A DNA stretch of 55,676 bases from an uncultured Oscillospiraceae bacterium (GTDB lineage Bacteria; Bacillota; Clostridia; Oscillospirales; Oscillospiraceae): the NCBI GenBank assembly GCA_944383205.1, contig CALWOR010000001.1, forward strand, positions 1 to 55,676, written 5' to 3'. Shown one piece after another: positions 1-55,676 of the stretch (position 1 is the stretch's first letter; each line of letters begins with the position of its first letter). The notes under the pieces are model-generated. The model was not told where the DNA came from. It searched no databases and saw nothing but the letters and a program-made list of their open reading frames with translations. Both the position numbers and the translations under genes were made by a program.

Positions 1-102
1 ATCCGCCACCGCAAGGGCCTGCCTGTGCGCGGCCAGCGGTCCAAGACCAACGCCCGTACCCGCAAGGGTCCCAAGCGCACTGTCGCCAATAAGAAGAAGT
101 AA
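1..102 (+). CDS. rpsM: 30S ribosomal protein S13, 3' end (partial)
   Basis: Frame 1 reads [33 protein letters not shown], the S13 C-terminus, directly upstream of rpsK. Confidence 0.97.
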
Positions 103-114
103 GGAGGGATACAC

Positions 115-516
115 ATGGCTGCTAATACCAAGGCTAAGAAAGTGGTGCGTAAGCGCCGCGAGCGTAAGAATGTAGAGAGGGGCCAGGTGCACATCCGCTC
201 CTCCTTCAACAATACTATGGTCACTGTTACCGATTCCCAGGGCAATGCCCTGAGCTGGGCTTCCTCCGGCGGGCTCGGTTTCCGTGGCTCCCGTAAGTCC
301 ACCCCCTTCGCCGCTCAGACCGCCGCCGAGACGGCTGCCAAGGCCGCGATGGAGTATGGCCTGAAGACCGTAGAGGTTTTCGTGAAGGGCCCCGGCGCCG
401 GCCGTGAGGCTGCTATCCGGGCACTGCAGGCCGTGGGCCTGGAGGTCACCCTGATCAAGGATGTGACTCCCGTTCCCCACAACGGCTGCCGTCCCCCGAA
501 GCGCCGCCGTGTCTGA
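115..516 (+). CDS. rpsK: 30S ribosomal protein S11
   Basis: [41 protein letters not shown]; RBS AAGGAGG. Confidence 0.99.
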
Positions 517-539
517 TCGTTAGAAGGAGGTTTTGACAG

Positions 540-1142
540 ATGGCTAAGAACATGCAGCCCATCGCCAAGCGGTGCAAGGCCCTCAACCTGTCCCCCGCCG
601 CCATGGGCTATGCCAAGAAGACTACCAACCGTAACCCCAAGGGTCAGATGCGCAAGAAGCAGTCTGAGTATGCGATGCAGCTGACCGAGAAGCAGAAGGT
701 CAAGTTTGTTTACGGCATCATGGAGAAGCAGTTCCATATGTACTATGAGAAGGCTTCCCGCATGCCCGGCAAGACTGGCGAGAACCTGCTGACCATGATC
801 GAGCGCCGCCTGGACAATGTTGTCTACCGTCTGGGCTTCGCCAAGACCCGCCGTGAGGCCCGTCAGCTGACCACCCATGGCCACTTCACCGTGAACGGCC
901 AGCGCGTGGACATCCCCTCCTATCTGGTGAAGGCCGGAGATGTGATCGAGGTGCGTGAGAAGAGCCGTTCCTCCGTCAAGTTCAAGGGCCTGCTGGGTGA
1001 GGATGCCCCTGTGGTCAACCTGCCCAAGTGGCTGGACCGGGCCAAGAATACCCTCCAGGGCACCGTCGTTGCCATGCCCACCCGGGACGACATCGACTTC
1101 CCCGTGGAAGAGCACCTCATCGTCGAGCTGTATTCTAAGTAA
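540..1142 (+). CDS. rpsD: 30S ribosomal protein S4
   Basis: [34 protein letters not shown]; alpha-operon position. Confidence 0.99.
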
Positions 1143-1272
1143 TTTCATTTGGCTGCTCCGGCTCATAAGGGCCGGAGCGGCCGACCTAAGAGACTTAGAC
1201 AACCCTCAGATATTGGTGAGCTGAATGAGGCGGCGCAGGAGCGCCGCCGAGAAAAGGAGGGTATCCTAGCAT

Positions 1273-2226
1273 ATGGTAGAAATTGAAAAGCCCCGCATTG
1301 AATGTGTGGAAAACCCCGGCGACGCCTCTTACGGCAAGTATGTGGTGGAGCCCCTGGAGCGCGGCTACGGCACCACTCTGGGCAACTCCCTGCGCCGGAT
1401 CCTGCTGTCCTCTCTGCCTGGCACCGCGGTGACCTCCATCAAGATCGCCGGCGTCCAGCATGAATTCACGACCATTCCCGGCGTGAAGGAGGATGTGACG
1501 GAGATCGTCCTGAATGTGAAGGGGATCATTGCCAAGCTGTACTGCGAGGGCGTGAAGACCGTTCACATTGAGGCTGCCGGTGAGTGCAAGGTGACTGCCG
1601 GAGACATCAAGGCTGATGCCGATGTGGAGATCCTGAATCCCGATCTGCACATTGCCACCCTGGGTCCCGACGCCACCCTGTCCATGGAGCTGACTTTGTC
1701 CCATGGCCGGGGCTATATCCCCGCCGATAAGAACAAGTCCGCTCAGTCCGTTATCGGGGTGATCCCGGTGGACTCCATCTATACCCCTGTGCGTAAGGTC
1801 AACTATACTGTGGAAAACACCCGTGTGGGCGATGCCACGGACTATGATAAGCTGACCCTGGAGGTATGGACCAACGGCACCATCGATGCCCGGGACGCGG
1901 TGTCCCTGGGGGCCCGCATTCTCTGCGATCACTTTACTCTGTTTACCGACCTGTCCGAGACCATGGGCAATAAGTCGACAGTGGTGGAAAAGGCAGAGGC
2001 CCAGCGGGACAAGGTGATGGAGATGACCATTGACGATATGGACCTGTCCGTACGGTCTTATAACTGTCTGAAGCGTGCCAACATCAACACGGTGGAGGAT
2101 CTGATTTCCAAGACCGAGGAAGAGATGATGAAGGTCCGCAACCTGGGCCGCAAGAGCCTGGAAGAGGTCATCAACAAGCTGGCTATGATGGGTCTTTCCC
2201 TGGCCAGTGAGGACAGCAATTCCTGA
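1273..2226 (+). CDS. rpoA: RNA polymerase alpha subunit
   Basis: [22 protein letters not shown]; alpha-[15 protein letters not shown]...NLGRKSLEE. Confidence 0.99.
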
Positions 2227-2381
2227 CAGGCCGGAGGGCCTGTTTCAGGGCAGCGTGGAAGGTATGTAACGTTCCGCTTCCCGTGCGGCGTTTGCCGTCC
2301 CGGCAACGGGTGCCCGGACCTTTGGTCGAATGAACGAATTTATGTAGGATCTCGCCACGCGAGGTCGAAGGAGTGTTTCTC

Positions 2382-2726
2382 ATGTCTCAGAAGAATCGCA
2401 AGCTGGGCCGTACCAGCGATCAGCGCCGGGCCATGCTCCGCGCCATGGTAACCTACCTGCTGGAGAATGGTCAGATCAAGACCACCGCTACCCGTGCCAA
2501 GGAAGTCGCTCCCGTGGCCGAGAAGATGATTACCCTGGCCAAGAACAACACCCTGGCCTCTTACCGCCAGGCTCTGGCCTACATCACTAAGGAGGATGTG
2601 GCCAACAAGCTGTTCAAGGAGATCGGGCCCAAGTACGCCGACCGCAACGGCGGCTATACCCGCATCGTCCGCATTGGCCCCCGCCGCGGTGATGCTGCTG
2701 AGATGGCCATCATTCAGCTGGTGTAA
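2382..2726 (+). CDS. rplQ: 50S ribosomal protein L17
   Basis: [23 protein letters not shown]...RRGDAAEMA; ATG 2382 chosen because GAAGGAG lies 8 nt upstream. Confidence 0.98.
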
Positions 2727-2740
2727 TCAAGACAGGCTTT

Positions 2741-2781
2741 TAAGATCCCGGCCTTTTTGGCCGGGATCTTATTTTTTCTTT
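2741..2781 (+). terminator. Intrinsic terminator of the alpha operon
   Basis: TAAGATCCCGGCC / GGCCGGGATCTTA stem followed by a T-tract. Confidence 0.9.
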
Positions 2782-2956
2782 TCGATTTTTTGTGTACTCC
2801 TGTCCGCGGAAGATGAAAATACACAAGAAATTGAGATGCCATATTAAGGCGAGGGGCTTGGCCGGCAGTAAACTCTTTTTTTATTCTGGAAGTTCTGCTA
2901 TAATCCCTATCATAATGAGAGCGGAGCCCAGCTTGATGGGCGGAAAGGAATGGCCT

Positions 2957-3781
2957 ATGAAAGTGATCGATGCCCACCTCCATCTGTTTCCACAGGATGA
3001 GTCTTGGGCGGAGGAGGCGGCCCAAGCGGTGGGACACCACAACAACTGGGACCACCTGAGGCAGGTGTACGGCCGGCTGGAGATCGTCCACGGGGTAGTG
3101 ATGGGCAACCGCAGTCTGGAGTGTGAATACCATCAGTACCCGAAGGACATGTTCCACTACTGCATCGGGCTGGACAGCGCCCTGATGAGAGAGGGTCGGC
3201 AGGTGATCCCGGATCTCTATGACCGGGTGGAGGAAAATCTGAAGCGCGAATCATGCTGCGGTGTAAAGCTCTACCCGGGGTATAACAAGGTGTGGCTCAG
3301 TGATCCCATCTATGAGCCGATCTACCAATTGGCGGCTCGTTATGACAAGCCTGTGGCAGTACATATGGGCCTCACCGCCCGCCAAGGAGCTCATCTTAAA
3401 TACTGCCATCCCCTGGTGCTGGACGAGGTGGCGGCAGATCACCGCCGTACCCGCTTCGTCATGTGTCACTTCGGGAACCCCTTCCTGGAGAGCGCAGCAG
3501 CGGTTGTTGAGAAAAATTCCAATGTGGCCACTGATCTCTCCGGCCTTTTGGAGGGAAGAGTGGACCTGGATGACTATTTTCGGGAGCAGGAGGGCTATGC
3601 CGGACTGCTGAGAACCTGGCTGAAGGCCATTGCCCAGTGGGACGATGTGATGTTTGGAACTGACTGGCCCATTGTGAACCTGGAAGAGTATATTGCCTTT
3701 ATCCGCCGATTGGTACCGGAGCAGCACTGGGAAAAGGTGTTTTTTTGCAATGCAAACAGAATCTACGGATTGGGACTGTAA
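2957..3781 (+). CDS. Amidohydrolase_2 family metal-dependent hydrolase
   Basis: VIDAHLH, GVKLYPGY, VAVHMG, MCHFG, FGTDWP motifs; start set at ATG 2957 after AAAGGA; extended -10 TGcTATAAT near 2896-2904. Confidence 0.88.
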   Translation: MKVIDAHLHLFPQDESWAEEAAQAVGHHNNWDHLRQVYGRLEIVHGVVMGNRSLECEYHQYPKDMFHYCIGLDSALMREGRQVIPDLYDRVEENLKRESCCGVKLYPGYNKVWLSDPIYEPIYQLAARYDKPVAVHMGLTARQGAHLKYCHPLVLDEVAADHRRTRFVMCHFGNPFLESAAAVVEKNSNVATDLSGLLEGRVDLDDYFREQEGYAGLLRTWLKAIAQWDDVMFGTDWPIVNLEEYIAFIRRLVPEQHWEKVFFCNANRIYGLGL

Positions 3782-3817
3782 AACCCGGAGCCGGCATTTG
3801 ACCGGCCCCGGGTTTTT
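3780..3817. terminator. Bidirectional terminator
   Basis: AAAACCCGG.GCCGG / CCGGC.CCGGGTTTT stem between convergent genes. Confidence 0.8.
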
Positions 3818-3822
3818 AAATG

Positions 3823-5685
3823 TCAGGAGGCTTCCCGAGCCACAATGACACGGATCCGCCCTCCGGCGGTTTCGGCCTTGTCATACCAGGCGGTAAGGGT
3901 AAACTCACCGCTTTGAGCCCGGCCCAGGCTGGAGAGATAGTACTGGCTGCCCCGCTGCTCATAGACCACCACGCTGTCTGAGAGGGTATATTTCCGGTTA
4001 CCAGCCACAAACAGGTTACCCTGGATCTGGCCCGGGGAAGTAGCGGTCAGGGAGAACATCCGCTCTGGATCGGAAGTTTCACCGATGATCTGAATCGGCC
4101 CCGAGGAGACACGGAATCGGGTGGAGGAGTTTGGAATGGTGTAGGATGTCCCATTTACATCGTACTGATAGGTGTAATATTTGAACATGCCGTCTCCGGA
4201 CTCCTCCAGATCTACCAAGACGCCATACTGGTACATGTCGCCGGTGGCTTCCTCCAAAATCAGAGTGTCGATTTGTCCCAGGCTGTTCAGCGAATAATAG
4301 CGGACCATATCTCCTGACAGTGTCATACCTGCCAGACGGCTGGGATAGAGTACTGCGCCGCAGGCATCGCTGACATCCAGAATTTGAATGTTTTCGGCAA
4401 AGGAGTAGTGATCCAGCTTGGTCCCATCGGCGTTCACCTTTCCGGAAAGAGAAGAGGAAGTCAGCCCACGCAATGTCACTTCTCCGCCCTGAGAGGCGAC
4501 GGTGGCCCGGACGATGCTGCCCGCCCGGTAGCCGCCCTTGGTCTGATACTGGTAGGTCTGTCCATCGGTGGCCAGCAGCGTCACGGTCTGAGCGGTGTAG
4601 GTGCCTCCCTTGCCGTCAGGATAGGCGGAGTTGGAGACAGAGAGAACCACGCCTATCCGATCCCCGGCGCTGGCGCTGACATCGGCAATGGCAGCCACAC
4701 CTCCGGTACGGCCCAGCAGGAGGGTGACAGAGTCCCCCAGGCCATATTCCCCCAGGTCGGACAGAGCATAAGCGGCTGCAGCGGTTTCGATGGGGTAGCT
4801 GTGGCCAGCCACTGTGACGGAAGTGGGATTGGAGGCTGAGGGCTCCAGAGCCTGAATGGGGCCGGTGGCCTTTTGGGTGCAGGCCCACACGGTGCCCATG
4901 GAGGCGTTCCAATAAACAAGGTCATAGTCTTGAATATCGGAAAGGGCTACGGCTGCGCCCTCCCGAAGCACTTTAGAGGGAACAAAGGGAAGGGAGGACT
5001 GCCAGCCTGCCTGGGCCACCAAGGGCCCTTCCATTTCTCCGTTGACCAGGGCCAGCAGATCAATTTGGCCGGCATCATTAAGGGAATATCCCAAAGTAGA
5101 AAGATAGGGGGTATTTTCCTTGGTTTTTGCCGATAGGAGATTATAAAACAGGTACATGGCATCGCCCCGGGTGAGGGTATCGGTGGGTGCAGAGGCAGAG
5201 ACGCCACGGTCAAGCCGGAGGCTGTGATACATAGCCAGCTGGCCGGTGGGGTAGGCGCCGGAAAAATCCTCCGGGCCGTAGCCCAACAGCTGAAGAGCCA
5301 TGGCTACGCCCTCGGCCAGAGAGATCTCCTTGCCAGGGCGGAAGGTGCCGTCACTGTAGCCGGTAGCGAGGCCAAGGGAGACGGCAGCTTCCACAAAGCC
5401 GGAAGCCCAGTGGCTTCTGGGGACATCGGGATAGGGAGAGGTAGCCGACTGACCGATCTGATCCCCGCCTGGAGTAGCTTTGACCAGCATGGTCACAAAC
5501 TCAGCCCTTGTAACTTTCCGGGAAAGCTGAAGATCTCCGGTTTCGTCCCCAGACATAATACCCAGAGCAGATAAGGCCTGAGCCGCATCTTCCTGCGAAA
5601 TGGCAGCGGGGGCGGCAAGGGAAGAGACAGCCAGTGAAAAGCATAGAAATACGGCCAGCAGTGCCGCACAAATCTGTTTTTTCAT
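3823..5685 (-). CDS. Secreted S-layer homology (SLH) domain protein
   Basis: Signal peptide; SLH motifs (GIMSGD...VTRAEF, YPDVPRSHWA, GYSDGTFRPGKEISLAE, TLTRGDA); beta-rich C-terminal region. Confidence 0.85.
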   Translation of the reverse strand: MKKQICAALLAVFLCFSLAVSSLAAPAAISQEDAAQALSALGIMSGDETGDLQLSRKVTRAEFVTMLVKATPGGDQIGQSATSPYPDVPRSHWASGFVEAAVSLGLATGYSDGTFRPGKEISLAEGVAMALQLLGYGPEDFSGAYPTGQLAMYHSLRLDRGVSASAPTDTLTRGDAMYLFYNLLSAKTKENTPYLSTLGYSLNDAGQIDLLALVNGEMEGPLVAQAGWQSSLPFVPSKVLREGAAVALSDIQDYDLVYWNASMGTVWACTQKATGPIQALEPSASNPTSVTVAGHSYPIETAAAAYALSDLGEYGLGDSVTLLLGRTGGVAAIADVSASAGDRIGVVLSVSNSAYPDGKGGTYTAQTVTLLATDGQTYQYQTKGGYRAGSIVRATVASQGGEVTLRGLTSSSLSGKVNADGTKLDHYSFAENIQILDVSDACGAVLYPSRLAGMTLSGDMVRYYSLNSLGQIDTLILEEATGDMYQYGVLVDLEESGDGMFKYYTYQYDVNGTSYTIPNSSTRFRVSSGPIQIIGETSDPERMFSLTATSPGQIQGNLFVAGNRKYTLSDSVVVYEQRGSQYYLSSLGRAQSGEFTLTAWYDKAETAGGRIRVIVAREAS

Positions 5686-5731
5686 ATCAATAGACCCCTT
5701 TTACAAAATGAAACCTGGAAAATCCTTCGCA

Positions 5732-6970
5732 TCAGTCGTACCTCAGTGCGTCGATGGGATTTAATTTGGCCGCCTTGTTGGCGGGCAAGTACCCAAAGAG
5801 GATACCGATCCCCACCGATACACTGAAGCTGATGAGTACAGAACCGGGGGTGGGAGTGGCGGAAAAGGTAGCGCCGTTCATCTGAGCGGACAGGGAGGCA
5901 CCCAGAATGGATCCCACACCCATAGCCAGCAGATACCCAAGGCCAATGCCCAGCAGGCCGCCTATGGCGGAAGTGGTGCCCGCTTCAATAACAAACTGGC
6001 GGCGGATATCCTTTCGTTTGGCCCCCAGGGATTTGCGGATTCCGATTTCCCGTGTGCGTTCGGTGACTGAGACCAGCATGATATTCATAATCCCGATGCC
6101 CCCCACCAAAAGGGAGATGGCCGCAATGGCCACCAGCACACCGATGGCAACTCCCATCATGGCGTTGATCATGTTGGCCTGTTCCTCCATGGTCTGAATG
6201 TAGTAGGCATCCGGGTCCTGAAAGTAATCATACAGGTAGCGGTCGATCACAGCTTTGGCGGCGCCGGCAGTAGCACCTGAGGTGCTGGTAAACATGTAGA
6301 GAGTCACATTCCGTGCCCCCATGATCTCCAGGGCATTTTCATAGGGAAGGTAGAGCTGATCGTCAGAACTGCCCTCCTGCATATTTTCCTGGATCTGCTT
6401 CAGCACTCCAATGACAGTGTAGGATTGGCCGTCAATGGACAATGTCTGGCCCAGAGGGTCATCATTAAACAGCTCCTGAGCCAGGTAGGCACCGATAACG
6501 CATACAGGCTGCCGCCGTTCTACATCGAGATAGGAGAGAAACCGTCCCTGTTCCAAAGTTTCACCGCCGTCAATGGTGGATTGACTGTGGTTGTTGAACA
6601 TGACTTCGCTGACCCCATAGAGGTTGGTTTTCTCCAGCTTTTGATCGCCTTTGCGAATGACCGTCTGAAAGCTCACATAGGGAGATACCCCGGAGAGCAC
6701 ATCCGGATGCTCCTCCACCAGGCGGTACATATCCTCCGGGTCCAGGTCCATGGTGCTCCCATCTCCCCTGCCCCAGGTATAGGTAACAATGGTATTGATG
6801 CCCAGCTTGGACACCTGCTCATCAATCATACCCTGTACGCCGTTGCCCAGGGCGAGAATGACGATTACAGAGGCGACTCCAATAATAATTCCCAGCATAG
6901 TGAGAATAGAGCGCATTTTGCTGGTAGCAAGGGACTTGAGCGCCAGACGGAAGGACTGTCCGTAGTTCAT
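5732..6970 (-). CDS. MacB/FtsX-type ABC transporter permease
   Basis: RSILTMLGIIIGVASV and GGIGIMNIMLVSVTERTREIGIRKSLGA, AAKLNPIDALRYD. Confidence 0.95.
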   Translation of the reverse strand: MNYGQSFRLALKSLATSKMRSILTMLGIIIGVASVIVILALGNGVQGMIDEQVSKLGINTIVTYTWGRGDGSTMDLDPEDMYRLVEEHPDVLSGVSPYVSFQTVIRKGDQKLEKTNLYGVSEVMFNNHSQSTIDGGETLEQGRFLSYLDVERRQPVCVIGAYLAQELFNDDPLGQTLSIDGQSYTVIGVLKQIQENMQEGSSDDQLYLPYENALEIMGARNVTLYMFTSTSGATAGAAKAVIDRYLYDYFQDPDAYYIQTMEEQANMINAMMGVAIGVLVAIAAISLLVGGIGIMNIMLVSVTERTREIGIRKSLGAKRKDIRRQFVIEAGTTSAIGGLLGIGLGYLLAMGVGSILGASLSAQMNGATFSATPTPGSVLISFSVSVGIGILFGYLPANKAAKLNPIDALRYD

Positions 6971-7704
6971 AACTCGTCCTCCTCTCCAGCCTGCTCCGGC
7001 TGAACTACCGCATGTGGGTCTCGGGCATCTCCATCGTATATGATTTTTCCGTCCTGAAGGCGGATGATCCGGTCTGCACGGACGGCTATGGAGTTGTCAT
7101 GGGTAATGAGGACTACGGTGTCCCCTTCCCGGTTCAGCTTTTTCAAGAATCCCAGTACCTCCCTGCCTGTGCGGGAGTCCAGAGCGCCGGTAGGCTCGTC
7201 AGCCAGAATGACTGAGGGGCTGCCTGCCAGAGCGCGGGCAATGGATACCCGCTGCTGCTGGCCGCCGGAGAGCTGGCTGGGGAGGTTTTTCTGCTTCTCT
7301 GCCAGTCCGACACGCTCCAGAGCGCCCAGAGCGCGCCGGCGGCGTTCATCGGAGGGAAGGCCTGCATACAGCAGGGGGAGCTCCACATTTTCCAGCACAG
7401 TGAGTTTTGGAATCAGGTTATACTGCTGAAAAATGAAGCCCAGCATTTTGTTGCGGATCTCCGCCTGCTGGTCGTCATCCATGGTGGACACATCCACACC
7501 GCCCAGATGGTAGGAGCCTGAGGTGGGTACATCCAGACAGCCGATGATGTTCATGGCGGTGGATTTTCCTGAGCCGGAGGAGCCCACAATGGCCACAAAT
7601 TCTCCCTGGTCAATGGCAATATCCACTCCGTCCAGGGCATGAACAGTCTCTTCTCCCATCTGGTAGATTTTATAGACCTGTTTCAGTTCAATGAGATGTT
7701 CCAC
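6967..7704 (-). CDS. ABC transporter ATP-binding protein (MacB/LolD type)
   Basis: Walker A GSSGSGKST, LSGGQQQR, ILADEPTGALD; 4-nt overlap with the permease gene. Confidence 0.96.
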   Translation of the reverse strand: MEHLIELKQVYKIYQMGEETVHALDGVDIAIDQGEFVAIVGSSGSGKSTAMNIIGCLDVPTSGSYHLGGVDVSTMDDDQQAEIRNKMLGFIFQQYNLIPKLTVLENVELPLLYAGLPSDERRRRALGALERVGLAEKQKNLPSQLSGGQQQRVSIARALAGSPSVILADEPTGALDSRTGREVLGFLKKLNREGDTVVLITHDNSIAVRADRIIRLQDGKIIYDGDARDPHAVVQPEQAGEEDEL

Positions 7705-7710
7705 CGTTCA

Positions 7711-9345
7711 TCAGCCTCCTGATACCGCCACACCGGTGCCAAGGCTCATACCGGCGGACTGTACGGGGACCAGCACCACATCCCCCTCTTTCAAACCGTC
7801 AGTAATGGAGATGTAATCCTGGTCTCCCTGCCCCACAGTGACGGTGCGCAGCTCAGCCTTTGCGGGGTCAAGTACGGTAGCGCCATCTTCAGAGAGTGTG
7901 CCGGGGGTGGCCACCAGCACGGTCCCGTCGCTGTTCACTGCGGATACAGGGATGCACAGGGCGTTTGTTTCCAGGGAAATAATGATTTTGGCGGAGACAT
8001 TCATACCTGGGTTGAGGTCGCCGAACTCCTCCAACACAATGGTGACCGGATAGGTGGTAAAGCCGTTGGTGGTGGTTCCATTGATGCTGACCGAGTCCAC
8101 CACTCCATGAAACACATGTCCGGGCAGAGCTTCGGCGGTGATTTCCACCGGCTGGCCGACTTTTACCTGGCTGATGTTCAGCTCGCTGACATCTATCTGC
8201 AACTTCAGTCGGCTCAGGTCAAAAATGACTGCCAATGTACCTGACTCCATGCCGTCCATTTTATCCCCGGCCTTATAGTTCTTCTCGATGACTGTGCCCG
8301 AAATGGGAGAGGTAATGGTGTAGTCCTCCAGAGTGTCCTGTGCCCGCTGCAAAGAGAGCTGAGCGGTTTCCACAGCGATGGCGGCATTGGACAGGGCGGT
8401 ATCCGCAGCTTCCCCGCCCAGGTCGGCCAGGGCAGTACCCGAGGAGACCTGGGAACCCACCGTCACATGAAGGGCTGTAATCTCACCGGAGGTCTGGGCA
8501 GTGACGGTCTGTCGGCTGTTGGCCTGAAAAGTTCCGCTGCCGGCACAGGCCAGTTCCCCTATAGTGGCGGTAGCAGATTGGTCAATGGTCAGAGCTCCGG
8601 GGTTCTGGACCCGAATTTGGACCTGGCGCACCAGAGCGCCTCCCGCCCCCACCAAGTCGGCGGTGGAAACGGACTCCACAGTACCAAGTAGTGTTTCCAA
8701 GGTTCCGGCCAATGTGACCTGAGCACTTTGACCGGCGGAAATTCCGGAGGCGTCAGCAGACTGAAAGGGAAGGGTAAGGAGCATAGAGGAGGTGTCGGTA
8801 ATGTCGGCGATGGGAGTGCCCGGCGAGACCTGATCTCCTTTCTGCACATGAATCTGCTGTACCACCCCCTGGGCGGAGGAGCGGACTGTCATAGCGGAAA
8901 CCAGGCTGTCGTAGGACAGCTGAGCCTGGCGGAGGGATAACTGGGCCTGAGCAATGGAGGCCTGGGCGTCCTTTCCGTCCAGTTGGTAAAGCAAAGCACC
9001 TTGCTGGATTTGATCGCCCACTTCAAAGGGGGCCTGAAGGATCTCTCCGCTGGTCAGGGCGCTAACCTGATAGGACTCAATGGGAGTGACTGCCCCAGAC
9101 CCATTGACCGAGACGGTGAGGTCCTGAAGGGATGCGGCTGCAGGCGTGTATTGAAGTTCCCCCGGAATCAGGGTGCTGGGGCGGGAGCGCAGAAATACCC
9201 ACCAGAGTACGGCCGCGGCTGCCAGGAAGATCAAAAGCCACTTCAACCATTTTTTACGCTTTTTTGGAAGCTTCAGAGCAAATCCCGTCTTCTTTTTGGG
9301 AAGAGAGGCCTCTTCTTGTGTCTTTACCTGTGTTGCGTCCATCAT
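7711..9345 (-). CDS. Membrane fusion / periplasmic adaptor protein (MacA/HlyD-like), elongated
   Basis: N-terminal TM helix, several lipoyl-like half motifs and coiled coils, VSELNISQVKVGQ, LNPGMNV, GLKEGDVV. Confidence 0.9.
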   Translation of the reverse strand: MMDATQVKTQEEASLPKKKTGFALKLPKKRKKWLKWLLIFLAAAAVLWWVFLRSRPSTLIPGELQYTPAAASLQDLTVSVNGSGAVTPIESYQVSALTSGEILQAPFEVGDQIQQGALLYQLDGKDAQASIAQAQLSLRQAQLSYDSLVSAMTVRSSAQGVVQQIHVQKGDQVSPGTPIADITDTSSMLLTLPFQSADASGISAGQSAQVTLAGTLETLLGTVESVSTADLVGAGGALVRQVQIRVQNPGALTIDQSATATIGELACAGSGTFQANSRQTVTAQTSGEITALHVTVGSQVSSGTALADLGGEAADTALSNAAIAVETAQLSLQRAQDTLEDYTITSPISGTVIEKNYKAGDKMDGMESGTLAVIFDLSRLKLQIDVSELNISQVKVGQPVEITAEALPGHVFHGVVDSVSINGTTTNGFTTYPVTIVLEEFGDLNPGMNVSAKIIISLETNALCIPVSAVNSDGTVLVATPGTLSEDGATVLDPAKAELRTVTVGQGDQDYISITDGLKEGDVVLVPVQSAGMSLGTGVAVSGG

Positions 9346-9388
9346 AAAACTCCTTTTTTCCTGGTTTCCTACTGCGGTAGATAGAGAA

Positions 9389-9442
9389 ATTGTAAGAGGA
9401 AAATCTTATATCTGGGGAAAGAATAAATGAAAATTTCATTAA
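9389..9442 (-). promoter_or_regulatory. Putative activator-dependent promoter of the MacAB-like operon
   Basis: Minus strand TTAATG/TTCATT/TTTCCC starting at 9442/9431/9420 (11-bp period); -10 TACAAT starts 26 bp downstream of the last half-site; repeats are degenerate. Confidence 0.35.
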
Positions 9443-9524
9443 ATTCCGTTCCTCAGATCTATGCTGCACCTTCCACCAAGGGGAAAGTCAAGGGAAAAAT
9501 GAAAGTGTGGAGGAAAAAGAATAT

Positions 9525-9569
9525 AAAAAACCTGTGGAAGCGCTCATTGAGCGTTTCCACAGGTTTTTT
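9525..9569. terminator. Terminator downstream of feoB-HAD
   Basis: AAAAAACCTGTGGAAGCGCTC / GAGCGTTTCCACAGGTTTTTT inverted repeat. Confidence 0.88.
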
Positions 9570-9580
9570 GTTTCTTGAGA

Positions 9581-10387
9581 TCAATGGGCGTCAGGCAGGC
9601 AGCTCAGAATCGCCTGGGCGACGCCTTCCTCCCCGTTGGAGGGGACGATGCGGCAGGAAATATCCTTGACGGCTTTGGCGGCATTGCCCATGGCGATGGG
9701 AGTCCCCACGGCTCGGAGCATAGCCAGATCATTGTCGCTGTCCCCCACTCCGGCGCAGTCGCACAGGGGAACACCATACATCATGGCCAGCAGAGCCAGG
9801 GTCCTGCCTTTGTCCACTCCCTGGGCCACCAGCTCAAAGTCGTGGTCGTTGGAGGCAGTGAGCTGGATTTCAGGCAGCTGGGCCAGCTCTTCCAGGGGAT
9901 AGCGGCCGGGATTCTGATCCCCGTGGATCTTGGTCAGGGGCAGGTTATGCTCTTCCATGTATCCCAGAGGATTGGCGGTCACGATGGTGTTGTCGTGAAA
10001 GGCGGGGAAGGGGTAGGTCTTGAGCAGAGACTGCTTGGAAAAGGGATCGGCTAAAATTTCGTTGCCCGCGAAAATCATCAGCTCGATCTCTTTTCCCAGA
10101 CACAGCTCCAGAGCCTGACGGCCGGAGGGTTCCTCAATGTCCCAGCGGCGAATGACCTGACCGGTGGCGCTGTCGGCCAGCGCCCCGCCGCCCAGAGCAC
10201 AGACCAGACTGTCGCAGCCAGCCTCACGGGCAAACCAAAAGGCCTCGGGAATGGGGCGGCCGGTGTTCAGGACAACGCGAAGGCCGGCAGAACGGGCCTG
10301 GGCAATGGCGGCCTTGGTGGCGGGAGTGACAGCACCGGAGGGATCCAGCAGAGTGCCGTCCAGGTCCAGAGAAATCAGTCGGATCAT
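9581..10387 (-). CDS. Cof-type HAD-IIB hydrolase
   Basis: LDLDGTLL, NTGR, VDKG, GDSDNDLAML, AMGNA. Confidence 0.93.
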   Translation of the reverse strand: MIRLISLDLDGTLLDPSGAVTPATKAAIAQARSAGLRVVLNTGRPIPEAFWFAREAGCDSLVCALGGGALADSATGQVIRRWDIEEPSGRQALELCLGKEIELMIFAGNEILADPFSKQSLLKTYPFPAFHDNTIVTANPLGYMEEHNLPLTKIHGDQNPGRYPLEELAQLPEIQLTASNDHDFELVAQGVDKGRTLALLAMMYGVPLCDCAGVGDSDNDLAMLRAVGTPIAMGNAAKAVKDISCRIVPSNGEEGVAQAILSCLPDAH

Positions 10388-10425
10388 AGTATCTTTTTCA
10401 ACATCCTTGTCTTAAAGTAATTGGG

Positions 10426-12837
10426 TCACAGGAAAAGCAGGCTGCCAAGCTGGTAAACCACCAGGGAGACCACATAGGCGCATCCCAGCTGCCAGGCGAT
10501 GGAGAACAGAGCCCATTTGGGGCTGTTCAGCTCTTTGAAGAGAGTGGAGACTGCGGCCACGCAAGGTACATACAGGAGGATGAACACCAGCATGGAGAAA
10601 GCGGACAGAGGGGTAAATCCGGCCATGGCAGCGGCTACCTGACTGCTGGCGGCGGTAAGGGAAAAGCCGTAGAACATGGACAGGGAGGATACCACCATCT
10701 CCTTGGCGATAAGGCCGGTGAGCAGAGCCACGGCAGCCTGCCAGCGGCCAAATCCCAGAGGTGCAAAGATGGGGGCGATCAGGCTGCCCAGGGCACCCAG
10801 CATGCTTTGGGAGGCGTCGTCCACCATGTGGAGAGAGGAGTCAAAGGACTGCAGCAGCCACAGGATCATGGACATCAGCAGGATCAGGGTGCCCGCCTTG
10901 ATGAGGAAGCCCTTCACCTTCTGCCAAACATGGAGCATAACACTGGACAGAGAGGGCAGACGGTAGGGGGGCAACTCCAGTACAAAGGGGGCTGGCTCCC
11001 CTACAAAAAGAGTCTTTTTAAAAAACAGACCGGAGAGGATGCCCACGATCATGCCGATAATATACAGGCCGAATACCACCAGCCCTGCCCAGGGGCCGAA
11101 GAAGGCGGCGGAAATCAGGCCGTAAACCGGAAGCTTGGCGGAGCAGGACATGAAGGGTACCAAAAGGATGGTCATGCGCCGGTCCTTTTCATTCTCCATG
11201 GTTCGGGCTCCCATGATTGCGGGAACAGAGCAGCCAAAGCCCATGAGCATGGGGATAAAGGCCTTGCCGCTGAGCCCAAACCGCCGCAGGGCCCGGTCCA
11301 TAATGAAGGCAGCCCGGGACATGTAGCCCGAATCCTCCAGAAGAGAGAGAAACAGGAACAGCAGGGCGATTTGGGGCAGGAAGGTAAGAACTCCTCCCAC
11401 GCCGGCGATGATGCCGTCGCAGATCAGGGAGACCAGTACATAGGAGACGCCCAGATTAGTCAGGGTAAGGCCCAGCCAGGAATCAAATGCGTCAATGGCA
11501 GCACCCACCAGATCAGACAGCCAGGACCCAAAAGGACCGAAAGTGATGACGAACATCACCAGCATGGTGCACAGGAACAGGGGAATGGCAAAGACACGGT
11601 GAGTGACCACCTTGTCGATTTTTTCCGTCAGAGTGAGCTCTCCCGCCTTCTGCCCCTTGGTCACCGAGGCGGAGACCACCTTTTCAATGTACTGGTAGCG
11701 GCTGTCGGCGATGAGGGTCTCCCGGTCGCCCAGGTCGCTGGAATTTTCATACTCCGCTACGATGCCGTCCAGCTGCTGCTGTACGGAGGCGGGGAGATGC
11801 AGAGCCTCCTGGACCACCTGGTCCCCTTCCAGCAGCTTGATGGAGGCCCAGTGGGCGGGGAGACGGGCGGCGTAGGCATAGTCGTGTATGAGCTCGCCCA
11901 TGCGATGGTGGATGTCGTGGGTATAGTCGTCGTAAAGGTCATCGGGCTCCACGGTAAAGCCCAGGTGCATCTGCCGGTGGGCGGTGTGGAGAAGCTTTTC
12001 CAGCCCCTCCCCTGTCCTGGCGGTGATGGGCACCACAGGGATTCCAAGCTCCTTGGACAGGCGGTCCACATCGATCCGGTCGCCCCGCTTTTCTACTTCG
12101 TCCATAAAGTTCAGAGCCAGCACGGTAGGGCGCTCCAGCTCCAGCAGCTGGACAGTGAGATAGAGGTTGCGTTCCAGATTGGTGGAATCCACAATGTCGA
12201 TAATACAGTCGGGGGCTTCGCCGATAATAAAATCCCGGGCCACGATCTCCTCCATAGAGTAGGGGGACAAGGAGTAGATGCCCGGCAGGTCCACCACCGT
12301 GAGGGTCTTATCCCCCAGGTGGGCCGTGCCTTCCTTCTTCTCTACCGTGACTCCCGGCCAGTTGCCTACATATTGGTTGGAGCCGGTGAGGGCGTTAAAG
12401 AGGGTGGTCTTGCCGCAGTTGGGGTTTCCGGCCAGGGCAATGCGCATGGGACGGCTGTCATGGGCGGCGGAATCATACCGGGCCCCGTGGACTTCCAGCT
12501 CGTGGGCGTGGTCCTCCATCTGCCGCCGGGCAGCCTCCGGATCGGAGACATGGCGGGTCATGGCGCTTCGGGCAGCGTTTGGAATCCGTCGGGGCTGGCC
12601 CATGGTGATCTGGGCGGCGTCCGACTTCCGCAGGGAGAGCTCATAGCCCCGGAGGCTGACCTCCAGGGGATCGCCCAGAGGGGCGATTTTCGTAACGGTG
12701 ACCTGGGTGCCGGGGGTGAGGCCCATGTCCACCAGGCGGCGCTTTACCGCCCCGGACTGGTTGCCCACGGACAGAATGGTGCCGCTCTGTCCCGGCTTCA
12801 GGTCGTTCAATGTGCTTGGAGATGAGTGCTTTTCCAT
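10426..12837 (-). CDS. feoB: Ferrous iron transporter, FeoA-FeoB fusion
   Basis: N-terminal FeoA (RRLVDMGLTPG...APLGDP...LSLRKSDA), G1 GNPNCGKTT, NWPGVTVE, DLPG, NFMD, membrane part with GFGCSVP and FMSCSAKLP. Confidence 0.96.
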   Translation of the reverse strand: MEKHSSPSTLNDLKPGQSGTILSVGNQSGAVKRRLVDMGLTPGTQVTVTKIAPLGDPLEVSLRGYELSLRKSDAAQITMGQPRRIPNAARSAMTRHVSDPEAARRQMEDHAHELEVHGARYDSAAHDSRPMRIALAGNPNCGKTTLFNALTGSNQYVGNWPGVTVEKKEGTAHLGDKTLTVVDLPGIYSLSPYSMEEIVARDFIIGEAPDCIIDIVDSTNLERNLYLTVQLLELERPTVLALNFMDEVEKRGDRIDVDRLSKELGIPVVPITARTGEGLEKLLHTAHRQMHLGFTVEPDDLYDDYTHDIHHRMGELIHDYAYAARLPAHWASIKLLEGDQVVQEALHLPASVQQQLDGIVAEYENSSDLGDRETLIADSRYQYIEKVVSASVTKGQKAGELTLTEKIDKVVTHRVFAIPLFLCTMLVMFVITFGPFGSWLSDLVGAAIDAFDSWLGLTLTNLGVSYVLVSLICDGIIAGVGGVLTFLPQIALLFLFLSLLEDSGYMSRAAFIMDRALRRFGLSGKAFIPMLMGFGCSVPAIMGARTMENEKDRRMTILLVPFMSCSAKLPVYGLISAAFFGPWAGLVVFGLYIIGMIVGILSGLFFKKTLFVGEPAPFVLELPPYRLPSLSSVMLHVWQKVKGFLIKAGTLILLMSMILWLLQSFDSSLHMVDDASQSMLGALGSLIAPIFAPLGFGRWQAAVALLTGLIAKEMVVSSLSMFYGFSLTAASSQVAAAMAGFTPLSAFSMLVFILLYVPCVAAVSTLFKELNSPKWALFSIAWQLGCAYVVSLVVYQLGSLLFL

Positions 12838-12884
12838 ATATGATCGTCTCCGATATCCAGTAGACTGTGTGTGCGTACTCTGCT

Positions 12885-12913
12885 ATTGTAGCGAACATCC
12901 CGGTGTTTTTCAA
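12885..12913 (-). promoter_or_regulatory. sigmaA-type promoter of feoAB
   Basis: TTGAAA-N17-TACAAT on the minus strand. Confidence 0.7.
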
Positions 12914-13003
12914 GGGATTTGCACCTTGATACCCCACAAAAGACATGGAAAAACAAAGAAAAATATGGATAAAACAGAAAAAGCCCCATGGGCCGTCAGA
13001 AAG

Positions 13004-13044
13004 AAAAACTCCCATAGCGCCCACGGTTGTGGGAGCTATGGGAG
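13004..13044 (-). terminator. Terminator after the LCP gene
   Basis: CTCCCATAGC...GCTATGGGAG stem followed by a T-tract on the minus strand. Confidence 0.8.
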
Positions 13045-13050
13045 CGGGGG

Positions 13051-14247
13051 TCAGTAATAGTAGCTGTCCGCCGAGACGATATTCATATCTTCAAGTGTCA
13101 GATCCCGGGTATAGGGATTGATCAGCCGGTTGACCGTCTCTACCGCTTTTTCCGCATCCAGTTCGTAGCACCAGGTATACCCATTGTAGTTGGCGTCCCC
13201 CCTGCCTTCCAGCGTGGCGGTCTCCACCCCGGTAGAAAGATCCAGATCCACTGCCTTCTGGGCCAGCCACAGCATCTCGCTGAGTTTCAGGTCGGTTTCC
13301 ACATTTTCGTTAAAAATCTCCACAAAGCCGCTGATTTTGGTCAGACTGTCCCAGGACAGCACTTTCTTGGCCAAATTTGTGAGCAGCTGCTGCTGCAGTT
13401 GAGTGCGCTGGACATCGCTGTACCACTGGTTGGCGTCATAATTGGGACTGTTTTTGTTATCGTGGCGGTAACGAACCGCCTCCATTGCTCCCTGTCCGTC
13501 CAGCAGGTGGGTGCCCTTGGTAAAGTGAATGTGCAGTTCCTGGCCGGGAGTTGGATCGTCATAATTCATATCCAGGGGGATGTCCAGTTCCACGCCGCCC
13601 AGATAGTCTACCAAAGAGATGAAGCCATTGATGTCTACCTTCACATAGTAGTCAATGGGGACGCCCAGCATATGGTAGATATCTTCCATGCGCTGGGTGA
13701 CGCCGCCGGAGCCGTAGGCCAGCTTGGCATGTCCGTCCCGCTGGGTAATGGTATCCCGGGGAACAGAAACTACACCCACCTTCTGATTGGCGGTATCATA
13801 GCACATGACCATCATGGTATCGGTGCGGTAGCCCTCCTTATCAGTTCCGGCCAGAAGAATGGTAAACACATCCTCCCGCCGCACCAGGGCGTTGGGGTCC
13901 TCCTGACTGGTATCGGCGTCGGTGTCGCCCACAGGAATGGGATCCGGTGTGTTGTCTATGGAGGGCTTCTGCTCCAGGGGCTTACTCATCAGCTGAAGGC
14001 CGATATAGGCCGCCACAATGAGAGCGGACACGACCACCAGGGCTTTGTAGAAACCGAAACCGATGGAAGCGGCTCGGGAGCGTCTGGGCCTTGCCTTTTG
14101 CCGGGCACCTGCCGGGCGTGCGGTTTTATTTCGTTTTTTCGGGGGCTCGTTCCGGTCGCCCTCGGGCCGCTTCACAGCGGCCCTGGAGCGGGGAGCCGCC
14201 TCCTGCCGCTTGCTTGGCATGTGTAAATATCTTTCTTCCAGGGTCAT
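13051..14247 (-). CDS. LCP (LytR-CpsA-Psr) family cell-wall polymer ligase
   Basis: Basic N-terminus, one TM helix, ILLAGTD, RTDTMM, VSVPRDT, VDYLGGV, RYRH, DVQRTQLQQ. Confidence 0.94.
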   Translation of the reverse strand: MTLEERYLHMPSKRQEAAPRSRAAVKRPEGDRNEPPKKRNKTARPAGARQKARPRRSRAASIGFGFYKALVVVSALIVAAYIGLQLMSKPLEQKPSIDNTPDPIPVGDTDADTSQEDPNALVRREDVFTILLAGTDKEGYRTDTMMVMCYDTANQKVGVVSVPRDTITQRDGHAKLAYGSGGVTQRMEDIYHMLGVPIDYYVKVDINGFISLVDYLGGVELDIPLDMNYDDPTPGQELHIHFTKGTHLLDGQGAMEAVRYRHDNKNSPNYDANQWYSDVQRTQLQQQLLTNLAKKVLSWDSLTKISGFVEIFNENVETDLKLSEMLWLAQKAVDLDLSTGVETATLEGRGDANYNGYTWCYELDAEKAVETVNRLINPYTRDLTLEDMNIVSADSYYY

Positions 14248-14273
14248 TCCCTCCCGGTTGCTGATTCCAGATT

Positions 14274-14302
14274 AGTATACCGACTCCGGCGTTTTTCGGC
14301 AA
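14274..14302 (-). promoter_or_regulatory. sigmaA-type promoter of the LCP gene
   Basis: TTGCCG-N17-TATACT. Confidence 0.65.
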
Positions 14303-14466
14303 GAGAAAATAGCCTATTCATAAAAATTTAAGAATTATGTCACCCACACAGTCCCCATATTTAAGATGAAAAAATTTGCCGGATCGTGACACTGTCCCCC
14401 CAAATTTTTTTGTTGCGGTGATTGGTCTTGCCGGTTGTTTCCGGCCTCTTTGGAAGGAGGTGCGAC

Positions 14467-14501
14467 AAAATTTTGCCCGGTCCTCGTGGAACCGGGCAAA
14501 A
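14467..14501 (-). terminator. Terminator after the MATE gene
   Basis: TTTTGCCCGGT / ACCGGGCAAAA inverted repeat just past the stop codon. Confidence 0.65.
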
Positions 14502-14507
14502 CAGAAC

Positions 14508-15896
14508 TCAAATGGGATTTTTTTGAAGCTCCAGCACCTCGTCTGTCACAGAGGGATAGAGCTTTCTCAGCCGGGCAATACAGGCCATGCTGGCAGGAAT
14601 CAAAAACAGGTCGGCACAGATCCAGGCTGCGGGGGAGGCAAAGCAGGCGGCAGTGAAGCCGAACAGGGGCACCAGACACAGACCCACCACCGTCCGGGCG
14701 GCCATCTCCAGCACCCCGGCCAGAATGGCGAAGGTACTGTACCCCATTCCCTGGATGGAAAAGCGGACGATATTGACCAGGGCAAGGGGGAAGAAGAAAG
14801 CGGTGAGGGTGACCATGTATTGGCTGGTCAGCGATACCAGATGTACCAACTCGCTTTCTCCCGGATTCAGGAAGAACATGGCAAACTGCGGGGCAAAGAG
14901 GAGCATTGCTCCGAAGGCAATCAGAGCATAAATCAGGCCCAGCAGAGAGCAGGAACGGATGCCCTGGCCCAGCCGGTCCAGCTTGCAGGCCCCCACATTT
15001 TGGCCGCAGTAGGTGGCCATGGTGGCGCCCATGGCGTCAAAGGGACAGGCGAAGAGCTGGAATAGCTTGGCTCCGGCAGCTACGGCAGCCACATAGAGGC
15101 TGCCCAGGGTGTTGACGGCGGACTGAAGGACGATGGAGCCCACGGCGGTGACGGAGTACTGAAGTCCCATGGGGATGCCCATAGCGCACAGCACCCCGCA
15201 GGAGTGGAGGTCCAGCCGACGCTCTTCCCGGGTCATACGCAGGATCGGGTAGGCCTTCCTCATATACAAAAGACAAGCCAGCCCCGAGATCCCCTGGGAG
15301 ACCACCGTGGCAATGGCCGCTCCGGCCACCCCGGCGTCAAACCACAAAATGAGGGCGAAGTCCAGAAAAATATTCAGAAAGGAGGACAAGGCCAAAAAAT
15401 AGACCGGCGTCTTGCTGTCCCCCAGAGAGCGGATCACCCCGGCCAGAAGGTTATAGAGAAAGGTGGTGGGGATGCCCATGAAGATGACAAAAATATAGGC
15501 GTTGGCATTGTCAAAGATGTCGGCGGGGGTACGCATAACGGTCAGAATGGTGCGGCAGAGAAGGCCGGTGGCCACCGTAAGCACCAGGGCAAAGACGGCA
15601 GCCAGATAGGCGGCGTTGGCCACATACCGGCGCATTTTGGAGGGCTCATTGGCCCCCATCCGCTGGGCCACCGGGATGGCAAAGCCATTGCAGACTCCCA
15701 TGCAGAAGCCGATGACAAAGAAGTTGATGGAGCCGGTGGAGCCCACAGCGGCCAGAGCCTGGGCGCCCAGAAGCTTGCCCACGATCATGGTATCCACCAG
15801 ATTGTAAAACTGCTGAAACAGCATACCGAACAGGGTGGGCAGAGCAAAGCCGATGATCAGGCGCATGGGATTGCCCACCGTGAGATTTTTGGTCAT
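14508..15896 (-). CDS. MATE family efflux transporter
   Basis: QQFYNLVDTMIVG, ALAAVG, GDSKTP, GVAGAAIATVVSQ, GQNVGA; about 12 hydrophobic segments. Confidence 0.95.
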   Translation of the reverse strand: MTKNLTVGNPMRLIIGFALPTLFGMLFQQFYNLVDTMIVGKLLGAQALAAVGSTGSINFFVIGFCMGVCNGFAIPVAQRMGANEPSKMRRYVANAAYLAAVFALVLTVATGLLCRTILTVMRTPADIFDNANAYIFVIFMGIPTTFLYNLLAGVIRSLGDSKTPVYFLALSSFLNIFLDFALILWFDAGVAGAAIATVVSQGISGLACLLYMRKAYPILRMTREERRLDLHSCGVLCAMGIPMGLQYSVTAVGSIVLQSAVNTLGSLYVAAVAAGAKLFQLFACPFDAMGATMATYCGQNVGACKLDRLGQGIRSCSLLGLIYALIAFGAMLLFAPQFAMFFLNPGESELVHLVSLTSQYMVTLTAFFFPLALVNIVRFSIQGMGYSTFAILAGVLEMAARTVVGLCLVPLFGFTAACFASPAAWICADLFLIPASMACIARLRKLYPSVTDEVLELQKNPI

Positions 15897-16044
15897 AAGG
15901 TCTCCTTTCCATGCAGGAGCGCCCTCCTGCTTCTTTCATGGATTTCTCAAATATCCGTATCATTATAGCCACGATGGTCCCCACTGCATAGAGATTTTTT
16001 CCACAAAATTGAAGCCGCAGAGCGGCCCATCTTTCCTCAAAATG

Positions 16045-16070
16045 AAAAGAGGAGGACTTTCGTCCTCCCC
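16045..16070 (-). terminator. Terminator of the XRE pseudogene
   Basis: Minus strand GGGGAGGAC-GAAA-GTCCTCCTC-TTTT. Confidence 0.7.
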
Positions 16071-16072
16071 GT

Positions 16073-16285
16073 TCAGGGTTTCTGCTTTGGGCTGTCCCGG
16101 CCTACCAGATAATCCAGGGTGACCTGGTAGTAGTCGGCCGGCTTGATCAGGGCCTCAATGGGAATGTCGATTTTCCCCAGCTCATATTTGGAATATGTGG
16201 TCTGCTTCACATCCAAATATTCGGCAAGCTTCTGCTGCTTTCAGTCCTGGTCCTCCCGCAGCTCCCGAACCCGTTTTATCAGCGT
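16073..16285 (-). pseudogene. XRE/Cro-type HTH regulator with an in-frame stop
   Basis: Manual translation (T)LIKRVRELREDQD*KQQKLAEYLDVKQTTYSKYELGKIDIPIEALIKPADYYQVTLDYLVGRDSPKQKP*; TGA at 16241-16243; no ATG start (ACG/CTG after AAGGAA). Confidence 0.85.
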
Positions 16286-16310
16286 ATTTCCTTACCCGGG
16301 ATCAGTATAT

Positions 16311-16356
16311 AACAGTCTCTTTACGACTGTTAACTTTTAGTCGCAATGTGACTAAA
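16311..16356. promoter_or_regulatory. Two tandem palindromic operators (AGTC-N7-GACT)
   Basis: AACAGTC-tctttac-GACTGTT (16311-16331) and TTTAGTC-gcaatgt-GACTAAA (16336-16356) between divergent genes. Confidence 0.7.
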
Positions 16357-16376
16357 TTCTTGGTGAGGTGACGATT

Positions 16377-16571
16377 ATGTGTACATCCTTCTCCACCGAG
16401 AAAAAGCTCTGCTGCACCTGCGCCCACTTTTTCCGCCGCTACACCAAGGGCCCCAGAAGCCACATCCCCACTGACTTCGGCCACTGCCCCTATCCCCGCA
16501 TCAAAATCCGTACTCTCCGGGACACCTGTCCCCGCTGGAAGTCCGCAAAAAACAGCCCCTCCCGGTCCTGA
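16377..16571 (+). CDS. Small Cys-rich, putative zinc-binding protein (64 aa)
   Basis: RBS GGTGAGGTGA before ATG 16377; CCTCAHF...GHC...TCPRW; followed by a terminator. Confidence 0.65.
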   Translation: MCTSFSTEKKLCCTCAHFFRRYTKGPRSHIPTDFGHCPYPRIKIRTLRDTCPRWKSAKNSPSRS

Positions 16572-16590
16572 GCCGGAAGGAGCTGTTTTG
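16547..16590. terminator. Bidirectional terminator
   Basis: AAAACAGC.CCT.CCGG / CCGG.AGG.GCTGTTTT. Confidence 0.75.
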
Positions 16591-16593
16591 ATA

Positions 16594-18438
16594 TTATGCG
16601 CTCTTTGCCATTCGGCGGCAGGCCAGGGCGGTAGCCAGAAAGTAACCGCCGTAAACTACCACCAGCACCAGTGCGGTGGCGGTACTGCTGGCTACGCTGT
16701 CCACTTTTCCCGCAGTGGCGATGAGATCGTTGGCGGCCTTCATCCCTACCACACTGTGGATCAGAGCCAGGACCAGGGGGAGCAGAAAGGCCAGGGCCAC
16801 TTGCTGGGAGGCGGAACGGGCCACCAGCTTTTCTTCTGCGCCAAGACGGCGCAGGAGTGCGTACCGCCCGGCGTTGTCCGCCGCCTGGCTGAGCTGCTGA
16901 AGGGCCAGCACTGCCGCCGCGGCCAGCAGGAAGGTAAAGCCCAGGTAGAGCCCCAAAAAGAGAGCCAAAATCTTGCTGCCCATCAGATCCTGATAAATGG
17001 CGAGACGGGTGGTGATCCAGGAGGCGAAGGGAAACTCAATGGACCGGATGGTATCCATGAGCGCATCTTCCGTCGCCTCCTTGTCTCCTATATAGTCCGC
17101 CGACCAGATCTGGCGGCGGGGTGAAAGCTCCCGGGCCATGTCATCGGGGATGAGGACATAGGAGAGCCCCAGGCTCCCAGTGGTCAGTCCCTTGTCCCAG
17201 TCCTCCATTTCGTGGGGCAGGGGACCGGAGTAGGCCGGTGTTCCCTGGCGGGCCATCAAGGCGTCGTAGTCGGACACCTTCAAGGCCGCGCTGGGGCCGT
17301 CCACGCCGGTGATGTCCGGGTCATTATAATAAAAGACCGAGGTACAGCTCCAGGCCAGCTTGTTTTCGGTATCAAAGCCCGCCTCGTTGAGCAACTGTTC
17401 AAAGTCTACCAGCTCCTCCTCGCCGGAGAGGTTTTGAATGGTAATATCAAAGGGGGCCTGATATCCGCTGGTAGAAGCGATGGTATTGTTGAGGCCCACG
17501 GAGCTGGCGGTAATGCCAATGGCCAGCAGCAGGAGGATGCACACCACGGTCTGGGCCAGATAGGTGGTGTGTACCTTGCTGAGCCACTGCCGAAGGGTAA
17601 AGAGATTGAGGTTTTTATAATAGAGAGTGGGATGGCTTTGGACCAATTTAATGACAAAGCCGGACAGAGATCGGAAAATCAGAAGAGTGCCCACAGTTCC
17701 AAGGGTCAGCATGGGGATACAGATGGGCAATACCGCCACCGCAATGGCCATGCCAAAGGTGAGCAGAGTTGCGTAGGCTGCCCCCAGGCAGAGAATGCCC
17801 GCAGCCAGCTGGATGACTGCCGGGGTGAGGGAGCGCACCTTCAGGACCTCGTTTTTTCGCTGGCTGTGGATGAGATCAATGAGGCGGCTGCGGCTGACCC
17901 GGAGGCCGCTGAGCATCATCACCAGCAAAAAGATCAACCCAAAGTAAAGCAGTGTTTTTCCTGCGGCTTTGAGTGAGAAATTTAGCCCCAGCATCCCGGA
18001 CACATCCAGCTGAAACATGGACAGGGTCAGGGCGGACAGACCGAAAGAGGCCAATATTCCCAGTGCCAGCCCGGCTGCCAGGGAAATAAGACCGATGACT
18101 CCAGTTTCCAAGAACAGCAGCCTGGACACCTGCCACTGGGAGAGGCCCAACAGCAAATAGGTCCCAAGCTCCCGCTTTCGCCGCCGCAGAAGAAAGCCGT
18201 TGGCGTATAGGATGAGACATGCCAGCACCACCGCCACAAAGATGGAGAACACATTTACCAGGATGGTGATGACCTCCACCATCGGGTGTTCCCGTTGGGC
18301 CAGATAGGCCATGGCACCCTGCCCTTCAATGGAATTGAAAGTATAAAACAGGCATACACCGAAGGTAAGGGTGAGAAAATAGATCCCATAGTCCCGAAAG
18401 GAGCGGCGCACATTGCGCAAGGCCAGCTTAGAGAACAT
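16594..18438 (-). CDS. BceB-like (FtsX domain) ABC permease, peptide-resistance type
   Basis: KLALRNVRRSFRDYGIYF, RRRKRELGTYLLLG, large extracellular loop, YALLRRLG. Confidence 0.92.
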   Translation of the reverse strand: MFSKLALRNVRRSFRDYGIYFLTLTFGVCLFYTFNSIEGQGAMAYLAQREHPMVEVITILVNVFSIFVAVVLACLILYANGFLLRRRKRELGTYLLLGLSQWQVSRLLFLETGVIGLISLAAGLALGILASFGLSALTLSMFQLDVSGMLGLNFSLKAAGKTLLYFGLIFLLVMMLSGLRVSRSRLIDLIHSQRKNEVLKVRSLTPAVIQLAAGILCLGAAYATLLTFGMAIAVAVLPICIPMLTLGTVGTLLIFRSLSGFVIKLVQSHPTLYYKNLNLFTLRQWLSKVHTTYLAQTVVCILLLLAIGITASSVGLNNTIASTSGYQAPFDITIQNLSGEEELVDFEQLLNEAGFDTENKLAWSCTSVFYYNDPDITGVDGPSAALKVSDYDALMARQGTPAYSGPLPHEMEDWDKGLTTGSLGLSYVLIPDDMARELSPRRQIWSADYIGDKEATEDALMDTIRSIEFPFASWITTRLAIYQDLMGSKILALFLGLYLGFTFLLAAAAVLALQQLSQAADNAGRYALLRRLGAEEKLVARSASQQVALAFLLPLVLALIHSVVGMKAANDLIATAGKVDSVASSTATALVLVVVYGGYFLATALACRRMAKSA

Positions 18439-19198
18439 CCGCCATCTCTCCTCCCATTTCCGTCACTACCCGAATGATTTTTTGGAAAAAGGATCGGCGG
18501 TCGTCTCCCTGCCGCCGAATCTCCAAATAGATCTGGCCGTCCCGGAGAAAGACCACTCTGCTGCAGCAGCTGGCGGTGAAGGCGTCGTGGGTGACCATCA
18601 GGATGGTGGCGCCCATGTCCCGGTTCAGCTTTTCCAGGCAGTCCAAAAGCAGTCTGGCGGATTTGGAGTCCAGTGCTCCGGTGGGCTCGTCGGCCAGCAC
18701 AAGGGCGGGGTGGGTGATCATGGCTCGGGCGGCGGCACAGCGCTGCTGCTGTCCACCGGACATCTGGTAGGGATATTTATTCAGACAGTCACCAATCCCC
18801 AAAAGCTCAGCCATCTCTTTGACCCGCCCGGGGATCTGTCCTGCGGGGGCCCGTACCACAGACAGGGCCAGGGCAATGTTTTCTCCGGCAGTGAGGGTAT
18901 CCAGCAGGTTACAGTCCTGAAAAATGAACCCCAGCCGCTCCCGGCGAAATTTTGCCAGGTCCTTCCCCTTAAGTCCGGAGAGGACCTTTCCGTCAATGAC
19001 GATGCTTCCTGAGGTGGGACGGTCTATGGTGGATACGCAATTGAGAAGGGTAGTCTTGCCCGACCCGGAGGGGCCCATCACGCCCACAAATTCTCCGGAC
19101 TTCAGGGAAAGGGACACGCCGTCCAGGGCTTTGGTCACGGCGCTTCCTTTCCCATAGCTCCGTTTCAGGTCAGTCACCTTTAAAATTTCTTCCATCAT
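18428..19198 (-). CDS. BceA-like ABC ATP-binding protein
   Basis: GPSGSGKTTLLN, MSGGQQQR, ADEPTGALDSKS, MVTHDAFTAS. Confidence 0.95.
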   Translation of the reverse strand: MMEEILKVTDLKRSYGKGSAVTKALDGVSLSLKSGEFVGVMGPSGSGKTTLLNCVSTIDRPTSGSIVIDGKVLSGLKGKDLAKFRRERLGFIFQDCNLLDTLTAGENIALALSVVRAPAGQIPGRVKEMAELLGIGDCLNKYPYQMSGGQQQRCAAARAMITHPALVLADEPTGALDSKSARLLLDCLEKLNRDMGATILMVTHDAFTASCCSRVVFLRDGQIYLEIRRQGDDRRSFFQKIIRVVTEMGGEMADVL

Positions 19199-19221
19199 GG
19201 TCCTCCTAAGTTCTCAGACGC

Positions 19222-19377
19222 TCAGTTCAAAAATAATTCCAGTACCACGGGCTGTGTGGGGACCGGCGGCTGGACTGAATCAGTGCTCCATGTCATTTCC
19301 TGGGCGCAGGCGGCCAGCAGCGCCAGAGCCAGGGCAAGGGCGCACAGGGCTGTTTTGAAGGTTTCTATCATCACCAT
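19222..19377 (-). CDS. Small lipoprotein (51 aa), absent from the ORF track
   Basis: AAAGGAG RBS; MVMIETFKTALCALALALALLAAC-AQEMTWSTDSVQPPVPTQPVVLELFLN*; lipobox LAAC; lies between the promoter and bceA. Confidence 0.65.
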   Translation of the reverse strand: MVMIETFKTALCALALALALLAACAQEMTWSTDSVQPPVPTQPVVLELFLN

Positions 19378-19414
19378 TCACTCCTTTGGGGAAAGCTCCC
19401 TCGAACTGTATGGA

Positions 19415-19481
19415 AGCATAGCATACAGTTCCCATCTTTCCTCTAAAGGAATTTTAAGGATTTGATTAAGGTTTTCTTAAA
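19415..19481 (-). promoter_or_regulatory. Putative response-regulator-activated promoter of the lipoprotein-bceAB operon
   Basis: Minus-strand repeats TTTAAG/CTTAAT/CTTAAA/TTTAGA at 11-12 bp spacing, followed by extended -10 TGcTATGCT. Confidence 0.55.
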
Positions 19482-19570
19482 CCGCCCTAAAAAAAGAGAA
19501 CTTCAATTTAGTTCGATTTCCAGGCGGCCATTTCCTTTGGTCGTTTCCATCTCTGAGTAGATGATCTGCG

Positions 19571-19697
19571 GAAAAAGAGAAGCCCTGGCGGTTACCCGCC
19601 AGGGCTCAGAGAATAAGGAGGAAAAAGAGAATCCGGCTCATTGGTGAAATCACCGTATATACAAAGGAGGTAGAAGGGACTGCCGCCGTCCTCTTCC
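19571..19697 (-). ncRNA. Candidate small RNA with two anti-Shine-Dalgarno tracts
   Basis: 5' hairpin, CTACCTCCTTT and TTCCTCCTT tracts, terminator AGCCCTGGCGG-GTAA-CCGCCAGGGCT-TCTCTTTTT; no ORF found; 5' end approximate. Confidence 0.5.
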
Positions 19698-19702
19698 ACT
19701 CC

Positions 19703-19728
19703 ATTCTATGTCTATCTTCAGGTAAGGT
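19703..19728 (-). promoter_or_regulatory. sigK/sigE-like promoter
   Basis: AC-N16-CATAGAAT on the minus strand. Confidence 0.45.
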
Positions 19729-20003
19729 TACAATAAAAAGAGCCACAGGGCCCAACCTGCAGAGGCGGTGACTGCTCCCGCAGCCGCCCAGACTGCTCCC
19801 GGTAGCCGTTCCAGCCGCCGGTTCCAGGCCTTCCCCCGCTTCAGGTATCCGTCGGCCGCTTGCCGAGCCTCCTTCAGCACACGCTCGGCGCTGACGCCTT
19901 CCCGGGCCAGAGCCTCCTCCTTCACAATAAAAATGGCCTCCTCAAAGAGCCTGGGATCAGGAGACTTCACCAGGATCACCTGCCGGGTAATCCCCTTCAC
20001 CAT
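19728..20003 (-). CDS. Small membrane-anchored hypothetical protein
   Basis: MVKGITRQVILVKSPDPRLFEEAIFIVKE...C-terminal TM helix; RBS AGGAAGGA before ATG 20003. Confidence 0.8.
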   Translation of the reverse strand: MVKGITRQVILVKSPDPRLFEEAIFIVKEEALAREGVSAERVLKEARQAADGYLKRGKAWNRRLERLPGAVWAAAGAVTASAGWALWLFLL

Positions 20004-20046
20004 ATGAACCACATCCTTCCTGGGACTTGTATCCAAGTGTTACAGG

Positions 20047-20076
20047 TAGTCTGTCCCATTTTTTCCCGGTATATTC
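20047..20076 (-). promoter_or_regulatory. sigF/sigG-type forespore promoter
   Basis: GAATA-N15-GGACAGACTA. Confidence 0.6.
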
Positions 20077-20220
20077 AACCTTGTTCCCGCACTACACTAT
20101 GAAGCGGGAAAGAAGGGAGTGACCGCTGTGTCGTCTGATTTTCGGAGACGATTTTTCTGGTTTTTGGTGGTATACGGGGCAAATCTGGCCATTGTCTTTT
20201 TATTTCAGGCATTTTGGTAG

Positions 20221-21111
20221 TCAGCTGAGCAGCAGCTCCAGCTCTTCCACGGTCATTCCCGGCTGAAGGGCCAGATTGATGCCGTATCCGATGACCTTGG
20301 CCAGATCGGCCACCTGGCTGTCAATGTCTTTTGGGGTGACCAGCAGCCTCCGCCCGCGGTCCAGGTCAGGCAGATCCTCTGTTCCCAGCAGGTCGGCGGC
20401 CAGAGTGGCCCCATCTACCACAGTGGGCACCCCAATGGCCATCACAGGGATGCCCAGGGTCTCTCGGTTGAGGCCCAGGCGGTGATTGCCCACCCCAGAG
20501 CCCGGTGTAATCCCCGTGTCCGCGAGCTGAATGGTACGGCACAGCCGCTCCACTGACCGGGAGGCCAGAGCATCCACTGCAATGACACAGGCGGGACGGA
20601 TCGTTTCACAAACGGCCCGCACGACTTCGCCGCTCTCTACTCCGGTGCTGCCCAGCACTTCCGCGGCCAGGGAGGCCACAGGCCGGAGCGTACCGAAGTG
20701 CTCGGGGACCTGCTCTACCAGATGTCGGGTCACCAAGGTATGCTCATGGACCTTGGGACCCACGGCGTCTGGCGTGATGGAGCGGTTTCCAAGTCCGGCA
20801 ACCAGAACAAGGGCGTGGGGAGGTACCTCTTTCATCAGTTCAAAGAGTTCCCCGGCCACTGCCTGGATGGAGCGGTTAAAAATATCCTCCTCCCGACCGG
20901 CAAGTCCCTCTACCGTCAGGGTCACATAGCAGCCCTGGGGCTTACCCAGAGCCTTTTCTCCGGCCTGGTCCAGAATCCGGACCGTGGTGACCGGAAGGCC
21001 ATCCCGGAGGCCCTCCCTGGCCTCTACGCCGGAGAGCCTGGCGGCAGCTCCCGCGCTCTCCTGCCAGAGCTCCCTGGCCTCCAGCGCCAGATCGGTGCGT
21101 CTGATGCCCAT
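20221..21111 (-). CDS. gpr: Germination protease GPR
   Basis: RTDLALEA, LVAGLGNRSITPDAVGP, IAVDALA, TGITPGSGVGNHR, IGVPTVVD, LVTPKDID; divergent from rpsT as in other Firmicutes; start after GGGAGG. Confidence 0.96.
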   Translation of the reverse strand: MGIRRTDLALEARELWQESAGAAARLSGVEAREGLRDGLPVTTVRILDQAGEKALGKPQGCYVTLTVEGLAGREEDIFNRSIQAVAGELFELMKEVPPHALVLVAGLGNRSITPDAVGPKVHEHTLVTRHLVEQVPEHFGTLRPVASLAAEVLGSTGVESGEVVRAVCETIRPACVIAVDALASRSVERLCRTIQLADTGITPGSGVGNHRLGLNRETLGIPVMAIGVPTVVDGATLAADLLGTEDLPDLDRGRRLLVTPKDIDSQVADLAKVIGYGINLALQPGMTVEELELLLS

Positions 21112-21220
21112 AGTGTTCCCTCCCAAATCCCATATCTTGTGGTACTCCGTATTGATCTCTTCTATTTTTTGCGTCCCAAAGAAAACTATCCCGGGCGTAA
21201 AAAATTTTTGAAAAAAACTG

Positions 21221-21249
21221 TTGATTTTTTCTGGAACCAATGGTAAAAT
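21221..21249 (+). promoter_or_regulatory. sigmaA promoter of rpsT
   Basis: TTGATT-N17-TAAAAT with TG extension. Confidence 0.75.
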
Positions 21250-21310
21250 ACAAATCTGCACAGGCGCATTGCGCCTAATTTAACGATGAAAATCGGAGGA
21301 GGTGTTTGGT

Positions 21311-21574
21311 TTGCCGAATATTAAGTCTGCCAAGAAGCGCGTGCTGGTGTCCGAGACCAAGGCTGCGCAGAACAAGGCCGCGAAGTCCGCGCTGAAGACC
21401 GACATCAAGAAGTTTGAGGCCGCGGTGGCGGAAGGCAACCGCAGCGAGGCCGATGTCGCTTACAAGGTGGCCGTCAAGGCTGTGGATAAGGCCGCTGCTA
21501 AGGGTCTGCTGCACAAGAACAATGCCGCCAACAAGAAGAGCAATATGACCATCAAGCTGAACAAGCTGGCCTGA
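21311..21574 (+). CDS. rpsT: 30S ribosomal protein S20
   Basis: TTG start after GGAGGAGGTG; MPNIKSAKKR...DKAAAKGLLHKNNAANKKS. Confidence 0.98.
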   Translation: MPNIKSAKKRVLVSETKAAQNKAAKSALKTDIKKFEAAVAEGNRSEADVAYKVAVKAVDKAAAKGLLHKNNAANKKSNMTIKLNKLA

Positions 21575-21590
21575 TTATATTGATCGCGTG

Positions 21591-21620
21591 GAAAGCCGTC
21601 TGTTGTCAGACGGCTTTTTT
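21591..21620 (+). terminator. rpsT terminator
   Basis: AAAGCCGTCTG / CAGACGGCTTT followed by T's. Confidence 0.9.
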
Positions 21621-21665
21621 CGTTGTCCTTTGACAGGATTTTCTCTCCTTTTCTCTCTGGATTTC

Positions 21666-21834
21666 TGGTATAATATCAACAGTGCCGCACAATGTGCGGC
21701 AGGGTACTGTGTACCCGGGCGTTTGTATGCAAAACGCTGCTATTGATATTACACCATAGCCAAAATCGGCTGCGCCGATTTTACGCCGCGTCTGCGGCAT
21801 GCAAGTCTTCGTGGACTTCGGCTATGGTATAATA
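21666..21834. repeat. 169-bp multi-hairpin palindromic element (REP/MITE-like)
   Basis: Three related arms (forward, reverse, forward), six short internal hairpins, 10-bp direct repeat TGGTATAATA at both ends. Confidence 0.7.
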
Positions 21835-21869
21835 ACAGGTAGTGCCTGTGGCGGAAGGAGGGTGTACCG

Positions 21870-22733
21870 GTGAAAAGAATACTTGACTTTCCTCCGGTCT
21901 CCTTTGTGCTGGAGACGGCAGATCTCTATGGGAGGGTGGGAGTATCCCGTTCGGCGGCGGCGCTGTCCTACTTTCTGATTTTGACCCTTTTTCCTCTGCT
22001 GGTGTGTGTCAACTACTTTATCGGTCTGTTTCACCTGGATTTGGAGCATTTTCTCCGCTCTCTGGATCAGTTTCTGCCCTCTGGTGTGCTGGCCGTCATG
22101 TCCGACTATCTCTCTTATGTGGCGGTGATCCAGTCTCCCGCCCTGCTGCTGGCCAGCCTGTTTACCATTCTTATCTCCGCTTCGGCGGGGCTGCGTACCC
22201 TGCTGATGTCCATGGATCAGCTCTATGAGCGGGAAGATATCCATCCCTTCCGCCGCCTGGTTGCCAGTATCATTTTGTCCCTGCTGTTTCTGCTCACCGT
22301 CTACCTCTCGGTCATTGTCATTTTTACCGGCGACTGGTTTTTCAGCCTGCTGCAGTCTCACCTGCCGGAGTATATCATTCGCCTGCTCCCTTTGGATTCC
22401 CTGTCCGATTTGTGGATCTGGCTTCGGTATCTGCTGCTTTTTTGCTTTGTGATGCTGCTGGTGCTGATCGTCTACCGTACCGGCACGCCCAGGGGTGAGG
22501 TGAGGCGGGCGGTGGTGCTGCTCTCCTCCCTGCTGGCCTCCCTGGCCATTGTCGCCGCCTCGGCGCTGTTCTCCTGGTTTATCGGTATCTCCTCCCGATA
22601 TGCCCTGGTGTACGGGTCTCTGGCATCTCTGATAATTTTACTGGTCTGGCTCTACCTGTGCTGTACCATCCTGTTGATGGGGGCTGTTATGGGAAGGGTG
22701 ATCAGCCTGCGGATGCTGCATGCAAATGAATAA
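21870..22733 (+). CDS. YihY/virulence factor BrkB family membrane protein
   Basis: SAAALSYFLILTLFP, YALVYGSLASLIILLVWLYL..ILLMGA. Confidence 0.92.
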   Translation: MKRILDFPPVSFVLETADLYGRVGVSRSAAALSYFLILTLFPLLVCVNYFIGLFHLDLEHFLRSLDQFLPSGVLAVMSDYLSYVAVIQSPALLLASLFTILISASAGLRTLLMSMDQLYEREDIHPFRRLVASIILSLLFLLTVYLSVIVIFTGDWFFSLLQSHLPEYIIRLLPLDSLSDLWIWLRYLLLFCFVMLLVLIVYRTGTPRGEVRRAVVLLSSLLASLAIVAASALFSWFIGISSRYALVYGSLASLIILLVWLYLCCTILLMGAVMGRVISLRMLHANE

Positions 22734-22740
22734 AAGATCC

Positions 22741-22771
22741 GGGCCTTGGGAATCTCCTCAAGGCCCTTTTT
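22741..22771 (+). terminator. Terminator after yihY
   Basis: GGGCCTTG / CAAGGCCC stem followed by TTTTT. Confidence 0.8.
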
Positions 22772-22865
22772 CTGCCTTTTCTTCTGGGGAAAAATGTGTT
22801 ATCTTAATCATAAGCACAGGCTCAGGCTATGTTGCCCCGACAAAGCATAAGCTGAGGTGGTATTC

Positions 22866-25800
22866 GTGAATGATAAACTGATTCGTCAACTGAACCGAGA
22901 GATTATAGAGGCCCTTGTCTCTCGAAAATTTACCGCCGTTTCCAGCCGCAGGGCGGCCATGGCGCTGACCAAAACGCCCGGCTGGTCCGAGGGGCTGGCA
23001 TCCTTCTTCCCCATTCGGGAGCGCCTCAGCTGTACCAAGGTGCTGCAGTTGTGTACGCCTATTATGGACAGACTCTGCCCTCAGCCGCCTCAGCAGGGGT
23101 GGGGTCCCTTCTGCTATCAGTATATCTGCCGCATCATGTTCCCGCAGAATGGATTTGCTCCCGAAGCCGATCAATGTGAGGCGGGAGCCAGATTTTATCT
23201 CACCGTCCTTCAGGTACTGTTGGACCATGAGCGCGCCGCTTTGCCCTTTGACCCCATGATGGATTTTCAGTTCCTCTCAGAGGAGGAGTATTCCTCCTAT
23301 GATATGGCCCGGGAGTACCGCCGCTTCCTCTGGGCCTGGCGAGAGGAGTTTATCTATGAGCTTATGCGCCTTGGGCTGGAGGTCACTCCATTCAAGACGC
23401 TCAGTCACATTTCCGGTGTCCATTATATTGCCATGACAGCCGCCCACGGTCTGAAAGAAGCGGGGGTGGAGGTGGACCTGGCCCTTATTTCGGCTGCCGC
23501 TGCGGCACACGACATCGGAAAATTCGGCTGCCGGCCGGGAGAACGGGTGCCCTATCTCCACTATTACTACACCGACCAGTGGTTGCTGGAGCGGAAAATG
23601 GACTCTATCAGCCACATTGCCTCCAACCACTCCACCTGGGATCTGGAGCTGGAATCCCTGTCTGTGGAGTCGCTGCTGCTCATCTACGCGGACTTTCGTT
23701 CCAAGCAGGAGCGGGACAAGGACGGCAACGAGATCACCATCCTCTTTCCACTGGACGAATCTTTCCAGGTGATCCTTTCCAAACTGGACAATGTGGACGC
23801 AAAAAAGCGCCGCCGCTATGAATTTGTCTATGGAAAGCTCCATGACTTTGAGGACTATATGCGCTCCCTCGGGGTTGATGTGGATTTGACAGGTCAGCTT
23901 CAGCCTCCTGTCCCACATAAGGATACCGCACTGATGAATCCTCAGGAGACGCTGAACAGCCTGATTCTCCTGTCTGTGGAGCACAATCTGCAGTTGATGC
24001 ACATGCTGTCCAACGAGCAGAAATTCGGCAATATCATTGAAGAGGCCCGCTCGGTGAAGAGCTGGCAGCAGCTGAGAGCTTATCTCAATGTGTTCGAAGA
24101 ATACTTCACCTATCTGTCCGTGCGTCAGAAGACCCAGGCGCTCACCTTCCTCTATGAGCTTTTGATGCACCGTGAGGGCGATATCCGCCGTCAGGCCGGC
24201 GCCCTTATCGGCCAGATCATCGCCCGCTTCCACTTGGTCTACCGGAAGGAGATCCCAGCGGATGCCCAGAGCGACCCGGCGGAGGAGGTCCCCTTCACCC
24301 TGTGGGGACAGTATCTGGACATGATCATCTTCCCCGATCACAAGACCACCCAGCAGCAGCGCAGTCATATCGGCTACACCTTGAAGCTGGTGGTGGAATC
24401 CATGCTGCTTCACGCCCGACCGGGAGATATTCCCCGTTTTTTGGGAGCGCTGCTGAAATATTACGATGACCCTGAGCATACTGATGCGGACACCGCCTTC
24501 ACCCTGCTGGACGCGGCCTGTTACCTGCCGCCGAAGCACTACGGAGAGGACACCCGGGAGAAGCTGATCCGGTTTGCCGCCCACTTTGCCGGCTCCGACG
24601 ACCTGCGCCTGACCACCGCTGCCCTTCAGTTTTTGCGGGAGACCGAGCGCAATATCCCCCGTTCCCATCCCCAGATGGCCCGGATTGTGGAGATTGCACG
24701 GAATGTCAAGGGCAATGAGCTGACCACCGTCTTTTTGAAAAGCAAGATCCTGCGCCGGGCAGGCCAGGATGTGAGCGACCTGGAGCAAATCCTGTACCAT
24801 ACGGACATTACCAGCGAAGTCTTTCTGGACAATCTGAAGATCGCCACCCCCTGGATCGTCAAGGTTGCGGGCGTGGATCTGCTCCGTGATCAGGTAGACC
24901 ACGGGGCCCAGTCCCATATTCTCCACATTGCCACCCACTTCTCCAACCTGGTTAAGGTGTCTGAGCGGGTAGTGGTCCGTCATACCGCCGGTTCCGCCCT
25001 GGTGCGTACCCTCATTTCCCTGCGCCGGGATCAGCGCAACGAGGTGGTGGTGGAGCTGGGCAAGGGCCTGGAGATGGGTCAGTATCAGATTTCCAAATAC
25101 ATTCCCCAGTACCTGGGGGAGGCGGCGCTCTACCTCCACCCCAGTGAGCTGGATGAGCAGGTGCTGTGGCTTAAATCCCTTCTGGGGTCCCCAAACAACT
25201 CTGCTGTGGCCGGAGCCCTGAATACGGTGGGGATCCTGCTTCAGCACTATCCTGCCTACCGCGAGCGTTTTTCTGAGGATACCGCTGCCTATGAGGCCCG
25301 CCGCCAGGAACTGCTGGGGCTGCTTCTCCAGGGGTTGGCGCACTACCGGGAGGCGGTGCGACAGGAGGCTCTGCTGGTTATTGGCAAACTCCTTTTCAGC
25401 ACGCCCCAGCTGGATATGCAGGAAAAAGCCCGGCTGTTCTCTCTGTGCTACCGTAAGCTTCTCTTCCTGATTCAGGAGTCCCCCCGTCAGGACGGACTTA
25501 CCTTCTTTTACCGGGCTGCCGCTCTGGCCCACATCAACCGGTTTATTGCCCTGCGGCGCCTGGACCACGGTCCCTTCGCTTTTGAGACACCCCGGAAAAT
25601 TGCCTTTTTCCCGGGTACCTTTGACCCCTTTACCCTCTCCCACAAGGGGATTGTCCACGCCATTCGGGATATGGGCTTTGAGGTATATCTGGCTGTGGAT
25701 GAGTTTTCCTGGTCCAAAAAGGCCCAGCCTCACCTGATCCGCCGACAGATCGTCAATATGTCCGTGGCCGGAGATTTCCATATTCACCTCTTCCCCGACG

Positions 25801-27659
25801 ATATCCCGGTGAATATTGCAAACCCCGCCAATCTGCGTCGGCTGCTGGAGCTGTTCCCCGGGCAGGAGGTCTATATCGTGGTGGGCAGTGATGTGGTGGC
25901 CAATGCTTCCTCCTACCAGGCCCCCTCCCGGCCCTACTCCATCCACCGGATGAACCACATTATTTTCCGCCGGGCGGGAGAGCGGGAGCTTCCCCGGGAT
26001 CTGCCCATTACCGGAGATGTGATCCGCCTCCAGCTGCCCTCTCACCTGAAAGATATCAGCTCCACCCGTATCAGAGAAAATGTGGATCTGAACCGGGATA
26101 TCTCCAGCTTTGTGGACCCGGTGATTCAGGATTATATCTATCAAAACGGTCTGTATCTCCGGGACAGTCAGAACAAGCCGATGCTGGACGCGGGCGAGCT
26201 GGAATTTCAGTGGCTGGGGGCCCCTGACCCCATGCTGCTGGAGAGCATTACCGCCGGGCAGGATAACCGGGAGGTGCTCCGTTCCGCCATTGCCCAGCAG
26301 GGAGATAATGTTCTTCTGCTGCGCCACAGCCACTCCCACTCTCTGCTGGGATATATCAGCTATCGCTCCCTTACCACCTCCCAGCTGTTTGCAGCCCTGG
26401 GGAATACCGAGCTGGCCAATCGGATCCGTCTGCGGGCCTCGGGCAAGGTGCTGATGGTCACCTCTCTGGCCGCCGATACCTCCGACCGGCACAAGGATTA
26501 CCACCAGCTGCTCCTCTGTGAGCTGCTGGCCAAGGCCTTGGAGGAGGGCTGCGTCTATGCCATCTATGCTCCCTATGACGGGCATATTGCGCCCTTTATG
26601 GAGGATGTGCTTTTCCGCTTTGGATTTACAGCCCGGGAGCAGCACGGCTCCATTCTGGAGACGGATATGCACGCCCCCACCGTCCTTATTCAGAATCTGG
26701 AGACCACCATTCAGGACCCCCTCAACCGAAACCCCAGGGTCCTGTCCGCCGTGGTGCGGGGACACCGGCGTATCCAGAATGCGCTGGCCCAGCTCTACCC
26801 CGGTTCCCTGCTGCTTACTCTGTCCGCCGATGTAATCCACCAGCGGCTGCTGGAAAAAATCACCGCTTACAATGGGGTGCCCTCCGTCCCCACCTCCCCC
26901 AGAGTGCTGGGTGAGAGTATGTGTGTTCCCTACGGAAAGCTCCTGCGGGGAAAAATGGTTCCCAACACCGTGACCAAGACCATCCATACCGACAAGGTCT
27001 TCTCCCCCGATCTGTCCGAGAGCGTCATGGAGCCCTTCCCCTACTACGCCCCTATTTCCAGCCAGATCCGTACCATCAAGTCCTTCGACCGGCCGGTCAT
27101 TCTGGTGGATGACCTGATGCACCCCGGCTTCCGTTTTAAAGCCCTGGATCCTATTTTCCGCCGAGAGGGAGTTCCCATCCGTATGGTGCTGGTGGGCGTT
27201 TTGTCCGGCTACGGCAAGGACCTGATGAATGCCTGGGAGCGCCCGGTGGACAGCGTCTACTACCTGCCCACCCTGCGGCAGTGGTTTGTGGAGTCCACCC
27301 TCTTCCCCTTCATCGGGGGCAACACCGTCCGGCGGCCAAGCCCTCCGGTACCCGGATTGCTGCCCGGCATTAACCATATTCTGCCCTACGCCACCCCCGC
27401 CTACCGGGAGGAGTGTGGTCGGGAGGCGGTGTTCCAGCTGTCCAGGGCCTGCCTGGAGAGTTCGCTGGATGTGATCCGCACCTTGGAACAGGAGTATCGC
27501 ATCCTCTATGGCCGGAACCTGACCTTGTCCCGCCTGGCCGAGGCAGTCATCCTGCCCCTGTGTCCGGACAAGGGCACCTGCCTCCACTATGATCCCAATC
27601 TGTCCGCCTCTGTCTACCTGGAAAATGATCTGGAACAGCTGCTGCGGCAGAATCAATAG
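22866..27659 (+). CDS. Large multidomain protein: HD phosphohydrolase + alpha-helical repeats + NadD-like nucleotidyltransferase + GNAT-like + PRTase-like
   Basis: H...AHDIGK...H...NH...YAD (HD); FPGTFDPFTLSH, VGSD, DISSTRIRE (HIGH-family NTase); VILVDDLMHPG (PRPP loop); GTG 22866 after GAGGTG (alternative start 22857). Confidence 0.85.
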   Translation: MNDKLIRQLNREIIEALVSRKFTAVSSRRAAMALTKTPGWSEGLASFFPIRERLSCTKVLQLCTPIMDRLCPQPPQQGWGPFCYQYICRIMFPQNGFAPEADQCEAGARFYLTVLQVLLDHERAALPFDPMMDFQFLSEEEYSSYDMAREYRRFLWAWREEFIYELMRLGLEVTPFKTLSHISGVHYIAMTAAHGLKEAGVEVDLALISAAAAAHDIGKFGCRPGERVPYLHYYYTDQWLLERKMDSISHIASNHSTWDLELESLSVESLLLIYADFRSKQERDKDGNEITILFPLDESFQVILSKLDNVDAKKRRRYEFVYGKLHDFEDYMRSLGVDVDLTGQLQPPVPHKDTALMNPQETLNSLILLSVEHNLQLMHMLSNEQKFGNIIEEARSVKSWQQLRAYLNVFEEYFTYLSVRQKTQALTFLYELLMHREGDIRRQAGALIGQIIARFHLVYRKEIPADAQSDPAEEVPFTLWGQYLDMIIFPDHKTTQQQRSHIGYTLKLVVESMLLHARPGDIPRFLGALLKYYDDPEHTDADTAFTLLDAACYLPPKHYGEDTREKLIRFAAHFAGSDDLRLTTAALQFLRETERNIPRSHPQMARIVEIARNVKGNELTTVFLKSKILRRAGQDVSDLEQILYHTDITSEVFLDNLKIATPWIVKVAGVDLLRDQVDHGAQSHILHIATHFSNLVKVSERVVVRHTAGSALVRTLISLRRDQRNEVVVELGKGLEMGQYQISKYIPQYLGEAALYLHPSELDEQVLWLKSLLGSPNNSAVAGALNTVGILLQHYPAYRERFSEDTAAYEARRQELLGLLLQGLAHYREAVRQEALLVIGKLLFSTPQLDMQEKARLFSLCYRKLLFLIQESPRQDGLTFFYRAAALAHINRFIALRRLDHGPFAFETPRKIAFFPGTFDPFTLSHKGIVHAIRDMGFEVYLAVDEFSWSKKAQPHLIRRQIVNMSVAGDFHIHLFPDDIPVNIANPANLRRLLELFPGQEVYIVVGSDVVANASSYQAPSRPYSIHRMNHIIFRRAGERELPRDLPITGDVIRLQLPSHLKDISSTRIRENVDLNRDISSFVDPVIQDYIYQNGLYLRDSQNKPMLDAGELEFQWLGAPDPMLLESITAGQDNREVLRSAIAQQGDNVLLLRHSHSHSLLGYISYRSLTTSQLFAALGNTELANRIRLRASGKVLMVTSLAADTSDRHKDYHQLLLCELLAKALEEGCVYAIYAPYDGHIAPFMEDVLFRFGFTAREQHGSILETDMHAPTVLIQNLETTIQDPLNRNPRVLSAVVRGHRRIQNALAQLYPGSLLLTLSADVIHQRLLEKITAYNGVPSVPTSPRVLGESMCVPYGKLLRGKMVPNTVTKTIHTDKVFSPDLSESVMEPFPYYAPISSQIRTIKSFDRPVILVDDLMHPGFRFKALDPIFRREGVPIRMVLVGVLSGYGKDLMNAWERPVDSVYYLPTLRQWFVESTLFPFIGGNTVRRPSPPVPGLLPGINHILPYATPAYREECGREAVFQLSRACLESSLDVIRTLEQEYRILYGRNLTLSRLAEAVILPLCPDKGTCLHYDPNLSASVYLENDLEQLLRQNQ

Positions 27660-27778
27660 AAGGGTCGGCGGACTTAGATCCCCGGCCGCGAGGGAACCGA
27701 GGCGTGACAATAAAGAAGCGCAGAATTCCCGCGCAGGGGAGCTAAGGACAGAAATTCAATACTTGGAGTGATATTCTG

Positions 27779-29017
27779 ATGTATTATTACAATTATAAAG
27801 GGGCAAATATGATCTCCCTTGCCCCCGTGGAGGGCCTTGGCCCTCAGATTGCTCCCATTACCCAGGGCCCTCTGTTTGCCTTGGTGGGTGGAGATCCCGT
27901 GCTGGGCCGGGGCTCCTTTAAGGTGGTCCACCCCGGCCAGCTGAAGGCCGGCCACGGCCTGGAGAGCCTGGATGCCTCCCGGCTGCCGAAGGTGGAGGTG
28001 GATGAGGCGATCTCCGCGGCCATCCGGGAGGGCCGCCTTACTGCCGTCAACCCCAACCGTCCCGGCTGGGAGGAGCTTCTCTCTGTGTCCCACCAGAGCG
28101 GCAAGAAGAGAGTCAACATTCTGGCCATCGGAGATGTGGGGTCCACCCTGCTCACCGGGCTTAAGCTTTTGGGAGGCGATGTGATCCAGTCCATTGGGAT
28201 CTGCGATCTCAGCGATCAGATCACGGCCCGTTGGGAGTTTGAGATGGGGCAGGTCGCCCTGCCCTGGGACTATGACGCCTTCCCTGAGGTGCGGGTGGTC
28301 AAGCCGGAGGAACTGTTTGACTGTGATATGTTTGTCTTTGTGGCCTCAAAGGGCATCCCTCCCGTGGGCTCCCAGGTGAAGGATGTACGGATGTATCAGT
28401 TTGAAAACAATGCCAAAATTGTGTCCCATTATGCCAAAATGGCCCGGGCTGCCCGATTCAAGGGCCTGTGGTGTGCGGTGTCTGACCCGGTGGATCCCCT
28501 GGCCAAGACCGCTTATCTGGAGAGCAACAAGGACGAAAACGGCGTGTTTGACGGAAGAGGCCTTCGTCCGGAGCAGGTTCAGGGCTTCGGCCTTGGTGTC
28601 ATGAATGCCCGCGCAGCCTACTTTGCCAAGCGGGATCCCAAACTCGCCTCCTTCCTGACCGAGGGGCGCTCCTTCGGGCCCCATGGAACCGGGCTGTTTA
28701 TCGCAAACTCCATTGAGCACTATGACGAGGCCGTCTCCCAGGAGCTGACCCATCTTACGGTCACTGCCAACCTGATGATGCGGGAGATCGGGTTTAAGCC
28801 CTATGTGGCCCCTGCTATGTCTTCCGGGGCCCTGTCTCTGCTGCTTACCCTCCGGGGACAGTGGCACTGCGGCTCGGTGTTTCTGGATGGGGTCTATATG
28901 GGGGTCAAGAACCGCTACACCGCGGCCGGTGTGGAGACCGAATTGCTGCCCCACATTCCGGATCAGCTCTTCGGGCACATTCAGGAAGCCGCGGAGCATT
29001 TGAAGACTATTTTATAA
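27779..29017 (+). CDS. LDH/MDH-fold NAD(P)-dependent dehydrogenase-like protein with N-terminal extension
   Basis: VNILAIGDVGSTL Rossmann start, RMYQFENNAKIV, VSDPVD, GLGVMNARA, FGPHG. Confidence 0.8.
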   Translation: MYYYNYKGANMISLAPVEGLGPQIAPITQGPLFALVGGDPVLGRGSFKVVHPGQLKAGHGLESLDASRLPKVEVDEAISAAIREGRLTAVNPNRPGWEELLSVSHQSGKKRVNILAIGDVGSTLLTGLKLLGGDVIQSIGICDLSDQITARWEFEMGQVALPWDYDAFPEVRVVKPEELFDCDMFVFVASKGIPPVGSQVKDVRMYQFENNAKIVSHYAKMARAARFKGLWCAVSDPVDPLAKTAYLESNKDENGVFDGRGLRPEQVQGFGLGVMNARAAYFAKRDPKLASFLTEGRSFGPHGTGLFIANSIEHYDEAVSQELTHLTVTANLMMREIGFKPYVAPAMSSGALSLLLTLRGQWHCGSVFLDGVYMGVKNRYTAAGVETELLPHIPDQLFGHIQEAAEHLKTIL

Positions 29018-29030
29018 GAAGGTGCCCCTC

Positions 29031-30092
29031 ATGTCCCTTGTTGTCATACATCCCGCGCCCGACGCCGCCTGGGCGGATCTGCGCCTGGATGGCGTGCTTC
29101 GATATGCGCTGGAGGAGCGGGAGACGCATACGCTCCGCCGGGCGGAGGAACTGGAGGGCCTGGAGGGCAGTACCCTCCTGTTCGTACTCCCGCTGGGAGA
29201 GGCAGGCATCAATCTGGAGTATACCCGGATGCTCCTCCGCCTGCGTACCCGGCCCCACCTGCTTCAGGGCTGCACGGCTGGCATCATTGTGGATGGAGCC
29301 GGTGAGCTGTACACCAAGTCGGCGGCTGCCGAGTTGGCCCTGGCCCTCAACCGCTCGGGCTGTGCACTGCCCGGTCGTCCCCTGGTGGAGGGGACCGGAT
29401 CTCTGGCCAATTTTGCTGTACAGGCAAAAAACTTGGGTACCGACCTTATGGGGGCCTACCGCGCCGCTGCCCGGGAGCTTGTGGAAAGACTGGAGAGGGA
29501 GCGGTTTCCCCGGCGCGTTCGTCCCAAGCTGCTGGTGCTCCATGCCTCTAGCCACCATACCTCCAACACCATGGATCTGTGGTCCAGGGCAAAGGAGTCC
29601 CTGAAGGACTGCTGTGACATTCGGGAGATCGGACTGCGTAATGGGACCCTCTCTGACTGTTCCGGCTGTCCCTACACCATGTGCCTCCATTTTGGAGAGC
29701 GGGGGGGCTGCTTCTACGGCGGTGTCATGCAGGAGGAGGTCTATCCCGCCGTGCGGGAGGCGGATGCTCTGGTGCTGCTGTGTCCCAACTACAATGATGC
29801 CCTCTCCGCCAATCTCACCGCATTTATCAACCGCCTTACCGCCCTGTTCCGGCAAACCCGCTTTTATGACAAAGCGGTCTTTGCCTTGGTGGTCTCCGGT
29901 TACTCAGGAGGAGATATTCTGGCCAGGCAGGTCATTTCGGCCATGAATATGAACAAGTCCTTTTATCTCCCGCCCCATTTTGCCCTTGTGGAGACAGCCA
30001 ACTTCCCCGGACAGGCCCTGGCCCTGCCCGGAATCGAGGAGCGTCTGGAGGGATTTTCCCGGAATATCCGGAATGCCCTTCTGGCACGGTAG
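29031..30092 (+). CDS. Flavodoxin-fold NAD(P)H-dependent oxidoreductase / iron-sulfur flavoprotein-like
   Basis: C-terminal half HASSHHTSNT...CSGCPYTMCLHFGERGGC...ADALVLLCPNYNDALSANLTAFINR; N-terminal half appears to be a second, degenerate flavodoxin-like domain. Confidence 0.82.
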   Translation: MSLVVIHPAPDAAWADLRLDGVLRYALEERETHTLRRAEELEGLEGSTLLFVLPLGEAGINLEYTRMLLRLRTRPHLLQGCTAGIIVDGAGELYTKSAAAELALALNRSGCALPGRPLVEGTGSLANFAVQAKNLGTDLMGAYRAAARELVERLERERFPRRVRPKLLVLHASSHHTSNTMDLWSRAKESLKDCCDIREIGLRNGTLSDCSGCPYTMCLHFGERGGCFYGGVMQEEVYPAVREADALVLLCPNYNDALSANLTAFINRLTALFRQTRFYDKAVFALVVSGYSGGDILARQVISAMNMNKSFYLPPHFALVETANFPGQALALPGIEERLEGFSRNIRNALLAR

Positions 30093-30096
30093 AAAG

Positions 30097-30132
30097 AACG
30101 CCCGGGTACTCACACGGTACCCGGGCGTTTTT
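30097..30132. terminator. Bidirectional terminator
   Basis: AACGCCCGGGTAC / GTACCCGGGCGTT flanked by A/T tracts. Confidence 0.88.
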
Positions 30133-30140
30133 GCGAAGCT

Positions 30141-30896
30141 TTAGTCCAGATATTCCTTGGGGTCCACCTGGGTTCCGTTCAGAATGGTTTCCAGATGCAC
30201 ATGAGGTTCCACCCCAACCTCGGCGATGGCGGTGCCTCCCACGGTACCCAGCACAGAGCCGATCTCTACCGTGTCTCCCTGGGATACGGCGGTCTCCTGG
30301 GAGAGGTTACTGTACCAGGACTGAAGTCCTCCACCGTGATCCACTACGACAGTGGTGCCCATCATCTGATCGTCATAGACCTGGGTCACGGTCCCCGCGC
30401 TGATGGAACGGACCTGTACCCCTTCAGCGGCGGCAATGTCCAGCCCGCCGTGGGTACGCCAATCTCCCATGGTGGGATCCAGAGACAGGGTTTCCACAGA
30501 AAAATCCCGCAGTACAGCCCCGCTTACCGGCCAGGTGAAGACATCGGATACTGTGCCGCTCTGCTCCTGGTCGGTTTCGGCATCAGCCAGAGGTTCAGGA
30601 TCATCCGGTTGGGTCTGCTGGGTCTGCTCCACGACCTCCGGCTCCAGGGTTTCTTTGGGCTGGTTGGACTCAGTAGAGGGGACCACCGGGGTCACCGGAC
30701 GCTGGACACTCTGGTCCGGAATGGTCACAGAGGCGCCTCCCCCAGCCTGGGTGGAAGAGCCGGTGTTCAGCGCCACCGTCTGGAGCAGATAGTACCCCGA
30801 AATCCCTATGGCGGCTACGCACAGGAACAGGACGATGTAGAACCCTCTCCCCAGCACGAAGTCGCCCAGTTTCTTCATAAAGCCTTGGTTTTTCAC
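30141..30896 (-). CDS. spoIIQ: M23/LytM peptidase, probable SpoIIQ
   Basis: N-terminal TM helix (GFYIVLFLCVAAIG), acidic linker, HGGLD, YSNL, HVHLE; sigF-type promoter upstream. Confidence 0.75.
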   Translation of the reverse strand: MKNQGFMKKLGDFVLGRGFYIVLFLCVAAIGISGYYLLQTVALNTGSSTQAGGGASVTIPDQSVQRPVTPVVPSTESNQPKETLEPEVVEQTQQTQPDDPEPLADAETDQEQSGTVSDVFTWPVSGAVLRDFSVETLSLDPTMGDWRTHGGLDIAAAEGVQVRSISAGTVTQVYDDQMMGTTVVVDHGGGLQSWYSNLSQETAVSQGDTVEIGSVLGTVGGTAIAEVGVEPHVHLETILNGTQVDPKEYLD

Positions 30897-30914
30897 AAAA
30901 CCACCTCCAAAGGC

Positions 30915-30944
30915 TATTGTGGACAGAGCGCTGGCTGGTTATAC
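30915..30944 (-). promoter_or_regulatory. sigF-type promoter of the spoIIQ-like gene
   Basis: GTATA-N15-GTCCACAATA. Confidence 0.65.
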
Positions 30945-30968
30945 CAGGAAGACAAAAATTTTCCCGGA

Positions 30969-30997
30969 TAGACGATGTTCCAATTTTGTGCTATACT
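30969..30997 (+). promoter_or_regulatory. sigmaA promoter of the M16 peptidase gene
   Basis: TAGACG-N17-TATACT with TG extension. Confidence 0.65.
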
Positions 30998-31033
30998 TCT
31001 TCCATCGATATGGAACTACTGCAGGAGGTCCGT

Positions 31034-32284
31034 ATGTATCAGCAGATTACATTGCCGAACGGAGCCCGACTTCTTACCCAATATCTGCCCCAGGCCCAGT
31101 CAGCGGCGCTGGGCTTTTTTGTGGGCGTGGGGTCTCGACACGAGGCGGCGGAGGAGAACGGCGCCGCCCACTTTATTGAGCATATGCTTTTCAAAGGCAC
31201 TGCCCGGCGCTCCGCGGGGCAGCTGGCCCGGGACATGGACGCTGTGGGGGGGCAGGTGAACGCCTATACCACCAAGGAGCACACCTGCTTTTATGCCCGC
31301 ACTCTGGGCAGTCATTTGGACCGGGGGATGGATATTCTGGCCGATATGTTGTTTCACTCCCGATTCAGCCAGGAGGATGTGGATCTGGAGCGGGGGGTCA
31401 TTTTGGAAGAGATCGATATGTACGAGGATACCCCCGAGGATCTGGTGGCCGAGCGGCTGTCCGCCGCAGTTTACAAGGGGACGGCTCTGGCACGGCCTAT
31501 TCTGGGGCGGCAGTCCACCCTGGAGGGAATGAGCGGACCCTGGCTGGCGGACTGGCAGAGGCGACACTACCACGGAGGGAACATGGTGGCCTCCCTGGCA
31601 GGCAACTTTACAGATGGACAGGTACAGCAGCTCACAGATCTGCTGGCCGCTCTGAAACCGGGAACCCCGTCGCGGATCAGCCCGGTCACTTACCGCCCCG
31701 CCGTCACCGCCAAAAAGAAGGCCATTGAGCAAAATCACCTGATTTTGGCCTTCCCCGCCCCCAACTACCTGGATCAGCGCCGCCAACAGGTAACTTTGCT
31801 CAATGCCCTGCTGGGGGGCGGCTGCTCCTCGCGGCTTTTTCAGCAGCTGCGGGAGCAGCGGGGGCTTTGCTATACCGTCTACTCCTTTGTGTCAGACCAC
31901 GAGGACACCGGCCTTCTGGGCATCTATGTGGGCCTTAACCAGGAACAGGAGCGCGCTGCTCTGGATTTGGCTCGGGCGGTGGTCTCCGACCTGGCTGACC
32001 ACGGACCCACCCAGGAGGAAGTGGACCGGGTGCGGGAGCAGGCCAAGGCCAATTTGCTCATGGGTGCGGAATCGGTCCAGGCCCGGATGAGCCACCTGGG
32101 GGGCTCTGCTCTGCTGTATGGGAAAATCAGGGAGACCGAGGAGCTGGTGGAGCTCTACGATGCTGTGACCCGGGATCAACTCCGGGATCTGGCTGGGGAG
32201 CTGTTTCAAATGGACCGGGCCTCCCTGTCTGCGGTAGGCCGGGTGTCCCCGGTGGGAGACTACGCCGCCTGGCTTGGGCGGTAA
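31034..32284 (+). CDS. M16 (pitrilysin) family zinc peptidase
   Basis: GAAHFIEHMLFKGT (HxxEH), NAYTTKEHT, SRLFQQLREQRGLCY; RBS AGGAGGT before ATG 31034. Confidence 0.95.
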   Translation: MYQQITLPNGARLLTQYLPQAQSAALGFFVGVGSRHEAAEENGAAHFIEHMLFKGTARRSAGQLARDMDAVGGQVNAYTTKEHTCFYARTLGSHLDRGMDILADMLFHSRFSQEDVDLERGVILEEIDMYEDTPEDLVAERLSAAVYKGTALARPILGRQSTLEGMSGPWLADWQRRHYHGGNMVASLAGNFTDGQVQQLTDLLAALKPGTPSRISPVTYRPAVTAKKKAIEQNHLILAFPAPNYLDQRRQQVTLLNALLGGGCSSRLFQQLREQRGLCYTVYSFVSDHEDTGLLGIYVGLNQEQERAALDLARAVVSDLADHGPTQEEVDRVREQAKANLLMGAESVQARMSHLGGSALLYGKIRETEELVELYDAVTRDQLRDLAGELFQMDRASLSAVGRVSPVGDYAAWLGR

Positions 32285-32310
32285 GGACACTGCCCAGAAG
32301 GCTCCATGAT

Positions 32311-32340
32311 GTATAGAATACCGCCCTTTCGGTTAAACTG
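32311..32340 (+). promoter_or_regulatory. sigF/sigG-type promoter of the CBS gene
   Basis: GTATA-N15-GGTTAAACTG. Confidence 0.7.
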
Positions 32341-32376
32341 GCTGCAGACCATTTTTTACCGAAAGGGCGGTTTGTT

Positions 32377-32805
32377 ATGCAGGTAAAGGATCTGATGAAC
32401 CCCAGTGTCATCACCATCGAGCCGGGTTCCTCTGCGGCCCTGGCCGCCCGGCTCATCAGCCGACACAATGTGGGCGCGCTCCCGGTGTGCGGGGAAGACC
32501 GGCGGCTGCGGGGGGTTGTCACCGACCGGGATATCGTGCTGCGGTGCATTGCCGCCGAGGAGGATCCGGCCCAAACTCCGGTGCGGGACATTATGACTCG
32601 GGGCTGCGCCACTGTTTCTCCTGAGGACGACTGCCGGGAGGCCACAAGGCTTATGTCGGCACATCAGGTGCGCCGCCTTCCGGTGGTGGACCGGGGAAAG
32701 CTGGTGGGCGTCATTTCTCTGGCCGATGTGGCCCGGAGCGGCCGCTTTGACATGGAGGCCGCCCAGGCATTAAGCGAAATTTCGGAGAATATCATCCGGC
32801 GCTGA
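32377..32805 (+). CDS. CBS-pair protein (YhcV-like)
   Basis: VKDLM, HNVGALPV, GVVTDRDI, HQVRRLPVV, GVISLAD, ALSEIS. Confidence 0.9.
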   Translation: MQVKDLMNPSVITIEPGSSAALAARLISRHNVGALPVCGEDRRLRGVVTDRDIVLRCIAAEEDPAQTPVRDIMTRGCATVSPEDDCREATRLMSAHQVRRLPVVDRGKLVGVISLADVARSGRFDMEAAQALSEISENIIRR

Positions 32806-32826
32806 AGCCCCGTCCTCGATTCAATG

Positions 32827-32866
32827 GGCCCACCCCGATTTTTCGGCGGTGGGCCCCGTTTTTATT
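32827..32866. terminator. Terminator between convergent genes
   Basis: GGGCCCACC / GGTGGGCCC stem followed by T's. Confidence 0.75.
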
Positions 32867-33335
32867 TCTCTGCTTCCGGGTTCTCCCGCTCCTCCGGAAG
32901 GTGCTTGGCATAGTACTCCCGGTTGCGGATCTCGTCCTTTAAGGAGCAGTACGCAAACATGACGAGCATGGAAAGAAAAATCTGTCCGCATAAGACAAGA
33001 ACAGCGTCAGTAAAGGTGCCCGCCACCAGGCTCATGGGGATGGGAATCACCCAGAAGGTCATCACACAAAACAGGGGCACTACACCCAGTATGGGCCAGT
33101 AGGACACATAGCGGTAACGCACGGGTTTTACCCCGTTCTTCCCATAGAGGAGGTCCTCGGGCTCCACCTCCAGCACACGGGCTACGGCCTCCAGAGTATC
33201 CAGCCCCGGCCGTGACAGCCCCCGCTCCCAGGCGGATACCGTCTGCCGGGTGACATGGAGGGCCTGGGCAAACTGCTCCTGGGACAGCCCTTTCTCTCTG
33301 CGCAGCGTCTTAATATTGACGGCAATCTCGTTCAT
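32862..33335 (-). CDS. Membrane-anchored XRE-family HTH regulator
   Basis: MNEIAVNIKTLRREKGLSQEQFAQALHVTRQTVSAWERG plus two TM helices; RBS AAAGGAGG; the ORF-track extension to 33767 overlaps rluD and is not real. Confidence 0.88.
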   Translation of the reverse strand: MNEIAVNIKTLRREKGLSQEQFAQALHVTRQTVSAWERGLSRPGLDTLEAVARVLEVEPEDLLYGKNGVKPVRYRYVSYWPILGVVPLFCVMTFWVIPIPMSLVAGTFTDAVLVLCGQIFLSMLVMFAYCSLKDEIRNREYYAKHLPEERENPEAEK

Positions 33336-33419
33336 GGTGCTCCCTCCTTTTTCTGCTTCCATCCTACCAGCTTTGGCCATTTGAGGCAAGCAAATCATAT
33401 TTGCCTCCATGGGTAAGAC

Positions 33420-33454
33420 GAAAAGCGGGCCTTTTCCTGGGAAAAGGCCCGCCG
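33420..33454 (-). terminator. Terminator after rluD
   Basis: GGGCCTTTTCC / GGAAAAGGCCC stem with a T-tract on the minus strand. Confidence 0.75.
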
Positions 33455-33456
33455 GT

Positions 33457-34365
33457 TTATTTATCGATCTGTTTGAGTACTCTTTGAAACCAGTCGGGGA
33501 GGGGGCACTCCACCTCCACCGGCTCTCCTGTTGTGGGATGGAGAAAGCGCAGCTTTCGGGCGTGAAGGCACTGCCCGGCCAGGCCCGGCCAGGGCTTTTT
33601 ACTGCCATAGACTGTGTCACCCAGAAGGGGGTGGCCGATAGAGGCCATGTGGACCCGAATCTGGTGGGTGCGTCCGGTCTCCAGTCGGCACTCCACATGG
33701 GTATAGCCCGGGTAGCGGCCCAGAACCGACCAGTGGGTGACTGCGGGCCTGCCATTTTTGTGGTCAATGGCCATCTTTTTCCGATCCACCGGGTGGCGGC
33801 CTATGGGAGCCTCCACCGTGCCCTCGTCCTCCTTCAGTCCGCCTACGGCCACCGCCTCATAGGTCCGGGCCAGGGTGTGGTCCTGCAGCTGGGCCGCCAG
33901 GGCCAGATGAGCTCTGTCGTTCTTGGCTGCGATGATCAGGCCGGAGGTATCCCGGTCGATCCGGTGGACGATCCCAGGGCGGAGCACGCCATTGACTCCG
34001 GAAAGTGATGTTCCGCAATGATATAACAGAGCGTTGACCAGCGTCCCGTCCGGGTGGCCGGGAGCGGGATGTACCACCAGCCCCACGGGCTTGTTGACCA
34101 CGATCACATCGGCGTCTTCATAGACCACATCCAAAGGGATATCCTGAGGGATCACATCCAACGGCTCCGGGTCTGGGAGGGTCACCTCCAGCTCCTGCCC
34201 CGGACTCAGACGGTCATTTTTCCGCACAGACTTTCCATCCAGAAGGACCATTTCTTTTTCCAGCAGCTTCTGGGCGGCGGAGCGGGTGAAATCGGGGAGG
34301 CTGCGGGCCAAAAAGGCGTCGGCCCGCTCTCCCTCCCGGTCAATTTTCAGACGAATGGTTGTCAT
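33457..34365 (-). CDS. rluD: RluA/RluD family 23S rRNA pseudouridine synthase
   Basis: N-terminal S4 domain, VVNKPVGLVVHPAPGH, HRIDRDTSG, LETGRTHQIRVH; follows lspA. Confidence 0.93.
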   Translation of the reverse strand: MTTIRLKIDREGERADAFLARSLPDFTRSAAQKLLEKEMVLLDGKSVRKNDRLSPGQELEVTLPDPEPLDVIPQDIPLDVVYEDADVIVVNKPVGLVVHPAPGHPDGTLVNALLYHCGTSLSGVNGVLRPGIVHRIDRDTSGLIIAAKNDRAHLALAAQLQDHTLARTYEAVAVGGLKEDEGTVEAPIGRHPVDRKKMAIDHKNGRPAVTHWSVLGRYPGYTHVECRLETGRTHQIRVHMASIGHPLLGDTVYGSKKPWPGLAGQCLHARKLRFLHPTTGEPVEVECPLPDWFQRVLKQIDK

Positions 34366-34828
34366 GGCGTTTCTCCCGGGGCTCCAGCTTGTCCATTAAA
34401 AACAGGTAGTAGAGGGCGGCGGCAATGCCGCCCACTACCACGCAGATGTCGGCCACATTGAATACGGCAAAATTCATAAAGAGGACATTGAACATATCCA
34501 CCACAAAGCCCCGGAACACCCGGTCAATGAGGTTGCCTACCGCCCCGGCCAGCAGCAGGGTGAGGGTCACTTTACCCAAGGGATGGCGGAAAAAGTTCTT
34601 CCACAGGGCCAGGCTCAGCACTACGGACATAGCCAGAGAGATCAGCGCCAAAATCCAGGTGTGCTCTTCGAAGAGGGAAAAGGCCGCTCCGGTGTTCTGT
34701 ACATATGTAAGCTCCAGCAGGTGGGGAATAAAGGGCACATGGGCTCCCGGCGCAATGTTGTTCAGGACCAGCAGCTTCACAAGCTGGTCCAGGGCCACCA
34801 GGGCCACAGTCAGGATAAGATAGGGCAT
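34340..34828 (-). CDS. lspA: Lipoprotein signal peptidase II
   Basis: DQLVK, NTGAAFS, GAVGNLIDR, VVD, FNVAD. Confidence 0.97.
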   Translation of the reverse strand: MPYLILTVALVALDQLVKLLVLNNIAPGAHVPFIPHLLELTYVQNTGAAFSLFEEHTWILALISLAMSVVLSLALWKNFFRHPLGKVTLTLLLAGAVGNLIDRVFRGFVVDMFNVLFMNFAVFNVADICVVVGGIAAALYYLFLMDKLEPREKRHDNHSSEN

Positions 34829-34882
34829 GACAGGTCCTCCGCAGTCAATTCTGATTCTAAATTCTGGGATGGGAAACGAAGG

Positions 34883-35887
34883 TCAGAGGCGGTTTTTCTT
34901 AATAAGACGAATGTCGTCCCCGAAGAAGTGGAGCACATGATATTCCCCTTCGATTCTGGAGGCGATCTGAGGATTGTAGCGCCTGGCGATCTCATCCAGT
35001 GACAGGTTGGTGGAGATCACCGTGTGCCGCTGGGCCACCAAGCGGGCGTTGATGAGCTCATAGAGGGCCGACTGGGTCAGCTGAGTGGTGAGCTCGCTGC
35101 CCAGATCGTCCACAATCAGCAGGTCACAGTTGAGATACCGGCGGGTCTCATCCCGGGCCTCCTGACCGTCGGCGCTGTCGCGCAGGAACTTTTTAGCCTC
35201 AAACTGGGCGAAAATCGCTCCCGCCGTATCATAGACCACCGAATATCCGTGTTCGGAAACCGCCCGGGCGATGCAGGCCGACAAAAATGTTTTCCCAAGC
35301 CCCGGCGCTCCGGACATCAGCAGGTTGCGAAACCGAAAGCTTTCAAACTTTCGGGCATAGCTGAGGCACACATCATAGACCAGCTCCATATTCTTCCGGG
35401 GGGAAGAGCCCATTCCCGGGTAGGGAGTTTCGCTGTAATAGTCCATGCGGAAGGAGTCAAAGGACTGCTCCCCCAGATCCAGCAGTTTGGACAGCTCCTT
35501 GATCTGCTCCTGGGCGCAGAGCTTTTTCAGGCACTGGCACATCTTGGCCCCCTGCCAGCCGGTGTCTCCGCACAGGGGACAAGCCGGCTTGTCGTCCAGA
35601 GCATCCCCGGGGAGGCCCAGCGCGCCCAATAGTACGGCCCGCTCCTGCTGAAGTTCCAGGTTATCCGCCTTGATGGCACGGACGGCCTGAACAGGGTCGC
35701 CTCCCTGACGGAGGGTGGCGGCCACCAGCTGGGCCATGGTCCCCTGGAGCTTTCGGTCAAGCTGGAGCAGCTTGGGCTGACGCTGATAGGCCTGCTCCCG
35801 CAGCCGCTCAGTGCGCTCCTGGCGCTGGCGGCGCTCCGCGTCCAGCCGGTCTGTGGCCCGGCGCAAAATATTGGCATCATAGGCCAT
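34883..35887 (-). CDS. DnaC/DnaI/IstB-like AAA+ ATPase (helicase loader-like)
   Basis: CPLCGDTG..MCQC zinc finger, GAPGLGKT, LLIVDDLG, STNL, SRI; coupled to a DnaD-domain gene. Confidence 0.88.
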   Translation of the reverse strand: MAYDANILRRATDRLDAERRQRQERTERLREQAYQRQPKLLQLDRKLQGTMAQLVAATLRQGGDPVQAVRAIKADNLELQQERAVLLGALGLPGDALDDKPACPLCGDTGWQGAKMCQCLKKLCAQEQIKELSKLLDLGEQSFDSFRMDYYSETPYPGMGSSPRKNMELVYDVCLSYARKFESFRFRNLLMSGAPGLGKTFLSACIARAVSEHGYSVVYDTAGAIFAQFEAKKFLRDSADGQEARDETRRYLNCDLLIVDDLGSELTTQLTQSALYELINARLVAQRHTVISTNLSLDEIARRYNPQIASRIEGEYHVLHFFGDDIRLIKKNRL

Positions 35888-35891
35888 GGTT

Positions 35892-36839
35892 TCAGCCCTC
35901 CTCCTGCTTCATCTGTTCCATCAGCCGGCGCATACGCTCCATATCCTCCCGCACCCGCTGGTCCGAGTCCGCAGTGTGGGGGCGATTGGTCTGCCCTCCG
36001 GCCCGGACTGGCCGGGGATCCCGGTCCCCCGCCTGAATGGCGGCGGCGGTATGCAGGCCCTTTTCGTGCCACCGGCGCAGGATGCCGTTCATATATCCCC
36101 AGTCCATGGACTGCTTTTTCAGCACCGTCTTTTCATAGGCCATACGGATGGCCTCGTCCTCAAAGCCCATGTCGTCCCAGGCGGCAATGTAAGTCTTTTC
36201 ACGCTCCACAAGGGGGCGGGGGGCGATGTCCAGCAGGCGTAGCACCTCCGTCTCCCGTCCCCGGAGGCGGGTCAGCTTTGCGATGTATTCCTCTGCCCGT
36301 TCCATGGTGTCGATCCCGCGCCGGGCCCAGACAAAGCCCTCCTTGCTGATCTGGGAAAGGAAGGGCCTGCGGCCGGAGCCGTATTTCCGCTCCATTTCCT
36401 CGATGCACCAGCCTACCAGCATCAAAATGACCTCGGGCGGCAGGGCCAGGTGGTCATAGAGGGTATAGAGCTTTTTCAGGTCAGCGGCTGAGAGTTTTTT
36501 CCCCAGCCGCCGCTCCACTTCGTCTGCCAGAGGCGGAAAAAGAGATGCCTTGTCCGCCAAAGCGGCATTGATCTCTTCCGTGGCATAGTCGGGGGGCGGG
36601 GGCTGCTGAGCGGGGGGCTCTGGAACAGAAAGCTCCTGGGCGGGAGCCAGGCCCTGAGACCGCAGCTTGTCCAAAGCGGTCTGGGTGCGCTCCTGGGTCC
36701 ACTTCAGCCCCTCCAGCCCACCGTGGCGCAGCAGGTGCAGGTACAATAGAGCGGCGTCCCCATGGTCCAGCTTCAAAAGCCGGTCCGCCGCCTGCCCGGT
36801 CATGGCCAGGACCTCGCCGGGCATCAGAGTATAGGCCAT
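35892..36839 (-). CDS. DnaD/DnaB_C domain replication protein
   Basis: Two DnaD-like repeats, C-terminal YMNGILRRWHEKG motif. Confidence 0.88.
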   Translation of the reverse strand: MAYTLMPGEVLAMTGQAADRLLKLDHGDAALLYLHLLRHGGLEGLKWTQERTQTALDKLRSQGLAPAQELSVPEPPAQQPPPPDYATEEINAALADKASLFPPLADEVERRLGKKLSAADLKKLYTLYDHLALPPEVILMLVGWCIEEMERKYGSGRRPFLSQISKEGFVWARRGIDTMERAEEYIAKLTRLRGRETEVLRLLDIAPRPLVEREKTYIAAWDDMGFEDEAIRMAYEKTVLKKQSMDWGYMNGILRRWHEKGLHTAAAIQAGDRDPRPVRAGGQTNRPHTADSDQRVREDMERMRRLMEQMKQEEG

Positions 36840-37101
36840 GGGGATCTCCTCCTCTCTTCAAATCGCTTTTGGACGCTATGTGGTTGTTCCATTTTACCGC
36901 AAAAAGCGCCCGCCGTAAACATCAAAATTCCTCCGGACCCATCCTTGGCGAAGCTCCTGGATTTTCAAGGGATTTTTTGAAAAGAAAGAGTAAAATTCAT
37001 GAAATATCTATTTTTCAAATGTAGAGGTCTGTGTTATAATGGTCCCAACTATAATGCTGGGGGCTCGGGCCCAAAAGATAACCAGTAGGGGAGGAATCGT
37101 G

Positions 37102-37413
37102 ATGAGAAATAAAGTCGTGGTCAACATTGCCGGGCGGGAGTACACCATGGTCGCGGTTGAGGACGAGACCTATGTGCGCAAGTGCGCCGAGCTTGTGGAT
37201 CAACAGCTCAAGCAGATCTCATCCGACCATCTGGCACAGGCTGACGCCGCGGTCCTGGCCGCTATGAATCTTGCCGACCAATTTTTGAAGGAGCAGCAGG
37301 CCAGCGACGACCTGCGCCGTCAGGTGAAGGAAAATCTGGAGGAGGCCAACCGTCTGAAGCTGGAGCTCTCCGAGGCCAAGCGGGAAATTTTCAAGTTGAG
37401 TACCCGTAAATAA
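37102..37413 (+). CDS. zapA: Cell division protein ZapA
   Basis: NKVVVNIAGREYT, AVLAAMNLAD, coiled coil; RBS GGGGAGG. Confidence 0.9.
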   Translation: MRNKVVVNIAGREYTMVAVEDETYVRKCAELVDQQLKQISSDHLAQADAAVLAAMNLADQFLKEQQASDDLRRQVKENLEEANRLKLELSEAKREIFKLSTRK

Positions 37414-37477
37414 ACTTCATCACAGGTCGTCCACACGGGCGACCTGTTCACCGTACTTGCCAAAGGAGGCTCTTTTC

Positions 37478-39562
37478 ATGCTTGAACTGCTCTCCCCAGC
37501 CGGATCCATGGAGGCGGTGACCGCCGCAGTGCAAAACGGGGCGGATGCCGTCTATCTGGGATATGGAGATTTTAACGCCCGCCGCAACGCCAAGAATTTC
37601 ACCCGGGAAGAGGCTGCGGCGGCCGTTTCTTACTGTCACCTGCGGGGCTGTAAGGTCCATCTGACCTTAAATACCCTGCTTACCGACCGGGAGCTGCCAG
37701 GAGCTGCCGAGGTGGCCGCCCATGCCAGCGACATGGGTGTGGATGCCGTCATCGTTCAGGACCTGGGCGTGGCCCGGATGCTCCGCCAGACCGTGCCCGA
37801 TCTGCCCATCCACGGTTCTACCCAGATGACCATCCATTCCCTGGACGGAGTGAAGGCCTGTGCCGATTTGGGGATGAGCCGGGTGGTGCTGGGACGGGAG
37901 CTGAGCCGGGACCAGATCGCCTACATCTGCCAGCACTCCCCCATCGAGATTGAGGTGTTTGGGCACGGGGCCCTGTGTATGTGCTGGTCGGGGCAGTGCT
38001 TTTTCTCCTCGGTCATCGGGGGGCGCAGCGGCAACCGGGGGCTGTGTGCCCAGCCCTGCCGACTGAAATACGGATGGGGCGGACAGGCCAACGAGTACCC
38101 CTTGTCCCTGAAGGATCTGTCTATGGCGGGTCATCTGAAGGAACTGTCTGAGATGGGGGTATCCTGCCTTAAACTGGAGGGAAGAATGAAGCGCCCGGAA
38201 TATGTGGCCATCGTTACCGGCATCTATGCCCGGGCCATCCGGGAGGGCCGGGAGCCCACCCCCCAGGAGATCGAGATTCTGACCCAGACCTTCTCCCGCC
38301 AGGGTTTTACCGACGGCTACTATTTGGGTGAGACCGGCCCGGATATGTTTGGTACCCGCCAGGAGGAAAAGGAACCCCGGGAGCTGTACGCCAAGGCCCG
38401 GGCAAGCTATGAAAACGGGGAAAACCGAAAGGAACCGATCCGTATCTATGCCCTGATTCAGCAGGGAGAGGCGGCCCAGGTGGCGGCGGAAGACTGCCAG
38501 GGCCATGTGGCCCGTGTTGAGGGACCCGTCCCCGAGCAGGCCCGGAATGTCCCCCTTACCCGGGAAAAGGTGGAGGGGCAGCTCCAGCGTACCGGCGGCA
38601 CCCCCTACGCCTGTGAAAAGGCTACTGCCAAGGTGGGAGAGGGGCTTTCCCTGCCCTTGTCCGCCCTGAACGATCTGCGGCGGCGCTGTCTGGAGGAGTT
38701 GTCCAAGCAGCGCCAAACCCTGCCCCAGCGGCGGAAAGAGGCCTTCCGCCCCGGCGTCCGGTATGAAAATCCAAAGCGGCCCCCGGTTTTTACGCTGTCT
38801 CTGCGCACAGCCGAGCAGTTCAGCCAGGAGCTGTTGAAGCTGGGACCGGCTCTTATCTACCTCCCCGCCGATGAGGCTGCCGCCCATCCGGAGCTGATCC
38901 AGCTCTGCCAAAAGGCCGGCGTTCCGCTGGCAGCGATCATGCCTCGGATCTGCACCGATAAGGAACTGCCCCAGCTGGAGCAGGATCTGGTGGCCCTGCG
39001 GAACCAGGGGGTGAGCGAGGCGCTGGCCGGCAATCTTGGCTCGTTGCGCCGGGCTGCCCTTATGGGCTTTCAGGTTCGGGGAGACTTTGGACTGGGGGCA
39101 TATAACAGCCAAACCATGAAGGAACTCAAGAGGCTGGGACTCATTTCAGCCACTGCTTCCTTTGAACTGAAACTGGCCCAGATTCGCGACCTGTCCAAAA
39201 CCATTCCAACAGAGTTTATCGCATACGGCCGTCTGCCCCTGATGATCATGGAAAACTGCATCATCCACAACCACTCAGGCCGTCACACCTGCGGCAATGT
39301 AAATTTCCTGACCGACCGGAAGGGAGAGCGCTTCCCCGTGGTGAAGGCCTGGGGCTGCCGCAATGAGATCTATAATGCCAAGAAGGTGTTTCTGGCGGAC
39401 AAATCTGCCGATTGGCAGAAGCTGGGGCTCTGGGGAGCCCGGCTCATGTTTACCACCGAGAATGCCGCCGAGTGTGTCCAGGTTCTGGAGCGTTATCTGT
39501 CTCAGGGCTGTTATCAGCCCAACGATTTTACCCGGGGGCTCTACTATCGGGATGTGGAGTAG
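37478..39562 (+). CDS. rlhA: U32 peptidase family protein with long C-terminal extension (RlhA-like 23S rRNA hydroxylase)
   Basis: ELLSPAGS, GADAVYLG, HGALCMCWSGQC, NRGLCAQPCR, LKLEGRMK; about 700 aa. Confidence 0.78.
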   Translation: MLELLSPAGSMEAVTAAVQNGADAVYLGYGDFNARRNAKNFTREEAAAAVSYCHLRGCKVHLTLNTLLTDRELPGAAEVAAHASDMGVDAVIVQDLGVARMLRQTVPDLPIHGSTQMTIHSLDGVKACADLGMSRVVLGRELSRDQIAYICQHSPIEIEVFGHGALCMCWSGQCFFSSVIGGRSGNRGLCAQPCRLKYGWGGQANEYPLSLKDLSMAGHLKELSEMGVSCLKLEGRMKRPEYVAIVTGIYARAIREGREPTPQEIEILTQTFSRQGFTDGYYLGETGPDMFGTRQEEKEPRELYAKARASYENGENRKEPIRIYALIQQGEAAQVAAEDCQGHVARVEGPVPEQARNVPLTREKVEGQLQRTGGTPYACEKATAKVGEGLSLPLSALNDLRRRCLEELSKQRQTLPQRRKEAFRPGVRYENPKRPPVFTLSLRTAEQFSQELLKLGPALIYLPADEAAAHPELIQLCQKAGVPLAAIMPRICTDKELPQLEQDLVALRNQGVSEALAGNLGSLRRAALMGFQVRGDFGLGAYNSQTMKELKRLGLISATASFELKLAQIRDLSKTIPTEFIAYGRLPLMIMENCIIHNHSGRHTCGNVNFLTDRKGERFPVVKAWGCRNEIYNAKKVFLADKSADWQKLGLWGARLMFTTENAAECVQVLERYLSQGCYQPNDFTRGLYYRDVE

Positions 39563-39667
39563 GGAGTAGGGCGCAAGCCTTTTGCGTGTTCCTGCCCCGG
39601 CGGGAACGAGAACGCCAAAAAGGCCGGAAATGCTCAAAATCGGGAGAGGAGTAAGGGGGGTCGTACT

Positions 39668-40792
39668 ATGCTTGGACGGCAGAGATTGTTCTGGTCCGCC
39701 CATCCCTATGATCTGGAGGGTACTCAGGAGAAATTCCTCCAGGCGGTGCGGGAGAACTGCGCCTATCATATCCGACACTGTCCGGAATACCGGGCCATTG
39801 CCGGGGCGCTGGGATTTACCCCTGGACAGCTGCGCGCCCCAGAGGATCTGGCCAAGATCCCTGTACTCCCCACTCTTTTCTATAAACGACACGCCTTGTT
39901 TTCCATGCCGCGGCGGAGAATGGCCATGTATGTGACCTCTTCCGGGACCAGCGGAAAATTCAGTCAGATCGGCTTTGACTGGGGCTGCATTTTCGCCGAG
40001 ATCCCTATGATCCTCCGCTTGGGCCGGCACCATGGACTTATCTCGCCGAAGCCAGCCCACTGTGTGATTTTGGGCTATAAGCCCCACAAGGCCAATAAAA
40101 CCGGCGTTACCCGTACCATGTACGGCCTGACATGGTTCTCCCCTCCCATCAGCCGTACCTACGCTCTCCACTATGTGGATGGAGGCTATGTCCCTGATCT
40201 GGACGGGGTGGCCCGGGCCCTGGAGCGGCTGAGCAGCTCCCCCTTCCCCACACGAATCGTGGGCTTTCCCTCCTACCTGTGGTTTGGACTGCAGCGCATG
40301 GAGGAGCTGGGACTTCAGGCCTCTTTGCCCAAGGGCTCCAAGATCATGTTGGCGGGGGGCTGGAAGCAGCACTACTCGCAACAGGTGGAGAAGCCTGTTC
40401 TCTACCGGCTGGCCGGAAAAGTTTTGGGGATCCCCGAGGATCAGATCCACGAGTTTTTCGGTGCAGTGGAGCACCCCATCTTTTATAACGCCTGCAAGCG
40501 TCACCACTTTCACATTCCCATCTACGCCCGGATCATCATCCGGGATGTAAATACCTTGGAGCCTCTGCCTATGGGACGCATTGGGCTGGTGAATCTGATC
40601 TCACCCCTGATGAATGCAACCCCCACCACCAGCGTCATGACCGATGACCTGGGCTACCTCACGCCGGGGGAGGAATGCGGCTGCGGCATCACCTCCCCTT
40701 ACCTGACCATTTTGGGGCGGGTGGGCCTCAGCGACATTCAGACCTGCGCCGCCGGCGCAGCTCAGCTTTTGGGAAAGGGGGAAGGGTTTTGA
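39668..40792 (+). CDS. luxE: LuxE-family acyl-protein synthetase
   Basis: IPVLPTLFYK, TSSGTSG, AGGWK, FFGAVEH, SVMTDDLG, ILGRVG...TCA. Confidence 0.85.
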   Translation: MLGRQRLFWSAHPYDLEGTQEKFLQAVRENCAYHIRHCPEYRAIAGALGFTPGQLRAPEDLAKIPVLPTLFYKRHALFSMPRRRMAMYVTSSGTSGKFSQIGFDWGCIFAEIPMILRLGRHHGLISPKPAHCVILGYKPHKANKTGVTRTMYGLTWFSPPISRTYALHYVDGGYVPDLDGVARALERLSSSPFPTRIVGFPSYLWFGLQRMEELGLQASLPKGSKIMLAGGWKQHYSQQVEKPVLYRLAGKVLGIPEDQIHEFFGAVEHPIFYNACKRHHFHIPIYARIIIRDVNTLEPLPMGRIGLVNLISPLMNATPTTSVMTDDLGYLTPGEECGCGITSPYLTILGRVGLSDIQTCAAGAAQLLGKGEGF

Positions 40793-42054
40793 TTCTTGCA
40801 AAGGGAAGTGTCCTGCAGGATACTGAGCTGACCAGGATCCTGGGAGAACTGGGGGAGGACATCATTGCTCTCCGGTCCCTGCCGCCGCTGGCCCCCCATG
40901 TGGTCATTGATGCCTGCGCCAGGCTCCTCAGCCGGCTGGACCGGGGAGAACTGGATGAGCTGATATATCGGTACGCCACCCCTCAGACACTGAAAGCCCT
41001 GGAACAGTATCGGGGACTCCTGCGGCCGGAAAATCTGGAATATAAACTTACGATAGAGACAGGTGGTCTCCTTTCAGCCGGCTCCCGCCCCTTTGGCTGC
41101 GCCGCTGCCGTGCCTCTGGGTACTTTGCTTCACATCACCGCCGGAAATATGGATGGGCTGCCCGCCTTCAGTGTGGTGGAGGGGCTGCTCACCGGCAATA
41201 TTAACCTGTTGAAGCTGCCCTCGGGGGATTCGGGGCTCTCTCTGGCTCTTTTGAAGCTGTTGGCGGATGAGGAGCCCCGGCTGGCCCCTTACTTCTATGT
41301 CTTTTCCATTCCCTCCAGTGACAAGCGATCCCTTCAGGCCCTGGCCGACCTGGCCGACGGGATTGTTACCTGGGGCGGGGACGAGGCTATTCAGGCCATG
41401 CGCTCCATGGCCCCCGCTGGCTGCAAGTTTATGGAGTGGGGGCACCGGCTGAGCTTTGCCTATTGTGCCGGTTCCCCGGAGAATCAGGAACTGGAGGCCC
41501 TGGCTGGGCACATCATTGCCGCGGGAGGACTGTTGTGCTCCTCGTGCCAGGTGATCTACCTGGATACCGCCAGTCTGGATGCTGCCTACGCTTTCTGTCG
41601 GCGCTTTCTGCCCATTCTAGAGCGGGCGGCTTCCATAGAGCATCAGACTCCCGGTCAGGCGGCTCAGGCCACCCTCCACGGATATGAGCACTTTCTGGAG
41701 CTGACCGTGGCAGAGAGCACGGCTCAGGTACTTCGCGGCCGGGGTTGTTCGGTGACTCTGTGTCCCGACCAGGCGTTGGAGCTCTCCCCTCTTCACGGAA
41801 ATGTGCTGGTGAAATGTCTGCCACGGCAGGAACTTGTCCGGGCGCTGTTCCCCCAGCGAGGGCGGCTCCAGACAGCCGGGCTGCTGTGCCCTCTGGAGGA
41901 GCGGGAGGAGCTGTCCGCCCTCCTGGCCAGGGCGGGCGTTACCCGGGTAACCACTGCCGGGCACATGTCCGAGCCCTTTTTGGGGGAGAGTCACGACGGG
42001 GAATATCCCTTGAGGCGCTACCTGCGGGTAGTGGACAGGGAGGCTGTGTTATAA
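40789..42054 (+). CDS. luxC: LuxC-family acyl-CoA reductase
   Basis: PLGTLLHITAGN, GLLTGNINLLKLPS, VTWGGDEAI, EWGHRLSF, LLCSSCQ, SHDGEYPLRRY; TTG start overlaps the luxE stop (TTGA). Confidence 0.85.
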   Translation: MILAKGSVLQDTELTRILGELGEDIIALRSLPPLAPHVVIDACARLLSRLDRGELDELIYRYATPQTLKALEQYRGLLRPENLEYKLTIETGGLLSAGSRPFGCAAAVPLGTLLHITAGNMDGLPAFSVVEGLLTGNINLLKLPSGDSGLSLALLKLLADEEPRLAPYFYVFSIPSSDKRSLQALADLADGIVTWGGDEAIQAMRSMAPAGCKFMEWGHRLSFAYCAGSPENQELEALAGHIIAAGGLLCSSCQVIYLDTASLDAAYAFCRRFLPILERAASIEHQTPGQAAQATLHGYEHFLELTVAESTAQVLRGRGCSVTLCPDQALELSPLHGNVLVKCLPRQELVRALFPQRGRLQTAGLLCPLEEREELSALLARAGVTRVTTAGHMSEPFLGESHDGEYPLRRYLRVVDREAVL

Positions 42055-42078
42055 AAAATTATTTGGGAGTTTACCATT

Positions 42079-42528
42079 ATGGAGTTGAAAATCAAGGCGC
42101 TTTCCCCTAAAATTGGGAGCGATATCCCTCTGCCCTATTATGCCACCCCGGGTGCGGCGGCCATGGACCTCCACGCCTGCATGGATGCCCCGGAAGTGAT
42201 TCCTGCCCGGGGACGGAAGGTGATCCCCACAGGGATCGCCATTGCCCTGCCCTCATCGGACTATGTTGCCCTTGTCTTTGCCCGCAGCGGCCTTGGCATC
42301 AAGCACGGCATCGCCCCAGCCAACTGTGTGGGTGTCATCGACAGTGACTACCGGGGGGAGATATTGGTGGGGCTGCAGAACGCGGGAGATACCGACTTCA
42401 CTGTTCAGCCCGGGGATCGGATCGCCCAGCTGATGATTACCCCTGTGGTACAGGCCAATATTCAGATTGTGGATGATCTGGATGAGACCCAGCGGGGAGC
42501 CGGGGGCTTTGGCTCCACCGGAAAGTAA
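42079..42528 (+). CDS. dut: dUTP diphosphatase
   Basis: AAMDL, ARSGL, GVIDSDYRGEI, GDRIAQL, RGAGGFGSTG. Confidence 0.98.
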   Translation: MELKIKALSPKIGSDIPLPYYATPGAAAMDLHACMDAPEVIPARGRKVIPTGIAIALPSSDYVALVFARSGLGIKHGIAPANCVGVIDSDYRGEILVGLQNAGDTDFTVQPGDRIAQLMITPVVQANIQIVDDLDETQRGAGGFGSTGK

Positions 42529-42542
42529 AGGAGTAGTGCACC

Positions 42543-43400
42543 ATGTTTGGACTGTTTAAGAAGAAGGAGTCCCCCCAGCCCAAGGCGAGCTCCCAAAGTG
42601 ATGCCTTTCGAACCCTGGCCGCCCAGTTTTCCACCGTAGAGCTGGATCTTTTGGCTGTCACCGGGCCAAGTGGCTTTGGCGCCGTACAAAAGGAGGGAAG
42701 TGAGCTGTGGGAGGCGTCTATCGGCCTTACCGCCTGGATGGAGGAGGACAGCCCTGAGATCCACCGGGAGGAGGTTGGTCTGGTCACGCTGGCAGATGAT
42801 ACTCTCCGGGGCTATCTGCGCCAGCGGGTCCCGCCGGACTTTATCATCAAATTCCGAGCCAGACCCTCTCTGGAGGGAGGACGGTTTTTGCTGCTGGACC
42901 TGCCTCAGCCTACCTTTGACCCCGATCTGAAGGCCATTCTGGAGGAGCAGAAAAAGCCTCAGAGCATCTATGTGGAAGATCTGGGGACTTTTGTTCTGAA
43001 CCGACAGGTGGGCTGGTACGAGGCGGAGCTGGACTGGCTGGATGGGACCGTGCGCTTTGACTTTGACAAGGGGACGGACGAGGCTATGAAGGGCGCCCAG
43101 GCTACTGCCAAGGCTCTGCTGTCTGAGGCACCAAGCTGGGATGAGCGTGTGCGTGCCTTTGCCGCCGCACAGCTCACAGACCTGGCCAATCAATGGGCCC
43201 AGGATGAACCTGAAGAGGAAGTGCCCCAGAAGATCACCCCCGAGGAGTTTGCACAGCGCATGGAGCTGGATGCCATCCAGGTAGACGACCGGGGAGGCTT
43301 TATCTTCTGGTTTGAGGACGGGGAGCTGTTTTGGGGGCACTCCATCCGGGTCAGCGGTACTCTGGAGGGCGGACCGGATGACGCCCAGATGGAGGGCTGA
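42543..43400 (+). CDS. DUF2262-like protein
   Basis: MFGLFKKK N-terminus; C-terminal ITPEEFAQRMEL...FWFEDGELFWGHSIRV resembles DUF2262 (recognised from memory). Confidence 0.7.
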   Translation: MFGLFKKKESPQPKASSQSDAFRTLAAQFSTVELDLLAVTGPSGFGAVQKEGSELWEASIGLTAWMEEDSPEIHREEVGLVTLADDTLRGYLRQRVPPDFIIKFRARPSLEGGRFLLLDLPQPTFDPDLKAILEEQKKPQSIYVEDLGTFVLNRQVGWYEAELDWLDGTVRFDFDKGTDEAMKGAQATAKALLSEAPSWDERVRAFAAAQLTDLANQWAQDEPEEEVPQKITPEEFAQRMELDAIQVDDRGGFIFWFEDGELFWGHSIRVSGTLEGGPDDAQMEG

Positions 43401-43405
43401 TTCCC

Positions 43406-43999
43406 ATGCGTATCATTCTGGCCTCTCAATCCCCTCGGCGGCGGGAACTGCTGGAGCGGATGGGCCTGTCTCAGTTTGAAATCATCCCCGCGCAGGGCGA
43501 GGAGCGAGCCGCCCCCGGCCTTGCTCCCGCCCGGCTGGTGGAGGAGCTCTCCCGACAGAAGGCGGCGGAGATTGCCCAGACCCATGCCGACGCCCTTATC
43601 ATTGCCGCCGACACGGTGGTGTCGGTGGACGATCGGGTGTTGGGCAAACCCCACAGCCGCCAGGAGGCGGCAGATATGCTGGCCCTCCTCTCCGGGCGGG
43701 AGCATGTGGTCTACTCCGGCCTTACAGTCTGGTACCAGGGCCGCTCCATGACCCGGCACGAGGCTACTACTGTTCGTTTCCGCCCCCTCTCTGCCGATGA
43801 TATTGCCCACTATGTGGCCACCGGCGAGCCCATGGACAAGGCCGGCGCCTATGGCATTCAAGGCTATGGCTGTACGCTGGTGGAGGGGATATCGGGAGAT
43901 TATTACAATGTGGTAGGTCTGCCCGTTTGCCTTCTGGCTCGGATCCTGTCCGGATTCGGAGTGGACCCTCTGGCCATGGCCGCCCAAAAGGAGCTTTAA
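43406..43999 (+). CDS. maf: Maf nucleotide pyrophosphatase
   Basis: ILASQSPRRRELL, AADTVV, LGKP, DKAGAYGIQG, NVVGLP. Confidence 0.96.
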   Translation: MRIILASQSPRRRELLERMGLSQFEIIPAQGEERAAPGLAPARLVEELSRQKAAEIAQTHADALIIAADTVVSVDDRVLGKPHSRQEAADMLALLSGREHVVYSGLTVWYQGRSMTRHEATTVRFRPLSADDIAHYVATGEPMDKAGAYGIQGYGCTLVEGISGDYYNVVGLPVCLLARILSGFGVDPLAMAAQKEL

Positions 44000-44002
44000 G
44001 CT

Positions 44003-44845
44003 GTGAAAGATTTTTTGCGGAAAAATGGAATTCTGCTGCTGGTGATCGCCCTGCTGCTGTCTATTCTGATCGGGGTGGGCTCCGCCTTTTTTGGAGGCAA
44101 CGCAGATCCTCTGTCCAATGTGGCCAACACCGTTACCGCCCCTGTCAGAAGCGTGATTTCGACGGTGGCCGACTGGGCCGAGGGTGTCTACACCTATGTG
44201 TTCCACTACGGGGAACTGCAGGAGGAACTGGACAGCCTGCGAACCCAGGTGGCTCAGCTGGAGGACGAGGTGCGACAGGGTCAGGAGGCCAGCCGGGAAA
44301 ACGAGCAGCTGCGCTCTCTGCTGGACCTGCAGGAGAAGCGGCGGGACTTTGTCTTTGAGTCGGCCAAGGTCACGGCCCGTTCCACAGTCAACTGGGAGTC
44401 TACTCTCACTTTGAGCAAAGGGAGCTCCGCTGGCATTGAGGCAGGGGACTGTGTGATCACGGAGACCGGCGTGTTGGTAGGGGTGGTGTCCCAGGTGGGG
44501 TATAACTGGTCTACCGTATCCACCATCATCAACACAGACACCGAGATGGGCGGGATTGTCTCCCGCACATACAGTGCCGGAGTCCTGGAGGGGGACTTTG
44601 CCCTGATGACCCAGGGGAAGCTGAAGCTCAACTATCTTCCTGAGGGGGCCCAGCTGGTGTCCGGTGATGAGGTGGTCACCTCAGGTAAGGGAGATGTATT
44701 CCCCTCCGGCCTTGTAGTGGGACAGGTAGAGGGAGTCTTTACCGATCCATCGGGCCAGTCCCGGTATGCGGTGGTCAATCCATCTGCCAAGCTGGACTCA
44801 CTGGTGGAAGTTTTTGTCATCAAGGACTTTGAAATCGTGGAGTAA
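44003..44845 (+). CDS. mreC: Rod shape-determining protein MreC
   Basis: TM helix, coiled coil ENEQLRSLL, KGSSAGI, GVLVGVV, GDEVVTSG..VFPSGLVVG. Confidence 0.95.
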   Translation: MKDFLRKNGILLLVIALLLSILIGVGSAFFGGNADPLSNVANTVTAPVRSVISTVADWAEGVYTYVFHYGELQEELDSLRTQVAQLEDEVRQGQEASRENEQLRSLLDLQEKRRDFVFESAKVTARSTVNWESTLTLSKGSSAGIEAGDCVITETGVLVGVVSQVGYNWSTVSTIINTDTEMGGIVSRTYSAGVLEGDFALMTQGKLKLNYLPEGAQLVSGDEVVTSGKGDVFPSGLVVGQVEGVFTDPSGQSRYAVVNPSAKLDSLVEVFVIKDFEIVE

Positions 44846-44860
44846 TAGAGAGGTGTTTCC

Positions 44861-45373
44861 ATGACTCGTCGGGACCTCATTCATAAATGGCTGATTTACG
44901 CGCTCGGGCTGCTGCCTGTGTGGGTTCTGGATGCCTACATTCTGCCGCGGTATCCCATTGGAGGGATCTCCCCCATGCTGCTCCCTCTGGCCGTGGCTGC
45001 AGTAGCGGTGTTGGAAGGTGCCTATGCGGGGACGGGATTTGGCCTTGGGGTGGGACTTTGGTGGGAACTCACCTATCCCGGAGGCTTCGGCGGCCTGGTA
45101 TTCGGAATGGCCCTGGCGGGTATGATCATGGGGGCGGTGTCCCAGTATGCCCTCAGTCAGTCCTTTCCCGGATGCCTGATCTGCTCAGCGGGAGTGTTGG
45201 GGGCTTTGGATGGCCTTAGAGTTGCACAGGGGCTGTTGGTCCATACGGCCCAGCTTCCTGCGTTGCTCCAGGTGGCAGTGCCTGAGTTCCTTTATTCTCT
45301 GATCTGGACGCCCCTTATTTGGCTGCTGTTTCGGGCTGTATATCATCGAGTAGGCGGCACGAAGCTGGCATGA
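44861..45373 (+). CDS. mreD: Rod shape-determining protein MreD
   Basis: 170-aa polytopic membrane protein between mreC and PBP2. Confidence 0.8.
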   Translation: MTRRDLIHKWLIYALGLLPVWVLDAYILPRYPIGGISPMLLPLAVAAVAVLEGAYAGTGFGLGVGLWWELTYPGGFGGLVFGMALAGMIMGAVSQYALSQSFPGCLICSAGVLGALDGLRVAQGLLVHTAQLPALLQVAVPEFLYSLIWTPLIWLLFRAVYHRVGGTKLA

Positions 45374-45413
45374 CCCAGATATTTCCCTGGTTTCCCTCTG
45401 GAAAGGAGGTTTT

Positions 45414-47699
45414 ATGGATCCCAAACAATTTCAGCGCCGGGCGCTGGTCATGGTATTGCTGCTGGCCCTTATGCTTACCGGCATGGGGGCGACGCTCTAT
45501 GACCTGCAGATCAACAACGGCAAGGAATATTTTCGGCAGGCACAGAACAAAATTGCCGAGCAGGAGACCGTAGAGGCCGCCCGGGGTCAGGTTCTGGACC
45601 GGAATGGGCAGGTCCTGGTTTCCAACAAAGTGGTCTATCAGGTGTCTTTGGATACATCCTCCATGAAGGACGACCGAAACAGGATCCTTCTGGAGCTGAT
45701 GGAAATTTCCCGGGAGGAGGGAGTGGAGTGGGCGGACAATCTGCCTATTTCTAAGACAGCCCCCTTTACCTTTACTACGGATGACCCGTATTTTACAGTG
45801 TCTGTTGACGAGGAGGGAAACACGGTAAAATCCCTCACCCGACTGGGACGCTTGGCAGTGTACTATGAATGGATCGAAGATCCCACTGCCGAGCCCGAGG
45901 AGACAGAGGTGGATGAGCCTCAGGCGGAGGCGGAAATCGGCCTTTGGGACAAGATCAAGGCTTTCTTTTCCGGTGCTCCCACACAGACAGAGACGCAATC
46001 CCAGGAAGAGGAGCCTTACCAGCTTCCCAATGCCCAGGAGCTGCTGGGTAAGATGTGCGCCACATTTGAGATCCAGGGCGAGGGCGCCGTGGATGAGAAC
46101 TCCGGAGAGACTGTGCCCGTTTTGAACATTGGAGATTTGTCCACTCGGGAAGCCAGAGACCTGGCTGGTATTCTTTATGAGCTGAGCCTCCGCTCCAGCG
46201 GGGTATATCAAGCCAACGAATATGTTTTTGCCCAGGATGTAGACATTGACTTTATTACCCGGGTAAAGGAGAATTCTCTTACCGGCGTCGTGATTGAACC
46301 TACCACGGTGCGCCAGTATCACACCACCTACGCCGCCCATCTGCTGGGACAGGTGACCCCCATTTACCCGGAAGAGGTGGAATACTATACTTCTCTGGAC
46401 CTGGATGGAGACGGGGTTGCCGACTACTCCCTCAACGATACCGTAGGCAGAGGCGGCGTGGAGCAGGCCTTCGAGTCCTATCTCCGGGGCAGCTCCGGCG
46501 TAAGGACAGTGGAGCGGAACGCTTCCGGCAAGATCGTGTCGGAGACATGGCTGGAGGAGCCGGAGCCGGGAGACAATGTGGTGCTGACTCTGGACATCAA
46601 CCTCCAGGCCTATGTGGAAAACACCCTGGCCACGGCGATCCCTCAGATCGATGTGGAGGAGGCAGTGGGAGGCGGCGCCTGCGTCATTCTGGATGTGGAT
46701 ACCTCCGAGGTGCTGGCCTGTGCCTCCTATCCCACATTTGATCCGGCGAAGTACAATTCCAACTTCAATGAGTATGCTTCCGATCCGTTGGAGCCGCTGT
46801 TCAACCGAGCCCTTCAGGGCACTTTCGCTCCAGGTTCCACCTTTAAGATGGTCACCGCCATTGCCGGACTGGAGGAGGGAATCATCACCCCTACCACCGA
46901 GATCAAGGATGAGGGCATCTATAAATACTATTCCAGCCCTCAGCCAAAGTGCTGGATCTACAACACCAACGGGGGAAACCACGGCTCTATCAATGTGAGC
47001 GAGGCCATCGAGGTCTCCTGCAACTACTTCTTCTACGAGGTGGGCCGCCTGCTGGGCATTGACACCTTGGTGGATTATGCCACCCGTTTCGGCCTGGGAC
47101 AAAAAACCGGGCTGGAGCTTGCAGAGAGGCAGGGCGTCATGGCGAGCCCGGAGTACACCGAATCCATGGGGGGTACCTGGTACGAGGGGAGTGTGCTGTC
47201 TGTGGCCATTGGTCAGGAGAGCAGCCAGTTTACCCCCATCCAGCTGGCCAACTACATTGCCGCCCTGGTCAACGGAGGCTCCCGGAATGCCACTCACCTG
47301 CTCAAGGAGGTCAAATCCAGCGACTTCTCCCAGGTGCTGTATACCAAAGAGCCCGAGTTGCTCAGTACCATCGAGATTCAGGATGAAAATCTGGAAGCTG
47401 TCAAGGCCGGTATGCTGGCCCTGACCACCCAGGGTTCGGTCAGCCGTCATTTTACCGATCTGCCCTTCCAGGTGGGCGCTAAGACCGGCTCCGCCCAGGT
47501 GGACGGGCAGGTGGAGGCCAACGCTGTATTTGTGTGCTTCGCCCCCTACGATGATCCCGAGGTGGCCATGGCACTGGTGGTCCAGCGGGGAGGCAGCGGC
47601 TCTGAGCTGGGCGCGATGGCGGCCGATATTCTGTCCTATTATTTTTCCTCTCAGGAGACCCGGGACGAGGCGCCCACCGAGAATACCCTGGTGCGCTGA
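45414..47699 (+). CDS. mrdA: Class B penicillin-binding protein 2
   Basis: ARGQVLDRNG, GRGGVEQ, STFK (SxxK), SCN (SxN), KTG; located after mreCD. Confidence 0.9.
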   Translation: MDPKQFQRRALVMVLLLALMLTGMGATLYDLQINNGKEYFRQAQNKIAEQETVEAARGQVLDRNGQVLVSNKVVYQVSLDTSSMKDDRNRILLELMEISREEGVEWADNLPISKTAPFTFTTDDPYFTVSVDEEGNTVKSLTRLGRLAVYYEWIEDPTAEPEETEVDEPQAEAEIGLWDKIKAFFSGAPTQTETQSQEEEPYQLPNAQELLGKMCATFEIQGEGAVDENSGETVPVLNIGDLSTREARDLAGILYELSLRSSGVYQANEYVFAQDVDIDFITRVKENSLTGVVIEPTTVRQYHTTYAAHLLGQVTPIYPEEVEYYTSLDLDGDGVADYSLNDTVGRGGVEQAFESYLRGSSGVRTVERNASGKIVSETWLEEPEPGDNVVLTLDINLQAYVENTLATAIPQIDVEEAVGGGACVILDVDTSEVLACASYPTFDPAKYNSNFNEYASDPLEPLFNRALQGTFAPGSTFKMVTAIAGLEEGIITPTTEIKDEGIYKYYSSPQPKCWIYNTNGGNHGSINVSEAIEVSCNYFFYEVGRLLGIDTLVDYATRFGLGQKTGLELAERQGVMASPEYTESMGGTWYEGSVLSVAIGQESSQFTPIQLANYIAALVNGGSRNATHLLKEVKSSDFSQVLYTKEPELLSTIEIQDENLEAVKAGMLALTTQGSVSRHFTDLPFQVGAKTGSAQVDGQVEANAVFVCFAPYDDPEVAMALVVQRGGSGSELGAMAADILSYYFSSQETRDEAPTENTLVR

Positions 47700-47749
47700 A
47701 CTCCGTTTTCTCATACAATGGTAATATAAGTAAGGAGATGTTCCTAATT

Positions 47750-48562
47750 ATGTCTGAAAACTGTACCCACGACTGCTCCAGCTGCAGCGCCGACTGCTCC
47801 TCCCGGGACATGCGAGTCCCCGCGAATGCTATGTCCAGCGTCAAACGGGTCATTGCCGTGGTCAGCGGCAAGGGCGGTGTCGGCAAGAGCACAGTTACCG
47901 CCTCCTTGGCCGTAGCCATGGCAAAGAAGGGCCGCAAGGTGGCCATTCTGGATGCTGATATTACCGGGCCGTCTATCCCTACCGCATTCGGTATCCATCA
48001 GAAAGCCACTGGCACCGATGCCGGTATTGATCCAGCCGTCACCGCCGGAGGGATCAAGCTTATGTCTCTCAATCTGCTTACCGCCAACGAGACCGATCCT
48101 GTCATTTGGCGCGGCCCCGTCATTGCCGGCGTGGTCACCCAGTTCTGGCAGGAGGTGGTCTGGGGGGATGTGGACTATATGTTTGTGGACATGCCTCCGG
48201 GAACCGGAGATGTGCCCCTTACGGTGTTCCAGTCTCTCCCGGTAGATGGGGTTATTGTGGTCACCTCTCCCCAGGACTTGGTGTCCATGATCGTCACCAA
48301 GGCGGTGAACATGGCCAAGATGATGAGCATCCCCGTGCTGGGCCTGGTAGAAAATTATAGCTACTTCCAGTGCCCCGACTGCGGCAAGCGCCATGCTATC
48401 TTCGGGGAGAGCCACCTGGATCAGGTCGCTCTGGAGCTGGGGATCCCGGTGCTGGCCAAGCTGCCCATTGACCCCTCTCTGGCTGCCGCCTTTGATGCGG
48501 GCCAGATCGAGTCCGCCCCCGCCAACTATATGGAAGACCTGGCTGCCCGGCTGGATGGCTGA
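47750..48562 (+). CDS. Mrp/NBP35 (ApbC) Fe-S carrier ATPase
   Basis: N-terminal CTHDCSSCSADC, SGKGGVGKST, DMPPGTGD, ENYSYFQCPDC. Confidence 0.93.
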   Translation: MSENCTHDCSSCSADCSSRDMRVPANAMSSVKRVIAVVSGKGGVGKSTVTASLAVAMAKKGRKVAILDADITGPSIPTAFGIHQKATGTDAGIDPAVTAGGIKLMSLNLLTANETDPVIWRGPVIAGVVTQFWQEVVWGDVDYMFVDMPPGTGDVPLTVFQSLPVDGVIVVTSPQDLVSMIVTKAVNMAKMMSIPVLGLVENYSYFQCPDCGKRHAIFGESHLDQVALELGIPVLAKLPIDPSLAAAFDAGQIESAPANYMEDLAARLDG

Positions 48563-48601
48563 CGGGAAAGGACTGTGCAGCGTACGATTTAACGAAATAT
48601 G

Positions 48602-48648
48602 AAAAAGCCGGCGAGCACTGCCTGATGACAGTGCTCGCCGGCCTTTTT
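48602..48648. terminator. Bidirectional terminator
   Basis: GCCGGCGAGCACTG / CAGTGCTCGCCGGC with A and T tracts. Confidence 0.9.
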
Positions 48649-48694
48649 AAAATTGAAACATAAAACCTTCAGAAAAGCGGGATGCCGGAAAAGG

Positions 48695-48934
48695 TCATTC
48701 CACTCCCAGCGTCTGAATGAGGAGGTTGCGAAGGGAAATGGCACTTTGCCGGTTCATGACAATGGAGGCCACAGGGTCGGCAGCAGGGGTGGAAACGGTC
48801 TCCATCCCTTTGGAAGTAAAGGTGATGGCATTCTCCATATATTTATAGGCAATGTCCAAAGTGACCTCTAAAAGCTCCCCCTCCTTGTCGGAGACCTTGC
48901 GGATGCCGAAAGAATTAGCGTACTCAGGTTTCAT
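48695..48934 (-). CDS. Small hypothetical protein (79 aa)
   Basis: RBS AAAGGAG; last gene of the nudix-epimerase unit. Confidence 0.75.
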   Translation of the reverse strand: MKPEYANSFGIRKVSDKEGELLEVTLDIAYKYMENAITFTSKGMETVSTPAADPVASIVMNRQSAISLRNLLIQTLGVE

Positions 48935-48949
48935 GATATAAGCTCCTTT

Positions 48950-49828
48950 TCAATAAATGATCGTGGTGTAGGAGAGCGTCTCGCTCTCTCCCGGCGCCAG
49001 ATGGCGGATACCGGGCTTGTCCCCCAGCTCACGGCCCATAAAAGTGCCGTCTGGGAGGGTGGACCAGGGTTCAATGCACACATAGCCTGTGTCAAAGGGC
49101 TTGTTTTGAGTCCAGATGCCCAGATAAGGGAAATCGGAGAAGGAGAGGCTGACTCTGGGATTGCCTTGAAAATCGTACAGAATTGCCTGGGCCTGGGGCG
49201 GGGCGTCCAAAATCATGGTGTCCAGACCGAAAACGGCGGGGGTAAGGGGAAGAGAAGACTGAAGCAAAGGAATGGGATCTCCCTTTGGGGTGAGCATGAG
49301 GTTTTCATCCATGCCATAAAAGCGGACGCTGTCCAATCCGGGGAGTCGGATCGAGTAGTCGGCCATGGTGATGCCGTCTCCCGTGGGGACCCGAAAGCCA
49401 TCATGAGCGCCCAGCTCATAAAGCATATCCACTTGTGAACGATTGGAGACCCGATGAGTCTTGGTGAGATGATTTCCCTCCAGAGTGTAGGTTACCTCCA
49501 GAGAAAAGGAAAAGGGGAAGACCCGTCTGGTTTCGGGGGTATCATTGAGTTCAAAGGTGAGGCTGCTATCCGCCTGGCGGATAACGGCAAACTCCATGTC
49601 ACGGGCAAAACCATGGGTGGAAATGGTGTAGGGAGTACCGTCCAGCAAATAAGTGCTGTCCTTCAGACGCCCAATAAAGGGGAAGAGAATGGGAGCACGG
49701 CGGGCCCAGATGTCCGGGTCGCCCTGCCACAGGTACTCCGTGCCGTCAGGAGTACGGACAGAGGCGAGCTGAGCACCCATGGAGTCGATGTCAACGGTGA
49801 GTGCGTCGTTGCGGATGGTGAAAATCAT
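48950..49828 (-). CDS. Aldose 1-epimerase family protein (LacX-like)
   Basis: EYLWQGD, APILFPFIGRL, HGFARD, GAH, YLGIWT, VCIEPW. Confidence 0.92.
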   Translation of the reverse strand: MIFTIRNDALTVDIDSMGAQLASVRTPDGTEYLWQGDPDIWARRAPILFPFIGRLKDSTYLLDGTPYTISTHGFARDMEFAVIRQADSSLTFELNDTPETRRVFPFSFSLEVTYTLEGNHLTKTHRVSNRSQVDMLYELGAHDGFRVPTGDGITMADYSIRLPGLDSVRFYGMDENLMLTPKGDPIPLLQSSLPLTPAVFGLDTMILDAPPQAQAILYDFQGNPRVSLSFSDFPYLGIWTQNKPFDTGYVCIEPWSTLPDGTFMGRELGDKPGIRHLAPGESETLSYTTIIY

Positions 49829-50316
49829 AGTTGGGGGCCTCCTTTCAAATGAGTGCCATTGAGAACAGCTTCCGCAAGATGATCTCCTTCATAGCGCAGC
49901 TTCAGAGAGAAAAATGGGGTGTCGTCATTGTGGATGAGCTCCAGAAAAATGGCGTCGCCCTCCCAGTGGGGAATTTCCAGCAATCGGTGATAGGGGAGCC
50001 ACTCCAGTACCCCCTCGTCACAGTCCTTCAATGTTCCGGTAAATTGGTCGGCGGTAAACAGGTGCATATACTCCGTGGGCCACTGATCAGAGACAAAGGT
50101 GACCAGACCGCGGTAGCGGTAGCTGGTAAGCGTGAGACCTGTCTCCTCCAGGGCCTCCCGCAGCAGACAGTCCTCGGGGCTCTCTTTATCCTCAAATTTT
50201 CCGCCAATGCCGATCCATTTATCCTGATTCAGGTCATTTTTCTTTTTGATTCGATGGAGCATCAGGTATTCCTCACCCCGACGGACATAACACAAGGTGG
50301 TGTTGATCACAGACAT
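49825..50316 (-). CDS. Nudix hydrolase, MutX/MutT-like 8-oxo-dGTPase
   Basis: TTLCY, KWIGIGGKFEDKESPEDCLLREALEETGL (Nudix box), CDEGVLEW. Confidence 0.92.
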   Translation of the reverse strand: MSVINTTLCYVRRGEEYLMLHRIKKKNDLNQDKWIGIGGKFEDKESPEDCLLREALEETGLTLTSYRYRGLVTFVSDQWPTEYMHLFTADQFTGTLKDCDEGVLEWLPYHRLLEIPHWEGDAIFLELIHNDDTPFFSLKLRYEGDHLAEAVLNGTHLKGGPQL

Positions 50317-50368
50317 TCCCCCTTTTTAGGAAGTATAGCATGCCTGCCCCTTTGGGGCAATGAGAAAA

Positions 50369-50402
50369 TAAAAGCGGCACAGGGGCTGCCTGCGCCGCAA
50401 AA
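50369..50402 (-). terminator. Terminator after htrA
   Basis: Minus strand GCGGCGCAGG / CCTGTGCCGC followed by TTTT. Confidence 0.75.
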
Positions 50403-50403
50403 T

Positions 50404-51660
50404 TCAGGAGTATAAATCCTCATCCATAAGCGTTACCTGTATGGTGTGGGAGGTACCCTCCCGCAGATAGGTCAGTTCCACCACATCCCCGGGGCCCAGG
50501 GACTGCTTCAGGCGAATAAGGTCCTGGGTGCTGGTAATGGCCGTCCCATTGGCGGATACCAGGATATCTTCAGGACGGAGACCCTTGGCATAGGCATCAC
50601 TGGAGGGATCCACCTCCAGAAGCTCCAGCCCACCCTCCGGGAGCTGAACGATGGAGACGGTAAAGCCAAATACGGCATTGCGGATCTCCTCCCCGGAGAT
50701 GAACTGATCCACCACATATTTGACCCGGGTGGAAGGAATGGCAAAGCCAAGAGATTCAGCGGAACCGTCGTTGGCGATGATCTTGATGGTATTGATGCCC
50801 ACCACCTGACCATATTGGTTGAGAAGCGGGCCGCCGGAGTTACCGAAGTTAATGGCGGCGCTGGTCTGAATGAGCACCATAGTGGAGCCGTCATCCATAA
50901 CCATCTCCCGGTCCAGAGCTGAGATGATTCCATCGGTAAAGGTTCCGCGATACCCCAGTGAGTCTCCCAAGGCGGATACGGGATCTCCGCAGATCAGCAT
51001 ATTGGAGTCTCCAAATTCTGCGGGAGTAAGACCGGATACATCAATTTTCAGAACGGCCAGATCCTCCCGGGCGTCAAAGCCCACAAGGCTGGCGGGGAAA
51101 ATCCGGTTGTCGTACAGCTGGACCTGAACCTGGTCGGCGCCGGCTACAACATGGGCATTGGTAAGCAGATATCCATCCTCGGTAAAGATAACGCCGCTGC
51201 CGGAACTGAAGTAGAGGTCGGAGGAGGCCTCGATGGAGACCAGGGATACGATGGCCTTGTCATGGACCTGAGAGAGGCTTAGCGCCTCCTCATGGGATTG
51301 ATGCAGCGTGAGCGCGGCATCTGTGCTGATTTCTGCCCGAGGAATAGAGGGGGGCTGTGTGCTGGTCACAGTATCTTCTCCGTAAGGGTCATCTTCATAA
51401 GAAAACTTGGGGTCAGAAAAGAGACCGGAGGGAGAAAACTGGGTATCCAGAAAGATGGTAAGCGCGCAGAAGGCAAGGACCAGAAGGACCAGTCCTACCA
51501 GCCAGGGCCAGCGGAAACGCCTGTGCCGGGTGCGAAGGGTGGGATGGGGCGGCCGGAGGCTTCCTTCCGGAATATGGACAGCCGGAGGCGTGGGGAAAAC
51601 ATGGGAGGGCTGTTCCCAGGGGCCGCCCTGCCACAGATCCTGTTGATTGTTATGGTCCAT
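50404..51660 (-). CDS. htrA: HtrA/DegP-family serine protease with PDZ domain
   Basis: TM helix, GSGVI, LTNAHVV, DLAVLK, GNSGGPL, C-terminal PDZ; start after GGAGG. Confidence 0.92.
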   Translation of the reverse strand: MDHNNQQDLWQGGPWEQPSHVFPTPPAVHIPEGSLRPPHPTLRTRHRRFRWPWLVGLVLLVLAFCALTIFLDTQFSPSGLFSDPKFSYEDDPYGEDTVTSTQPPSIPRAEISTDAALTLHQSHEEALSLSQVHDKAIVSLVSIEASSDLYFSSGSGVIFTEDGYLLTNAHVVAGADQVQVQLYDNRIFPASLVGFDAREDLAVLKIDVSGLTPAEFGDSNMLICGDPVSALGDSLGYRGTFTDGIISALDREMVMDDGSTMVLIQTSAAINFGNSGGPLLNQYGQVVGINTIKIIANDGSAESLGFAIPSTRVKYVVDQFISGEEIRNAVFGFTVSIVQLPEGGLELLEVDPSSDAYAKGLRPEDILVSANGTAITSTQDLIRLKQSLGPGDVVELTYLREGTSHTIQVTLMDEDLYS

Positions 51661-51784
51661 AAACTTCCTCCCCCGGCTTATAATGGAAGGCACAATGTTT
51701 TGACATATGCCAAAGCGCTCGCTTCCTGGGGTGTGCCCCGGCGGGACAGACTTCCAAAAAGGTAATGGGACAGCTCCGGCAGAT

Positions 51785-53221
51785 TTATGCCAGTGTCAAG
51801 GTAAAGGTGAATTGAGTCACACCGTCCTCGCTGGTGACGGAGATGGTTTCTTTCAGGTTGCCCAAAATAGTCTTCACAATGTACAGGCCAAGGCCCACCC
51901 CTTCCCGGTCCATGGAGCGGGAGTAGTCCGCCTTGTGGAACCGGTCGAAAATCAGGGGAAGCTCGTCGGGAGGAATGGTAGCGCCCAGGTTTTTAATGGT
52001 GGTGACGGCTTTCCCATCCTTCTTGGTGATCTGGACCGTGATTGCGGTGCCGGGAGCGGCAAATTTTGCCGCGTTGTCCAGCAGGTTATAGCATACCTGG
52101 GTGACAGAATCGGGGTCGCCCCATACCATCAGCTTTTCCTCCGGCATGTGGACCTCCACATCCAGATTTCGGGCGGTGATTTTGCTCTCCAGGCTGATAA
52201 GGACCTGAGACATGGTCTCGGTAAGATCAAAGGTTTCCTGGGCGGTAATGGAATTTTCCGACAGAGCGTTAAGCCGGGACAGATCCAGCATTCTGCGTAC
52301 CAGCCGGGAGAGACGGCGGGTCTCGGATACCACGATCTGCAGGGACTCCTTCTCACGCTCGGGGGGGATGGTGCCGTCGAGAATGCCCTCGGCAAAACCG
52401 GAGATGGTAGTCATGGGAGTTTTCAGCTCGTGGGAGATGTTGGCAATAAACTCCGAACGCTGGCTTTCCACCTTTTCCAGGGAATTGGCCATAGCATTGA
52501 AGGCTTCGGCCAGGGTGCTGATCTCGTCGCAGCGCCCCTCGTAGCTTGTGACCCGCACATCGAATTCGCCCTGTCCGAATTTCCTGGCCGCTTCAGCCAT
52601 CTCGTTGAGGGGACGGGCCTGGTGGGCGGAGGTGATGGTACTGGCTACCACGGAAATGAGCAGTACCACCACTGCAGAGAAGAAAAAGATTGTTGCGGTG
52701 GCCGACCACATCTGAGACAGATTGGAGGCGTCGGCGGAAACCAGGACAAGCCCCTGATTCACAGTCTGCCCCAACAGGGTGACGGTAATCGGCAGACCTG
52801 CGGTATACCGGCGCTCGGGATAAATCCCCTCCAGATTGGTCAGGCCCGCGTAATTTCCGTGGCGCAGGACCTGAGTGGTCACAGAGGAGGGGAGAGAAGC
52901 GTTTTGGTAGTCATAGATTTTGCTTCCGTCCGTGGCATACAAAATCTCGCCGTCCGGACCGGCTACGATGACGAAGGAATCGGAGATCAGCGCAATATTG
53001 GCCACATAGTTGCTGTACAGATCGTCTTGAATATCCCGGTATTCCTGGTAATAGAGGGAGGTAAATCCGGCGATGTAACCGGCGTTGCGCTCCATGGAGT
53101 CCCGCTTCTCGGAGATGATATAGCGATAGGACAGGAGCATAAAGGCGGCGGACAGCAGGGTAAAGGATAAGATCATGATGCCTACCATCATGGTCAACTG
53201 GCGCTTGTAAAGGGACCGCAC
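51785..53221 (-). CDS. HAMP-domain sensor histidine kinase
   Basis: Two TM helices, HAMP, ANISHELKTPMT, NLLDNAAKF, FDRFHK, GVGLGL. Confidence 0.96.
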   Translation of the reverse strand: MRSLYKRQLTMMVGIMILSFTLLSAAFMLLSYRYIISEKRDSMERNAGYIAGFTSLYYQEYRDIQDDLYSNYVANIALISDSFVIVAGPDGEILYATDGSKIYDYQNASLPSSVTTQVLRHGNYAGLTNLEGIYPERRYTAGLPITVTLLGQTVNQGLVLVSADASNLSQMWSATATIFFFSAVVVLLISVVASTITSAHQARPLNEMAEAARKFGQGEFDVRVTSYEGRCDEISTLAEAFNAMANSLEKVESQRSEFIANISHELKTPMTTISGFAEGILDGTIPPEREKESLQIVVSETRRLSRLVRRMLDLSRLNALSENSITAQETFDLTETMSQVLISLESKITARNLDVEVHMPEEKLMVWGDPDSVTQVCYNLLDNAAKFAAPGTAITVQITKKDGKAVTTIKNLGATIPPDELPLIFDRFHKADYSRSMDREGVGLGLYIVKTILGNLKETISVTSEDGVTQFTFTLTLA

Positions 53222-53257
53222 AAAGCCTCACCTCCTTATAAAAAGCGTGGAAACAGA

Positions 53258-53950
53258 TTACGAGGCAGGTCCTACCTCAAATTTATAGCCTACGCCCCAG
53301 ACGGTTTTCAGCCGCCACTGGTCGCTGACATTCTCCAGCTTTTCCCGCAGACGCTTGATGTGTACATCCACGGTCCGGCTGTCGCCAAAATAGTCAAAGC
53401 CCCAGACTTCATCCAGAAGCTGATTGCGGGTAAACACCCGGTTGGGAGAAGAAGCCAGATGGAACAGCAGCTCCAACTCCTTGGGAGGGGTATCCACACG
53501 CTGGTTATCCACCAGAAGCTCATAGGAGTCAAGGTTGATAACCAATTTGTCAAAGGAGAGCTTTTTCTCTCCAGGCTCTTCCTCGGCTCCGCTTCTGCGC
53601 AGCACAGCATGGATGCGGGCCAGGACTTCTTTCATCTCAAAGGGCTTGACGATATAGTCGTCAGCACCCTGCTCCAGACCGGCCACCTTGTCCTCGGTCT
53701 GGCCCTTGGCGGTGAGCATGATGACGGGAGTTTTATATGTTTCCCTGATTTTTTTCAGTACCGACCATCCATCCATAATAGGCAGCATGATGTCCAGCAG
53801 AACAAGATCAGGCTGGAAGGAGCGAAACAGCTCTACACCACGGCCGCCGTCCTTGGCGACCTGGGTTTCAAAGCCTTCTTTTTCCAGATAGAGGTGCAGA
53901 AGCTCCGCGATGTTTCCGTCATCTTCTACGATAAGAACCTTTTTGGGCAT
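53258..53950 (-). CDS. OmpR/PhoB-family response regulator (ResD/SrrA-like)
   Basis: VEDD, LDIMLP, MLTAK, GADDYIVKPF, SRTVDVHIKRLREKL, TVWGVGYKF. Confidence 0.96.
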   Translation of the reverse strand: MPKKVLIVEDDGNIAELLHLYLEKEGFETQVAKDGGRGVELFRSFQPDLVLLDIMLPIMDGWSVLKKIRETYKTPVIMLTAKGQTEDKVAGLEQGADDYIVKPFEMKEVLARIHAVLRRSGAEEEPGEKKLSFDKLVINLDSYELLVDNQRVDTPPKELELLFHLASSPNRVFTRNQLLDEVWGFDYFGDSRTVDVHIKRLREKLENVSDQWRLKTVWGVGYKFEVGPAS

Positions 53951-53987
53951 AAGTGTCACCCCATTTATTAAGTAATTCTATCTATTT

Positions 53988-54029
53988 ATTATACCGCAAT
54001 TTGATAAGCTTGGGTGAATAATTTGTGAA
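53988..54029 (-). promoter_or_regulatory. Response regulator promoter with putative autoregulatory box
   Basis: TTCACA-N5-TTCACC, with TATAAT starting 25 bp after the start of the second half-site. Confidence 0.65.
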
Positions 54030-55226
54030 TTACAGGGAGGAAGCAGCCTTGGAATCGCCGCCGCGGCCATCCACATAGGAGTGATCGACCTGGATGACTG
54101 CGTAATACCGGGGGGAGAGGGCGCGGATGGACTGAGACAGAGCATCCCGGACCTGGGTGTCGGAGAGGCGGAACCCATAGGGAACCACTACATCAAAGAT
54201 GATGTTGGTATGTCTGGGACCGGCGGTAATCCGGAAATCGTGGATGGAGAGGACTGGATCCAGCTCTTGGGCCAACCCCTCTATCTGAGTGCGCAGAGCC
54301 GAGGTGCGCTCGTCACATACGATGGGATCCATGTGGATGACGGTCTCGATATGATGCTTGGCTTTCAACTCCCGCTCAATATGGTCAATGATGTCGTGGA
54401 TCTCCAGAAGATCTCCGTCGGCGGGGACCTCCGCATGAAAGGACATCATAGCCCGGCCGGGGCCGTAGTCGTGATAGACCAGGTCGTGGATTCCAAGAAT
54501 GTGGTTGTGCCCCAACACAAGTTTATCAATGTCGGCGGCCAATTCCGGATCCATGGGGCGGCCGAGAAGGGGGTCCAGAGTATCCCGGGCGGCGTCCCAG
54601 CCGGTTTTTAAAATAAATGCACAGACCAGCAGACCGGCCAGGCCGTCCACCTGAAGATGGAAGAAGTGACTGAGCAGGGTGGACAGAAGAACCACGCCGG
54701 TGGAAAGCATATCGGAAAGGGAGTCGGCAGCGGTGGCCTCCATGGCTGCGGAGCCGATATGTCGGCCCAGAGCGCGGTTAAACCAGAACATCCAGAATTT
54801 TACCAGAATGGCTGCACACAAAATGGCCACAGCCAGGGGAGAAAACTGGGGCTCCGAGCTATGAAGCAGAGAGTCTACCGCAGAGCGGCCTACCTCTACG
54901 CCCATCAAAAGGATGGCCAGAGAGACAATGAGACCGGCCACATACTCGATCCGGCCATGGCCGAAGGGGTGGTCGGCGTCGGCCTCCTGGCCGGCCAGCC
55001 GAAAGCCGATCAAGGTGACCACGGAGGTGGCGGCGTCGGACAGGTTGTTCAAACCGTCGGCAGTCATAGCCACCGATGCGGTAAGAAGTCCGGCCAGCAG
55101 CTTGCTTACAGACAGCAGCAGGTTAAGCAGGATGCCCATGCCCCCGGCAATGGTGCCGCAGCGGCGGCGGGCCTGAGGCGACTGAGGATCCTCTCCACGA
55201 AGGCAGAGCTGAAAAATGAAATTCAC
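54030..55226 (-). CDS. Cation diffusion facilitator (CDF) transporter
   Basis: ADGLNNLSD, DADHPFGHGRIEY, DSLSD, HDLVYHDYG, IHMDP; GTG 55226 after GAGGTG (alternative start 55238). Confidence 0.93.
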   Translation of the reverse strand: MNFIFQLCLRGEDPQSPQARRRCGTIAGGMGILLNLLLSVSKLLAGLLTASVAMTADGLNNLSDAATSVVTLIGFRLAGQEADADHPFGHGRIEYVAGLIVSLAILLMGVEVGRSAVDSLLHSSEPQFSPLAVAILCAAILVKFWMFWFNRALGRHIGSAAMEATAADSLSDMLSTGVVLLSTLLSHFFHLQVDGLAGLLVCAFILKTGWDAARDTLDPLLGRPMDPELAADIDKLVLGHNHILGIHDLVYHDYGPGRAMMSFHAEVPADGDLLEIHDIIDHIERELKAKHHIETVIHMDPIVCDERTSALRTQIEGLAQELDPVLSIHDFRITAGPRHTNIIFDVVVPYGFRLSDTQVRDALSQSIRALSPRYYAVIQVDHSYVDGRGGDSKAASSL

Positions 55227-55433
55227 GAAAAGATACACCTCACAACAGCAGATTCAGCCAAAACAGATGCTCTGATCTTGGCTGATATTTTCGGATTCCC
55301 GGGGTCCTCCCGGCATAACAATCCCTGAGGAAACAGAACGATACAAAAGGACTTGGGGAAAAGAATTAACCATTATTATGGCACGGCAGCCCTGCACAAG
55401 TCAAGAAAGAATGTACAGTGCCAGGGAGGAACA

Positions 55434-55671
55434 TTCACAAAAAGTTCATTTTGCGGTCACGATTTTGCCTTATTCTTAGTTTATGATGTCATCGTAGCCA
55501 AGTGAACAAGACATATCTCTATTCTCTCTCTCCTTTACAACACACAGGCAAAAAGCCCCGGTCAGGCAGCCGGGGCTTTTTGTCGCACATAAGGTTCTAT
55601 CGTTTACAAAAAGTTCACGAGAATGTCACGATTTTGCCTTAAATATCTTTTATCATATCCTTGTAGCCAAG
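55434..55671 (+). repeat. Tandem duplication (169-bp period) of a 69-bp promoter/5'-end module
   Basis: 55434-55502 and 55603-55671 align without gaps: TTYACAAAAAGTTCA...GTCACGATTTTGCCTTA...TTTATSAT...GTAGCCAAG. Confidence 0.85.
55494..55581 (+). ncRNA. Candidate ~88-nt small RNA with CU-rich anti-SD tract
   Basis: Starts a few nt after -10 TATGAT; TCTCTATTCTCTCTCTCCTTT; terminator AAAAAGCCCCGG / CCGGGGCTTTTT. Confidence 0.6.
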
Positions 55672-55676
55672 CTACA
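55663..55676 (+). ncRNA. Start of a second paralogous candidate sRNA (truncated by the window end)
   Basis: Same promoter module and same 5' GTAGCCAAG; the rest lies outside the window. Confidence 0.4.

What the first reader, a model, noticed from the sequence alone, without database searches (positions are those of the whole stretch)
22866..30092. Uncharacterised three-gene system: giant HD/NTase/GNAT/PRTase protein, altered dehydrogenase and Fe-S flavoprotein
Seen: three co-oriented genes bracketed by terminators (22741-22771 and 30097-30132). Gene 1 (~1600 aa) joins an intact-looking HD domain (HD at 23508-23513), about 600 aa of Leu-rich helical sequence, a NadD/CoaD-like nucleotidyltransferase (GTFDPFTLSH near 25610, ISSTRIR near 26055), a GNAT-like segment and a C-terminal PRTase-like domain (VDD near 27105). 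Known: pairing a nucleotidyltransferase with an HD hydrolase is the writer/eraser logic of GlnD and RelA/SpoT, but those use a different NTase fold. PRTase followed by a NadD-type adenylyltransferase is how NAD is built. Inference: either a bifunctional signalling enzyme that makes and breaks a nucleotide messenger or modification under metabolite control, or an assembly line for an NAD-like dinucleotide used by the two redox partners. I know no characterised protein with this architecture.
Basis: partly seen in the sequence, partly recalled or inferred. Interest (0 to 1): 0.88.

Follow-up and report, generated by a model that had tools for sequence, protein, structure and literature searches.

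The report
Inseparable giant-enzyme trio of Clostridia
Three genes that occur together or not at all in anaerobic bacteria (a 1,597-residue five-domain nucleotide enzyme, an altered lactate-dehydrogenase-like protein and a predicted iron-sulfur flavoprotein) likely make, destroy and use a private NAD-like molecule, a function that is untested.

Summary
The three genes, the motifs and both terminators are at the stated places. Confident structure models give gene 1 an HD domain with six conserved metal ligands, about 540 residues of HEAT repeats, a NadD fold (Z about 20) and a poorly conserved GNAT fold (Z about 13). The PRTase assignment rests on motif and weak profile evidence only. The trio behaves as one unit: in 300 Clostridia genomes all three genes hit the same 22 and none of the other 278, and 131 of 138 evaluable loci keep both partners nearby. 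It does not replace housekeeping NadD (28 of 30 carriers have one). It does not track lysine fermentation, selenocysteine, hydroxyacyl-CoA dehydratase, molybdenum cofactor or butyrate CoA-transferase; the nitrogen-gene neighbourhood is weak. Best reading (0.38): gene 1 makes and proofreads an NAD-like dinucleotide for the two redox partners. A nucleotide messenger with redox-sensing partners is a close rival (0.30). Seven literature searches found no characterised member. The scan met this family before, in 17 other genomes.

The parts
22741..22771 (+). Intrinsic-terminator-like hairpin plus T run ending the upstream yihY-like gene
   Evidence: z -3.2
22777..22805 (+). Predicted sigma-A promoter: TTTTCT, 17 nt, TATCTT, with TG at 22797-22798 (extended -10)
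   Evidence: sequence; TGnTAnnnT found upstream of gene 1 in 63 of 68 related loci against 10% of shuffles; these loci are close relatives
22866..27659 (+). Gene 1, 1,597 aa from the likely start (P0001 is the 1,600-aa form from 22857)
22866..23276 (+). Gene 1 N-terminal helical region, poorly conserved
   Evidence: model; conservation 0.29
23277..23891 (+). Gene 1 HD phosphohydrolase domain; H184, H218, D219, H235, H258, D279
23934..25565 (+). Gene 1 HEAT-repeat solenoid, residues about 360-903
25590..26180 (+). Gene 1 NadD/NMNAT-fold nucleotidyltransferase; GTFDP, (S/T)xxH, DEFSWSK, GSD, Y1020, SSTxIR
26181..26681 (+). Gene 1 GNAT fold, poorly conserved, no CoA-binding motif seen
26682..27656 (+). 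Gene 1 type I PRTase-like domain with C-terminal helices; loop DDLMHPGFR here, mostly DDLLHKGYR in the family
   Evidence: fold not confirmed by a structure search
27779..29017 (+). Gene 2, 412 aa, LDH/MDH-like with a 100-residue N-terminal extension; invariant GDVG, R204, D236, M275, R278, H302
29022..30092 (+). Gene 3, FMN-reductase/flavodoxin-fold protein with four invariant Cys (C-x2-C-x4-C-x8-C) and an extra N-terminal half; likely start ATG 29031 (inferred from the ribosome-binding site)
30094..30132 (.). 17-pair hairpin between gene 3 and the convergent downstream gene; likely a two-way terminator
   Evidence: z -7.3

Best explanation
The three genes are one unit, and gene 1 likely makes and proofreads a private NAD-like dinucleotide that the dehydrogenase and flavoprotein partners would use. 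Shown: joint occurrence of the three genes, the folds, and conservation of the catalytic-type residues. Inferred steps: (1) the PRTase-like domain joins PRPP to an unknown base, or only senses PRPP or a nucleotide; (2) the NadD-fold domain adds a nucleotidyl group to that mononucleotide, giving a base-ribose-PP-nucleoside; (3) the HD domain cleaves wrong or surplus product, as YqeK does for NadD; (4) the LDH-like protein binds the dinucleotide and a 2-oxo or 2-hydroxy acid, and the flavoprotein carries the electrons on through FMN and an Fe-S cluster; (5) the HEAT repeats hold the parts together and the GNAT fold is structural. The direction is open: the two redox enzymes could instead make the base for gene 1.
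For: One unit: the same 22 of 300 class genomes carry each gene and 0 of the other 278 carry gene 2 or 3; 131 of 138 evaluable loci and 29 of 30 lineages keep both partners nearby; 4 of 4 genomes with a split cassette hold the missing partners elsewhere. Closed module: no other neighbour family reaches more than 4 of 34 lineages except generic ABC ATPases (7). NadD fold scores above CoaD (Z 17.3-20.2 for NadD/NMNAT entries against 15.1-15.4 for CoaD); W952 is in 116 of 116 and H929 in 106 of 116; Y1020 is at least 93% conserved and lies where NadD has its ring-stacking Trp (mapping recalled). A separate canonical NadD exists in 28 of 30 carriers, and a NadD-YqeK fusion fragment in this genome, so the product is probably not bulk NAD. 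Gene 2 keeps the LDH substrate residues but has, in 145 of 145 sequences, Asp in the glycine loop, Met for the Asp partner of the catalytic His, and Asp for the conserved Asn: fixed changes around the cofactor site. Precedents read as passages: the HD domain YqeK cleaves NadD's wrong dinucleotides (PMC9426524); NMNAT turns a pyrazinecarboxamide mononucleotide into an NAD analogue (PMC9307979).
Against: No substrate, product or activity is shown. The PRTase assignment is weak; its phosphate loop is H-K-G-Y-R rather than D/T-T-G-x-T, and the second Asp is kept in only 99 of 116. Loss of the His-Asp pair could equally mean that gene 2 is a slow enzyme or a sensor. The HD domain is not close to YqeK (2 of 33 members match TIGR00488, best E 0.022). 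No gene for making or importing an unusual base travels with the trio. A 540-residue scaffold and opposing activities in one chain fit regulation at least as well.
Confidence: 0.38

Rival explanations
1. Gene 1 is a bifunctional signalling enzyme: the NadD-fold domain writes and the HD domain erases a nucleotide messenger; the PRTase-like domain senses PRPP or nucleotides; genes 2 and 3 dock on the HEAT repeats and report NADH/2-oxoacid level and redox or oxygen state.
For: Opposing, equally conserved sites in one chain (HD 0.60, NadD 0.59); altered PRT loop, as in regulatory PRT domains such as PurR and PyrR (recalled); gene 2 lacks the His-partner Asp in 145 of 145; conserved housekeeping-type promoter (63 of 68); AmtB and glutamate synthase genes lie between genes 1 and 2 in two genomes, and glutamate dehydrogenase lies near the cassette in 4 of 34 lineages.
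Against: No receptor, regulator or output gene travels with the trio; the GNAT fold shows no CoA motif; the nitrogen neighbourhood is no stronger than that of TypA (4-5 lineages); no P-II was found in this 77%-complete genome.
Confidence: 0.3
2. The trio is a repair or salvage module: it collects damaged or non-standard pyridine or purine nucleotides, cleaves them (HD), converts the base or sugar by redox steps (genes 2 and 3) and rebuilds a normal nucleotide (PRTase-like and NadD-like domains).
For: NadD-YqeK is a damage-control pair (PMC9426524); patchy, non-essential-looking distribution (18 of 120 in the family; 22 of 300 in the class); likely constitutive promoter.
Against: Carriers already have canonical NadD (28 of 30); repair enzymes seldom need a strict three-way partnership or a large scaffold (general knowledge).
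Confidence: 0.15
3. Gene 1 activates a small acid as an adenylate and transfers it through the GNAT fold to a protein or tRNA (CitC or TmcAL logic, recalled), with HD removing the modification.
For: A nucleotidyltransferase next to a GNAT fold; a viral 'citrate lyase ligase' appears at rank 15 of the viral fold search (E 3.5e-4).
Against: All 45 top rows of the structural second look are NadD/NMNAT entries; the GNAT fold is nearly as variable as the N-terminus (0.33 against 0.29) with 3 positions at 93% or more.
Confidence: 0.07
4. Gene 1 is simply an extra NaMN/NMN adenylyltransferase making ordinary NAD(P), as its database names say, and the neighbours are ordinary redox enzymes.
For: Source names include 'nicotinate-nucleotide adenylyltransferase'; NadD fold; 2 of 30 carriers lacked a NadD over cut-off (one is this incomplete genome, which has a fragment at a contig end).
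Against: It scores 34.7 bits against cut-offs of 112-197 for the NadD models; 28 of 30 carriers have canonical NadD; this reading leaves four other domains and the strict co-occurrence unexplained.
Confidence: 0.08

Closest known systems
NadD-YqeK pair and fusion of Firmicutes and mycoplasmas (PMC9426524, passages read)
   Same: A NadD-fold nucleotidyltransferase and an HD hydrolase in one chain; NF005519 (PRK07152) matches residues 913-1106 weakly.
   Different: HD comes first and is about 570 residues away; it is closer to the DVU_1551/TIGR00295/HDIG models than to YqeK; HEAT, GNAT and PRTase-like parts are added; two redox partners always co-occur; it coexists with canonical NadD.
GlnD (UTase/UR) and RelA/SpoT bifunctional enzymes (features recalled)
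   Same: A synthetase-type and an HD domain in one chain, followed by domains that could bind ligands.
   Different: The transferase is of the HxGH Rossmann-like class, not the DNA polymerase beta class; no ACT or TGS domain was found; TIGR01693 finds no GlnD over cut-off in this genome.
DVU_1551-family NTP transferase (NF045665)
   Same: Best family match of the HD domain (30 of 33 members, best E 1.9e-7); also an NTP transferase joined to HD.
   Different: Only the HD part matches (19 bits against a cut-off of 315); no link to moaA (10 of 18 carriers against 58 of 102 non-carriers).
L-lactate/malate dehydrogenase family (gene 2)
   Same: Profile hits to L-LDH, MDH and L-HicDH structures (best E 2.8e-9); the equivalents of Arg109, Arg171 and His195 are invariant (numbering recalled).
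   Different: Asp168 is Met, Asn140 is Asp, the glycine loop carries an invariant Asp, the active-site loop is longer, and most members have a 100-residue N-terminal extension; far below the L-LDH cut-off (17.6 against 303.55 bits).
Iron-sulfur flavoprotein (Isf) / NADPH-dependent FMN reductase family (gene 3)
   Same: PF03358 over cut-off at residues 168-322; four invariant Cys in a compact motif (132 of 132).
   Different: Spacing is C-x2-C-x4-C-x8-C against C-x2-C-x2-C-x5-7-C in Isf (recalled); an extra conserved N-terminal half of about 165 residues; no solved relative better than E 0.34.
Cofactor-plus-user operons such as lactate racemase lar (recalled, not tested)
   Same: A closed set of genes in which a nucleotide-building enzyme travels with the redox enzyme that would need its product.
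   Different: No shared protein family was found; this is an analogy of logic only.

Membership tests
NadD/NMNAT adenylyltransferases | Rossmann-like nucleotidyltransferase fold with (H/T)xGH and SxxxxR motifs | tested here: met
   Z 17.3-20.2, rmsd 2.2-3.5 A over 168-205 residues; motif is (S/T)x(S/G)H with H in 106 of 116
NadD/NMNAT adenylyltransferases | Score over the curated NadD cut-off | tested here: not met
   30.6 bits against 112.45 (TIGR00482); 34.7 against 150 (NF000840)
NadD/NMNAT adenylyltransferases | Adenylates NaMN or NMN | not testable with these tools
   needs an assay
NadD-YqeK fusion | HD domain of the YqeK (TIGR00488) family | tested here: not met
   2 of 33 members match, best E 0.022; other HD models match 17-30 of 33
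NadD-YqeK fusion | Two-domain NadD-then-HD protein serving as the cell's NadD | tested here: not met
   order reversed, five domains; 28 of 30 carriers have a separate NadD
HD phosphohydrolase superfamily | H...HD...H...H...D metal ligands on a helical fold | tested here: met
   each ligand in 109-111 of 116; YhaM Z 10.5, rmsd 3.5 A, 142 residues; PF01966 just under cut-off
GlnD / RelA-SpoT | DNA polymerase beta class nucleotidyltransferase or synthetase domain | tested here: not met
   the transferase domain has the NadD fold
GlnD / RelA-SpoT | ACT/TGS sensor domains | tested here: not met
   no such Pfam or NCBIfam match on gene 1; the C-terminal parts model as GNAT and PRT-like
GNAT acetyltransferases | GNAT fold | tested here: met
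   Z 11.8-13.7 to many GNATs over model residues 213-374
GNAT acetyltransferases | CoA pyrophosphate motif R/Q-x-x-G-x-G/A (recalled) | tested here: not met
   not seen by eye in the 20 of 116 sequences printed; domain conservation 0.33
Type I phosphoribosyltransferases | PRPP loop: four hydrophobic, two acidic, then T/S-G-x-T | tested here: inconclusive
   hydrophobic run and first Asp kept (112 of 116), Gly 102 of 116, tail changed to H-K-G-Y-R; one member has DDILDTGNR
Type I phosphoribosyltransferases | PRT fold | tested here: inconclusive
   strand-helix order fits; 16 of 34 members match PF00156; hhalign E 4e-4 to an HPRT-type group, control domains E 0.07 or worse; fold lists were filled by other domains
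L-lactate dehydrogenase (gene 2) | Arg109, Arg171, His195 equivalents | tested here: met
   R204, R278, H302 in 145 of 145
L-lactate dehydrogenase (gene 2) | His195-Asp168 pair and Asn140 | tested here: not met
   M275 and D236 in 145 of 145
Isf iron-sulfur flavoproteins (gene 3) | Flavodoxin-like FMN fold with a four-Cys cluster motif | tested here: inconclusive
   PF03358 met, four Cys invariant, spacing differs from the recalled Isf motif; no structure was predicted for gene 3

The most novel reading that the evidence does not exclude
A widespread but patchy group of anaerobic Bacillota runs an undescribed nucleotide circuit: one giant scaffolded enzyme builds and destroys a natural NAD-like dinucleotide other than NAD(P), which a dedicated dehydrogenase and Fe-S flavoprotein use as a private redox cofactor or read as a signal.
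Probability: 0.45. Interest if true: 0.92.

Novelty: categorically new. Interest (0 to 1): 0.72.

Why it matters
Every fold is familiar, but the assembly fits no family tested, and the three genes are gained or lost together across at least eight families of Clostridia and three families outside that class. The label 'categorically new' refers to this assembly; a new chemistry is not shown. If the product is an NAD-like molecule other than NAD(P), it would be a natural separate redox currency or a new messenger in gut and sludge anaerobes. The trio is compact, has its own promoter and terminator, and has clear catalytic residues to mutate, so the question can be tested directly. The database names ('cytidyltransferase-related domain protein', 'nicotinate-nucleotide adenylyltransferase', 'lactate dehydrogenase') hide at least 7,237 sequence clusters of unknown function.

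Tried and rejected
Pathway links, tested in one sample of 120 family genomes (18 carriers, 102 non-carriers; kin are not independent): lysine 5,6-aminomutase 1 of 18 full matches plus one weak partial, against 7 of 102; selA 2 of 18 against 13 of 102; 2-hydroxyacyl-CoA dehydratase 8 of 18 against 48 of 102; moaA 10 of 18 against 58 of 102; butyryl-CoA:acetate CoA-transferase 5 of 18 against 27 of 102. None tracks the trio. Sporulation: the window's neighbours include gpr-like and M23-like genes, but Spo0A passes its cut-off in only 1 of 5 carriers outside the class, and flanks vary. Nitrogen sensing: raised from the neighbours (note), then weakened: GDH in 4 of 34 lineages, Amt with glutamate synthase in 1, P-II-like in 1, GlnA in 0, against TypA in 5; the 'GltD' neighbour is NfnB-like. 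Housekeeping NadD: rejected. Structured RNA in the gene 1-2 spacer: no Rfam or tRNA hit in the window; the spacer holds a dispersed repeat. Mobile element: no viral contig matched one HD-domain query; the single plasmid-database hit is a 2.6 Mb record without annotation there. Fusions: none of the ORFs in my loci hit two of the three profiles; none among proteins of 2,828-5,000 aa (weak evidence). Expression: contigs of two RNA libraries from one study cover genes, spacers and neighbours alike, so carried-over DNA cannot be excluded; not used. Complex prediction (HEAT region with gene 2) was not available, so binding between the proteins is untested. The ESM Atlas gave no answer. PurF-type PRTases were not among the groups compared (23 proteins from 30 loci).
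Full report
Numbering: residues of gene 1 count from GTG 22857 (P0001, 1,600 aa); the likely start is residue 4 (22866).

1. Observation. Three co-oriented ORFs lie at 22857-27659, 27779-29017 and 29022-30092. The HD, GTFDPFTLSH, ISSTRIR and VDD motifs are at 23508, 25614, 26055 and 27105. Hairpins at 22741-22766 and 30094-30132 fold better than all 200 shuffles each. An extended -10 element precedes gene 1 in 63 of 68 close relatives against 10% of shuffles; in the window it is TG-T-TATCTT at 22797-22805. Each gene is single-copy in this 77%-complete genome. The closest named relatives are Oscillospiraceae such as Lawsonibacter, Flintibacter and Pseudoflavonifractor, at 67-95% identity.

2. 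Anatomy of gene 1. Both halves fold with mean pLDDT about 92.6 and pTM 0.90. After a variable helical N-terminus comes an HD domain: six metal ligands are each kept in 109-111 of 116 full-length sequences, the best HD fold row is YhaM (Z 10.5), and the best family models are DVU_1551, TIGR00295 and HDIG rather than YqeK. Residues 379-903 match HEAT-repeat proteins such as PP2A-A, importins and CAND1 (Z up to 13.2); such scores for repeats show only the fold class. Residues 912-1108 have the NadD/NMNAT fold (Z up to 20.2, above CoaD at about 15), with W952 invariant and H929 in 106 of 116. Residues 1112-1273 have a GNAT fold (Z up to 13.7) but conservation of 0.33, close to the N-terminus at 0.29 and far below HD at 0.60 and NadD at 0.59, and no CoA motif in the 20 sequences printed. 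The last 325 residues are conserved (0.53) and carry a type I PRTase-like loop. Support for that fold is modest: 16 of 34 members match PF00156, HPRT is the best PDB sequence hit (E 0.07) and the best of eight PRTase groups by hhalign (E 4e-4, probability 34%), and no fold-search row named a PRTase because other domains filled the lists.

3. The partners. Gene 2 is LDH/MDH-like. In 145 of 145 sequences it keeps R204, R278 and H302, the equivalents of LDH Arg109, Arg171 and His195 (numbering recalled), but has Met where LDH has the His-partner Asp, Asp where LDH has Asn140, and an Asp inside the glycine loop. Gene 3 has an FMN-reductase domain with four Cys invariant in 132 of 132 and an extra conserved N-terminal half.

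4. Distribution and co-occurrence. Gene 1 has at least 7,237 relatives at 90% clustering and 331 at E below 1e-30 at 50% clustering. It occurs in 9 of 301 phylum genomes, 22 of 300 class genomes (a 23rd hit, G530, is a NadD-sized partial match and was dropped; G387 was not scored) and 19 of 121 family genomes. Profiles of genes 2 and 3 hit exactly the same 22 class genomes. The profiles were built partly from those genomes, so the informative count is 0 of 278 non-carriers. Of 186 loci in 34 gene 1 lineages, 138 have at least 3.5 kb downstream; 135 hold gene 2 and 131 hold both. Many are close kin (89 in one lineage); by lineage the count is 29 of 30. Of the seven exceptions, four are genomes that hold the missing partners elsewhere (one such gene 3 has an internal TGA), one is a second copy in a genome with a full trio, and two are metagenome contigs that could not be followed up. 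Named members include Faecalispora sporosphaeroides, Clostridium merdae, Enterocloster hominis, Acetoanaerobium noterae, Anoxynatronum and Proteocatella.

5. What it is not linked to. A canonical NadD over cut-off exists in 28 of 30 carriers, and this genome has the distal part of a NadD-YqeK fusion at a contig end. Five pathway markers do not track the trio in the family sample (counts under Tried and rejected). Flanking genes change from lineage to lineage. Glutamate dehydrogenase is nearby in 4 of 34 lineages, and Amt with glutamate synthase splits the cassette in two genomes of one lineage, but TypA does as well as GDH. The nitrogen link is therefore a weak lead.

6. Mechanism. The facts to explain are a closed three-gene unit, a NadD-like site that is not needed for bulk NAD, an equally conserved hydrolase in the same chain, and a dehydrogenase with fixed changes around its cofactor and catalytic sites. 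The simplest joint account is that gene 1 makes an NAD-like dinucleotide, trims wrong or surplus product, and supplies genes 2 and 3 (0.38). Two published precedents fit single steps: YqeK cleaves the cytosine and uracil analogues that NadD makes in error (PMC9426524; five passages including the abstract), and NMNAT converts a pyrazinecarboxamide mononucleotide into an NAD analogue (PMC9307979; two passages). That a purine-type PRTase makes that mononucleotide is recalled, not read. A messenger with genes 2 and 3 as sensors (0.30) explains the scaffold and the altered PRT loop better but lacks any co-travelling output gene. Repair or salvage (0.15), a spare NadD (0.08) and acyl-adenylate transfer (0.07) follow.

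7. Known or new. The domains belong to known folds, but membership tests for NadD, NadD-YqeK, GlnD, RelA/SpoT, active GNAT and L-LDH each fail on a defining feature. No solved structure covers more than one domain. Literature: the database name alone or with Clostridium gives 0 papers; domain combinations give 0; a loose search gave only unrelated listings; two searches were for precedents. The library lacks most subscription journals, and supplements were not searched, so locus-tag mentions in omics tables could exist. The scan has noted this family in 17 other genomes, and one note mentions nitrogen genes; these are unchecked AI notes and are not counted as evidence.

8. Verdict. Real, strictly conserved as a trio, uncharacterised as far as searched, and directly testable. 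Interest 0.72.

Noticed in passing
window 27681-27745: The spacer between genes 1 and 2 holds a short repeat that recurs on five other contigs of this genome (C28, C34, C64, C171, C185) and is present in some close relatives but absent in others, where the gap is about 18 nt. Probably a dispersed REP-like element; no Rfam match.
   Followed up: partly
window 23277-27710, minus strand: A 1,477-codon open frame runs antisense to gene 1. Such frames reach 1,000 codons in 24 of 154 loci and scale with GC content (r 0.75), so it is probably a by-product of codon bias.
   Followed up: yes
L123:7918-13236 and L124:12243-17446: An ammonium transporter and a three-gene glutamate synthase are inserted between gene 1 and gene 2 in two genomes of different genera of one family.
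   Followed up: partly
P0205, P0233, P0235, P0242: A long-branched subgroup of full-length gene 1 relatives has lost the HD ligands and, in most, the transferase motifs as well: likely inactive paralogues.
   Followed up: no
P0193, P0202, P0203, P0204, P0213, P0220, P0234, P0247: A separate clade has Gln for the transferase His, Arg for the loop Lys, and in several members a more standard PRT loop such as DDILDTGNR; it may use another substrate.
   Followed up: no
L143:7164-12224: Genome G419 has a second, divergent copy of gene 1 with intact motifs but without genes 2 and 3 next to it; its neighbours are a YegS-like kinase and an APH-family phosphotransferase.
   Followed up: partly
G000:C59, contig end near 9799: The genome's ordinary NadD is fused to a YqeK-type HD domain and is cut by the contig end.
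   Followed up: partly
L146 (NZ_CP154629.1): A 2.63 Mb Acetoanaerobium noterae record filed as a plasmid carries the trio; its size suggests a chromosome.
   Followed up: no
window 20221-22733 and 30141-32284: Flanks here look like gpr, rpsT, a YihY/BrkB-family membrane protein, a convergent M23-like gene and an M16-like peptidase (labels other than YihY judged from sequence); this setting is kept only among close Oscillospiraceae.
   Followed up: partly
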